Below are positions 1 through 64,000 of a stretch of DNA of 64,000 nt, piece by piece. Positions within the stretch are counted from its first letter, which is position 1. Each line of letters starts with the position of its first letter. The notes beneath the pieces were generated by a model. The model worked only from the letters and a program-made list of their open reading frames with translations, searched no databases and was not told the DNA's origin. The position numbers and the translations under genes were made by a program. Source of the stretch: an uncultured Clostridia bacterium (lineage in GTDB: Bacteria; Bacillota; Clostridia; TANB77; CAG-508); NCBI GenBank assembly GCA_944393325.1, contig CALXZU010000003.1:1497-65496 (forward strand). The letters run 5' to 3'.

Positions 1-202
1 GGCTGTATATGGAAATGTACTTTAAATAGGATTAATATAGTTTACATATAACCAAAGAAAAGTTTTATTTTTAGAAAAGAAAATAAGAAATATAAAATAA
101 AAAAATCTTTTTATTTAGTTACCAAAAAATTATTTTGTTAAAATGAATCAAAAAAATTCAAATTAGAAAATAAAAAATATTTATAAAACAAGAGGTGATA
201 TT

Positions 203-679
203 TTGAAAAATATAATAAAAATATTAGTGTTATTTTTTATACTATTAATAATACTAATAGGAATAATAATATTAGATAAGAAAGAAATAAATCAAAACAT
301 AAGTTATGCAACAAGTTCAAACATATCAGATATACAATTAATGGCAAGAGCAATAAATGGAGAAGCAAGAGGAGAACCGTATGAAGGACAAGTTGCAGTT
401 GGAGCAGTTATATTAAATAGAGTAAAAAGCTCACAGTTTCCTAATACAATAGCAGGAGTAATATACCAATCAGGAGCATTTACAGCAGTAGCAGATGGAC
501 AAATAAATGTACCAATAGAAGAAGGTTCAAGTGTATATAAAGCAGCAAGAGATGCAATGAATGGTTGGGATCCAACAGGAGGATGTATATATTATTTTAA
601 TCCAGACACAGCAACAAATAAATGGATATGGTCAAGACCACAAGTAAAGACAATAGGAAAGCATATATTTTGTAAATAG
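203..679 (+). CDS. sleB: SleB/CwlJ-family spore cortex-lytic cell wall hydrolase with N-terminal membrane anchor
   Basis: 158-aa ORF with a TTG start after RBS AGAGGTG. A TM helix is followed by the Hydrolase_2 signature ARAINGEARGEPYEGQVAVGAVILNRV...FPNTIAGVIYQSGAFTAV. ypeB follows immediately. Confidence 0.8.
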   Translation: MKNIIKILVLFFILLIILIGIIILDKKEINQNISYATSSNISDIQLMARAINGEARGEPYEGQVAVGAVILNRVKSSQFPNTIAGVIYQSGAFTAVADGQINVPIEEGSSVYKAARDAMNGWDPTGGCIYYFNPDTATNKWIWSRPQVKTIGKHIFCK

Positions 680-693
680 AAAGGAAGATTAGT

Positions 694-2073
694 GTGAAAA
701 ATATATTAGTAGATTGGAAAAATAGATTAAAAAAGGGGCATATGCTAAGTGTAATATGTATATTGCTTATAATAGTAGGAGTATTAATATTTTTCTTGTA
801 TCAAAAACAAAAAGAATATAGACAAGCATCAGAAAATAGTTATAATATGGCATTTTATGAATTGGTAGACTATGTACAAAATGTAGAAACATATTTAGCA
901 AAATCATTAATATCATCAACACCAGAACATGGAGCAGAAACATTAACAAATTTATGGAGGGAAGCAAACTTAGCACAAAGTTACTTAAGTAGATTACCAA
1001 TAGAAAGTCAAGAATTATCAAGTACAGAAAAATTTTTAAATCAAGTAAGTGATTATAGTTATAGTCTATCAAGGAAAAATATATATAATGAAGCATTAAC
1101 AGAAGAAGATTTAAATAATTTAAAAGAATTACACACATATAGTGTAGATTTAGAAAATACACTAAACCAATTATCAGAAGACTTAAATAATGGAAGATTC
1201 AGTTGGGGAGAATTAACTGAAAAAGGAACAGTAGCATTTGCACAACAAGTAGATAATATATCTAAAGAAAGTTTTAGTAATTTAGAAGAAAACTTCCATG
1301 AATATGCAGGATTAATATATGATGGAGCATTTTCAGAACATTTAACAAGTAATGAACCAAAAGGATTAACTGGAGAAGATATAGATGAAAATAGAGCAAA
1401 AGAAAAGGTAGAAGAATTTATTGGAAAAGAGAATATTAAAGAAATAAGTAGTTTAGGTTTTTCAGAAAATGCAACAATACCAGTGTATGATTTTTCAATA
1501 ACAAATAATAATGAAGAAACAATAAATATATCTATATCAAAAAAAGGAGGACATGTTGTAAACATGAACTCAAATAGAGATATAACAACAGAAATAATAT
1601 CACAAGAAGAAGCAGCAAATAAAGCAAAAGAATTTTTAGATAATAAAGGTTTTACAAATATGAAAGAAACTTATTATTTAAAACAAGAAGGAATAGTTAC
1701 AATAAATTATGCATATATGCAAGATAATATAATAATGTATCCAGATTTAATAAAAGTAAAAGTAGCATTAGATAATGGAGAAATATTAGGAATAGAAACA
1801 ACAGGATATTTAAATAACCATGTAGAAAATAGAGATATTAGCAATATAAAAATAACAGAAGAAGAAGCAAAAAAAGATCTAAATACTAATTTAGAAATAA
1901 TATCAAGTGGAATGGCTGTAATACCAACAGAATGGGAAACAGAATTATTGTGTTATGAATTTAAGGGAAAAGTAGAAGATAAGGAATTTTTAGTATATAT
2001 AAATGCAGAGAATGGAAGGGAAGAAGATATATTAATAATAACAAATACACCAAATGGAACATTAGCAATGTAA
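694..2073 (+). CDS. ypeB: Germination protein YpeB (PepSY-repeat protein partnered with SleB)
   Basis: 459-aa ORF starting 14 nt after the sleB stop. It has an N-terminal TM segment and a long coiled N-domain, with PepSY-like C-terminal repeats. The sleB-ypeB synteny is canonical. Confidence 0.8.
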   Translation: MKNILVDWKNRLKKGHMLSVICILLIIVGVLIFFLYQKQKEYRQASENSYNMAFYELVDYVQNVETYLAKSLISSTPEHGAETLTNLWREANLAQSYLSRLPIESQELSSTEKFLNQVSDYSYSLSRKNIYNEALTEEDLNNLKELHTYSVDLENTLNQLSEDLNNGRFSWGELTEKGTVAFAQQVDNISKESFSNLEENFHEYAGLIYDGAFSEHLTSNEPKGLTGEDIDENRAKEKVEEFIGKENIKEISSLGFSENATIPVYDFSITNNNEETINISISKKGGHVVNMNSNRDITTEIISQEEAANKAKEFLDNKGFTNMKETYYLKQEGIVTINYAYMQDNIIMYPDLIKVKVALDNGEILGIETTGYLNNHVENRDISNIKITEEEAKKDLNTNLEIISSGMAVIPTEWETELLCYEFKGKVEDKEFLVYINAENGREEDILIITNTPNGTLAM

Positions 2074-2305
2074 AACTGTTTTTGGGGATGGGAAAAAAAC
2101 AGCAATGTAAAAATAAATAAAATTATAAGATGATATAGGCTTTTATTAAAAAAGTCTATATTATTTATAAAAAACATATGAATTATAGTAAATCTGAAAT
2201 ACAATGATAACGACAAAGTATTGACAAATTCTAAAAAAACGAATATAATGTTATTATATAGTATATATTACATATAAAATATTACAAAATAATAACAAAG
2301 AGGCG

Positions 2306-2956
2306 GTGAAACTTATGAGTATTTGTAAATTAGTTTTAGAATATATAGAACAATATCCAGAAAATGAACCAATATTTATTGAAGACATAAAAAAACATAT
2401 TATACAGCAATGCGAAAAAGATAACAAAAACGTATTAAAAAACGTAAATGTTATTTTAAATAGATTAAAAAATGAAGGGATTATAAAAGCAGAATATAAG
2501 GGAGTATATTATAAGCCGATTATTAGTTTGTTTGGAGAGGTTCCATTAAATACAGATAAATTAAGAAAACTAAAATATTTAGAAGATAAAGATGGAAATA
2601 TAAAGGGTTATATAGTAGGTGCAAAATTATTTAATAAATTAGGGCTAACAACATTAGTTCCTAATGTAATAGATATAGTAACAAATGAATGTAAATATCA
2701 TAAACAATATGATAAAGTTTTAAGAACTTATATAAAAAAACCTAAAATAGAAATAACAAATGAAAATTATAGGTACTTACAGTTTATAGATATTTTAAAT
2801 AATAAAGATAATATTCATGTCGAAATAGAAAACGTAGATGAAATTTTATATGGAATTATAGAGGAATATAAATTAGATTTTGAGAAAATTATAAAATATG
2901 CTAGAGAGACAAATAGTAGAAAGGTATTAGATAAATTATTCGTACTAGCAAGATAG
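2306..2956 (+). CDS. AbiEi-like antitoxin/transcriptional regulator (type IV TA, putative)
   Basis: 216-aa ORF ending 8 nt before an AbiEii-type nucleotidyltransferase gene. The call rests mainly on this operon context. The start could instead be the ATG at 2315. Confidence 0.5.
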   Translation: MKLMSICKLVLEYIEQYPENEPIFIEDIKKHIIQQCEKDNKNVLKNVNVILNRLKNEGIIKAEYKGVYYKPIISLFGEVPLNTDKLRKLKYLEDKDGNIKGYIVGAKLFNKLGLTTLVPNVIDIVTNECKYHKQYDKVLRTYIKKPKIEITNENYRYLQFIDILNNKDNIHVEIENVDEILYGIIEEYKLDFEKIIKYARETNSRKVLDKLFVLAR

Positions 2957-2964
2957 GAGGTAAA

Positions 2965-3903
2965 ATGCTACTACATTTAAATAAATTCGAATTTAAAAAT
3001 ATTATAGAAATTATTAGGGATAGAGAAAATATAGATAAAGATATAATAGAAAAAGATTATTATGTATGTTTAATTCTTAAAGAAATAGCTAAAAAGCAAG
3101 ATTATTTAAAAGCATATTTTAAAGGTGGAACAGCAATATATAAAATGTTAAGCACAATGAATCGTTTTTCAGAAGATATAGATTTAACTGTAAAAGTTTT
3201 AGCAGAAGAATCTAATACAAGAAACAAGAAAAGGTTAAAAGAATCAGCTTTAGGTTATGAAATAGAGGGATTAGAACTGATAAAAGATGAATGTATAGAC
3301 AATAAAGGAAGTGTTACAGGAATTTACCAATATATGTCAGTATATGAGGAAAGTGAAATACCATTACAAAGAGCAGGAAAAATACAAGTAGAGGCTACTT
3401 CTTTTACCGTAAGTGAACCGACTGAAAAATATTGTATAGAGCCTTTAATATATAGATTTGCAAATGAGAAAGAAAAGAAAATTTTAGAAGAGCAATTTGA
3501 TATTGGTAAAATAGAAATTGAAATAATAAAATTAGAGAGAATGTTTATAGATAAAATATTTGCGATAGAGTTTTATTATATAAGAGATATGTATACAGAT
3601 ACAGCAAAGCATTTATATGATATATCAGTACTATTTAGTAATGATAAAATTCAAAAGTTATTAAATAATAAAGAGGAATTAAATAAGCTGATAGATTACA
3701 AAAGGCAAGAAGAAAAAGTACGAATCGGTGGTATAGATGAGAAAAAGGCAATTAAAAATTTTAGTTATTTTAAATTGGAATTTAATGATGCATTAATAAG
3801 AGAATTTGAAAATATGCAGAATAAATATGTTTTAAATAATAAATATAAATTTTCCATTGAGCAAACTAAAAAGATTTTAAATGAAATACATAGACAAATG
3901 TAA
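2965..3903 (+). CDS. AbiEii/AbiGii-family nucleotidyltransferase toxin (DUF1814)
   Basis: 312 aa with the family motif KGGTAIYKML...RFSEDIDLT near the N-terminus and an RBS GGAGG upstream. Confidence 0.75.
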   Translation: MLLHLNKFEFKNIIEIIRDRENIDKDIIEKDYYVCLILKEIAKKQDYLKAYFKGGTAIYKMLSTMNRFSEDIDLTVKVLAEESNTRNKKRLKESALGYEIEGLELIKDECIDNKGSVTGIYQYMSVYEESEIPLQRAGKIQVEATSFTVSEPTEKYCIEPLIYRFANEKEKKILEEQFDIGKIEIEIIKLERMFIDKIFAIEFYYIRDMYTDTAKHLYDISVLFSNDKIQKLLNNKEELNKLIDYKRQEEKVRIGGIDEKKAIKNFSYFKLEFNDALIREFENMQNKYVLNNKYKFSIEQTKKILNEIHRQM

Positions 3904-4299
3904 AAGATAGAAATTACTATAGAGTAAAAAAGTTCAGAGATTCTAATAAGCTAAAAGATTATAATAAAACAACGAATAGTTTGATATATTTTGCAAAGTA
4001 TAAAATATTTGTAATTATGAATAAACATATAGGCATTATAAATATGAATGTTTTAATGTCGTTTAGTTTTAGATTGGAACAAAAAAATAGAATCTGGAGA
4101 TATAGAGATAAGTACGGAAAGAATTTCAACAATTAGTAAATCAGAATATGAAATCTTAAATAAGGTTATAGATCAAATGAATATGGTACTAAAATATATT
4201 GTTCCAGATCTGTAAATCGAATTTATTTTTTAAAATAAAATATAGTAAGCCAAAATAAATAAGCCTTAGTTTAGGTTTATTTATTTTGGTAAAACTATT

Positions 4300-4635
4300 T
4301 TATCTATTTTTATCTATAAAAGTATTTGCTATATTTTCACAAAGTGAGATAAATAATTTTTGATCCTTTTTTGGTATTCTTTCTAATAAATTGGAAAAAG
4401 TTTTATCAATATTTGTGTTCGAAATTCCAAGTATTAAGTAATCTAAATCGAGATTTAAAACATTTGCAATTTTAGTTATGGTTGCTAAACTTGATATGCC
4501 TGTACCTCTTTCTATTTCACTAATATATGTAGGTGATATTTCTAATATTTCTGATAATTTCTCCTGTGTCAAATTTAATTCTTTTCTTTTTTGTTTTATT
4601 CTTTTTCCCATTTCCTTATAATCTATTTTATCCAA
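4300..4635 (-). CDS. XRE-family HTH transcriptional regulator
   Basis: HTH_3 signature GKRIKQKRKELNLTQEKLSEILEISPTYISEIERG. It is divergent from the pilin-like LRR gene. The start is uncertain (TTG 4635 after AAGAGGTG, or ATG 4611). Confidence 0.8.
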   Translation of the reverse strand: MDKIDYKEMGKRIKQKRKELNLTQEKLSEILEISPTYISEIERGTGISSLATITKIANVLNLDLDYLILGISNTNIDKTFSNLLERIPKKDQKLFISLCENIANTFIDKNR

Positions 4636-4690
4636 AAAAATCACCTCTTTATAATAAAATATTTTATAATGAAAAATTTTCAAATAAAAC

Positions 4691-4742
4691 AAACTAAAAT
4701 TGTTGAACTTAAACCAATATTGTAATACAATTATTTTAGTTT
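4691..4742. promoter_or_regulatory. Divergent promoter/operator region: 10-bp inverted repeat AAACTAAAAT / ATTTTAGTTT bracketing -35 TTGAAC and -10 TACAAT
   Basis: A perfect inverted repeat at 4691-4700 and 4733-4742 encloses TTGAAC (4703-4708) and TACAAT (4726-4731) with a 17-nt spacer. It lies between the XRE gene and the pilin-like gene. Confidence 0.5.
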
Positions 4743-4765
4743 TAGTTTAGAAAGGTGGAAAGTAA

Positions 4766-6740
4766 ATGAAAGACAAAAGAAAAGAAGAAAATAAAGGAAT
4801 AACATTAATATCTTTAGTAGTAACTATTGTGGTTTTGTTAATATTAGCCGGAGTAAGTATATCAATGCTAACAGGAGAAAATCGGAATATTATCACAAGC
4901 AAGTGTTGCTAAAATAAAAACAGAATTAGCAAGTTATAAAGAGCAAGTGGAATTATTTAAAATAGAACAAATATCTAAAAATAATGGATTTTTAGATGAG
5001 AGTTTAACAGCAGGAAAAAGTAATTTATTTTATAATACACAAAAAGAAGAAGAACAAGGAAATGGGACAATAAAAGATATAATAGAAAATATAAGTGATA
5101 GCTATTTTGAAAAAATGGAGATAATAAAAGGAGAGTTATTAATAAACACAAAAGACAATAATGAAATAGAAATAGCACAAAGCTTAGGAATAAATGTAAA
5201 TCCATATGATATAGATGAAAATGGAGTATTATTATCAACAGGAAATAATTTAGCATTAATGGACGAAAATGGAACAGTAACAATACCAGATAATGTAACA
5301 GAAATAGGAGAAGGAGCATTTGCAAATGAGGGGTTAAAAACAATAATAATACCAGGAACGGTAAAGAAAATACAAGCAAATGCATTTGCATATAATAGTA
5401 CATTAGAGACAGTAATAATGCAAGAGGGAGTTGAAGAGATAGGAAGAGAAGCATTTAGAAATTGTTCAAATCTAAAAAATGTAACATTACCACAAAGTTT
5501 AATTATAATGAAAGGATATTCATTTTTATCTTGTGCTTCATTACAACAAGTATCAATACCTGAAAAAGTGGAAAATATAGAATCACACACTTTTAATGGA
5601 TGCTACAGCTTAAATAAAGTAGAACTAAGTGAGGGATTAAAGAAAATAGGCAAAGGAGCATTTCGTGATACAAGTTTTTCGGAAATAATAATACCGTCAA
5701 CAGTTGAAACAATGGAAAATAATATTTTTTTTGGAAATACTAAGTTAAACAAAATTACGGTAAATGAGAAAGATGGAGAAGAAGCAAAATTTGTGTATGA
5801 AGAGGGGTTACTAATGCCGAAGGATAAAAACTCAATATTATTTGCTTCAGATAATTATTTAAAAAGTATAGATACATTTAAGATACCAAACGGAATTACA
5901 AATTATGAATTATCTATAAATAATTATAAAAATATAAAAAAAATAATTATACCTGAAACTGTACAAAATATAACAATATATGATGGAGGAACTTTCCCAA
6001 ATTCAATAGAAGAAGTAGAAATAGAAGGTAATAATCAAAAATTTGCTGTGTCAACAGAAGATAAAATATTATATACGAAAGATACAAAGCAAATAATATT
6101 ATGCTATTCAAAAGAAGAAATTGTAGATTTAGAAGATGAAGAAAATAGTATTGGTATATTAAATACAGCAATGAATTCTTTTATTGCAGCAGAAAACGCA
6201 AAGACTATAATTTTACCTAATTCATTACAAACTATTGGAAATCAAACTTTTAAAGGAGCATCTAAAAATCTTCAAGAATTGAAAATAGGAAAAAATGTAA
6301 CTAATATAGATGCATTGTTCAAATATACTCACTATTATGGAACAGTAACAATAGATTCAGAAAACAAAAATTATGTAGTAGAAAATAATGTATTATATAC
6401 AAAAACAGAAACTAAAACATTAGTGACAGTTTTGTATCAAATAACAGGAGCATTTACAATCAATGATTCTGTAAAAATTATAGGTTATAGAGCATTCCAT
6501 AATCAGAATCAAATGACAAATGTAGTAATACCAGATGGGGTAAATGAGATAAGGGACTCGTTTAATTATTGTAGTAAATTAACAAGTATAGAAATACCAA
6601 ATAGTGTAGAAGAAATTTCAGAATATTGCTTTGCGAATAGTAGTAATTTAGAAAAAGTAACAATTTATAATGAAAAATTATTAGAAACAGCGCCATGGGG
6701 AGCAACAAAAGGAGATAAAGTAATAGATTTACAAAAATAA
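4766..6740 (+). CDS. Pilin-like N-terminus + BspA-type leucine-rich-repeat surface protein; needs +1 shift at in-frame CGG 4883-4885
   Basis: The ATG at 4766 encodes MKDKRKEENKGITLISLVVTIVVLLILAGVSISMLTGEN, then CGG. Frame 0 stops 9 codons later. The +1 frame (GGA at 4884) reads GILSQASVAK and runs without a stop to 6740. LRR repeats of the form IP..V..IG..AF..C..L follow. Arithmetic: 4883-4766=117 and 6740-4884+1=1857, both multiples of 3. Confidence 0.8.
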
Positions 6741-6743
6741 AAA

Positions 6744-6786
6744 AGAAAGGTCGTTTTTTTCTCACATTTCAAAAAACGATCTTTCT
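6744..6786. terminator. Bidirectional rho-independent terminator
   Basis: AGAAAGGTCGTTTTTT ... AAAAAACGATCTTTCT hairpin between convergent genes. Confidence 0.7.
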
Positions 6787-6798
6787 TCTTTTTATATT

Positions 6799-8388
6799 TT
6801 AATGTCTTTTATATGTATCCTTTGAAAGTAATTGTCTACTTACTTCTTGACCATTTCTCTTTAATATTTTGTATGCTTCTGAATAAATTGCAGTAGAAGT
6901 TCTTCCAGTTACATAAGAAGAAATTTCAACTTGGTAATCATCATCTTGTCTTAAACCAAATATTTGAAATTTTGCAATACCACCAGAAACAGAACATGTT
7001 ATTTTTATTGGATAATTTCTATTGTTCTTAAATTGAAAATCAATAGAACCGTAAACAACAGTTGCATCTCTACTTGCTGTAACATATGATGGTACAAATT
7101 GATGATTACTTCTTTGAGTTACTTCTAAATTAGCATAAACAACAGCATTGTAAAGAGTAGATGTTATTTGACAAATACCTCCACCTAAACCATCAACAAC
7201 TTCGCCACTTACATATATAGGAGCTTCTTTATATCCAGCAGCAATAGTTCTTTCTCCAACTACTTTATTATATGAGAAAGTTTCACCAGGCATTAGAACT
7301 GTTCCATTAATTTTATTTGCAGCTAATTGTAAATTTGTAGTTCTATCTCTATCAGCTGTAGAATATTTTGTAGAATATTCTGATAGCAAATCTGGAAATG
7401 CCTCAGTTCCTATCATATTTGTTGTAATGTTAGGATATAATGTCTTTAATGGTATGATATATTCTTCAGCTGACTGATCTCCTAATATATTTTTTGCTTC
7501 TTCAACAGAAATATTAAAATCTAAACCATTTTCAGATGGATATACAGCAAATGGATCTTGTGTATAATATGCATCTTTAGGGTCTTTATATATTTCATTA
7601 TGTATTTTATCAATATCAATAGCTTGAGGTTCCTGTTCTTTTACCACAATTTCAATAGGGTCATTTATGATATTGAAATTTGAAATCGTAGATTTGATTT
7701 TTTCAATTGTAGCTTCTATATCAACAACATTACCTTTTTTACCATTTGTAATTATTAAATTATTATCTTCTATGTAATAACTACTTTCTATAACTTTATC
7801 AGGCAATTGAGTAGATATTTCATTTAGGTTTTGAGTCAATTGTTCTTCATCTAAATTTAATTTTGGTGCTATATTTACCTTACCAAACATTGTAGTTAAA
7901 ACATAAAAATTGTTTTGGAAAAGATTTCCTTGTCTTCCAACATTATATGCACTATTTATTGCACTTTTTGTATCAAAACTAACATTAATTTGAGATAAAG
8001 ATATAGTTGTTTGATAATCTCCATGCTTTAATGTTATCTCTTCTGGTAGAGAACTTTGAATGTAAGTTTCTAATTGTTCTTTAGCATCTGACTTACTCAT
8101 ATTTGAAACATTTAAATCCTGAATATAAACACCAGAAATTATATTTTGATTTAATGCATTATATCCTGTAAAAATTAGAAAAGCTATTACAATTATAGTG
8201 ATAATTATAAAAAGTAATACACCTAAAATAGACAAAGGATTTTTCTTTTCTTTAATTACAGGTGTAAATTCTTGAATTGGTTCACTATTTTCGTTATTTT
8301 CTGTTTTAGAATTTTCTTCTTTTTTTAACTTCTTTTCTAATTCTTTATTATCTTTTTCCAATTCTTTATCAATCTGTTTTGTACTCAT
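6799..8388 (-). CDS. VanW-family protein (N-terminal membrane anchor)
   Basis: 529 aa. The VanW core reads FSYNKVVGERT..GY..AP.......DGLGGGICQITSTLYNAV..ANLEV.QR.NH. A TM helix follows a Lys/Glu-rich N-terminus. Confidence 0.8.
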   Translation of the reverse strand: MSTKQIDKELEKDNKELEKKLKKEENSKTENNENSEPIQEFTPVIKEKKNPLSILGVLLFIIITIIVIAFLIFTGYNALNQNIISGVYIQDLNVSNMSKSDAKEQLETYIQSSLPEEITLKHGDYQTTISLSQINVSFDTKSAINSAYNVGRQGNLFQNNFYVLTTMFGKVNIAPKLNLDEEQLTQNLNEISTQLPDKVIESSYYIEDNNLIITNGKKGNVVDIEATIEKIKSTISNFNIINDPIEIVVKEQEPQAIDIDKIHNEIYKDPKDAYYTQDPFAVYPSENGLDFNISVEEAKNILGDQSAEEYIIPLKTLYPNITTNMIGTEAFPDLLSEYSTKYSTADRDRTTNLQLAANKINGTVLMPGETFSYNKVVGERTIAAGYKEAPIYVSGEVVDGLGGGICQITSTLYNAVVYANLEVTQRSNHQFVPSYVTASRDATVVYGSIDFQFKNNRNYPIKITCSVSGGIAKFQIFGLRQDDDYQVEISSYVTGRTSTAIYSEAYKILKRNGQEVSRQLLSKDTYKRH

Positions 8389-8576
8389 TTACGTCTCCTT
8401 TTAGATAATATCTATTTAATTATAACATGTTTTTGTCTAAAAAAATATATTTTTATAAAAAATTGTCAAAATAAAATTTTAAAAATTGTATATACTATAA
8501 TTATAAAACTTAAATTAAAGTTTTATGAATCCAATTTAAAAATTTTCTAAATAAGAAAATTTACAAGGAGGATATT

Positions 8577-8744
8577 ATGAGTAAGTTAATATCAAATAAT
8601 TTAAGAGAAGAAATAGCAAAAGAATTAGGTGTATATGATACAGTTAAAAAAGATGGGGGTTCTTGGGCAAATGTTTCATCTAAAGACTGTGGTAACATTG
8701 TAAAAAAAGCAATAGAAATAGCAAATAGAGCGGTAGAAAAATAA
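8577..8744 (+). CDS. Alpha/beta-type small acid-soluble spore protein (SASP)
   Basis: 55-aa ORF absent from the ORF track: MSKLISNNLREEIAKELGVYDTVKKDGGSWANVSSKDCGNIVKKAIEIANRAVEK. RBS AAGGAGG lies 7 nt upstream and a hairpin terminator follows. Confidence 0.8.
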   Translation: MSKLISNNLREEIAKELGVYDTVKKDGGSWANVSSKDCGNIVKKAIEIANRAVEK

Positions 8745-8894
8745 CAAAAAAGAGCTTAGGAGGAAACTCCTAGGCTTTTTAAAATAAAGGTTACATATTT
8801 CTAATAGGTTTGACGGAATAAAAAATAAATGTTATAATATAAGTGGGCAAAATGCTAAATAGAATAAAAAAGAAAAAAGCCCACGAGGTGAGAA

Positions 8895-9650
8895 ATGAAA
8901 TATATTAAAGTTTCGGAGGAACTTAATAAAAGATTTAAAAATAATATTTTTGAAAGAGAAGATTTTAAAAAAATTGTAAAGGAAATTTATAATACAAAAA
9001 ATGAAAAGACATTTAGAAACATTTTAGGAATATTAAAAAGAAATAATATTATAAAAGAAGTTGACAAAGATAAATATATTATAGCAACTAAAGAAGTTTA
9101 TAAATATAAAGAAAATGATATAGAAAATAAAATTTATAATTTGATACAAAAAGAATATTCTAAAATTAATTTTACTGTATGGAATACGGAATTATTAAAT
9201 GAATTTACTTTACATTATGCAGTAAATAATTATATAATAGTAGAAGTAGAAAAAATAGCAATTGAATTAGTTGTAAATTTATTGAAAGAACATTTTGGAA
9301 AAAAGTTTACAGTTATAACTTCAAAAATATTAAATGAAAACAGAGGGTTATTCTTAAATGAGGAAAAATTAATAATTGTAAAACAATTAATTTTGAAATC
9401 ACCATTAGAAAAGTTAGAAAACAAAAAATATATAACTATAGAAAAGGTTATGGTTGATTTATATGTAGATAAATTATATATTTCATATCAAGGAAAAGAA
9501 CTAGAAAATATTTACCAAAATATTTTTGAAAAATATGATATTAATTTTAAGAAAGTAATTAAATATGCTAGTTTACGTACAAATATAGATAAATATAAAG
9601 AATTTATATATAAATTAGATATACCAAAAAAATATAAGTTGAAGGAGTAG
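8895..9650 (+). CDS. AbiEi-like antitoxin (putative), second copy
   Basis: 251-aa ORF ending 3 nt before an AbiEii-type gene. The assignment is by context. Confidence 0.45.
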   Translation: MKYIKVSEELNKRFKNNIFEREDFKKIVKEIYNTKNEKTFRNILGILKRNNIIKEVDKDKYIIATKEVYKYKENDIENKIYNLIQKEYSKINFTVWNTELLNEFTLHYAVNNYIIVEVEKIAIELVVNLLKEHFGKKFTVITSKILNENRGLFLNEEKLIIVKQLILKSPLEKLENKKYITIEKVMVDLYVDKLYISYQGKELENIYQNIFEKYDINFKKVIKYASLRTNIDKYKEFIYKLDIPKKYKLKE

Positions 9651-9653
9651 AAT

Positions 9654-10725
9654 ATGCTATCTAAAAATTTAAGAGATATAAATTTTCTTAAAAATACAAT
9701 AGTAATACTAAAAAGAGAAAATCCATCAGCAGATTTACAACTACTAGAAAAAACAATTGGAGCTCTATATTTATTAGAAAACTTAGTAAGTGAAGGACTA
9801 AAATTTATTTTTAAAGGTGGAACATCTCTTGTATTGTTATTAAATGATTTAAAAAGATTTTCTGTTGATGTGGATATAATAACACGGAGAAAGCAAAGAA
9901 AGAGTAGAATATGTATTAAATAGAATAATAAAAAATCAAGAAGTTTTTACAAGAGTTGAGGAAAATATACGAAACAATAAATCCAATAAAAAAATAGATT
10001 TAAAACATTATAAATTTTTCTTCAATTCAGTAACAGACAATTCAGAAAAATACATATTATTAGATATTGCTTTTGAAAAAAATGAATATCCTAAAATAAT
10101 TGAAAAAAAGATAGAAAATTATAAATTAAAAGTATCATCTAATATTAAAGTTAAAATACCATCTATAGAAAGTATCCTAGGAGATAAATTGACAACATTA
10201 GCAACAAAAACAATAGGAATAAGTTATAATTCAGGCAAAGAATTAGAACTTATGAAACAATTATATGATGTTGATAAATTATTTAATGAGGCAGAAAACA
10301 TAGAAGAAGTTAAAGAAAGTTTTATAAGTATATCAACTAGAGAAATTGGATACAGAAGGCTAAAAAATACCACATATAAAGAAGTTTTAGATGATATAGA
10401 AGATTTTACAAATGATATAATATATAGAAAAAATAAAAATAATCTTGAAAAAATTATTGTTGGTGTAAGAAAATTTAAAAATTTTATGTTAGAAAAAAAT
10501 TTTTTAATTGACAAGGAGGTTTTAACAGCAGCTAGTAAAGTTCTATACTTAATAAGTTTAATTAAGAGCAACAAAAAGATAATGGAAAAATATAATAAAA
10601 AATTTATGGAAGAAATAAATTTTGAAATTCCTAAAGAATATAAAAAAAGATTAAAAGTAATAAATAAAATAAATGAAGAGTGCTATTATTACATAATTAA
10701 AAGTCTTGAAATAATTAATCAATAG
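9654..10725 (+). CDS. AbiEii-family nucleotidyltransferase toxin; needs +1 shift at in-frame CGG 9885-9887
   Basis: The N-terminal part has KGGTSLVLLLNDLKRFSVDVDIIT, then CGG. The +1 frame (GGA 9886) reads GESKERVEYVLNRII... and joins the 10189..10725 ORF without a stop (10725-9886+1=840). Confidence 0.75.
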
Positions 10726-10764
10726 AACGGTAACAATAAAAGAGCTTGAAGTAGTTCCAAGCTC

Positions 10765-11205
10765 TTAGCGATTTATATATAGCCAAAATAGAGATATTGC
10801 AAGTGTAGCAGTTAAGATACCAGATATTGTAATAGATAATTCTAATTTCTTTGACATTTTTATCTTCTTATTTTCTTTTTTGGCTTTGATTTTATTTTTA
10901 ATAAATATCAAAATACTTATAAAAAAAGTAATAGCAGCAACAAGCAAAACAACAAAAGAGGATTTGACAATATAAATATAGGTGAATGTAGTATCAGGAA
11001 TTGGATCAAAAAAAGCCGAAGGATCTGGACCAATTGCAAATACTTTTTTTGTTGATAATAATCTAAAAACAAATGCAGTAATTCCTAATTTACACCATTT
11101 TTTAGGTATTGATTTTTCTAATTTTTTTGTAGTTAATTCATCAGAAGTAGGATAATTAGTTTTTACATTTTCTTCAATATTTCTTATTTCCATATAAACC
11201 TCCAT
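10765..11205 (-). CDS. Hypothetical membrane protein (three predicted TM segments)
   Basis: 146-aa ORF with hydrophobic stretches, directly downstream of the degraded radical SAM gene. No family recognised. Confidence 0.4.
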   Translation of the reverse strand: MEVYMEIRNIEENVKTNYPTSDELTTKKLEKSIPKKWCKLGITAFVFRLLSTKKVFAIGPDPSAFFDPIPDTTFTYIYIVKSSFVVLLVAAITFFISILIFIKNKIKAKKENKKIKMSKKLELSITISGILTATLAISLFWLYINR

Positions 11206-11217
11206 TAATATAATATT

Positions 11218-11829
11218 TTAAATAATTTTTTTATCTAATATTTGCTTTAAAATATCATAATTTTTATTATAATATTTTTGTATAAATAGTTTAGAATTAT
11301 TTTTATATAATTTTTCTGCTAATTCATCAGATATTTGTTTCATAATTCTTTCAAATTCACATGTTAAAGGTGATAGTTTATTTATATCTTTTGTAGTTAA
11401 ATAATTTTGACATGCACAAGTATGGTTACATCTTTTGTTAATTGAACATTTTTTAAAAGTTTCGTGCTCTTTTTGAGCTCTATCTATTAAATTTTTTCTT
11501 GCCTCAAAGTCAATTCCATTTTTACAATTTCCTATTATATAATCAGAATTTTCTATAAATTGAATACAAGGATAGAAATTTCCGTCAGTACCCACATTAA
11601 TAGATTTCATTGAATTTATATAATCGATAGTAGAAAATATTAAATCTTTTTTTAATAAAGGTTCTCCACCATAAAATGTTATAAAACAAGACTCTTTATT
11701 TTCTTTTATTTCATTGTCAATTAATAGTTTTATGTTTTCAAATGATATTTCTTTATTAGTTATATTTTTTTCATAATAATATTTACATTTTAGATTACAA
11801 TTTTCAGTCAAATGTAGGGTGTAATTCAT
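11218..11829 (-). pseudogene. Radical SAM/SPASM-domain maturase remnant (internal deletion, damaged Cys motif)
   Basis: The N-terminus LTENCNLKCKYYY has Tyr where CxxxCxxC needs its third Cys. FYGGEPLL is present. The TIM-barrel body is missing and the sequence jumps to a SPASM-like C-terminus (GNFYPC...GNC...CSINKRCNHTCAC). It is 203 aa, whereas this family is usually considerably longer. Confidence 0.6.
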
Positions 11830-12030
11830 TTTATATTTCCTTTTTTACAATATTAGTATATTTTTATATTATAATAATAAATTATAAAAGTCAAATTTAA
11901 AAAAATGTATAATATTACAAAACAAGTGGGCAAAATCCTAAATAAAACAAAAAGTCAAAATACCTAATAAATTATTATTAGTTTTATAAATGATAAAAAA
12001 CCTGTTAAAATGAAAGAAATTTAACAAGTT

Positions 12031-12246
12031 CTATTTGTATTTTTCTTTATTATTAGTTAGTTCAGCAATATAATCTAAAGAAGTGTTATAGAATTTAGCC
12101 AAAATAATAGCAAGCTCAAATGGTAGATCTCTTTTTCCTGTTTCGTATAGACTATATTGTTGTTGTTTAATATTTAAAACATTTGCAACATCTTGTTGTT
12201 TTAAATCATTATCTTCTCGTAAATCTTTTAATCTTTTCAAATACAT
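12031..12246 (-). CDS. XRE-family HTH transcriptional regulator
   Basis: 71 aa: LKRLKDLREDNDLKQQDVANVLNIKQQQYSLYETGKRDLP. It is divergent from the pilin-like LamG gene. Confidence 0.8.
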   Translation of the reverse strand: MYLKRLKDLREDNDLKQQDVANVLNIKQQQYSLYETGKRDLPFELAIILAKFYNTSLDYIAELTNNKEKYK

Positions 12247-12293
12247 AAATGAACCTCCAATAAATATATTTTACATACATTCAAATAAATGTA

Positions 12294-12341
12294 TTGACTT
12301 TACAACCATTTAGTTGTAAAATATTTTTGTAAATTACAAAA
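12294..12341. promoter_or_regulatory. Promoter with overlapping operators for the pilin-like LamG gene
   Basis: -35 TTGACT (12294-12299) and -10 TAAAAT (12317-12322) with a 17-nt spacer. Inverted repeat TTTACAAC-N6-GTTGTAAA (12299-12320) fills the spacer. A second inverted repeat TTTTGTAA-A-TTACAAAA lies at 12325-12341. Confidence 0.55.
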
Positions 12342-12352
12342 GAGGTGGTAAA

Positions 12353-13516
12353 ATGTATAAAAAAGAAAATGGAATAACACTTATAGCCCTAGTTATTACA
12401 GTGATTGTTTTATTAATTTTAGCAAGTGTCTCAATTGCTATGCTAACGGGGAGAACCGGAATACTAAATCAAGCAAAAAAAGCAAAAGAGGTAACAGAAA
12501 TAGCAAGTGAGGAAGAATATATAAGATTAATAATTATAGAAGAAGAATTAACAAAAGAAAAAATAGGAGAAGAGTTAAAAGAGGTAAAATTTAATACAGT
12601 AGAAGACACAAAAAGTATAATAGATTCAGAAACAGGAACAACATATGCAAATGGATGGTATTATTTAAAACCAGAAGATGTAACAGATTATGAATTAAAA
12701 AATTCTTATATAATAGACTATGAAACAGGAGAATTTATAAAATTCAATGAAGAAAAACATAGAATAGTAACAAATGAACTACTTTGCATAAAAGATGGAT
12801 TAGTATATTCAGCAGATCCAAAAAACATAACAAATTCTAATTCCTGGGGAGATGCAATACTACATAACTTTAAAGAAGGAGAAGAAAACAGTGGCTGGAC
12901 GGAAAATAGTTTAATGTTCGATGGAATAGATGATGGAATAGAAGTGAAAGATAATTCTGATTATAGTAAAGGAATAACATTAGAGATATATTTTACATTA
13001 AAAGGTAAAGGAAGTTCAAATATAGCACAAATATTAATGATGAAAAGAACTAAGGCAAGTAATGGTTTTTTTCTTTACTTGAATTATGAGAATAGTGAAA
13101 AAGCAACATTAACAATAGACATAGGTGGAAGTGGATGGGGGATTCAAGATGAAGAAGGAAATTGGATAATGAACAATAGATTTACTACAAATACAAATAT
13201 AGAAGAAAATAATATGTATTATATTACATATACATATAATCCTGAGATAAAGAATGATAATGGAGTATTATATATAAATGGAGTAAAAACTCAAACAACC
13301 AATTTAGGAAATATACAAAATTTAATAAATACTCCTGAAAATACGCCAATACAAATAGGATCAGATATATATGAAACTTATAGACCAGAAAATGATACAG
13401 AAAATCGTAAATATTCGTTCTATGGAGAAATATACGCATCAAGAGTATATAATAGACCATTAACAGAAAGTGAAGTTAAGTATAATTATGAGATGACTGT
13501 AAATAATAGTAATTAG
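12353..13516 (+). CDS. Pilin-like N-terminus + LamG/concanavalin-A-like lectin domain protein
   Basis: The N-terminus is MYKKENGITLIALVITVIVLLILASVSIAMLTGRTGILNQAKKAKE. The C-terminal Laminin_G_3-type pattern is MFDGIDDGIEV...FYGEIYASRVYNRPLTESEVKYNYE. It is a close paralog of 27885..29015. Confidence 0.8.
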   Translation: MYKKENGITLIALVITVIVLLILASVSIAMLTGRTGILNQAKKAKEVTEIASEEEYIRLIIIEEELTKEKIGEELKEVKFNTVEDTKSIIDSETGTTYANGWYYLKPEDVTDYELKNSYIIDYETGEFIKFNEEKHRIVTNELLCIKDGLVYSADPKNITNSNSWGDAILHNFKEGEENSGWTENSLMFDGIDDGIEVKDNSDYSKGITLEIYFTLKGKGSSNIAQILMMKRTKASNGFFLYLNYENSEKATLTIDIGGSGWGIQDEEGNWIMNNRFTTNTNIEENNMYYITYTYNPEIKNDNGVLYINGVKTQTTNLGNIQNLINTPENTPIQIGSDIYETYRPENDTENRKYSFYGEIYASRVYNRPLTESEVKYNYEMTVNNSN

Positions 13517-13673
13517 TTTTAAAGGTAGTAATTTTACTATCTTTTTTGCATTACCCCAAAAGTTGGAAATGAAATACACCAAAAACATGAAATGAAATGC
13601 CTCAAAATTATGAAATAAGGTTTTAATAAAAAATAGCAACAATAAAAAGAACTGAAAATAATTCCAGTTCTTC

Positions 13674-14966
13674 TTATATACAAAATACAGCATATAATGG
13701 TACAGATTTAATATTATTTTCTAAACCAAAGTTTTTTTCAGAAATACGTATTGCAGTTTTTTGGTTATATTTTTGCATATAAAGATTTAGACTTTTTGAT
13801 TTTGTATGTTCTTTAGATTTTACCTCAATAGGTATTATTTCTGTTTCTTTTTGAATTAAAAAATCAATTTTGGCTCTTCCATTTGATTCCCAATAATAAG
13901 TTTCATAACCATTTATTCTAAGTTCATTTTCAACATAGTTTTCTGTTAAAGGTCCCATTTCTATCATAAAAAGACCAGTATTTAGATCTACTTGATATAA
14001 CGGATAACCAGCTTTATTTACAAATAACCCAACATCATTCATATATAGTTTAAAAGATGTCAAATCCTTGTACATTTCTATTGGTATTTGAGGGTTAGCC
14101 TTAAATACTTGATGAACTATTCCACTATTTTTAAGCCATAAAATAGCTTCACCGAATATACTAGATGTTCCGCCTTTAGAAATAACCTTGTATTGGAATT
14201 TTTGATTTTCTTTTGCTAATTGTAAAGGAATAGAATCAAATGCAGAAACTATTCTGTTAGATTCATCATTTTTTGCATATCTTGTCATATCATTTTCATA
14301 TGATTCTAAGATTTCTGCTTGAATATCAATTGTTCCAATTACTTTTCTTTCATCTAAATATGTTTGTACTACTTCTGGCATACCACCAACAACTAAATAA
14401 GTTCTATATAATTTTAAACAAAGACAGTGAATATCATTATCCATTTTTTCATTTGAAATATAGTGTTTTTCTATTTCCTTTATTAAATTTTCTTTTCCCA
14501 ATGCTTTTAAAAATTCTTTAAAAGATAATGCATACATATTTATTATTTGTACTTTACCCACTGGAAATGAATAATTCTTGCTATTAATTTTTATTCCAAG
14601 TAAAGAACCAGCAGCTATTATATGATACTGGGGTAGTTCTTCACAAAAATATTTTAAAGAAGTAAGGGCTCTTTCGTTAGCTTGTATTTCATCAAAAAAA
14701 ATTAAAGTTTTTCCTGGTGTAATTTTTTCATTAAAAAATAATTCCAATTTATTAATTATTTCAAGTGGGTTAATATCATCATTTATTTGATTACTAATCT
14801 GTTTATTTTTTTCAAAATTAACATATACTACATTTTCATAATACATATTTCCGAATTTTTTTACTATATAAGTTTTTCCAACTTGTCTTGCACCTTGTAC
14901 AATTAAAGGTTTTCTTTTTTTAGAATTCTTCCATTCAATTAATTTTTTAATAATTTCTCTTTCCAT
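13674..14966 (-). CDS. AAA+ ATPase with DUF4143 C-terminal domain
   Basis: 430 aa with Walker A GARQVGKT and Walker B LIFFDEIQ, and a typical AAA_14/DUF4143 layout. One of three paralogs in the window. Confidence 0.75.
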   Translation of the reverse strand: MEREIIKKLIEWKNSKKRKPLIVQGARQVGKTYIVKKFGNMYYENVVYVNFEKNKQISNQINDDINPLEIINKLELFFNEKITPGKTLIFFDEIQANERALTSLKYFCEELPQYHIIAAGSLLGIKINSKNYSFPVGKVQIINMYALSFKEFLKALGKENLIKEIEKHYISNEKMDNDIHCLCLKLYRTYLVVGGMPEVVQTYLDERKVIGTIDIQAEILESYENDMTRYAKNDESNRIVSAFDSIPLQLAKENQKFQYKVISKGGTSSIFGEAILWLKNSGIVHQVFKANPQIPIEMYKDLTSFKLYMNDVGLFVNKAGYPLYQVDLNTGLFMIEMGPLTENYVENELRINGYETYYWESNGRAKIDFLIQKETEIIPIEVKSKEHTKSKSLNLYMQKYNQKTAIRISEKNFGLENNIKSVPLYAVFCI

Positions 14967-15162
14967 AATTTTCCTCCTATATAGATATTATACCTTTTAT
15001 GTGCAAAAAAGTCAATAAAATTATGATTTTTTTGCACATAACTATTTGAAATTTTAAAATTTTATTTAATATTTGGGGGCTTTAAAACAAAAATAGTAAT
15101 AATGTAGTTGCAAAAAAAAAGAAAAAGACATATAATTTAGCAAAAGAAGAAAGGAAGAATTT

Positions 15163-16557
15163 ATGAAAGATTTAAGTATTAAAAATATATTAGAAGTAAC
15201 AAAAGGAAAATTACTAGTAGGAAACGAAGAAAATATTTGCAAAAGTTATTCAAAAGACACAAGAACAATAAAAGATGGTGATTGCTATATAGGAATAAAA
15301 GGAGAAAATTTTGATGGAAATATATTCTGGGAAAAAGCATTAGAAAATGGTGCATCCACAGTTATTGTACAAAATGTGGAAATAGAAAATGAAAAATTAA
15401 AAAAATGGACAGATAAAAATATAATAAAAGTAGAGAACACATTAGAAGCTCTATATAATATAGCAAGATATAAAAGAAATTTATATAATATACCAGTAAT
15501 TGCAATAACAGGAAGTGTAGGAAAAACAAGTACAAAAGATATAGTAGCAAATGTAGTAGCAAAAAAATATAAAACATTAAAAACAGAAGGAAATAATAAT
15601 AATAATATAGGCTTACCGTTTACAATACTAAGAATGCAAGATGAAGAAGTAGCAGTATTAGAAATGGGAATGAACCATTTTGGAGAAATTAGTTTACTTG
15701 CTTCAATTGCAAACCCAACTATTTGTATAATAACAAATATAGGAACATCACATATAGGAAATTTAGGCTCAAGAGAAAACATATTAAAAGCAAAATTAGA
15801 AATATTAGAAGGAAGCAAAAAACAAGCAGTAATTATAAATAATGATAATGATCTATTACATAAATGGTATGAAGAAAACAAAGAGAACTATAACATAAAA
15901 ACTTACGGGATTAAAGAAAAAAGCAATGTTATGGCAAAAGAAATAAAATTAGAAGAAAATAATAGTACATTTACTTGTAAAATAAATGATGAAGAAGAAA
16001 AAATAAAAGTACCAGTAGGAGGAGAGCACTTTATATTAAATGCTTTATGTGGAATAACAGTAGGAGAAGTATTAGAAATAGAGAAAGACAAAATTAAAGC
16101 AGGAATAGAAAGTTTTGAACTTACTAAAAAAAGAATGGATATAATAGAACTAAAAAATGGTATAAAAATAATAAATGACGCATATAATGCAAGTTTAGAA
16201 TCAATGAAGGCTTCTTTAAAAGTACTATCAGAATATAAAGAAAGAAAAATTGCAGTGTTAGGTGATATGTTTGAATTAGGAGAATTTTCAGAAGAATTAC
16301 ATAAAAAAGTAGGAGAAGAAGTTGTAAAAAATAAAATAGATATATTAATAGCATGTGGAGAGAATGCAACATATATAGCAGATGTGGCAAAAGAAAAAAT
16401 GAATAAAGAAAACATTTATTATTTAGAAAATAAAGAGGAAATAGAACCATTATTAGAAAAAATAGCTAAAAAAGATGACGTTATTTTATTTAAGGCATCA
16501 AATGGAATGGGATTTTATAAAATAGTAGAAAGGTTGGTGGAATCATGGGAAAAATAA
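15163..16557 (+). CDS. murF: UDP-N-acetylmuramoyl-tripeptide--D-alanyl-D-alanine ligase
   Basis: 464 aa with the Mur ligase P-loop ITGSVGKTSTKD and the family motif NDAYNAS. It overlaps the ddl start. Confidence 0.9.
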   Translation: MKDLSIKNILEVTKGKLLVGNEENICKSYSKDTRTIKDGDCYIGIKGENFDGNIFWEKALENGASTVIVQNVEIENEKLKKWTDKNIIKVENTLEALYNIARYKRNLYNIPVIAITGSVGKTSTKDIVANVVAKKYKTLKTEGNNNNNIGLPFTILRMQDEEVAVLEMGMNHFGEISLLASIANPTICIITNIGTSHIGNLGSRENILKAKLEILEGSKKQAVIINNDNDLLHKWYEENKENYNIKTYGIKEKSNVMAKEIKLEENNSTFTCKINDEEEKIKVPVGGEHFILNALCGITVGEVLEIEKDKIKAGIESFELTKKRMDIIELKNGIKIINDAYNASLESMKASLKVLSEYKERKIAVLGDMFELGEFSEELHKKVGEEVVKNKIDILIACGENATYIADVAKEKMNKENIYYLENKEEIEPLLEKIAKKDDVILFKASNGMGFYKIVERLVESWEK

Positions 16558-17597
16558 AAGTAGGAATTATATTTGGAGGAATGTCAACAGAAAACGAGGT
16601 ATCCGTAGTATCTGCGGGCTCAATACTTGAAAATATCGATAGAGAAAAATATGAAGTTTTTCCAATATACATAGACAAAGAAGGAAAATGGTATAAATAT
16701 ATAGAAGACGGAAGAAAAAAAGTGTTAGGGGAAAAGGTTGAAAATATAGTTGAAATAGAAAATATAATAAGTTATATACAAAGATTAGATGTAATATTTC
16801 CGGTATTACATGGACTATATGGAGAAGATGGAACTATACAAGGTCTATTTGAATTATTAAAAATACCATATGTAGGATGTAAAGTATTAGCATCAAGTGT
16901 TGGCATGGATAAAGTTTATACAAAAATAGTATTTGAAAAAGCAGGAATTAATCAGACACCTTATGAATATGTAAGAAAATATAAGAACAAATACATTTAT
17001 GTGGATAAAAATTTTGATGAAAAAATTTTAGATTTAAAAGAAATTGCTAAAAAAATAACAGAAAAATTAGAATTTCCAATGTTTATAAAGCCATCAAATT
17101 CAGGCTCAAGTGTAGGAGTAAAAAAAGCAGAAAATGAAAACGAACTTATAGAAAATATAGAATATGCTTCAAAATTTGATAACAAAATTTTAATAGAACA
17201 AGGTGTAATAGGAAAAGAGGTTGAATGTGCAGTTTTAGGAAATGAAAAAGTAATTGCATCTTGTGTTGGAGAAATAAAAGCAGCAGATGAATTTTATAGC
17301 TATGATGCTAAATATAAAAATGAAGAATCAAAAACAGAAATACCAGCAAATATATCAGAAGAAATATCAGAAGAAATAAGAAAAGAAGCAATAAAAGCAT
17401 TTAAAGCAATAGATGGAAAAGGTTTATCAAGAGTGGACTTTTTTGTAGAGAATAAAACAAATAGAATAATAATAAATGAAATAAATACAATGCCAGGATT
17501 TACTGATATTAGCATGTATCCTAAAATGTTTGCAAAAAGTGGTATTTCATATGAAAAATTAATAACGAATTTAATAGAATTAGCTTTAGAAAAATAG
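16545..17597 (+). CDS. ddl: D-alanine--D-alanine ligase
   Basis: 350 aa with GGMSTENEVSVVSA, HGLYGEDGTIQGLFE and EINTMPGFT motifs. Confidence 0.9.
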   Translation: MGKIKVGIIFGGMSTENEVSVVSAGSILENIDREKYEVFPIYIDKEGKWYKYIEDGRKKVLGEKVENIVEIENIISYIQRLDVIFPVLHGLYGEDGTIQGLFELLKIPYVGCKVLASSVGMDKVYTKIVFEKAGINQTPYEYVRKYKNKYIYVDKNFDEKILDLKEIAKKITEKLEFPMFIKPSNSGSSVGVKKAENENELIENIEYASKFDNKILIEQGVIGKEVECAVLGNEKVIASCVGEIKAADEFYSYDAKYKNEESKTEIPANISEEISEEIRKEAIKAFKAIDGKGLSRVDFFVENKTNRIIINEINTMPGFTDISMYPKMFAKSGISYEKLITNLIELALEK

Positions 17598-17666
17598 GAA
17601 GAGTACTTCCTTTTTTCTTTGTTCTGTGATAATATTCTAATAGAAATGTTTTTAGAGGTGATATAT

Positions 17667-18188
17667 ATGAACGAAGTTATTAAAAATATAAAAGAAAGAA
17701 GAAGTATAAAAAAATATGAAGATAAAATGATACCAAAAGAAATAATAGAAAAAATATTAGAAGCGGGAACATATGCACCAAGCGGAATGGGAAAACAATC
17801 AAGTATAATAATTGCTATTACAAACAAAGAAATAAGAGATAAACTATCTAAATTAAACGCAAAAATAATGGGGATAGAAAAAGATCCATTTTATGGTGCA
17901 CCAGTTGTTTTAGTTGTACTTGGTAAAAAAGACATACCAACTTACATTTATGATGGGAGTTTAGTTATGGAAAACCTAATGCTTACAGCAAATTCACTAG
18001 GAATAGGAAGTTGTTGGATACATAGAGCAAAAGAGGAATTTGAGGCAGAAGAAGGAAAAGAACTATTAAGAAAATTAGGTATAAATCCAGAGGAATATGA
18101 AGGAATAGGAAATTGTATATTAGGTTATAAGAAAGAAGAAGGAAATCTAAAGCCAAGAAAAGAAAATTATATTTACTATATAGATTGA
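17667..18188 (+). CDS. Nitroreductase-family protein
   Basis: ATG after RBS AGAGGTG. IKERRSIKKY and the AGTYAPSGMGKQ pattern fit the family. It ends in TGA, the only convincing TGA stop I saw in the window. Confidence 0.75.
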   Translation: MNEVIKNIKERRSIKKYEDKMIPKEIIEKILEAGTYAPSGMGKQSSIIIAITNKEIRDKLSKLNAKIMGIEKDPFYGAPVVLVVLGKKDIPTYIYDGSLVMENLMLTANSLGIGSCWIHRAKEEFEAEEGKELLRKLGINPEEYEGIGNCILGYKKEEGNLKPRKENYIYYID

Positions 18189-18568
18189 TGGGGATGTGTA
18201 TTTTGCAAGAAAATCAAAGAATAGATAGAATATTAGAAAGTTTATCAAAATCAAATTTTAGAAGCAAGTTTTATTTAAAAGAGAAAGACAAGGAATATGT
18301 AAGAAAAAAAGGAATAGAAACGATAGAAAAACATGCAAGAGATTTTATAGAAAAAAGATTAGCTCCAAAGGAAATGAAAAATGATGGAAGGCAAACGCCT
18401 ATGAAAGGGCATCCTGTGCTTATTGCACAACATGCAACGGCAACTTGCTGTAGAGGTTGTTTAAATAAATGGCATAAAATACCTAAAAATACAGAATTAT
18501 CGGAAGAACAAAAAAATTATATCCTAAAAGTAATTATATCTTGGATAATAAAACAAATGGAAAATTAG
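18185..18568 (+). CDS. DUF4186-family protein
   Basis: 127 aa with the characteristic HATATCCRGCLNKWHKIP segment. Confidence 0.55.
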   Translation: MMGMCILQENQRIDRILESLSKSNFRSKFYLKEKDKEYVRKKGIETIEKHARDFIEKRLAPKEMKNDGRQTPMKGHPVLIAQHATATCCRGCLNKWHKIPKNTELSEEQKNYILKVIISWIIKQMEN

Positions 18569-19370
18569 AAAAAGATTGGGATAAAAAATGAAATGATTTT
18601 TTTATTAGCTGAAAGTTAGTATTATCAAGAGTCGAGTGAATTTTAAATTACTAAAAACTACATTGTTATATCAATGCTTGCAGAGGTTTTGAACCACTTG
18701 AAATCCTTAAACCGTTGCAAACACTAAGGCTAAATGCTATCGAAAATTAATTTTATTTTTTTATCCTGAATTAAATTTGCTTTTCATTTCTCTTATTTAC
18801 TATTATTATTTTACCAATAATTTATACATTTATAATATAAAAAAATAATTACCAATGCCTTATTTGCAATTAAAAAGCAATAAAAAGTATAGAAATTCCT
18901 ATACTTTTATTACTAGATTTATTTAGATATCTTTTTATCAAATATCACATTCAACAACTGTTACATTTGAAGTTGATTTAAATGAATTTTTCATTCCTTT
19001 AGGTATATATACTGTTACTTTTGCATTAACTCCTTTACAAAATTGCACAGCATTGTTTAATTTTTTTTATACTATTTTTATCTGACTATTACTTAAACCA
19101 GTATAATTTATAAAACATGCTTGTATGCTTTCAATTTGTGTTTGATTAATAAATAAATTTTCTGGAATATCTCCTGTAATTCCATTTAACATTTCTAAAG
19201 CTGCCATAAGTATTATTTCCATATCCGTTACTACTACTACTAAAGAAAAATATTTCCGAATCTGAAATATTACTGCAAAAATGCCATCTATGTATGAAAA
19301 ATGCATTCCTTATTGGCTTTTTTTCCAATTTTTCTAAAAAAGGAGTCAATGGTCAAGGAAAATCAAAGTG

Positions 19371-21207
19371 CTACTCGACTACTAACACGCTGCGGAAACC
19401 GTAAACGGTGGTCCGCATGCCCAACATTGTCACCCAAGCCACACAAACCGATACCAGCCGTAATATCCCAAGCCCCACCTCGAGGGAAGAAGGGTTCTTC
19501 TGAAGCTCCGTCTTCTTCTAATGTTTGACCAAACCATGCTTTTCCTGAACCTATTCCACTAGATGTTTCCCATATTGCATCTCCAAAAATCTTATCCCAT
19601 CCTGTTCCATTATATCCTGATTCAAAATCTTTATTATCTGTTGTTATTGGATTATATGGATATGCTGTTGATAAATAATTAGATGTTCCTGTTGCAAAGC
19701 TATTTCCATACCTTGTTAAAGCACTTACTCCACTATTTTCATATGCTGTTGTATAATCTACTAGACAGCCTCCCATATCATATACTCCATATATATTTCC
19801 TGTTGTACTAGATATAGTTCCATTTCCTTCATCAGAACTACTATTACAATTATTCCATGCATATGATGTTCCATTTGTTCCTACAACTGCATCAGTTAAG
19901 CTACTTTCTCCTGTATATGCCATTACATTTTGACTTGCTTTTCCTGTTGTTGCTGAATATCCTGTTATTGCTGTTATTTTTTCTGTATTATTAGGATTTG
20001 TTACTGGGCTTGATGATAGATTATTATAATCTACTATACTTAAATTATTTTTTGCCTTTTCTTTTTCACTTGTTCCTTCTGAATATCCATACTTACTAAT
20101 TGATAAATATGCTGTTGCTCCCCATTCACTGTTTTTCATTAAATGACTATTTGATAAACTATTTAATCCATATGGATTTCCATTATCATCTAAACTTTGT
20201 GATATATCATAACATTGTGATACTGTTACATAGTTATATCCAAATTTTCTTCCCTTAAATATTGGATAATATAAATTATTTGCTGTATTACTACTTGATA
20301 CTTTTGCACTTGTATCATTTTCTGTTGTCTTTATTCCTGCATCAAATTTTGCTACCCATATTCCTTCTATTTCTTGTCTCCATTCTCCATTATCAAAACT
20401 ATCATATTTGTTTCCATCTGTAAATGCCGGATGCACTACATAGTCTGTATATCCACTATCTGTTATTACTCCTTCTTCATTTCCATTTTTTACTTGGGTT
20501 ATATTTCCTTCTTCATCTGAATATGCATAGCTTGTCCCTGCTACAAATTTTACATCTATTGCTCCACTTGACTGATGATATCCTTCTGTTATTTTATATG
20601 CATATCTTGGTATCCATACAAACATACTTCCTAAATCTTTTTCTGCTACTTCTGTTCCTATAGCTGTATTTTCATCATATGTTCCATCACATAACATTAC
20701 ATTTGCCCATTTCTTATCTTCAGTTGTATAACTATACCATTCAGGGTCATCTTCACTACATATTACCCAGTTTCCACTTTCTACATTATATTTTACTGGT
20801 ATCATTCCTTTTACTAGTTTTGGTGCATTTGCTTTTGTTTCTCCACCTTCCCAATATATTACATTTCCATTTTCTTCTACTAAATATTTATTTCCTTTAT
20901 ATTCCACTACTACTTCATTTCCTAATGATGTTGAATTTGCACCATTTAAATTTTTAGATATATTATCAATTAACCTATCTACATTTATTTTTCCGTCTGT
21001 ATCAATTGCTCCTAATGCTTCTAATTGTACTTCTTCTAATGTTGAAGCTTTTTCTGTTTCATCTTTAGCATTTTGTGCTTGTGTTAATATTCCATTTTCT
21101 CCTGTTAGCATTGCTATACTTACTCCCGCTAAAATTAATAAAACAATTATAGTAATAACAAGTGCAATTAGAGTAATACCTTTGGTTGATTTTAAAACAT
21201 TATTCAT
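19371..21207 (-). CDS. Pilin-like N-terminus + FGE-sulfatase/C-type-lectin-like domain protein; needs +1 shift at in-frame CGG (19401-19399)
   Basis: The N-terminus is MNNVLKSTKGITLIALVITIIVLLILAGVSIAMLTGENGILTQA. The body has MFVWIPRYAYKI, HPAFT, GIWVAKFDAG, NSEWGATAYL and GVYDMGG motifs. Frame 0 ends ...HRLRFPQRVSSRVAL. A +1 shift at TTA CGG T gives ...RGGAWDITAGIGLCGLGDNVGHADHRLGFRSVLVVE with a TAG stop at 19373-19371. That matches the paralog ending ...HGFRCSLIVE at 37171. Confidence 0.75.
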
Positions 21208-21660
21208 TTGATTTGTTTCTCCTCTCTTTAGTGTAATTATTTCCTTATTTTTCTTTTTTATACTTAAATTGATATGTAAGCTATCCTAAAATTATAAAAA
21301 ATAGTATATCTTTCTACAATTAAATCAAAGATATCTATAGACATATTCAATTTTCAAATAACTATACTATTTTTATAATAATATATTAAAAACTTAAACA
21401 AAATATTATGCATAAAAAGTTAAAAATAAAGAAACCGTATTTTTAAGTATTATATCGATTTTTGTATGTTAAAAGCAGCACATAGCATACATTTATTTTA
21501 TATATAAATACGGTATTTGTAAATATCTTATGAGAAAAAAGTGAAATAATTTATTATGACATAGTACATCATTTCTCTAAATGTTAGTTTTTTCATGGCT
21601 TACACCTTTATATTACAAATTTGTTACAAAATAAATAAAAAAACTTGTTATTTTCAATAA

Positions 21661-21710
21661 TAGATCTGTCCCAAATGCTCGTTTTCGAGCAAAAGGAAAC
21701 GTCCCTATAG
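21661..21710 (-). repeat. Short conserved element E (inverted copy): GGGACGTTTCCTTT-hairpin-CATTTGGGACAGA
   Basis: The reverse complement CTATAGGGACGTTTCCTTTTGCTCGAAAACGAGCATTTGGGACAGATCTA aligns with 58789-58836. The flanks are conserved and the central 5-bp hairpin is different but still paired. Confidence 0.6.
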
Positions 21711-21833
21711 TAGCTTTTAGCCAATAGAAAAATTATTTTATTTTTTTATTCTGGAAAAAAATAAAAAAATATAGATTTTTGTATCATTATGTGATAAAAT
21801 AAATTTACCAAATTTTTGGGAGGATGTTAGGAA

Positions 21834-22703
21834 ATGGTTTTAAAAAATTATTACAAAATATTGGATTTGGAAACAAGTCATGTGTCAATAGATGAAATAA
21901 GGCAAGCATATAGACAAGCTGCAAAAAAATACCATCCGGATTTAAATGTTGGAGATAATTTGGCAGAAGAAAGAATCAAAGATATAAATGAAGCATATAA
22001 AGTATTATCAGTTCCATCATCAAAAAGAAAATATGATAGAATATGGAATTCAAAATTCGGAAAAGGACCAAAAGCATTTGAAAAATCACAAAAAGGTGCT
22101 ATATTTAATATATTTTTAGGAAATTTAGAAGAAAATAAAAAAGAAGATAAACCTAAGAAAAATCCAATAAAAGGAGAAAATATAGAAACAGAAATAAATG
22201 TAAGTATTTTCGATGCTTTTTATGGATTAGATAAACAAATAGCATTAAAAGATATAGAAGGAAATGCAAAAACATATACAGTAAAAATACCAAAAGGAAT
22301 TAGAAATGGAGAAAAAGTAAGATTAATAGGGCAAGGAAAAAACGGACAAAACGGTGGAAAAAATGGAGATCTTTTAATAAAAGTAAATATAGAAAACGAC
22401 AAAAAATTTAAATTAGAAGGTTATGATATATATACAGATTTACTATTAACACCTTGGGAAGCGGCATTAGGAACGAGGACAACTGTTAAAACAATTGATG
22501 ATGAAACAAAAATATATGTACCAGAAGGAATACAAACAGGAGAAAAGTTAAGAATCCCTAATAAAGGATATTTTGCAAGTAAAGAAAAAAGGGGAGACTT
22601 AATAGCGGAAGTAAAAGTGGTTGTACCAAAGCATTTGAGTAAAGAGGAAAAAAATATATATCAAAAGTTAAGTGAAATATCAAAATTTAATCCAAGAGTT
22701 TAA
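21834..22703 (+). CDS. DnaJ-class co-chaperone lacking the zinc finger (CbpA-like)
   Basis: The J domain reads YYKILDL...EIRQAYRQAAKKYHPDLN (HPD motif). The DnaJ C-terminal beta-sandwich repeats have a GDL..KV pattern. There is no CxxCxGxG region. Confidence 0.8.
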   Translation: MVLKNYYKILDLETSHVSIDEIRQAYRQAAKKYHPDLNVGDNLAEERIKDINEAYKVLSVPSSKRKYDRIWNSKFGKGPKAFEKSQKGAIFNIFLGNLEENKKEDKPKKNPIKGENIETEINVSIFDAFYGLDKQIALKDIEGNAKTYTVKIPKGIRNGEKVRLIGQGKNGQNGGKNGDLLIKVNIENDKKFKLEGYDIYTDLLLTPWEAALGTRTTVKTIDDETKIYVPEGIQTGEKLRIPNKGYFASKEKRGDLIAEVKVVVPKHLSKEEKNIYQKLSEISKFNPRV

Positions 22704-22819
22704 AGAATGTCACTTAACATAAATTTTGTATTGACAAAAGCTAGGTTTTTAGCTATAATTAATATAGTGTTTAACAAAAGATAAGCTATGGATTAAATCA
22801 TAGAAATGAGGTGTAAAAA

Positions 22820-23335
22820 ATGGAGGCTATACAAGGAAAGCATTTTAGTATAACAGATCCAGAAGGAGTTAGAACTGTAATATACGAAGTTTACAAAACT
22901 AAAAAAGAATATTTAAATGAATATCCAAAATACACAGTAGGTAGACTTGAATTTACAGAAGAACTTGTTGGAAAATATAATAAGAAAACATTTTATGTAG
23001 AAGATCCACAAGATGATGGAAACCAATTAATTATTTTGTCTTTTGGAGAAGACAAAGTAATTATTAATAATGGGATTTTAATAGGAGATGAAGTAAAAAT
23101 AACAAAAAAACCTTCACCATTTAAATTTGAGACAATTTATGCAGAAGAACCAGTAGAATATAAAGAATTTCAATACACACCTAACTTGAAAAGGCAAATT
23201 TCAATTATAGATCCAGAAACAACAGAAGAAATAAAGCCAACACTTTATTTTGATGACAAAACAAATGAAGTAAAAGGGAAATGCAAATTAAAACCATATA
23301 AATCTTATTTCGCATTCGAAGTAAGAGAAAAATAG
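22820..23335 (+). CDS. Hypothetical protein (upstream of coupling protein gene)
   Basis: 171-aa ORF with RBS GAGGTG. No family recognised. Confidence 0.45.
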   Translation: MEAIQGKHFSITDPEGVRTVIYEVYKTKKEYLNEYPKYTVGRLEFTEELVGKYNKKTFYVEDPQDDGNQLIILSFGEDKVIINNGILIGDEVKITKKPSPFKFETIYAEEPVEYKEFQYTPNLKRQISIIDPETTEEIKPTLYFDDKTNEVKGKCKLKPYKSYFAFEVREK

Positions 23336-23347
23336 GGAGGAAAGTAC

Positions 23348-23608
23348 ATGAAAACAATGACAGAAAACAAAGATTATATTGAAAGTCCAGCAGGAATGAA
23401 TGACAACTTTACAATTGTTGGAGTTGAAATGCAAGAATATTTTGACAAGCAAAGTAAAGAAGGAAAAGCTACTAAAAATAATACTGAAATGAAAACACCT
23501 AATCAAATAAAAAGAGAGGTGCTTAGTACTGAATTGGAAGCAGGAATGTCAATAGTAGCTGAAAATGGCGGGAAAAAACAAACAAAAAGAGATGGCGAGT
23601 CAAGATAA
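23348..23608 (+). CDS. Hypothetical small protein
   Basis: 86-aa ORF with RBS GGGAGG, tightly spaced in the same operon. Confidence 0.4.
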   Translation: MKTMTENKDYIESPAGMNDNFTIVGVEMQEYFDKQSKEGKATKNNTEMKTPNQIKREVLSTELEAGMSIVAENGGKKQTKRDGESR

Positions 23609-23632
23609 AACAAAAGAGTAGGGGTATTTGAT

Positions 23633-25664
23633 ATGAATTATAAAGTAGAAGGAGCAATAAGAAGAAATAGAAAATATTTTATTGTATATGCAATACTATG
23701 GATAGTAATTGCCATAGCATTTGTTTCACCATTTAGTTATAGTGCACATGTTGCAGGGCTGGATGGTGAATTTAAATTGGATGTTTTTATAGAAACATTT
23801 GGAACATCTATTACAAATCCAATTGGAACATTAGGAAACTTGTTTTCAAGTGAAGCAGTTGGAGATTTTATATCAACATTGTTGGTAGTAACAATTTTTT
23901 ATACAGTATTTTTCTTTATAGGATTTGTTAGATCAGCACCTAAAAACGAATATTCAGATATAGAGCATGGTTCAAGTGACTGGTCACAAAGAGGAGAACA
24001 ATATACTATTTTAAGTAAGAATAAAGGAATAATTCTTGCAGAGGACAATTACTTGCCATTAGATAAAAGAGGAAATATAAATGTTTTGGTAGTTGGACGG
24101 TTCAGGTTCTGGTAAATCTGCATCATATTCAATACCAAATGCATATCAATGTTTAGGCTCATATGTATTTACAGATCCAAAAGGAGAATTATATGATAGA
24201 ACGGCAGGATATTTAAAAGAACAAGGCTATGATATTAAAGTATTAAATTTAGTAAGACCACAATATAGTGATGGATATAACCCACTTATGCATATTTCAT
24301 CAGAATTAGATGTAGATGTAATAGCAAATACAGTTGTAAAAGGGCAACAATCAGAAAGTTCGAGTTCAGACCCATATTGGGATGATATGGCAGAATTGTT
24401 ATTAAAGGCTTTAATATATTATTTAATAGCAACAAGACCAGAAGAAGAACAAAACTTAGCAAGTTGTGCAGAACTTGTTAGAGCAGCAAATAACAAAGGT
24501 GGAAGTAATTTACTTTCAGAATTAATGAGTCAACTACCATATGACCACCCAGCAAGAATGAACTATAAATCTATCGAAATAGCACCAGAAAAGACATATG
24601 GATCTATCTTAAGCTCATTACAAGCAAAACTTGGTAAATTTGATTCAAAAGAAATAGCAGAGCTAACATCAACCGATACAATAGATTTTGAAGAAATAGG
24701 AAATAAGAAAACAGCAGTATATGTTATATCATCAGACACACATACAGCATATGATTTCTTACTTACAATTTTCTTCTCTCAAATGATACAACAATTATAT
24801 GATTATGCTGATTTAAATGGTGGAAGATTAAAAGAAAAAACATTCTTTATATTAGATGAGTTTGCCAATATAGGTAAAATACCTGATTTTGATAAAAAAA
24901 TATCAACATCAAGAAGTAGAGGAATTTCTTTTAGTGTTATTTTACAGAATGTTGATCAATTAGAGGCAGTTTATGAGAAATCTTATGAGACTATCATGGG
25001 TAACTGTGATACACATGTATTTTTAGGAAGTAACTCATATAAAACAGTTGAATATTTTTCTAAAGCATTAGGAGAAAAAACTATTGAAAGAGATAGTATT
25101 TCTGTAAATAGAGATAGGCAAAACTGGAAAACTGGTAAATCAGTTTCAGATCAAGTCATGGCAAGGGCTTTAATGACTCCAGATGAACTTAGAAGATTAG
25201 ATAATGATTTGTGTATTATTTTTGAAAAAGGTATAAAACCTGTTAAAGCTCAGAAGTATTATTATTTTAAGCATCCTATGGCAAGGAAACTTGCAGCTTG
25301 CGAGATTAGCCACAATGATATTGGAGAAAAGGATAGGGGAGCTTGGAGAAAGTATAATCCTTATAATCCATATGTGGAAGAAGAGGATAATAAGGAAAAG
25401 GCTAAGGATTTGAAAGTTGAGTCTTTAGATGATTTATTTGAAGATGAACCAGAAGATGTAAAGCCTAAAGCAGAGGTAGACACTAATCCTAAAAATGATA
25501 TTAAAGAAGAAAATAGTGGTAAGCAAGATATTCAACCTTTAAGCCTGGAGGATTTTGATGATGCTCCTATTTTACCTCAAGAGCCGGAAGATGATGATAC
25601 TTATGATTTACAAAAAGAGTTAGAGGCTAAGTTTGATGAGTTGTTCGGACCTATTGATGAGTAA
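23633..25664 (+). CDS. VirD4/TraG-type type IV coupling protein (T4CP); needs +1 shift at in-frame CGG 24098-24100
   Basis: Two N-terminal TM helices. Frame 0 reads ...NINVLVVG then CGG and stops 4 codons later. The +1 frame (GGT 24099) gives VVGGSGSGKS, a Walker A motif, and continues into the 24093..25664 ORF, which has Walker B FFILDEF and an acidic tail. 25664-24099+1=1566. Confidence 0.8.
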
Positions 25665-25703
25665 AACTGTTTTTGGGGACGGAGGAAAAATACAGTTATT
25701 ATT

Positions 25704-25737
25704 AAAAGTTAGAAAATGCATGTTTTCTAACTTTTTT
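25704..25737 (+). terminator. Rho-independent terminator (AAAAGTTAGAAAA...TTTTCTAACTTTT)
   Basis: A 13-bp stem plus T-tract after the T4CP gene. The same stem sequence recurs at 27446 and 29026. Confidence 0.7.
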
Positions 25738-25752
25738 CTTTTAGGGAAAAGG

Positions 25753-25844
25753 AGCAAGTTTTTAGATTCAAGGCTTACGCCTTGCCTGTGGTTTTTCTAC
25801 CCTTTTTATTCCCTACGAAAAACCACTTAATCTAAAAACTTGCT
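25753..25844 (+). repeat. Structured repeat R, copy 1 (three-helix element; candidate ncRNA or miniature element)
   Basis: P1: AGCAAGTTTTTAGATT (25753-25768) pairs perfectly with AATCTAAAAACTTGCT (25829-25844). P2: AAGGC-TTAC-GCCTT (25770-25783). P3: GTGGTTTTTC (25788-25797) pairs with GAAAAACCAC (25817-25826) around the loop TACCCTTTTTATTCCCTAC. It is homologous to 58862-58952. Confidence 0.6.
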
Positions 25845-26057
25845 TTAATTATCGTTTTCAAATAATTCTTTTACATATGAATCTTTATTTTCTAAGTTCT
25901 TTGTAATAAGTTTTTAAAAAATATTATTAAATAATCAAATGTGGAGTAAATTCATCTTGCTATATTTCTGTAATTACTTCTTACTAAAGCATTTCTAATA
26001 CAGAATTTTTCTTAATTACTTAAAAAATGTATAATTAATAATTAAAATGAATATAAT

Positions 26058-26168
26058 ATTACGAAAAAGTTCCGTAAACGGAAAAAATTCGTAATAAAAA
26101 TTGACTTAATTATAATGAAATGTTATAATTATTACGAAAAAGTTCCGTAAACGGAAAAAATTCGTAAT
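26058..26168 (+). promoter_or_regulatory. Promoter (-35 TTGACT, extended -10 TGTTATAAT) flanked by two identical 38-bp palindromes ATTACGAAAAAGTTCCGTAAACGGAAAAAATTCGTAAT
   Basis: The palindrome copies lie at 26058-26095 and 26131-26168. TTGACT is at 26101-26106 and TATAAT at 26124-29, with a 17-nt spacer. This is directly upstream of the ATPase gene. Confidence 0.6.
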
Positions 26169-26180
26169 GGGGGGTTGAGA

Positions 26181-27425
26181 ATGGAAATAAAAAGAGACTA
26201 CTATTTAAAAGAGCTAATAGATAGAATAGATAATGGCTTAATTAAAATAATTACAGGAATTAGAAGATGTGGTAAATCATATTTGTTAAATATAATTTTT
26301 AAAAATTATCTTATAGAGCAAGGAGTTGATAAAGAGCATATTATACAACTTAGTTTAGATGAAAATAAAAATAAGAAATACTTAGAGCCAGATAATTTAG
26401 ATGAATATATAAGAAATTTAATTAAAGATGAAAATAAATATTATATATTATTAGACGAAGTACAAGAAGTTAAAGATTTTGAGGCCGTTCTAATTGGTTT
26501 TATGCATATTAACAATTTAGAAATATATGTGACAGGAAGTAATTCAAAATTTTTGTCATCAGATATTGTAACAGAATTTAGAGGTAGAGGAGATGAAATA
26601 AGAGTATATCCATTATCTTTTTCTGAATTTTATTCTGTATATAATGGTTCTGAAGAAAAAGCACTAAATGAATATTATACTTTTGGTGGATTGCCTTTAA
26701 CTGTACTTTCAAAAACTGATAATACTAAAATAAATTATTTAAGGACACAAAAAGATAATGTATATATCAATGATATTGTAGATAGGAATAAAATACAAAA
26801 TAAAGAAGAATTAGAAATGCTAGTACAAATAATTGCATCAGATATAGGGTGTTTGACTAATCCTTTAAAATTATCAAATAATTTTAAGGAAAGAGACAAA
26901 TTGTCTACAATGACAGATAAAACAATATATAATTATTTAGGATATTTACAAGATGCTTTTATGATAGAAAAAGCTAGAAGATTTGATGTACGAGGTAAAA
27001 GATTTATTGAGACTCCTCAAAAATATTATTTCACAGATATGGGGATTAGAAATTCATTTTTAGATTTTAGGCAAAGTGAAGAAATTTCACATATTATGGA
27101 AAATGTTATATATATAGAATTAAAAAAACGTGGATATAATGTAGATGTTGGTTCTGTTGAAATACGTGATGGTGATAAAAAGAAACAATTAGAAATTGAT
27201 TTTGTTGCAAATAAAGGAAACAATAAAATATATATTCAATCTGCTCTTGAAATGAAAACAGCAGATAAAGTAAAACAAGAACAAAAATCTTTATTGAATG
27301 TAAATGATTTCTTTAAAAAAATAATAATTGTTGGTGATAATGTTAAAAGATCTCGTTATGATAATGGCATTATTTTAATGGGGATTTATGATTTTCTTTT
27401 AGATGAAAATAGTTTAGATTATTAA
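26181..27425 (+). CDS. AAA+ ATPase with DUF4143 domain
   Basis: Walker A GIRRCGKS and Walker B ILLDEVQ. It is a paralog of 13674..14966 and 42948..44153. ATG 26181 follows a GGGGG RBS. Confidence 0.75.
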   Translation: MEIKRDYYLKELIDRIDNGLIKIITGIRRCGKSYLLNIIFKNYLIEQGVDKEHIIQLSLDENKNKKYLEPDNLDEYIRNLIKDENKYYILLDEVQEVKDFEAVLIGFMHINNLEIYVTGSNSKFLSSDIVTEFRGRGDEIRVYPLSFSEFYSVYNGSEEKALNEYYTFGGLPLTVLSKTDNTKINYLRTQKDNVYINDIVDRNKIQNKEELEMLVQIIASDIGCLTNPLKLSNNFKERDKLSTMTDKTIYNYLGYLQDAFMIEKARRFDVRGKRFIETPQKYYFTDMGIRNSFLDFRQSEEISHIMENVIYIELKKRGYNVDVGSVEIRDGDKKKQLEIDFVANKGNNKIYIQSALEMKTADKVKQEQKSLLNVNDFFKKIIIVGDNVKRSRYDNGIILMGIYDFLLDENSLDY

Positions 27426-27445
27426 AATAAAAAGTGTGTATGTAT

Positions 27446-27477
27446 AAAAAAGTTAGAATTAAAATTTCTAACTTTTT
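27446..27477. terminator. Bidirectional terminator (AAAAAGTTAGAA...TTCTAACTTTTT)
   Basis: Hairpin between the convergent ATPase and HTH genes. It shares its stem with 25704 and 29026. Confidence 0.65.
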
Positions 27478-27747
27478 CTAATGTACAGTTTTATCATTAT
27501 CAGGCACGTATTCTAATATATCTTCTACTTTACAATTAAGAGAATAACAAAGTTTAGCAAGAACTTCGAAATCTATTCGTGAAGATTTATTTATTCTTAG
27601 ATTTTGTATTGTTTGAAATTTAATATTTGCTTTGCTATTTAATTCATAATTAGAAACATTTAATTTTTTCATAATTTCATCTAATTTTACTACTATTTTT
27701 CCATATTCAATTTCAAAAACAATTGGTTTAATATTTTCTTTTTTCAT
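27478..27747 (-). CDS. Small HTH (Cro/C1-type) regulator
   Basis: 89 aa. The pattern LDEIMKKLNVSNYELNSKANIKFQTIQNLRINK...LAKLCYSLNCKVEDILEY is typical of short XRE-like repressors. It is divergent from the pilin-like LamG gene. Confidence 0.65.
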   Translation of the reverse strand: MKKENIKPIVFEIEYGKIVVKLDEIMKKLNVSNYELNSKANIKFQTIQNLRINKSSRIDFEVLAKLCYSLNCKVEDILEYVPDNDKTVH

Positions 27748-27884
27748 TAGCTACACCTCTTATGAATAATCATAATATAGTAATTAATAAAAAATAATAT
27801 ACTTCAAAGCAGTACTTGACAGACAATGATTTTTAAAGTAAAATGAAATTGGTTTCATATACAAGAGAAAAGGAAAGGAAAAAT

Positions 27885-29015
27885 ATGATTAAAGAAGAAA
27901 AGGGAATTACACTTATTGTCTTAGTAATAACAATAATTGTTTTGTTAATTTTAGCGGGGGTATCAATTGCTATGCTAACAGGAGAAAATGGAATACTTAC
28001 ACAAGCCCGAAAAGCTAAAGATGTAACAGAAATAGCAAGTGAAGAAGAATATATAAGATTAATAATTACAGAAGAAGAAATAACAAAATACAAAATAGGA
28101 GAAGAGTTAAAAGAAGTAGAATTTAATACAATAGAAGATACAAAAAGTATAATAGATTCAGAAACAGGAACAACATATGCAAATGGATGGTATTATCTAA
28201 AACCAGAAGATGTAGGTGATTATGAATTAAAAAATTCATATATAATAAATTATGAAACAGGAGAATTTGTCAAATATGATGAGGGGAAACATAGAATAGT
28301 AACAAATGAATTACTTTGTATAAAAGATGGATTAGTATATTCAGCAGACCCAAAAAACATGACAACTTCTAATTCATGGGGAGATGCCATACTTCATAAC
28401 TTTAATGAAGGAGACGAAAACAGTGGCTGGTCTGAAAATGCATTAATGTTTGATGGAATAGATGATGGAATAGAAGTAAAAGATAATTCAGACTATAGCC
28501 AAGGGATAACATTAGAGATATATTTTAATCTAAAAGGAAAAGGAGCATCAGATATAGCACAAATACTTATGATGAAAAGAACAAATGGATTAAATGGATT
28601 TTTTATGGATTTAAATGGAGATGATAATTCAATTTTTATTGATATAGGAGGATTTGGCTCTGACGAAAAAAATGAGAATAGATTTAAACCAGATGTGCAT
28701 GTGGAAGAAAACGTATCTACTTATATAACTTATACGTATGATCCAAATAAAGAAGAAGAAAATGGCATTTTATATATAAATGGTGAAAAGACAGAAACAA
28801 CAAATTTGGGATTAATAGAAAATTTAGTAAATACTCCTGAGAATACTCCAATACAAATTGGTTCAGATATTTATCAGACCTATAAGCCAGAGGGAGATAC
28901 ATCAAATCGTAAATATCCATTTTATGGGGAAATATACGCATCGAGAGTATATAATAGACCATTAACTGAAAGTGAAGTAAAATATAATTATGAAACAACA
29001 GTGGAAAATAGATAG
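27885..29015 (+). CDS. Pilin-like N-terminus + LamG-domain protein
   Basis: ATG 27885 follows AAGGAAAGG. The N-terminus is MIKEEKGITLIVLVITIIVLLILAGVSIAMLTGENGILTQARKAKD, with GEN-G encoded as GAA AAT GGA and no extra C. The C-terminal LamG pattern is nearly identical to 12353..13516 outside one variable patch. Confidence 0.85.
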   Translation: MIKEEKGITLIVLVITIIVLLILAGVSIAMLTGENGILTQARKAKDVTEIASEEEYIRLIITEEEITKYKIGEELKEVEFNTIEDTKSIIDSETGTTYANGWYYLKPEDVGDYELKNSYIINYETGEFVKYDEGKHRIVTNELLCIKDGLVYSADPKNMTTSNSWGDAILHNFNEGDENSGWSENALMFDGIDDGIEVKDNSDYSQGITLEIYFNLKGKGASDIAQILMMKRTNGLNGFFMDLNGDDNSIFIDIGGFGSDEKNENRFKPDVHVEENVSTYITYTYDPNKEEENGILYINGEKTETTNLGLIENLVNTPENTPIQIGSDIYQTYKPEGDTSNRKYPFYGEIYASRVYNRPLTESEVKYNYETTVENR

Positions 29016-29025
29016 TTTTCATAAA

Positions 29026-29059
29026 TAAAAAAGTTAGAATAAAAATTTCTAACTTTTTT
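29026..29059. terminator. Bidirectional terminator (AAAAAAGTTAGAA...TTCTAACTTTTTT)
   Basis: Hairpin between the LamG gene and a convergent XRE gene. Confidence 0.65.
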
Positions 29060-29296
29060 CTATTCAGCAAAAACATCTTTAAATAATTCATTATCAAAAA
29101 AATCTTTTAAAGATATGTTAAATGCTTCACATATATGAAGTAATGTATCAGTTCTTAAATTTTTTGTATCGTTTTTTAAAAAATCTGAAATTGTAGGTAA
29201 TGATACACCTGCAGCTTTAGATAAATCGAAAAGTTTCATATTATTCTCTTTAAGTAAGCCATATATTCTTTTTCGTATAGCGTCTGAAAGTTGCAT
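29060..29296 (-). CDS. XRE-family HTH transcriptional regulator
   Basis: 78 aa: IRKRIYGLLKENNMKLFDLSKAAGVSLPTISDFLKNDTKNLRTDTLLHICEAFNISLKDFF. Confidence 0.8.
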   Translation of the reverse strand: MQLSDAIRKRIYGLLKENNMKLFDLSKAAGVSLPTISDFLKNDTKNLRTDTLLHICEAFNISLKDFFDNELFKDVFAE

Positions 29297-29354
29297 AATT
29301 ACCCCTCTTTTCTAAATAGATATAAAAATTATATCAAAGTAGAAGTAAAAACCA

Positions 29355-29452
29355 CTAAGGAAAACCTTAAAAGAAAATAAAAAATTAAGAAATTCCTTAA
29401 TTGTTATTGAAAAAATATTTTTTATATGATATTTTATTAAGGAATTCCTTAA
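29355..29452. promoter_or_regulatory. Three copies of a 16-bp palindromic operator TTAAGGAAWWCCTTAA around the divergent promoters
   Basis: CTAAGGAAAACCTTAA at 29355-29370, TTAAGAAATTCCTTAA at 29385-29400 and TTAAGGAATTCCTTAA at 29437-29452. The last two bracket a TTGTTA/TATGAT promoter-like pair. Confidence 0.6.
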
Positions 29453-29513
29453 TAAAATTATTTTGAAAATTATTTAAAGGAATTTAAAATTCAAATGAAA
29501 AGAGGTATTTTAC

Positions 29514-30635
29514 ATGAAAAACAAAGGAATAACTTTAATTGCTTTAGTGATAACTATAATTATTTTACTTATATTAGCAGGGGTCTCAATAGTTATGCTA
29601 ACAGGGGAGAATGGAATATTAAATCAAGCAAAAAAAGCTAAAGAAGAAACAGAAGAAGCAAAGAAAAATGAAGAAAATATAATTGAAAATTATGAAGGAT
29701 ATTTAAACAGTTATAGTGGAGAAAATATAGAATTTATAGATAGTTTAGGAAATAAAGTAAAAGTTCCAGAAGGCTTTAGAGTAATAAATCCAGAAGACAA
29801 TGTAGAAGATGGTATAGTGATAGAAGATGTAGTACATGGAGAAACTAAAGGAAGTCAATTTGTATGGATACCAGTGGGAAATGGTATAAAAAAGTCAGAT
29901 GGAACAACATTTGATATTGATTTAAAAAGATATGTTTTTAATGAAGATGGAACTGTAAATGAGCAATTATCTAAAGAAGGTATATCAGACCAATTAAGAA
30001 AATATTCTGAAAGTGATGAAAATTATTATATTGAAGGATTAAAAAATAGTGAAACTGATAATGTGCATGCAAAAGACATCGAAGATTTTAAGGACAAGGT
30101 AGAAAAATCAGGAGGATATTATATAGGTAGGTATGAAGCAAGAATTGAAAATGAACGTAAAAGCAAAGATGAAGAATTAGAACAAGTAACAGTAAAACCA
30201 GATGATTATATATATAATTACGTAACACAAGCTCAAGCAGCAAAAGTAGGTCAAAATATGTACTCGGCCAATTCTAATTTTACCAGTGATTTAGTAAATG
30301 GTTTTGCGTGGGATACAGCAGTTGTATTTTTACAAGAATGTGATGACAGAGAAAATAAGAGTATTTTATATTCAAGGCAAAATAGTTTAAATACAACAAT
30401 ATCGATTAAAGGAACAAATAATCTTACTGTTATGGATAAAATATGTAATATTTTTGATATGGCTAGTAATTGTTATGAATGGACAACAGAGACTTATAGT
30501 AAAAATGGACATACAACTGTTGATAGAGGTGGAGGTTATAATGATACTAGAAATTTTACTACTGGTAGAGGAGATATGAGAACTTTAGAGACATGTGAAT
30601 ATTCGATTTCTTTTAGACCAATTATATATTTATAA
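29514..30635 (+). CDS. Pilin-like N-terminus + FGE-sulfatase (SUMF1)-like domain protein
   Basis: The N-terminus is MKNKGITLIALVITIIILLILAGVSIVMLTGENGILNQAKKAKE. The C-terminal domain has FVWIPVG, GGYYIGRYEA, FAWDTA, NCYEWTTE, DRGGGY and SFRP motifs. Confidence 0.75.
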   Translation: MKNKGITLIALVITIIILLILAGVSIVMLTGENGILNQAKKAKEETEEAKKNEENIIENYEGYLNSYSGENIEFIDSLGNKVKVPEGFRVINPEDNVEDGIVIEDVVHGETKGSQFVWIPVGNGIKKSDGTTFDIDLKRYVFNEDGTVNEQLSKEGISDQLRKYSESDENYYIEGLKNSETDNVHAKDIEDFKDKVEKSGGYYIGRYEARIENERKSKDEELEQVTVKPDDYIYNYVTQAQAAKVGQNMYSANSNFTSDLVNGFAWDTAVVFLQECDDRENKSILYSRQNSLNTTISIKGTNNLTVMDKICNIFDMASNCYEWTTETYSKNGHTTVDRGGGYNDTRNFTTGRGDMRTLETCEYSISFRPIIYL

Positions 30636-30763
30636 ATAAATTATATAATATTAATAATGTAAAGGAAGTATTTTTAAATGCTTTCTTTTTTAAGCGAAAA
30701 AAAATTCGCCAAATTACTTGTAAAAAAACAATAAATATAGTAGAATATCTGTGAGGTGAGAAA

Positions 30764-31840
30764 ATGAAATTTGTACATATTGCAGATATGCATTTAGATA
30801 GAGCATTTACTAGTTTATCAGATAAAGGGGTAATGGGAGACTTAAGAAGGTTAGAACAAAGAAAAGTATTTAAGAAAATAATAGAATATATAAAAGAAAA
30901 TAATGTAGATTATTTATTTATTTCAGGAGATTTATATGAACACGACTATGTAAAACAGACAACAATAGAATATATAAATGAATTATTTAAAGAAATAGAA
31001 AATGTTAAAGTGTTTATATCAGCAGGAAATCACGATCCAAAGGTAAAAAATTCATATTATAATAAATTTAATTGGAATTCAAATGTAAAAATATTTGAGA
31101 CATTTATAGAAAAAGTAGAAGAACCAGACTGTAATATATATGGTTATAGTTTTGATGATTTTTATTGCAATAGCTGTGGAATAGAAAATTTTAATATAGT
31201 GGATGAAGGAAAACCAAATATTTTAGTAATACATGGAAATTTAGATGGTAGTCAAAAAGATGATAAACCATATAATCCAATATCAGGAAGAGTCTTAGAA
31301 GAAAAAGGTTTTAATTATGTAGCATTAGGGCATATTCATAAGTCTAATTATAATTTATCTTTAGCACAGAAAATAATATATCCTGGATCTACTGTTTCCC
31401 TAGGATTTGATGAACCAGGAAAACACGGTATGATAGTGGGAGAAATAAAGGATACTTTAAAATTAGAATTTGTACCATTAGATGATGAAGTTTTCACAAG
31501 AAGAGAATTAAATGTGGATAACCTAAACTCAAAAGAAGAATTAATTGAAAAAATAAACAGTTTAGAAATTATGCCAAATGAATATGTGGAAATAATATTA
31601 ATGGGTGCAAGAAATTTTGAAATAGATAAATATGATTTACTAAAATATATTTTAAATGAAAGAATAATAAAAATAAAAGATGAAACAAAAATAGCAGTTG
31701 AATTAGAAAAAATAGCAAATGAAAATACATTAAGAGGGTTATTTGTAAAAGAAATGTTAGAAAAACTAGAAAATACAGAAGAAGATAAAAAAGAAATAAT
31801 AGAGAAAGCAATCGAAATAGGATTAAATGCTTTGGAATAG
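30764..31840 (+). CDS. Metallophosphoesterase DNA-repair exonuclease (SbcD/YhaO-like)
   Basis: MKFVHIADMHLD, GDLYE, GNHD and GHIH motifs. Confidence 0.8.
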   Translation: MKFVHIADMHLDRAFTSLSDKGVMGDLRRLEQRKVFKKIIEYIKENNVDYLFISGDLYEHDYVKQTTIEYINELFKEIENVKVFISAGNHDPKVKNSYYNKFNWNSNVKIFETFIEKVEEPDCNIYGYSFDDFYCNSCGIENFNIVDEGKPNILVIHGNLDGSQKDDKPYNPISGRVLEEKGFNYVALGHIHKSNYNLSLAQKIIYPGSTVSLGFDEPGKHGMIVGEIKDTLKLEFVPLDDEVFTRRELNVDNLNSKEELIEKINSLEIMPNEYVEIILMGARNFEIDKYDLLKYILNERIIKIKDETKIAVELEKIANENTLRGLFVKEMLEKLENTEEDKKEIIEKAIEIGLNALE

Positions 31841-31850
31841 AGGTGATATT

Positions 31851-33815
31851 TTGAAAATAAATAAACTAAAAATAAATTCTTATGGAAAATTAAAAGAAAA
31901 AGAAATAGATTTAGAACCAGGAATAAACATAATTTATGGTAAAAATGAATCAGGAAAATCAACACTTTTAAATTTTATAGTAGATAGTCTATATGGAATA
32001 TCTAAAACCAAAAATGGAAAAGAATATTCAAATTATGATAAATTTATGCCATGGAGTGGAGATGACTTTTTAGGAAGAATTGAATATGAATTAGATAATA
32101 GCAATAAATACGAAGTATTTAGAGATTTTAAAAAGAAAAATCCTAAAATATTTAATGAAAACAAAGAAGATATATCAAAAGAATTTAATATAGATAAAAC
32201 AAAAGGAAATGAATTTTTCTATGAACAAACGAAAATAGATGAAGAACTATTTTTATCTACATTAGTAGTTGGTCAGCAAGAAGTAAAACTAGGCAATAAA
32301 GAACAAAGTATGCTAGTACAAAAAATAGCTAATTTAGTTGGAACTGGAGAAGATAATGTTTCATATAAAAAAGCATTAAGCAGGATAAATAAAAGGCAAT
32401 TAGACGAAATAGGAACATCAAAATCAAGGGAAAAACCTATTAATATATTAGAAAGAAATATAGGAAGATTAGAAGAAGAAAAACAGAATTTAAGTAAATA
32501 TCAAAATTTTAAATATGAAATAGAAGAAAACAAAAACGATTTAAAAGAAAAAATAGAAAAATTGGAAAATGAAAATAATTTGCTAAAAGAAATAAAAACA
32601 TTAGAAGAAAAAGAAAAGATAGAAAATGAAAAAATAAATATACAAGAAAATATTAAAAAAGAAAATATAGAAAAAATAAATTCATTAAAACAACAAAGGA
32701 AAGAAATTGAAAGAAATAATAGCCATATTTTAGCAAATGGTGTAGATAATGACAGAAATAATAAAAAAATAGAGAAAGAAAAAAAGAGTTTAAATAGAAA
32801 AGTTTTAATATTATCAATTTTAGTTATATTAATAAATATATTACAATTTATATTAATTAAAAATAAAATTATAAATTATATTGTTTTATTAACAATACCA
32901 AGTGTTATAATTTATTACTTTTTACAAAAAAACAAATTAAATAAAATAACAGAAAGAGAAAACAAAGAAAATGAGAAAAAACAAAATTTAATTAATAATA
33001 TAAATTCAGAAATAAGTAGTTTAAATCAACAAATAGAGATTTTAAATAATAATAATTTAGAAATTGATAATAAATTACAAGAATTAAAAAACAATCTTAA
33101 TTTAAAAATAAATTTAGAAAAGGAAAGAATAAAAAATAAATATTTAAACATAATTGAAAGTTTTAAATTAGAAGAATTACTTAATTTAGAAAACATAGAT
33201 TTTAAACTAAGAGTTACGCAAGAAGAACTAAATAATAAAAATATAGAACTTCATAAATTAGAATTAGATCAAAAAAATATAGAGCCAGAACTTGATAATT
33301 TATCAAAAATAGAAGAAGAATTGGTTAACGATAAAGAAAAAATGTTAACTCTACAAAAAAACAATTTAAGTTTTGTACTTGCAAAACAAGTTTTAGAAAA
33401 TGCATATATCAACATGAAAAATTCAGTAACACCTAAATTTACAGAAGAATTATCTAAAAATATTTCTAATATTACAAATGGAAAATATAATAATATTAGA
33501 TTTAATGATGAAGAAGGTTTAATTGTAGAAATAGAAAATGGTGATTATATACCAGCTTCCAAATTAAGTGTAGGAACAATAGACCAATTATATCTATCTT
33601 TAAGATTGTCAATGATAGAAGATTTATCAGAAGAAACAATGCCAATTATTTTAGATGAAACATTTGCATATTTTGATGACGAAAGATTAGAAAATGTTTT
33701 AAAATACATAAATGATAAATTTAAAAATCATCAAGTAATTTTATTAACTTGTACAAATAGAGAAAAAGATATATTAGACAAAAATTTAATATCATATAAT
33801 AATTGTGAATTATAA
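31851..33815 (+). CDS. SMC/Rad50-like AAA ATPase (SbcC/YhaN-like) with long coiled coil and central hydrophobic segment
   Basis: P-loop GKNESGKST, a Lys/Glu-rich coiled coil, and C-terminal signature LSVGTIDQLYLSLRL plus Walker B IILDETF. The probable TTG start follows AGAGGTGA. Confidence 0.75.
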   Translation: MKINKLKINSYGKLKEKEIDLEPGINIIYGKNESGKSTLLNFIVDSLYGISKTKNGKEYSNYDKFMPWSGDDFLGRIEYELDNSNKYEVFRDFKKKNPKIFNENKEDISKEFNIDKTKGNEFFYEQTKIDEELFLSTLVVGQQEVKLGNKEQSMLVQKIANLVGTGEDNVSYKKALSRINKRQLDEIGTSKSREKPINILERNIGRLEEEKQNLSKYQNFKYEIEENKNDLKEKIEKLENENNLLKEIKTLEEKEKIENEKINIQENIKKENIEKINSLKQQRKEIERNNSHILANGVDNDRNNKKIEKEKKSLNRKVLILSILVILINILQFILIKNKIINYIVLLTIPSVIIYYFLQKNKLNKITERENKENEKKQNLINNINSEISSLNQQIEILNNNNLEIDNKLQELKNNLNLKINLEKERIKNKYLNIIESFKLEELLNLENIDFKLRVTQEELNNKNIELHKLELDQKNIEPELDNLSKIEEELVNDKEKMLTLQKNNLSFVLAKQVLENAYINMKNSVTPKFTEELSKNISNITNGKYNNIRFNDEEGLIVEIENGDYIPASKLSVGTIDQLYLSLRLSMIEDLSEETMPIILDETFAYFDDERLENVLKYINDKFKNHQVILLTCTNREKDILDKNLISYNNCEL

Positions 33816-33976
33816 AAGCAATAAAAAACATAGTGAGAAAATAAAAAAGCTACTATGTTTTTATGTATTTGCAAGAAAACCTAAAATATAGACATAGAAA
33901 CAATACAAAACAGCTTGTAAAAACCTATAAAATGTAGTATAATAACTATTGTTAAAAAATGTGAAGGAGAATAAAT

Positions 33977-35038
33977 ATGTTTGAAAAATTAGAAGCAATA
34001 GAAAAAAGGTATGAGGAATTAACAAAGGAAATATCAGATCCAGATGTGATAGCAAATCAAGTAGAATGGCAAAAAGCAATGAAAGAACATGCTGGATTAG
34101 AAGAATTAGTACAAAAATTTAGAGAATATAAAAAAGTAAAAAAGGAAATGGAAGAAGCAGAAGAATTAATGACAGACCCAGAAATGAAAGAATTGGCAGA
34201 AACAGAATATTATGATAAAAAAGAACAACTTCCAAAATTAGAAGAAGAATTAAAATTCTTATTAATTCCAAAAGACCCTGATGATGATAAAAACATTATA
34301 TGTGAAATAAGAGCAGGAGCAGGAGGAGAAGAAGCAGCATTATTTGCAGGAACATTATTTAGAATGTATTCAATGTATGCAGAGAAAAAACATTGGAAAG
34401 TAGAAATTTTAAATGAAAATGAAACAGGTCTTGGTGGATATAAAGAAATATCTTTTATGATTACAGGAAAAGGTGTATATAGTAGATTAAAATTTGAAAG
34501 TGGAGTTCACAGAGTACAAAGAGTACCGGATACAGAAAGCAGTGGAAGAATACATACATCAACAGTAACAGTAGCAGTTCTTCCAGTAGTAGAAGATGTG
34601 GAAATAGAAATAAATCAAGCAGATATAAAAATGGAAGTATTTAGATCATCAGGAGCAGGTGGACAACATATTAATAAAACATCATCTGCCGTAAGATTAA
34701 TACACATCCCAACAGGAATTACAGTAGAATGTCAGACTGAAAGATCACAATTCCAAAACAGAGATAATGCAATGAAAATGCTAAGAACAAAACTTTATGA
34801 AATAGAAAAAGCAAAACAAGATAATGAAGTAGCAAGTGCAAGAAGAACACAAGTAGGTTCAGGAGACAGAAGTGAAAAAATAAGAACATATAATTATCCA
34901 CAGGGAAGAATAACAGACCACAGAATAGGAATGAGTATTTATCAAATAGAAAACTTTTTAAATGGTGATTTAGACGAAATGATAGATAACTTAGTTGCAG
35001 CAGATAGAGCAGAAAAATTAAAAGGAGACGACGAATAA
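33977..35038 (+). CDS. prfA: Peptide chain release factor 1
   Basis: 353 aa with the GGQ motif ([16 protein letters not shown]) and the RF1 layout. Confidence 0.92.
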
Positions 35039-35039
35039 T

Positions 35040-35594
35040 ATGAAATTACTAGTAATATCTGATATTCATGGTTCTTTATATTACACTAAAAAAATATTAG
35101 AAATAATAGAAAGAGAAAGACCAGATAAAATAGCACTTTTAGGAGATTTATATTATCACGGACCAAGAAATGAATTAACAGATGAATATAATCCAATGGA
35201 AGTTTCTAAAATACTAAATTCATTAAAAGATAAACTAATAGTTACAAAAGGAAACTGCGATGCAGAAGTAGATGAAATGATATCAGAATTTCCGTTAAAA
35301 GAATATATAGAATTAAATGTAAATGGATATAATCTGTTTTTATCACACGGACATAAATATAATATAGATAATATGCCACCACTAGGAATTAAAATAGATA
35401 TTATGATGTATGGACATTTTCATGTAGGATTTATTAAAGAAAAAGACAGAATTATATTTGCAAACCCTGGTTCGATTTCGTTACCAAAAGAAAATAGTAA
35501 GCATAGTTATTTAATATTTGACAGAAACAAATTAACATTAAAAGATGTGAATGGAATTGTAATAGAGGAAAAAAATTTAAATAAAGATGTATAA
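35040..35594 (+). CDS. YfcE/MJ0936-family phosphodiesterase
   Basis: MKLLVISDIHGS, GDLYYHGPRN, GNCD and GHFH metallophosphoesterase motifs. Confidence 0.8.
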   Translation: MKLLVISDIHGSLYYTKKILEIIERERPDKIALLGDLYYHGPRNELTDEYNPMEVSKILNSLKDKLIVTKGNCDAEVDEMISEFPLKEYIELNVNGYNLFLSHGHKYNIDNMPPLGIKIDIMMYGHFHVGFIKEKDRIIFANPGSISLPKENSKHSYLIFDRNKLTLKDVNGIVIEEKNLNKDV

Positions 35595-35715
35595 AATAAA
35601 AGTTTCTTGAGTTTTTAAAACTTTAAGAGACTTTTTAATTACAAAAGAGATAAAATTATTGACAACTATAGAAGTCTATAATATTATAAAAACATAAAAG
35701 AAAGAGAGGTTGAAG

Positions 35716-37171
35716 ATGGGAAAGAAGAAAATATTGTGTTTTATTATATTTATTTTAATAATATTTACTATTGTAACAATATTTGCTGTAAGAAGTATCA
35801 ATATTTCAAAAAGTGAAGAAATAGACGAATGGAATGAAGAAAAACTAGTAAATAGTCCAAAATTATCAGTTGGAATGACGCCGATAATATATGGTGAAAA
35901 TGGAGAAGCGGTTGAAGTAGAAAGCAATGAAGATTGGTATGATTATAAAGTGCAAGAAACAGCAACACAAACAGGAGGAGACAGTCAATGGGCAAATGCA
36001 CAAACTAAAGATGGTAGCCAATGGGTGTGGATACCAAGATATGCATATAAGATAAATTATAATGATGTTGAGCATAAAGAAAACGGAGGAACAATAGAAA
36101 TAAAATTCTTAAAAGGAACAACAAATCTTGATAAAGATAATAAAGACGTAATAGAACAAGGATATAAAGTACATCCAGCATTTCAAAATGGAGAAAATAC
36201 TGGATACGCAAATGGAGAATGGAACAAAGAACTTACGGGAATATGGGTTTCAAAATTTGAAGCAGGCTTTGCAGGGATAGAAAATACTGGTTCAAGCAAA
36301 ATAAAAGCACAAGATACGAATGTATTATATAGTGTAATATCAGGTGAAAATATATATGGAAAAATTGAAGTAAATGAAACTAAAATGAAATATCCAGTAT
36401 TTGTAGGAGGTGCATTTTCTTATAATGGTATAGATATTGGGCAAATGTATAATCTATGTCAAAATTTAAATGCTAGTAATAATCCATATGGGATAAATAA
36501 TGAAAATGAAAATATTCATTTAATGAAAAATAGCGAATGGGGAGCAGTTGCTTATTTAGCATATAGTAATTATGGAAGAAACAAAACACCTATTTCTATA
36601 AACAATGTAGAAATATCTAATATTGATAATGTGCAAACAATCACAGGATATTCAAGCAAAGTAGATGATAATCTGGTAAATACTATTAATTATTCTGAAA
36701 ACCTTGAAAATTATAATGAGAAGTCATTTATTTGGTATTCAGAAAATGGAGGTTTAGCAAGTACAACAGGCAATAAATATGGTGTATTTGACATGGCAGG
36801 AGCAGCTACAGAATATGTAGCTCGGATACCTTGATGATATGGAAATGGAAAATGAAGCATATTTAATAGATTTTGGGGAAGAAAAACAAAGTAATAAGTA
36901 TTTCACAGTATTTAAAAATGATGAAGATAAAAATACTTATGAGAGTAATAAAAATATATATGGAGATGCTACAATAGAAACATCATCTGGAAATGGAACA
37001 TATGAAAGTTGGGACGGAGAAACATCATATTATGTAACAGCAAGATCACCATTTTTCTTAAGAGGGGGAGCATTTAGTGAAGGAGAACTTTCAGGATTGT
37101 TTTCATATTCTGTACATAGTGGACATTCAGGTGGAGACCATGGATTTAGATGTTCTTTAATAGTAGAATAA
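35716..37171 (+). CDS. Signal-anchored FGE-sulfatase/C-type-lectin-like protein; needs +1 shift at in-frame CGG 36823-36825
   Basis: The motif set matches 19371..21207 (QWVWIPRYAYKI, HPAF, GIWVSKFEAG, NSEWGAVAYL, GVFDMAG). Frame 0 reads EYVA, then CGG, then stops. The +1 frame (GGA 36824) reads GYLDDMEMENEAYLIDFG... through ...PFFLRGGAF...HGFRCSLIVE. 37171-36824+1=348. Confidence 0.75.
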
Positions 37172-37201
37172 AAAATTTTATGATAAAAAGGAAATAAAAT
37201 T

Positions 37202-38589
37202 ATGAAAAAATGTATAAAATTGATTTTAATAATCTTTGTAATTATAAGTTTCTTTTCTTCAACGGCTAGTTATGGAATCTGTAACACTATAAGATCAAGT
37301 AAAAGAGTTACAGCGGTTAGACTAACTTTACAAAATGGACAAGTAATTGATGATTTTAGAGTTGAGGAAAAAGATATAGTTTCACCAGATGGAACATTAG
37401 ATGACTCACAAATAGGCCAAGCTAAAAATTTAGAATTGATATTTGTTGTAGATACTAATTCAGCAGATTTAGATGGTGAAAAAAATGTTATAACAAATGC
37501 AATTTCAAATTTTGCAACTTTTTTTGAAAAAGATACCAGCAAATTAAATATAGGTATAATTGGATTTGGTGATGATTATAAAAATTATGATAGTGACGAA
37601 GATTTTAATTATGAATTAAAAAATTATAAAAATGATGTTGAAACTATAGCAAACGAATTAAATAATTTACAGTCTATGCGGAAACTTTAAACAAGCAATA
37701 GAATTAACAGAAAAAAATATGGAACTTTATCCGGCCAATGAAGCGGATACATTACAAACAGTAGTAGTAATTTCTGATGGATTTAATATATCAGAAGAAG
37801 ATTTTAACACTTCAAATGCAAAGCTAAAAGGATTTATGGAAAACAATATGGCATTTGTTTTTGGAATATTTTCAAATGATGGAGTAGATATGTTAGGAAA
37901 TCAAGTACAAAAGAATATATCTTTTAATGAAGCAACATATTTATTTAATCAAGGAACACGGATCAATGTATACAATAATAGTAGATCAATTAGTAGTAAA
38001 TAATGATCCTCTATTATCTGCATCAGGAAATGGGAGTGTGCAAGCATTAGATGACATATATATAATACTTGATAATGAATTAACATATGGAGCTAAAATA
38101 GAAATTGAATATGAAATAGAAGCATATGCTTTAAATGGATTAGTAGAAGCGAACATAACAGATCTTGTTTCAGAAAGTGGTTTATCATTTGACCCTAATG
38201 CAAAATTACTAACAGAAGATAGAACAAATGCAGATTATGGCTGGGAAGCAAATGGCGATGGAAGCGTTACAAATACTTTTTCATCTGATGAAGAAGGTGG
38301 AAATAGACCTCCTAATCTTGGTAATAAAATTGTATTATCAAAATTAATTTCAAGCAATGATGAAAATATCTTTATAAACACGGCAATTGTTGGAACTTCT
38401 TCATATGGTGTAGGGCAAAATATCCCATCAACTTTTCAAAATATTGTTCAGTCAGAGGCCGTAATTATTATTCCTCCAACTGGAGTAACTGATTTTGTTG
38501 AAGTAATTATTATAATAGGAGCAATTATATTAATAATAGTTTCAATATTTATAATAAGAAAAGTTAAAGTTAAAAAGAAAAATAAGTAA
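37202..38589 (+). CDS. VWA-domain surface protein with C-terminal sortase-type anchor (IPPTG + TM + basic tail); needs +1 shifts at CGG 37679-37681 and 37959-37961
   Basis: A signal peptide is followed by VWA motifs (LIFVVDTNSADLDG ... VVVISDG). The junctions read LQSM-G-NFKQAIEL and NQGT-G-SMYTIIVDQL. The frame arithmetic checks (37679-37202=477; 37959-37680=279; 38589-37960+1=630). The C-terminus is IIIPPTGVTDFVEVIIIIGAIILIIVSIFIIRKVKVKKKNK. Confidence 0.75.
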
Positions 38590-38807
38590 AAAATAAAAAC
38601 TTCTTAAAAATAAATTTAAGAAAAAAGTTTAAATATTTATATTGGAAAATATAACCCTAAATATTCAATTAGATTATCTACAAAAAACTTTTGATATAAT
38701 AATAAAATCAATACCATTATATGTAGCTTTTCTAATTAAATAATAAGAATAAAAACAAACTTCTTACAATAAATTTAAATAAAGATATTGTAAGGAGTTT
38801 TTTATTT

Positions 38808-39269
38808 ATGGAAATATTAAAAACTACACTTTTAGGATTATTTTTCGGAACATTTGGAACAACGTTAGGTGGAATTTTAGGTATTGTTATAAAAAAACAG
38901 TCAAATAAGTTTTTGAGTTTTATTTTATCGTTGGCATCAGGGCTAATGATGGCAGTGATATGTTTTGATTTAATACCAGAAGCATTAGAAATAAGTAACA
39001 TATTAGAAGTACTAATTGGAGTGGTTTTAGGAATAATTGCTATGATTTTTTGTGATTTATTAGTAGATAAAAAATTTAGTTCTAAAATACATACAAATAA
39101 TAAAGAAAGTAAATTGTTAAAAACAGGTATGATAGTATCAATAGGTTTGGCAATACACAACTTTCCAGAAGGATTGGCAATAGGATCTGGATTTGAGTCT
39201 TCATTAAAATTAGGTTTAAGTTTAGCAATTGCAATTTGCCTTCATGATATACCAGAAGGTATATTCTAA
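38808..39269 (+). pseudogene. ZIP-family (ZupT-like) metal transporter, 5' part, interrupted by element insertion
   Basis: The ORF reads ...LAIAICLHDIPEG and then runs into foreign sequence (IF-stop). The reading frame resumes at 44813. Confidence 0.8.
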
Positions 39270-39521
39270 AGTAGACAGTATTTAAATTTTCTATTTAGAA
39301 ATAAAATTAAAAGTAAAAAATTATTGAAAAGATGATTTGAATTTGAAAAAACCTATAAAAAATTGTAAATTATGTAATTATTTTTATACAAAGAAAGAGA
39401 GTTCATTGGAAGTTGTTTGTTTTTTATGATATAATTATTAACAATAAATAGTAATTATCGCGAAAAAAACAAAGACTATTATGAATATAATTTAAAATAT
39501 TTTTATAGGGAGTGAAAGAAA

Positions 39522-40751
39522 ATGAAAAGGTGTGATGTATGTAATAAAACATCTTTATTACCAGAAAATTTAGGAAAGGTTAATATTTGTAAAATATGTT
39601 TTCTAAAAGTTAATGGTCCTGCATGGAAGTACAAAAAAATTGAAAGCATGTATGAATTAGAAAAATATCATGAAAAAGCTATATCTTCTGCACAAAAAAA
39701 TGATTTTCCTAAACAAGTAATAGATGAAATAAACAACTATTTTAGCCAAAAGAAGTCTACTATGGAAAGATGTGATGCTTGCGGAGAAGAAAGGCTAACT
39801 ATTATAAAAATGAATGAAGCTAAAATTTGTAAAAAATGTTATTCAAAAATAGAAAGTAAAGAGTGGAAAAACAAAAATTATACAAGCAGAGAACAACTTG
39901 ATGCAGAAAAAAACAAAATAATTCAAATTGCTCAAAAAAGCAACTATCCAAAAGAAGCTATAAAGTTTATTAATGATACATTTGAAAGCAAGGTTGAAAA
40001 CAATTGGATGTATACTATTGATGGAAATGCAGGTCAAATTTTAAAAGTATATAAAGATTATTTTTCAATAAACACAACAAATGAGTTTGATATAGATGGG
40101 ATTGCAGAAGAATATGCCATAATTTGTAGTGAAGATCATCCTAAAAAGAATAATCAGTTTTCAAAATCTGATGCTCAAAATATTGTAAAAGGTATGATGG
40201 GAAGTACAGGAGGACTAGTTAAAGATATGCTGGTAGCAGGAATAAGTAAAAAAAGCCTTACATCAAAAGGAATAAATGCAATAACAAATAAATTTACTAG
40301 TGGTATAGAATCGACAATTATAAATGCAGTAGGAAACGCATATGACGAAACATATCCCGAAAAGAAAGATTTTAAGCAACACAAAGGAGAAAGGGTGTAT
40401 AAATATACTGATTTCGAAATATTAGAATTTAGAGATATTGGAGATGATACTTTAGGATATCTTAAATTTCAGAACCAAAATACTATTAAAAATTCTGACT
40501 ATGATGTTTTATATTTTTATGATTGTGACGCAAAAGATGATATTATAAAACTAATGCCAAAAGTATATTCTTATATGAAAAAAAAGATTAATAAAAAAGA
40601 AAAAGAAACGAATAAGGAAAATAATTCAAAAACTGAAACAAACAATTCTGCAATAATAGAGGACATAAAAAAATTTAAAGAACTATTAGACATGGGAGCA
40701 ATAACTCAAGAAGAATATGATAAAAAGAAAAAACAATTGTTGGATTTATAA
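39522..40751 (+). CDS. Double zinc-ribbon protein with C-terminal SHOCT domain
   Basis: Two CxxC...CxxC modules are present (CDVCNK...CKICF; CDACGE...CKKCY). The C-terminus IEDIKKFKELLDMGAITQEEYDKKKKQLL matches the SHOCT short oligomerisation motif. Confidence 0.6.
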   Translation: MKRCDVCNKTSLLPENLGKVNICKICFLKVNGPAWKYKKIESMYELEKYHEKAISSAQKNDFPKQVIDEINNYFSQKKSTMERCDACGEERLTIIKMNEAKICKKCYSKIESKEWKNKNYTSREQLDAEKNKIIQIAQKSNYPKEAIKFINDTFESKVENNWMYTIDGNAGQILKVYKDYFSINTTNEFDIDGIAEEYAIICSEDHPKKNNQFSKSDAQNIVKGMMGSTGGLVKDMLVAGISKKSLTSKGINAITNKFTSGIESTIINAVGNAYDETYPEKKDFKQHKGERVYKYTDFEILEFRDIGDDTLGYLKFQNQNTIKNSDYDVLYFYDCDAKDDIIKLMPKVYSYMKKKINKKEKETNKENNSKTETNNSAIIEDIKKFKELLDMGAITQEEYDKKKKQLLDL

Positions 40752-41264
40752 ATACAAAAACAACAGGTAAAAGTGGAATTTCGCTCATTTTCTAAAGAAA
40801 ATGGGTTCCCACGCCTAGTAATTTTTATAAAAAAATATATTTTGGAAGGATATGTAGATGAAAATACATATCTTTTTGTATTTGCAAAAATTAGAAAAAA
40901 TTCTTTAGAAAGAAGAAAAGTATATATTATAGAATACTTATATGGTTATATATAGAATAATCAAATTTTTAACACATATAAATTAAATAAACATTACTTA
41001 ATAATAGGAGAAAATATGAACGAACCATTTAAAATAAATATATATTTCGATGAAAAAGGCGAGGATTTAGAAAATTTAATAGAAAATTTGATAATTAATA
41101 TGTTGGAAAAAATATATATAGATAGTTAGAGAAGAATTGTGCAAATAAGTAGAACAATTACAATAATCTAAAATTTTCATTACTTGAGCATTTGAATTCA
41201 CTTCCAAATTAGATATAATTAAAAGGAATTCAAATTATTATCTCAAGCATGGAAAGGAGGTAAA

Positions 41265-42826
41265 ATGCTTGAGCAGATAGAAAAAACAATATATAAAGTA
41301 GCCATTTATATAAGGTTATCAAAAGAAGATGTAGATAGAGGCTATGATGAAAGCGAAAGTATCAAAAACCAAAGAACATTATTAACAAAATATGTAGAAA
41401 ATTTAGGATGGAATTATAAACTTATAGATATATATATTGACCAAGGATTTACGGGAACAAATTTTAACAGACCAGGTTTCCAACGAATGATAAAAGATAT
41501 AGAACTTGAAAAAATAAACATGGTTGTAACAAAGGATTTATCTCGTTTAGGTCGTGATTACATAGAAACAGGAGAATATATAGAAAAATGGTTTCCAGAA
41601 AAAAATGTTAGATATGTTTCTGTAACTGATGGTATAGACACTTTTGCAAATAACAATGGGAATAATGATATTGCTCCTTTTAAATCTATATTAAATGACA
41701 TGTATTCGAAAGATTTATCCAAAAAGATTAGGACAGCCTTACATACCATGCAAAAAGAAGGAAAATGGGTAGGTGGCAAAATTGCACTAGGATATATGAA
41801 AGCTCCAAATGATAAAAACAAATTAATTATTTGTGAGCCAGAAGCAAAAATTGTAAAGACAATTTTTAATATGGCAATTTTGCGGAAATCAAATAAGTTT
41901 AATAAGAGATTACTTAAATAACAACCATATCCCTACGGCAAGTCAGATAAGATACAATAAAGCAACATTTTGGGAAAACAAAACCATAAAAAATATTTTA
42001 AAAAATCAAATATATTGCCGGAACTACAGTACAAAATAAAAGAAGTAGGATAAATTATAAAAATAGAAAAATAAGGACAAATCCAAAAGAACAATGGAAT
42101 ATTGTAGAAAATACACATGAACCAATCATAGATAAAAAAACTTTTGATATGGTACAAAAAATGGTAATTGCTCAAAATTATAATCGAAATGAGAAGAAAT
42201 ATCATTTTTTATTAGACGGTTTGTTAGTATGTTATGAATGTAAGCATAAAATAGGTGTCAGAGCAAGGAAAAATGGAAGATTAGATATGATATGTAACAA
42301 TTATCGTAGAAACTCTAAATTAGGACTCTGCACATCACATGGATTTAATTATGACCAATTAGAAAAAATGGTATTAGAGTACATAAAAAAATTATTCCTA
42401 CAAATTGATAACAAAAAAATAGTATTGAACATAAAAAATAATATATCAAAATATGATTATGGAAAAATATTAAAGAAAATAGAAACAGAAATAAAACTTA
42501 TAAATGATAATATTGATAAAATGTATGTTGATAAATTAAATGGGAAAATTAGTGAAGAGATGTATGAAAGATTATTTAATAAATTAAAAGGTGAGATAAA
42601 ACAAAAAGAAGAGGAATATATTGGGCTAAAAAATGAACAAGAAAATAATTCATATGATGATGTAGACAGCATAAAAAAGTTGGTAAAGGATTTTTTAAAA
42701 TTTGAAAAACCAACACCAGAAATAATGAAGGTTTTTATAAACAGGATTGAAGTACATCAAAATAGACAGGTAGATATTATTTTTAATTTTAAAATAATAA
42801 ATCAGTTACTCAAAAATTTAGAGTAA
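41265..42826 (+). CDS. Large serine recombinase; needs +1 shifts at CGG 41883-41885 and 42019-42021
   Basis: The resolvase domain reads VAIYIRLSKEDVD...QRTLL...GFTGTNFNRPGFQRM...VVTKDLSRLGRD. The junctions read FNMAIL-G-NQISLIRDYLN and NQIYC-G-TTVQNKRSRINYK. It continues into the recombinase/zinc-ribbon region (LLVCYECKHKIG) and a coiled coil. 41883-41265=618; 42019-41884=135; 42826-42020+1=807. Confidence 0.85.
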
Positions 42827-42947
42827 GTGAAAAACATGAAATGTTAACTAAAAAACAAAAAAATAAAAATAAATAAGTTTTGTTAACAGACTAACAAAAT
42901 TTGACAACAAAAAACTAGAAGTGTATAATTATAAAGAGGTGAAATTT

Positions 42948-44153
42948 ATGATAAATAGAGAATTATATATTAACAAATTATTAGCTTATAAAGATACAGA
43001 ATTTATAAAAGTTATTACAGGTATTAGGAGATGTGGAAAATCCAGCTTATTAAAAATTTTCAAAGATGAAATATTAAAAGAAAATAAAAAAGCAAATATT
43101 ATATATATGAATTTTGAATCATTTGAATTTGATGATATAAAAAATTACAAAGAGATGTATGATTGGATAAAAGAAAGAACAAAACAAAATCAAAAAAATT
43201 ATATATTACTAGATGAAGTTCAAAGAATAACAGGATGGGAAAAAGTTGTAAATGCATTATTAATAGACATTGATAGTGATATTTATATAACAGGTTCAAA
43301 TGCGTATTTGTTATCATCAGAATTATCAACATATCTTACAGGCAGATACATTGAAATAAAAGTATTGCCATTGTCATTCAAGGAATTTTTAGATTTTACA
43401 GTTCTTGAGGATAATATAAGTATTGAAGATAAATTTATTGAATATGTAAAATTTGGAGGAATGCCAGGAATTATAACAATAAAAAATGAGTCTGACTTGT
43501 ATGAAAATGTTATAAAAGGAATATATAATACAGTGTTTATGAAAGATGTTATTGAACGAAACAAACTTGTAGATGGAAGTTTATTAGAAAAAATCTTAAA
43601 ATTTTTAATGAGCAATATTGGAAGTCAAATATCTTCTAAAAAAATTGCGGATTATTTAACAAGTCAAGGTACAAAAATAACACACAACACAGTTCTCAAT
43701 TATTTACAAATGCTTGAAAATGCATATATTATATATAAAGCTCCAAGATATGATATTAAGGGAAAGGAATTATTAAAAACGTTAGAAAAATATTATATAG
43801 TAGATACGGGCATAAGAAATGTAACATTAGGTTTTAGAAACTCAGATTTTGGTCATATTATAGAAAATATAGTTTATTTTGAATTGTTGCGAAGAGGATA
43901 TGATGTTACAATAGGAAAAACAGATGCACTAGAAGTTGACTTTATAGCAACAAAATTAAACGATAAAAAGTATTTTCAAGTAACGTATACAATGCTAGAA
44001 GAAAATGTAAAACAACGCGAATTAAATTCTTTAAGACAAATAAATGATAATTACGAAAAAATAGTTTTAACAATGGATAAATTATATAATAACACCTCGG
44101 AAGATGGCATTAAGATTAAATATTTAATAGATTGGTTATTAGGAGATGATTAA
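42948..44153 (+). CDS. AAA+ ATPase with DUF4143 domain (element cargo)
   Basis: Walker A GIRRCGKS and Walker B ILLDEVQ. Third paralog in the window. ATG follows AAGAGGTG. Confidence 0.75.
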   Translation: MINRELYINKLLAYKDTEFIKVITGIRRCGKSSLLKIFKDEILKENKKANIIYMNFESFEFDDIKNYKEMYDWIKERTKQNQKNYILLDEVQRITGWEKVVNALLIDIDSDIYITGSNAYLLSSELSTYLTGRYIEIKVLPLSFKEFLDFTVLEDNISIEDKFIEYVKFGGMPGIITIKNESDLYENVIKGIYNTVFMKDVIERNKLVDGSLLEKILKFLMSNIGSQISSKKIADYLTSQGTKITHNTVLNYLQMLENAYIIYKAPRYDIKGKELLKTLEKYYIVDTGIRNVTLGFRNSDFGHIIENIVYFELLRRGYDVTIGKTDALEVDFIATKLNDKKYFQVTYTMLEENVKQRELNSLRQINDNYEKIVLTMDKLYNNTSEDGIKIKYLIDWLLGDD

Positions 44154-44760
44154 GTGAAAAAAATGAAAACACTTTTTAAAAGACAATTTGAAAATCATAA
44201 AATAGCCAAATGTTTAAATGAAGTAGAACCTGAATGTCAATGGGTATTAGAACGGAGAAGGCTTTGCAACAGAAAAAATAGATGGGACATGTTGTTTAAT
44301 AAAGAATGGAAAAATTTATAGAAGATATGATTATAAAAAAGGAAGAACTCTACCACAAGGTGCAATTCCTTGTCAAGAGGCACTTGACCCAATAACAGGA
44401 CATTTTCCACATTGGCTTTTATGTACTGAAAATGACCCAAATGCTAAATATTATTTAGAAGCATTTGAAAGACAAAAAAATGATAATTTAGAGGAGGGAA
44501 CTTATGAATTAATTGGAAAACATATAAATGGAAATCCATATAATATAGATACAGATATTTTAGAAAAACACGGAAAGAGAATATTAGAAAATGTACCAAG
44601 GGATTATGAAGGAATAAAACAATATCTTGAAAATTATTATATAGAAGGAATTGTTTTTTATCGTGGTAATGGAGAAATGTGCAAAATAAAAAGAAGTGAT
44701 TTTGGATTTGAGTGGAATAGAAACAAAAATGTAAAAAATCACGGAATTATTAAAAATTAA
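44154..44760 (+). CDS. Small RNA/DNA-ligase-like nucleotidyltransferase (DUF5565-like); needs +1 shift at CGG 44253-44255
   Basis: Frame 0 reads ...CQWVLE, then CGG, and stops after 19 codons. The +1 frame (GGA 44254) reads GEGFATEKIDGTCCLIKNGKIYRRYD... with a KxDG adenylation-type motif, to the stop at 44760 (507 nt). It is not in the ORF track as a single ORF. Confidence 0.55.
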
Positions 44761-44812
44761 AATAAAAATGAGTTATTCGAAAAATTGAAATAACTGTCTA
44801 AATCAGAATCAA

Positions 44813-45110
44813 CCAGAAGGAATATCAATGGCAATACCTATGAAAAATGGTGGAATGAAGCCACTTAAAGTTATTATTTATGTGATTTTATCAGGGGTAA
44901 CAACAGGAATAGGAGCATTTTTTGGAGCAATTATAGGTTCTATTTCAGAACAAATAATTTCTATGTGTTTAAGTTTTGCAGCAGGAGCAATGTTATATAT
45001 AGTGTCTCGGAGAATTAATACCAGAATCAAACAGCTTATATCACGGTAGAATGACAGCAGTTGGTAATATGTTAGGTTTTATAATAGGCATATTTGCAAC
45101 GAAATTATAA
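44813..45110 (+). pseudogene. ZIP-family transporter, 3' part (after the insertion); itself needs +1 shift at CGG 45008-45010
   Basis: PEGISMAIPMKNGGMKPLK...AAGAMLYIVS, then CGG. The +1 frame gives GELIPESNSLYHGRMTAVGNMLGFIIGIFATKL, the typical ZIP C-terminus. 45110-45009+1=102. Confidence 0.75.
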
Positions 45111-45193
45111 AGAATATTAATCATTTTGTTGAAAAATTAAAAACTATAATTTATAATGACTATAAAGTTAGAATAATTGGAGGAAAAAGGCGT

Positions 45194-45658
45194 ATGAATA
45201 TAATGTTTGTATGCACAGGAAATATTTGTAGAAGTGCAATGGCACATCATTTATTAAAAAAAAGAATAGAAGAATTAAAAATGAAAAACGTAAAAGTATA
45301 TTCTTGTGGAGTAACAGCTTATAATGGTGAAAAATCTACTTGGGAAGCAATATATATTATGGAAAAATATTATAATGTAGATTTAAAACAACATAGAGCA
45401 ACCAATATCATAAATTCTAATATAGAGAAAATGGATTTAGTATTATGTGCAACCCAATATCATAAAGAAGATGTGTTAGAATTATATCCAAGTTTAAAAG
45501 GAAAAGTATTTACAATGAAAGAATATGTGAATTACGATGAAGAAAATCATAATAAAATAGGTATAAAAGACCCTTGGGGATATGATAAAGAAACATATAT
45601 AGAGTGTTCAAAAGAAATAAGTAAATGTATAGAATTATTAATAGAAAAAATAAAATAG
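45194..45658 (+). CDS. Low-molecular-weight protein phosphatase (LMW-PTP/arginine phosphatase family)
   Basis: The active-site loop is FVCTGNICRSAMA (CX5R-S), and a DPWG-type Asp loop is present. Confidence 0.8.
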   Translation: MNIMFVCTGNICRSAMAHHLLKKRIEELKMKNVKVYSCGVTAYNGEKSTWEAIYIMEKYYNVDLKQHRATNIINSNIEKMDLVLCATQYHKEDVLELYPSLKGKVFTMKEYVNYDEENHNKIGIKDPWGYDKETYIECSKEISKCIELLIEKIK

Positions 45659-45777
45659 AGAATAGAAACTATTCCAAAAAGGAGTAGTTTTTTTGTTAAA
45701 AAATTTCGTGTTTGCTTGTAAAAAAATATTAAAATTGGTATAATTGAAAAAGTCAAAAAAGAAAAGGAATGATAAAA

Positions 45778-48096
45778 ATGTCAGAAATATTAGAAGGATT
45801 AAACAATAAACAATATGAAGCCGTAGTAAATACGGAAGGCCCTTGCCTAGTAATTGCAGGAGCGGGAAGTGGTAAAACAAAAGTATTAACACATAAAATA
45901 GCATATTTAATAAAAGAAAAAGGGGTAAAACCATGGAATATTTTAGCAATAACTTTTACAAATAAAGCAGCAAATGAAATGAAAGAAAGAATAGTAGGGT
46001 TGGTAGGAGATGTTGCAGGAGATATCTGGATGGGAACATTCCATTCTATTTGTGTAAGAATATTAAGAAGGTTTATAGATAGAATAGGTTTTGAGACATC
46101 TTTTATAATATTTGATACATCAGACCAAAGAACATTAGTAAAAAACTGTTTAAAAGATTTAAAGATAGATGATAAATTATTTAATGACAGAAGTGTGTTA
46201 TCAGAAATTAGTAATGCAAAAAATGAAATGCTAACACCTAAAATGTATAAAGCAAGAGCAAATGGCGAATTTCGAAAAGAAAAAATCGCAGATATATATG
46301 AATTATATCAAAAAAGATTAAAAGAAAATAATGCAATAGATTTTGATGATATTATAAATTATACAATAGAAATATTACAAGATAATGAAGATATAAGAGA
46401 ATATTATTGTGGTAAATTTAAATATGTATTAGTAGATGAATATCAAGACACAAATAGATCACAATTTACATTAGTTACTATTTTAGCATCAAAATATAAA
46501 AATATTACAGCAGTAGGAGATAATGATCAAGGTATATATTCTTTTAGAGGTGCTGATATTTCTATTATATTAAACTTTGAAAAAGATTTTCCAGGAACAA
46601 AAATAATAAAATTAGAGCAAAATTATCGTTGTACAGGAAATATATTAAAAGCAGCAAATAGTGTTATTTCGAATAATGAAGTGAAATATAAAAAAGAATT
46701 GTGGACTGAAAACGAAGAAGGAAATTTACCGAAAGTATATCAAGCAGACAATGAATATGATGAGGCAAGTTATATAGTAGAACAAATAGAACATTTAAAA
46801 AGAGAAGAATATTACAAATATAATGATTTTGCTATTCTGTACAGAATGAATACACAATCAAGAGCAATAGAAGATATTTTAAGAAGAGAAAATGTACCAT
46901 ATAAAATAATAGGTGGTCTAAAATTCTATGAAAGAAAAGAGATAAAAGATATAATTGCATATTTAAGATTAATACAAAATCAAAATGATAATTTAAGTTT
47001 AAGAAGAATAATCAATGAGCCAAAACGTGGAATTGGAAAAACAAGTTTAGATAAGGTAGAAGCAATTTCTAACGAAACAGGAATTCCGATGTATGAAATA
47101 ATAAAAAAAGCAAATGAATTTGGTTTAAATAGAGTATTTTTAGCTTCAAGAGAGTTTATAAATGTAATAGAAGAATTAAAAGCAAAAAAAGATGAAACGC
47201 CTATTTCAGAATTAATAAAAGAAACTTTAAAGAAAACAGGCTATATAAAAGCTCTTCAAGATGAAAATACGATAGAGGCAGAAAATAGATTACAAAACTT
47301 AGATGAATTTTTAACAGTAGCAATAGAGTTTGAAGAAGAAGAGGCTGAAAATGGATTAAGTCAATTCTTAGAAGGTATAACTTTATCTAGTGATATTGAT
47401 GATTTAGAAGAAGGAGCAGATTTTGTAACATTAATGACATTACATAGTGCTAAAGGATTAGAGTTTCCAGTTGTATTTTTAGTAGGAATGGAAGAGGGAA
47501 TATTCCCAGGATATAAATCAATATCAGAGCCAAAAGAACTTGAAGAAGAAAGACGTCTATGTTATGTAGGAATAACAAGAGCAAAAGAACATCTATTTTT
47601 AACTTGTAGTAAACAAAGAACAATATTTGGTTCAACTAGTTATAATCAAATATCAAGGTTTTTACAAGAAATACCAGAAGAGTTACTTGAAGGTTATGAA
47701 GAGGCTTTTGGAGAAACTACTAATAAAGATAGAATGTTCAAAGATAGTTCTTATAATTGGACATATGGTAATAATGCTGGAAAAGTTAAAAGTTATAAAA
47801 TAGAAGAAAAAGAACCAGTGTTGGTAGGAAGCAGTAAAAAAGGCAACAATAATAATTTTATGTTTAGAACAGCAGAAAGTTTCTTAAGCAATTTAAATAA
47901 AAAGAAAAGTGAAAATAATGTTGATTTATCAAAATATAAGACAGGTGTAAGAATATTCCATAAGAAATTCGGAGAAGGTACAATAGATGGTGTAGAAGCA
48001 GAAGAGGACGATTTAAAAGTAGATATTAATTTTGATAAAGTAGGACATAAAAGATTAATGGCTAAATTTGCTAATTTAGAAATAATAAATAATTAG
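45778..48096 (+). CDS. pcrA: ATP-dependent DNA helicase PcrA (UvrD family)
   Basis: LNNKQYEAV, AGAGSGKT, TFTNKAA, VDEYQDTN, GDNDQGIYSFRGA, TLHSAKGLEF and VGITRA motifs. Confidence 0.9.
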   Translation: MSEILEGLNNKQYEAVVNTEGPCLVIAGAGSGKTKVLTHKIAYLIKEKGVKPWNILAITFTNKAANEMKERIVGLVGDVAGDIWMGTFHSICVRILRRFIDRIGFETSFIIFDTSDQRTLVKNCLKDLKIDDKLFNDRSVLSEISNAKNEMLTPKMYKARANGEFRKEKIADIYELYQKRLKENNAIDFDDIINYTIEILQDNEDIREYYCGKFKYVLVDEYQDTNRSQFTLVTILASKYKNITAVGDNDQGIYSFRGADISIILNFEKDFPGTKIIKLEQNYRCTGNILKAANSVISNNEVKYKKELWTENEEGNLPKVYQADNEYDEASYIVEQIEHLKREEYYKYNDFAILYRMNTQSRAIEDILRRENVPYKIIGGLKFYERKEIKDIIAYLRLIQNQNDNLSLRRIINEPKRGIGKTSLDKVEAISNETGIPMYEIIKKANEFGLNRVFLASREFINVIEELKAKKDETPISELIKETLKKTGYIKALQDENTIEAENRLQNLDEFLTVAIEFEEEEAENGLSQFLEGITLSSDIDDLEEGADFVTLMTLHSAKGLEFPVVFLVGMEEGIFPGYKSISEPKELEEERRLCYVGITRAKEHLFLTCSKQRTIFGSTSYNQISRFLQEIPEELLEGYEEAFGETTNKDRMFKDSSYNWTYGNNAGKVKSYKIEEKEPVLVGSSKKGNNNNFMFRTAESFLSNLNKKKSENNVDLSKYKTGVRIFHKKFGEGTIDGVEAEEDDLKVDINFDKVGHKRLMAKFANLEIINN

Positions 48097-48105
48097 AAGG
48101 AAAAA

Positions 48106-48669
48106 ATGTGTATGGAAAAGTTAATTGTAGATATGGATGATGTAATAACAGAAAATGGTTTTATTAGAATGATAAACGAGTTTTTATGTGCTAACTATAA
48201 ACCAGAAGATGCTAAAAGTTACTATATAAATGACCTTATCCCTAAAGATAGGTTAGATGAGTGGGTTAATTGGTATTCTACTAAAAATGTATATGATTAT
48301 GTGAATATGATAGAAGGTGCAAAAGAAACTTTAGAAAAATTAAATGAAAAATATGATTTATATATAGCAACAGCATATGTATTTCGTGATGCACCAAAAG
48401 TTTCAGGAAAAACTCTAAATGACAAATATAATTATTTAATGGAAAATTTACCATTTATAGACCCACATAAATTTATATTTATTTCTAATAAGGATTTATT
48501 AGAAGCAGATATAAGAATAGATGATAGCCCTAAAAAATTAACGGGAAAAGCAAAATTAAAATTACTTTTTACAGCATATCATAATAAGAACATTAGTGAT
48601 GAAGAATTAAGCAAAAATAATTTTATAAGAGTAGATAGCTGGAAAGATGTAGAAAAAATATTATTGTAA
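48106..48669 (+). CDS. HAD-superfamily 5'(3')-deoxyribonucleotidase-like protein (NT5C family)
   Basis: The DMDDV catalytic motif sits at the N-terminus, and the size and layout fit NT5C. Confidence 0.55.
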   Translation: MCMEKLIVDMDDVITENGFIRMINEFLCANYKPEDAKSYYINDLIPKDRLDEWVNWYSTKNVYDYVNMIEGAKETLEKLNEKYDLYIATAYVFRDAPKVSGKTLNDKYNYLMENLPFIDPHKFIFISNKDLLEADIRIDDSPKKLTGKAKLKLLFTAYHNKNISDEELSKNNFIRVDSWKDVEKILL

Positions 48670-48675
48670 AATATG

Positions 48676-48708
48676 CCTTCCTCTTAGTAGTTTGAGGAAG
48701 GTATTTTT
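48676..48708 (+). terminator. Rho-independent terminator
   Basis: CCTTCCTC-N10-GAGGAAGG followed by a T-tract. Confidence 0.7.
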
Positions 48709-48948
48709 GTGATTTTTGTAAAGAAATTGACAAAAGCAGTTTTTTATAGTATTATTAATATACTTTTTAATCTTATTTTTAAATTATATGGGTATTTCTT
48801 CCCACATTTCATTAGAAAATATTAAAAATGTAAGAAAGGATGTGATTAAGAAAGAAAAATAGAGAAAATTATATAAAAACAAACTACTTTACCAAAGAAT
48901 AAACATTGAATGTAGAATAAAAACATATTAAAATGGAGGTAGATATAA

Positions 48949-49953
48949 TTGAAGGAATTTACAGAAAAAGAGTTTTTTAGAGCAATGAACTTATTTCCTG
49001 GATTAATTAGTACTTTAAAATTTGCTGAAGAGAGTGAAGAATATAATTTTGGTGATATAGATGAAGAAGTAGAAATACATAATGAACATGATAAACTATA
49101 TAAAGCTATTTTAACTAGACCAAAGGAAATGGAATATGTAATAAGGAAAGTTACAAAAATACAAGAAGACTTAGACATAATACCAGTAAGAAACGAACTA
49201 ATTACGTTAGATTTTAGAGGGAAGCAAGCAGACATAATATATAAGCTAAGAGATAAAGAAGTTTATTTTTTATTAGAACATCAGTCAACACAAGATGAAG
49301 ATATGTCATATAGAGTATTAGAATATGAAACACAAATAATGAATAATAGTTTTACTATGCATGAATTTAAACAAAGATTCAAAGCAAAGGTAATAACAAT
49401 AGTGCTATTTACTGGAATAGGTGGCTGGAAAGGAGCAAAAAGTATAGTAGAAATACAAGAAAGGTTTGGATACAAAATAAATGCCACAGCTAACTATGAT
49501 GGAATAGGAGAGTATAATGTATTAGATATAAATAAATGTATAAAAGAAGAATTATTAAAAGATGACACATTATTAAGTAAAACAATGTTATTAGAAAAGG
49601 TAAGGCATGAAGATGAATTAATAGAAGTATTGGAAGAAATAATACCAACTATAAAAGATGATGAAAGAGCACAAATGATAGCGATAATAAGATATATTTT
49701 GCTAAAAGACTTAGGAAAAGAAGAGGCTAAAAAATTCATAAAAAAATTAGAAGGAGGAATAGATATGGGAGTATTTGTAAATGAATTAAGAATAAACAGA
49801 GAGAAAGAATTAGAAAAAATAAAAAGCGAAGGAAGACGTGATGGAGAAAAAACTGGAAAGTTAGAAACTGCTAAAAATATGCTTAAAGAAAAAATTGATA
49901 TAAGTTTAATAGAAAGAGTAACGGGATTAAAAAGAAATCAATTTATGAAATAG
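48949..49953 (+). CDS. Rpn/YhgA-like PD-(D/E)XK recombination-promoting nuclease / putative transposase
   Basis: The core reads ADIIYKLRDKEVYFLLEHQSTQDEDMSYRVLEY. TTG start. Confidence 0.7.
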   Translation: MKEFTEKEFFRAMNLFPGLISTLKFAEESEEYNFGDIDEEVEIHNEHDKLYKAILTRPKEMEYVIRKVTKIQEDLDIIPVRNELITLDFRGKQADIIYKLRDKEVYFLLEHQSTQDEDMSYRVLEYETQIMNNSFTMHEFKQRFKAKVITIVLFTGIGGWKGAKSIVEIQERFGYKINATANYDGIGEYNVLDINKCIKEELLKDDTLLSKTMLLEKVRHEDELIEVLEEIIPTIKDDERAQMIAIIRYILLKDLGKEEAKKFIKKLEGGIDMGVFVNELRINREKELEKIKSEGRRDGEKTGKLETAKNMLKEKIDISLIERVTGLKRNQFMK

Positions 49954-49981
49954 AAAAATAAAAAAGTATATTAAACGAATA

Positions 49982-50314
49982 ATAGAAATATTGGAAGAAA
50001 TAATACCAACTATAAAAGATGATGAAAGAGCACAAATGATAGCGATAATAAGATATATTTTGCTAAAAGACTTAGGAAAAGAAGAGGCTAAAAAATTCAT
50101 AAAAAAATTAGAAGGAGGAATAGATATGGGAGTATTTGTAAATGAATTAAGAATAAACAGAGAGAAAGAGTTAGAAAAAAAAATGAAAGAAGGAGAAAGA
50201 ACTGGAAAATTATCTGGAAAATTAGAAGATGCTAAAAATATGCTTAAAGAAAAAATAGATATAAGTTTAATAGAAAGAGTAACGGGATTAAAAAGAAATC
50301 AATTTATGAAATAA
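49982..50314 (+). repeat. Tandem duplicate of the last 333 nt of the Rpn-like gene (49621-49953)
   Basis: The DNA is near-identical across EEIIPTIKDDERAQMIAIIRYILLKDLGKEEAKKFIKKLEGGIDMGVFVNELRINREKELEK and the tail KNMLKEKIDISLIERVTGLKRNQFMK. A diverged 17-codon block lies between them. Confidence 0.85.
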
Positions 50315-50425
50315 AGATTATGTAGAAAGTATATTAAAATAAAACATTTAATATACTTTTCTTGTATAAAAAAATAAAATTTGTAAATAATATATTTAGA
50401 TTTTTAATGAAAGGAATGATTTATT

Positions 50426-50617
50426 ATGCCAGATTTAAATCAAATGGAATTACAACATTTAAGACATTTAATAGGAGCACATGAAACAACATATCAAAAA
50501 TTAAACACATATGCTTCTCAAGCAGTAGATCCACAGATTAAGCAAATGTTTACAAAATCTGCTCAGGATGCTTTAAACACTAAACAAAAATTAATGAGTT
50601 TTTTAGGAAATAATTAA
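50426..50617 (+). CDS. Spore coat protein F-like small protein
   Basis: 63 aa helical protein. It is paired with a second Coat_F-like ORF and has RBS AAAGGAATG. Confidence 0.45.
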   Translation: MPDLNQMELQHLRHLIGAHETTYQKLNTYASQAVDPQIKQMFTKSAQDALNTKQKLMSFLGNN

Positions 50618-50632
50618 AAGGGAGGAATTTTA

Positions 50633-50878
50633 ATGGACGAAAAAGTAATGGTAAATGATATTTTAGCGGGAGTAAAATCAGATTTAACAGCTTATCAAAC
50701 AGCTATTTCTGAATGTGAAAATATTGGGCTTAGACAAACTTTCCAACAAATTAGAAATAATGATGAGAGTTTCCAATATGAATTATTTAAAGTAGCTCAA
50801 AGTAAAGGATATTATATACCAGCACAAAAAGCTACTGTTACTGAGATTAATACTGTTAAAACAGAAATGCAAGGATAA
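50633..50878 (+). CDS. Spore coat protein (CotF/Coat_F family)
   Basis: VNDILAGVKSDLTAYQTAISECENIGLRQTFQQIRNNDESFQYELFKVAQSKGYY matches the Coat_F pattern. Confidence 0.6.
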   Translation: MDEKVMVNDILAGVKSDLTAYQTAISECENIGLRQTFQQIRNNDESFQYELFKVAQSKGYYIPAQKATVTEINTVKTEMQG

Positions 50879-51231
50879 GATAAAAATTATATTTCAAAAT
50901 AGCAATAAACTTAAAAGTATAAATTTAGGTTTTATATTGCTATTTTTTGTTGTTTAAAATAAAAATAAAAGAACATTATAATCAGACTAATAATCACGAT
51001 AATAGAAGAAAAAACAAGTAAAAAGGAAGGTTAGAAACATTTACGGAAAGATTAAAAAGCCATTGTGTTTTATTCAATTTTATTTAAAAAAACGAGATAA
51101 AACGAATAAAAAAGAGATAAAGTGAAAAAAACAGAGAAAACTTACGGAAATTGAGTTAAGAATATCTTTGCAAAAAAATAAATATTACAATATGATTACA
51201 ATGAATAAAAATACACAAAGGAGAGAAAGAA

Positions 51232-52245
51232 ATGTTTAAAAAAGTTTTAATACATACAAGAAGAGGAATAAAACTCACAATTCTTTTTGTAATTGCAACT
51301 TTTTTAATAATAGGAACAATTGCATTTTTATACAAACCAACATATAGTGTCTATATAGGAGGAGAGCAAGTAGGATATACAGAAGATAGAGCAGAATTGC
51401 AACATAGAATAAATGACTATGTAGATAACGGAGATGGAAATTCAAGTGTAGCATTTGTACAAGTAGATAAATTACCAGAATACAAGCTATGTTTGTTAAA
51501 AAAAGATATTGTAGCAAATGATGATGAAATATTTAATAAAATAAAAGAGCAAGGCGTAACATATTATAGATATTATGCTATAACAGATAATAATGAAGAA
51601 AAAGCATATGTAGGAACTTTTGAAGATGCAGAAAAAGTAGTAAATGATTTAAAAGCAAAAGATAGCTCAAATATGGAAACTGTTGCAATAGTAGAAAAGT
51701 ATGAAACAGAAATGAAAGATTTGATAACAGCAGATGAAGCAGTATCAAAATTATACATAGAAAAACCAAAAGTAATTACAGTAGCTAAAAAAAGTTCGTC
51801 AACAAAATATGCAGCAACAGGAAGTGTAAATACAAAGGGGACAACATCAAGTGCAAAAGCAAATATAGGAATATCATTAATAAAGCCAATATCAGGAGTA
51901 ATAACATCAAGATTTGGTGCATCAAGTAGTATTAGAAGATCATCACATACTGGGTTAGACATATCAGCGCCAAGTGGAACTGCAATAAAAGCAGCAGCAG
52001 GAGGAACAGTAACATTTTCAGGATATAAAGGCTCATATGGAAATATGTTAGTAATAAGTCATGGAAATGGGGTACAAACATATTATGCACACTGCAGTAA
52101 ATTATATGTAGGAACAGGAACACAAGTATCACAAGGGCAAACAATAGCAGCAGTAGGCTCTACTGGAAACTCAACAGGACCACATTTACACTTAGAAGTA
52201 AGAGTAAATGGAGTAGCATATAATCCACAAAATTATGTATATTAA
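51232..52245 (+). CDS. M23-family (LytM) peptidoglycan endopeptidase with N-terminal anchor
   Basis: HTGLDISAPSGTAIKAAAGGTV...GNMLVISHGNGVQTYYAHCS...GSTGNSTGPHLHLEV. Confidence 0.88.
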   Translation: MFKKVLIHTRRGIKLTILFVIATFLIIGTIAFLYKPTYSVYIGGEQVGYTEDRAELQHRINDYVDNGDGNSSVAFVQVDKLPEYKLCLLKKDIVANDDEIFNKIKEQGVTYYRYYAITDNNEEKAYVGTFEDAEKVVNDLKAKDSSNMETVAIVEKYETEMKDLITADEAVSKLYIEKPKVITVAKKSSSTKYAATGSVNTKGTTSSAKANIGISLIKPISGVITSRFGASSSIRRSSHTGLDISAPSGTAIKAAAGGTVTFSGYKGSYGNMLVISHGNGVQTYYAHCSKLYVGTGTQVSQGQTIAAVGSTGNSTGPHLHLEVRVNGVAYNPQNYVY

Positions 52246-52253
52246 AAATAAAA

Positions 52254-64000: not shown

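Follow-up and report, generated by a model that had tools for sequence, protein, structure and literature searches.

In the 64 kb window (by which we mean the whole stretch of DNA from an uncultured Clostridia bacterium that was analysed) the minus strand carries, at 19363..21207, a gene of a family that is targeted by diversity-generating retroelements (DGRs). As it stands in the list of open reading frames (ORFs) the gene encodes a protein of 614 aa; its bounds had been given as 19371..21207 in a preliminary description of this DNA and are thus to be corrected. The protein is laid out with a pilin-like N-terminus, followed by a large extracellular part and by a variable region (VR) at the end. 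More than 7,800 homologs are present in the databases, all of them from uncultured Clostridia of animal guts, and the sequencing runs in which the window sequence was found are chicken-gut metagenomes.

The N-terminus of the protein (KGITLIALVITIIVLLILAGVSIA) is prepilin-like, and its hydrophobic segment (MNNVLKSTKGITLIALVITIIVLLILAGVSIAM, encoded at 21109..21207 on the minus strand) is probably a signal or an anchor, judging from its sequence. The Pfam profile N_methyl (PF07963) was matched below threshold in 28 of 46 family members, a profile search of the PDB by sequence returned weak matches to pilin N-termini alone (E 0.13-0.56), and the pilin Glu5 reads as Ala in the window protein (KG-ITLIA). 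Similar N-termini were found in several other genes of the window, ahead of LamG or LRR domains. Beyond the sub-threshold N-terminus a Pfam scan of the window protein yielded nothing, and thus no match to the FGE-sulfatase family (PF03781) at the gathering threshold; among relatives, 5 of 46 matched PF03781, all sub-threshold (E at least 0.0018).

The fold of the C-terminal part was recognised from its structure model. An AlphaFold model restricted to the last 425 residues (19363..20640, minus strand), built on an alignment of 66 sequences, reached a pLDDT of 88.1 and a pTM of 0.91, and the best PDB match found for it by Foldseek was the DGR variable protein TaqVP (5vf4; E 3e-6, prob 1.00), with further matches to Mtd (1yu0-1yu4), PvdO, TvpA (2y3c) and FGE (2q17). 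The label FGE/C-type-lectin-like that had been given to the gene can therefore be upheld at the level of the fold, although it lies below the Pfam threshold. A model of the full-length protein, in which the C-terminus had a pLDDT below 50 and the Foldseek matches were meaningless, was dropped in favour of the domain-only model. Neither the Rfam scan nor the tRNA scan gave a match in the 64 kb window.

Composition and reading frame of the 3' end of the gene

A clear shift in composition marks the 3' end of the gene. On the coding (minus) strand the 124 nt at 19371-19494 hold 17 A, 26 C, 43 G and 38 T, exactly the number of adenines that had been counted by hand before, against 44% A and 30% GC in the gene body (binomial probability of at most 17 A in 124 nt, ~3e-13). 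This VR segment is the sole 124-nt stretch in the 64 kb window whose G+C count reaches 56 or more (peak, 70 of 124), so that the abrupt, A-poor and GC-rich segment of the preliminary description is real. Its start had been placed at 19494, too far downstream: the zone begins near 19515, ~25 nt further upstream. The additional A-poor part (19492..19517, minus strand) includes the codon GCT at 19504-19506, which encodes the x of EEDGxSEE. This codon position is hypervariable in a sister clade of 580-aa proteins, whose template repeat (TR) covers it, and lies outside the span of TR8 and TR95 (the TRs of the related loci L008 and L095); from the sequence, the extension is possibly a remnant of a longer ancestral VR.

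An internal control is provided by a paralog at 35710..37171 on the plus strand, which has the same fold ending (RGG...GFRCSLIVE), written in AT-rich codons and without the VR scaffold. Its end at 37050-37171 contains 36 A in 122 nt (30%) and has a GC content of 35%; since it reads RGG...GFR with such codons, the fold does not need GC-rich ones. The ordinary codons of this collinear paralog had been described correctly, but the gene does not read through intact, as a frame break near 36830 splits it. The inverted repeats I6-I9 were listed as evidence along with this paralog.

The last strand of the window gene is frameshifted. The ORF 19363..21207 ends in ...GHADHRLRFPQRVSSRVAL, and the remnant of the conserved last strand, YGFRSVLVVE, is found out of frame at 19371..19403 (minus strand) on the basis of the frame-1 translation and the family consensus. 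Alignment with L003, L008 and the TRs places a 1-nt insertion within 19401..19407 (CGTTTAC, minus strand), between GAC CAC CGT T and TAC, the exact inserted base being ambiguous within these seven positions. The residues of the C-terminal peptide reported earlier (...GHADHRLGFRSVLVVE) are indeed encoded, but not in a single frame, as that translation jumped silently over the insertion. The insertion adjoins the position of an AAC AAC AAT run in the TR, and indels in DGR VRs, including frameshifts, typically arise beside AAC runs (PMC5758913). Such frameshifted VR tails occur in ~23% of the top homologs, and the frameshifted protein would presumably be functionally impaired. The ORF is otherwise intact over its 614 codons, so that expression of the gene and selection on it may persist, and this was counted against reading the segment as a relic.

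The variable-region family and its template repeats

The C-terminal scaffold of the homologs, RGGxWxxTxxVGLCGLxDxxGxAxxxYGF[RH]SVLVxE, is common to thousands of proteins. Its behaviour is best seen in the 580-aa sister clade, where 25 homologs that are 96-98% identical differ almost only at ~15 C-terminal scaffold sites; the sequence entropy of the clade is concentrated at ~15 of the scaffold x positions, and it is there that the hypervariability of the VR was seen. Some of the relatives, one of them 81% identical, have a TR on the same strand, 200-350 nt downstream of the VR, and carry a convergent reverse transcriptase (RT), Avd and a MutS-like gene. For instance, in L012 the VR (L012:11604-11747) is followed on the same strand, 353 nt downstream, by the TR (L012:11957-12100), and in loci of this type the opposite strand carries a bAvd gene, an RT gene and a gene with MutS domain I. 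Over the full span all VR/TR mismatches fall at TR adenines in L012 (14 of 14), L013 (14 of 14) and L014 (11 of 11), which stem from three samples. Over the core span the same was observed, with no other differences, in L012 (13 of 13), L014 (9 of 9), L015 (13 of 13), L018 (10 of 10) and L097 (13 of 13); L017 has 10 mismatches at TR adenines and one non-A mismatch, and L095 has 16 at TR adenines and a 2-nt gap.

An RT and/or Avd gene was adjacent to the target in 15 of the 94 loci that were fetched. The same cassette layout with an intact RT of 369-373 aa was found in L015, L018, L066, L067, L074 and L095, among them the closest GTDB genome (L015, 69% protein identity to the window protein) and a locus (L095) with a target that shares 81% identity with the window protein. 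Among the TRs a 5' element (AGGGATTARACTG) is conserved, as is a 3' flank (CACTCTGATACAATGAATA); the VRs share another 3' flank (CACTTTGA..CTTTCCTYGTTCCTTG..CCCTTTT), and the VR/TR pairs of working loci have 35-45 identical bases in common at their 3' end. Some relatives adjoin conjugation genes (VirD4, VirB4-like, sortase); when the window is compared with the neighbourhood of conjugation genes in L012, synteny reaches only as far as the VirD4/TraG homolog. Two proteins with an all-Asn VR were discarded as examples of an unmutated VR: in the locus of P0054 (L002) the 353 nt between VR and TR are missing and the TR sequence stands in the place of the VR, the result of an assembly collapse or a deletion, and P0073, which at first seemed unmutated, was set aside and not used as evidence.

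The combination of avd with a MutS-like (MSL) accessory gene is known as Architecture D, and the location of TR and RT on different strands has also been described (PMC5758913). The relatives of the window gene conform to MSL-type cassettes in carrying a MutS_I-like gene, bAvd and an RT convergent to target, VR and TR, whereas none of the components is present in the 64 kb window. The best structural matches, TaqVP of Thermus aquaticus (5vf4), Mtd of Bordetella phage BPP-1 (1yu0) and TvpA of Treponema denticola (2y3c), resemble the window protein in having the VR at the extreme C-terminus, a scaffold of the RGG...W...GFR type and AAY-templated variable codons. The window protein differs from them in sequence (8-14% identity, global TM-scores of 0.2-0.4), in its much larger, insertion-rich domain and pilin-like N-terminus, and in that TR and RT are missing from the window and the last strand is frameshifted. 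DGRs of Bacteroides diversify type V pilus adhesins (bioRxiv 10.1101/2024.11.15.621889), and these are likewise gut-bacterial DGRs that act on surface or pilus-associated adhesive proteins, but phylum, pilus type and target family are different and the N_methyl match of the window protein is sub-threshold.

The VR core of the window gene (TTCTTCCC...GAGTAGCAC; 19368..19491, minus strand) corresponds to the span that is covered by the TRs of the closest relatives. The nearest TR found was TR95, which matches the window VR at 99 positions; the mismatches comprise 17 at the 33 TR adenines and 6 at the 89 other positions, next to one inserted base, a strong adenine bias over these 122 nt (Fisher p = 1.8e-7). 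At 14 of the 17 replaced adenines the window VR has G or C, which, together with the adenine-poor scaffold that VR and TR have in common, accounts for the GC shift. The variable codons of the window gene are GCT, GAT, ATT, GCT, GGT, GGT, GTT, CAT, GAC, CAC and CGT, and at these codons the TRs have AAT or AAC (GAG AAA in TR95), the third base being kept. TR8 shows 8 non-A mismatches to the window VR, and with 8 and 6 non-A mismatches, respectively, TR8 and TR95 were ruled out as donors.

Downstream of the VR, at 19336..19370 (minus strand), the alignment of VR and TR flanks revealed a 3' flank of the VR type (CACTTTGATTTTCCTTGACCATTGACTCCTTTTTT), which has diverged from the flank common to the VRs of the relatives and absent from their TRs. 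It retains CACTTTGA..TTTCCTTG..CC..TTG..CC..TTTT, with several departures from the VR consensus, and is a candidate homing or target-recognition element. That this flank is still recognisable was also counted against a relic. The homology to TR-partnered VRs and the adenine-biased differences indicate that the segment is, by descent, a DGR-derived VR, and in this sense the original suggestion of a DGR variable region was right, the C-type-lectin (CLec) fold included.

Retroelement components and invariance in the source metagenomes

No TR (A-tolerant ungapped scan and blastn), no RT or Avd (Pfam and tblastn) and no TR-flank motifs were detected in the 64 kb window, which bears out the earlier statement that TR, Avd and RT are absent from it. 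The downstream region (18569..19335), where the relatives carry the spacer, TR, RT, Avd and MSL gene, holds short LRR-like ORF fragments alone, and comparison with the spacers, RT and Avd of the relatives (blastn and tblastn) found no trace of them beyond a likeness to the spacers over the first 28 nt after the VR. Scans of three public collections (genome, metagenome and viral contigs) with a scaffold pattern gave 0 matches each; the pattern was too lineage-specific, as the VRs of the GTDB representatives, which do not include the species of the window, use GGGCTTGTG and not CGGTTTGTG.

We also examined four chicken-gut runs (X1-X4) as Logan contigs, in which minor VR variants below the contig level are invisible. 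The contigs contained no cognate TR at a likeness of at least 80% and no second sequence that shares the 3' end of the VR. In each of X2-X4 one contig without any difference crosses the VR, unbranched and at flat depth, and in X1 the VR is covered by two overlapping contigs, again with zero differences. In the comparison of these runs with the TRs, TR8 was the sole family TR in X2 and X4, a TR95-type TR was present in X1 only and an L012-type TR in X3 only. An RT/Avd-like contig of ~3.1 kb was present in X1, X3 and X4 at depths of 10.2, 17.9 and 28.2, compared to 8-11, 22.3 and 32.5 for the window contig; the similar depth makes an RT in the same genome possible and was counted against a relic. 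The search for a TR-like repeat beside an RT that had been proposed before thus returned no such repeat in the window or in the contigs of X1-X4, and an RT/Avd contig in X1, X3 and X4.

The window VR is invariant. The 90% cluster of the window protein consists of seven distinct sequences on contigs of 3-66 kb, which differ at scattered sites in the first 300 residues and have an identical frameshifted tail. An independent assembly (L001) is 100% identical to the window over 3,388 nt, and the VR DNA shows zero differences in five runs from two studies (Logan contigs). This is the inverse of the pattern of the active 580-aa sister clade, and the heterogeneity of the VR that had been anticipated was not observed at the contig level in the seven proteins and five runs. 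That neither a cognate TR nor heterogeneity was found in these sequences speaks against present-day activity and does not refute a DGR origin. In the clusters of the closest intact relatives, P0003 and P0006, the VRs are equally invariant.

Two sister loci show the same path of decay. In L008 (P0003, 86% identical) the TR is kept at 12024-12146, VR and TR differ by 14 adenine and 2 non-adenine mismatches, and no RT or Avd was found within 10 kb. Across all four runs the depth of the L008 contigs nearly equals that of the window contig, so that the two genes may be paralogs within one genome. The gene of L003 (P0006) passes directly into the downstream flank of the TR, with an IS (Transposase_mut) just downstream, from which the TR was apparently removed by a VR-TR deletion. 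The window locus, with a VR alone that is frameshifted, is the end state of this decay.

Origin and fate of the variable region

The composition, the frameshift, the homology to DGR targets, the A-biased mismatches, the CLec fold, the absence of TR, RT and Avd from the window and the invariance of the VR were all observed directly, and we consider it probable on these grounds that the 3' end of the gene at 19363..21207 once served as a DGR variable region and was later orphaned. The preliminary description had left the choice between a remote and an orphaned target; the latter is preferred to a live remote target, as no cognate TR was found in the window or in the contigs of X1-X4 and the VR is invariant across the strains and samples compared.

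We infer the following order of events. The ancestral locus would have been organised as in the relatives, with the gene, a spacer containing a hairpin, a same-strand TR and, convergent to these, an RT-Avd-MutS-like operon. In reverse transcription of the TR RNA, bases would have been misincorporated at random opposite adenines, and the resulting cDNA would have overwritten the VR and thereby recoded ~13 AAY (Asn) codons of the ligand-binding face of the C-type-lectin-fold domain, a diversified domain displayed on a pilin-like, membrane-anchored surface protein. The window VR would record one such event, in which 17 TR adenines gave way to other bases, in 14 cases to G or C, so that the segment became A-poor and GC-rich in a genome of 25% GC. 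Slippage of the RT in this same, last homing event is the probable source of the extra nucleotide next to the AAC-AAC-AAT run. TR and RT would then have been lost from the locus, and since they are gone from it and the source metagenomes yielded no cognate TR, the allele with the frameshift would never have been overwritten; it would have become fixed and later have gained ordinary substitutions.

The alternative that survives best, although we regard it as rather unlikely, is that the gene is a live remote target, of which the VR is rarely rewritten in trans by a DGR elsewhere in the genome and the frameshift is a resettable OFF state. Remote targets and action in trans are established for DGRs (PMC5758913), and the window VR gene resembles the non-adjacent targets of Treponema and Legionella (PMC5758913) in having no DGR cassette beside it. 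The retention of the VR 3' flank, the RT/Avd contigs at similar depth in X1, X3 and X4 and the ~23% of top homologs with frameshifted VR tails, which make this state common in the family, would fit as well. By definition, however, a remote DGR target differs from a TR of its own genome by A-to-N changes alone (Wu et al. 2018, PMC5758913). For the window VR, unlike these non-adjacent targets, no TR with matching non-A positions was found, the closest TRs showing 6-8 non-A mismatches and an indel, whereas seven of the eight RT-adjacent VR/TR pairs have zero non-A mismatches and the eighth (L017) has one. Moreover, the sole family TR in X2 and X4 is the mismatched TR8, the 3' end of the VR is single-copy and unbranched in X2-X4, and the VR is identical in seven protein variants and five runs. 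Less likely still is the further proposal that a trans-acting DGR still addresses the VR and that the recurrent frameshifted tails represent a DGR-driven ON/OFF switch of a surface adhesin; if true, RT slippage at AAY runs would create OFF alleles, which the next homing event would reset.

It is very improbable that the frameshift was introduced in sequencing or in the assembly of a heterogeneous VR and that the real gene ends in ...YGFRSVLVVE. In this family assemblers are indeed misled by heterogeneous VRs and by VR/TR repeats (as in L002, be it a collapse or a real deletion), but the same insertion is present in independent assemblies, those of L001 and of the seven cluster members, and in the Logan contigs of the five runs from two studies.

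The abruptness of the composition boundary could also reflect a patch acquired from a GC-richer homolog by recombination or horizontal gene conversion, without retrohoming. We give this hardly any credence: this GC-rich module is found, along with a TR, in all family members, whose genomes are equally AT-rich, the differences from the nearest TR have the adenine bias given above, and the third base of the variable codons is preserved (xxT/xxC), as it should be if the templates were AAT/AAC. A pure constraint at the protein level, by which the Gly/Cys/Trp-rich scaffold would force G/C-rich codons without any DGR history, may be dismissed almost entirely, for although the segment does encode many Gly, Trp and Cys residues, the end of the paralog encodes RGG...GFR with ordinary codons and the sister loci have TRs.

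If the segment is the orphaned variable region that we propose, the gene is best annotated as that of a DGR-target-family surface protein with a frameshifted C-terminus, and not as an active hypervariable locus. The type of system has been described already, with its CLec-fold target, Avd, MSL accessory gene and remote and indel-bearing VRs. Where the genome is AT-rich, an A-poor, GC-rich patch at the C-terminal end of a gene can point to a DGR target by composition alone, even after loss of the retroelement. The loci compared here connect, for uncultured animal-gut Clostridia, the decay states of one DGR family: the full cassette, the TR without RT, the deleted TR with an IS and the orphan, frameshifted VR.

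Frameshifted tails and decay states of sister loci

The canonical GF[RH]SVLV ending was absent in 27 of the 116 top homologs (list P0001-P0120) that bear the RGG motif, in most cases through a frameshift inside the variable region (VR) and in a few through a cut at a contig end. One of the frameshifted forms, the homolog P0085, represents 186 member sequences and has a tail (...GRVAL, followed by a stop) in common with the window protein. Two sister loci of the window gene are further decay states: at L008 (the locus of P0003) the template repeat (TR) is kept (12024-12146), without reverse transcriptase (RT) or Avd, and at L003 (the locus of P0006; 11700-11760) the TR has apparently been removed through VR-TR recombination, and a Transposase_mut insertion sequence sits immediately downstream.

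In the window, the place of TR and RT in the relatives of the target gene is occupied by short ORF fragments resembling leucine-rich-repeat (LRR) proteins (18938-19349, minus strand), which lie directly 3' of the target gene. A 115-nt piece homologous to these fragments was found on other contigs of the same chicken-gut runs. The paralog of the target gene (35710-37171, plus strand) has a frame break near 36830, with ...EYVARIP and two stops in one frame versus ...LGYLDDMEMENEA in another, and is therefore probably a pseudogene.

TR surroundings and RT in the relatives

Between VR and TR a hairpin (GCCGATWGTGAAYGAARTTCGCTATTGGC) is conserved in L012 (11800-11960; a locus of the 580-aa sister clade), in L008 (11900-12020) and in the spacer of the related locus L095, and in the same three loci a structured, conserved stretch (GTCGAGAGGGGCAAATGTT..GGACTTTGCCG.G.GATATTGTATC) follows 3' of the TR. 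The TR of the relatives is on the strand of the target gene and convergent to the RT, and may thus be transcribed as the 3' UTR of the target gene.

The RT of the 580-aa clade carries a 1-nt insertion within the conserved GIPIGN motif (L012:12812-12830, also in L002 and L014), which breaks the ORF into parts of 195 and 145 aa; when the frame break is read through, the product matches RVT_1 at 5e-15. The RT region was the same in three samples, whereas the VRs of this clade are hypervariable from sample to sample. The split RT could reflect programmed frameshifting or very recent inactivation, or another RT could act in trans.

Proteins with an all-Asn tail look like unmutated VRs but should not be taken as such. 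In P0054 (L002:11604-11760) this tail is TR sequence fused to the gene, and the 353 nt from VR to TR that L012 has are absent; either the assembly collapsed here or a VR-TR deletion really took place. P0073, which ends in an identical tail at the protein level, was set aside.

Other genes and repeats in the window

In L012-type relatives the target is flanked by a T4SS/sortase neighbourhood, and of its conjugation genes the window shares only that of a VirD4/TraG-type coupling protein (24093-25664), which may be left over from an integrative conjugative element. Downstream of this gene and of a PBP gene lie the copies of an 82-nt non-coding direct repeat (25776-25857 and 58884-58965, 87% identical; TACGCCTTGCCTGTGGTTTTTCTACCC...), for which no Rfam match was found. 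The window further contains two AAA_14/DUF4143 ATPase genes (13674-14966 and 26175-27425) and two copies of a 300-nt repeat (49619-49918 and 49980-50279, 93% identity, starts 361 nt apart).

Another repeat family in the window consists of the N-terminal 140-170 nt of genes that have a prepilin-like hydrophobic N-terminus in common (4947-6740, 12353-13516, 27843-29015, 29514-30635 and about 59514). In these genes LRR (BspA-type) or LamG domains come after this N-terminus, and the prepilin-like segment seems to be a general export or anchor device in this lineage.
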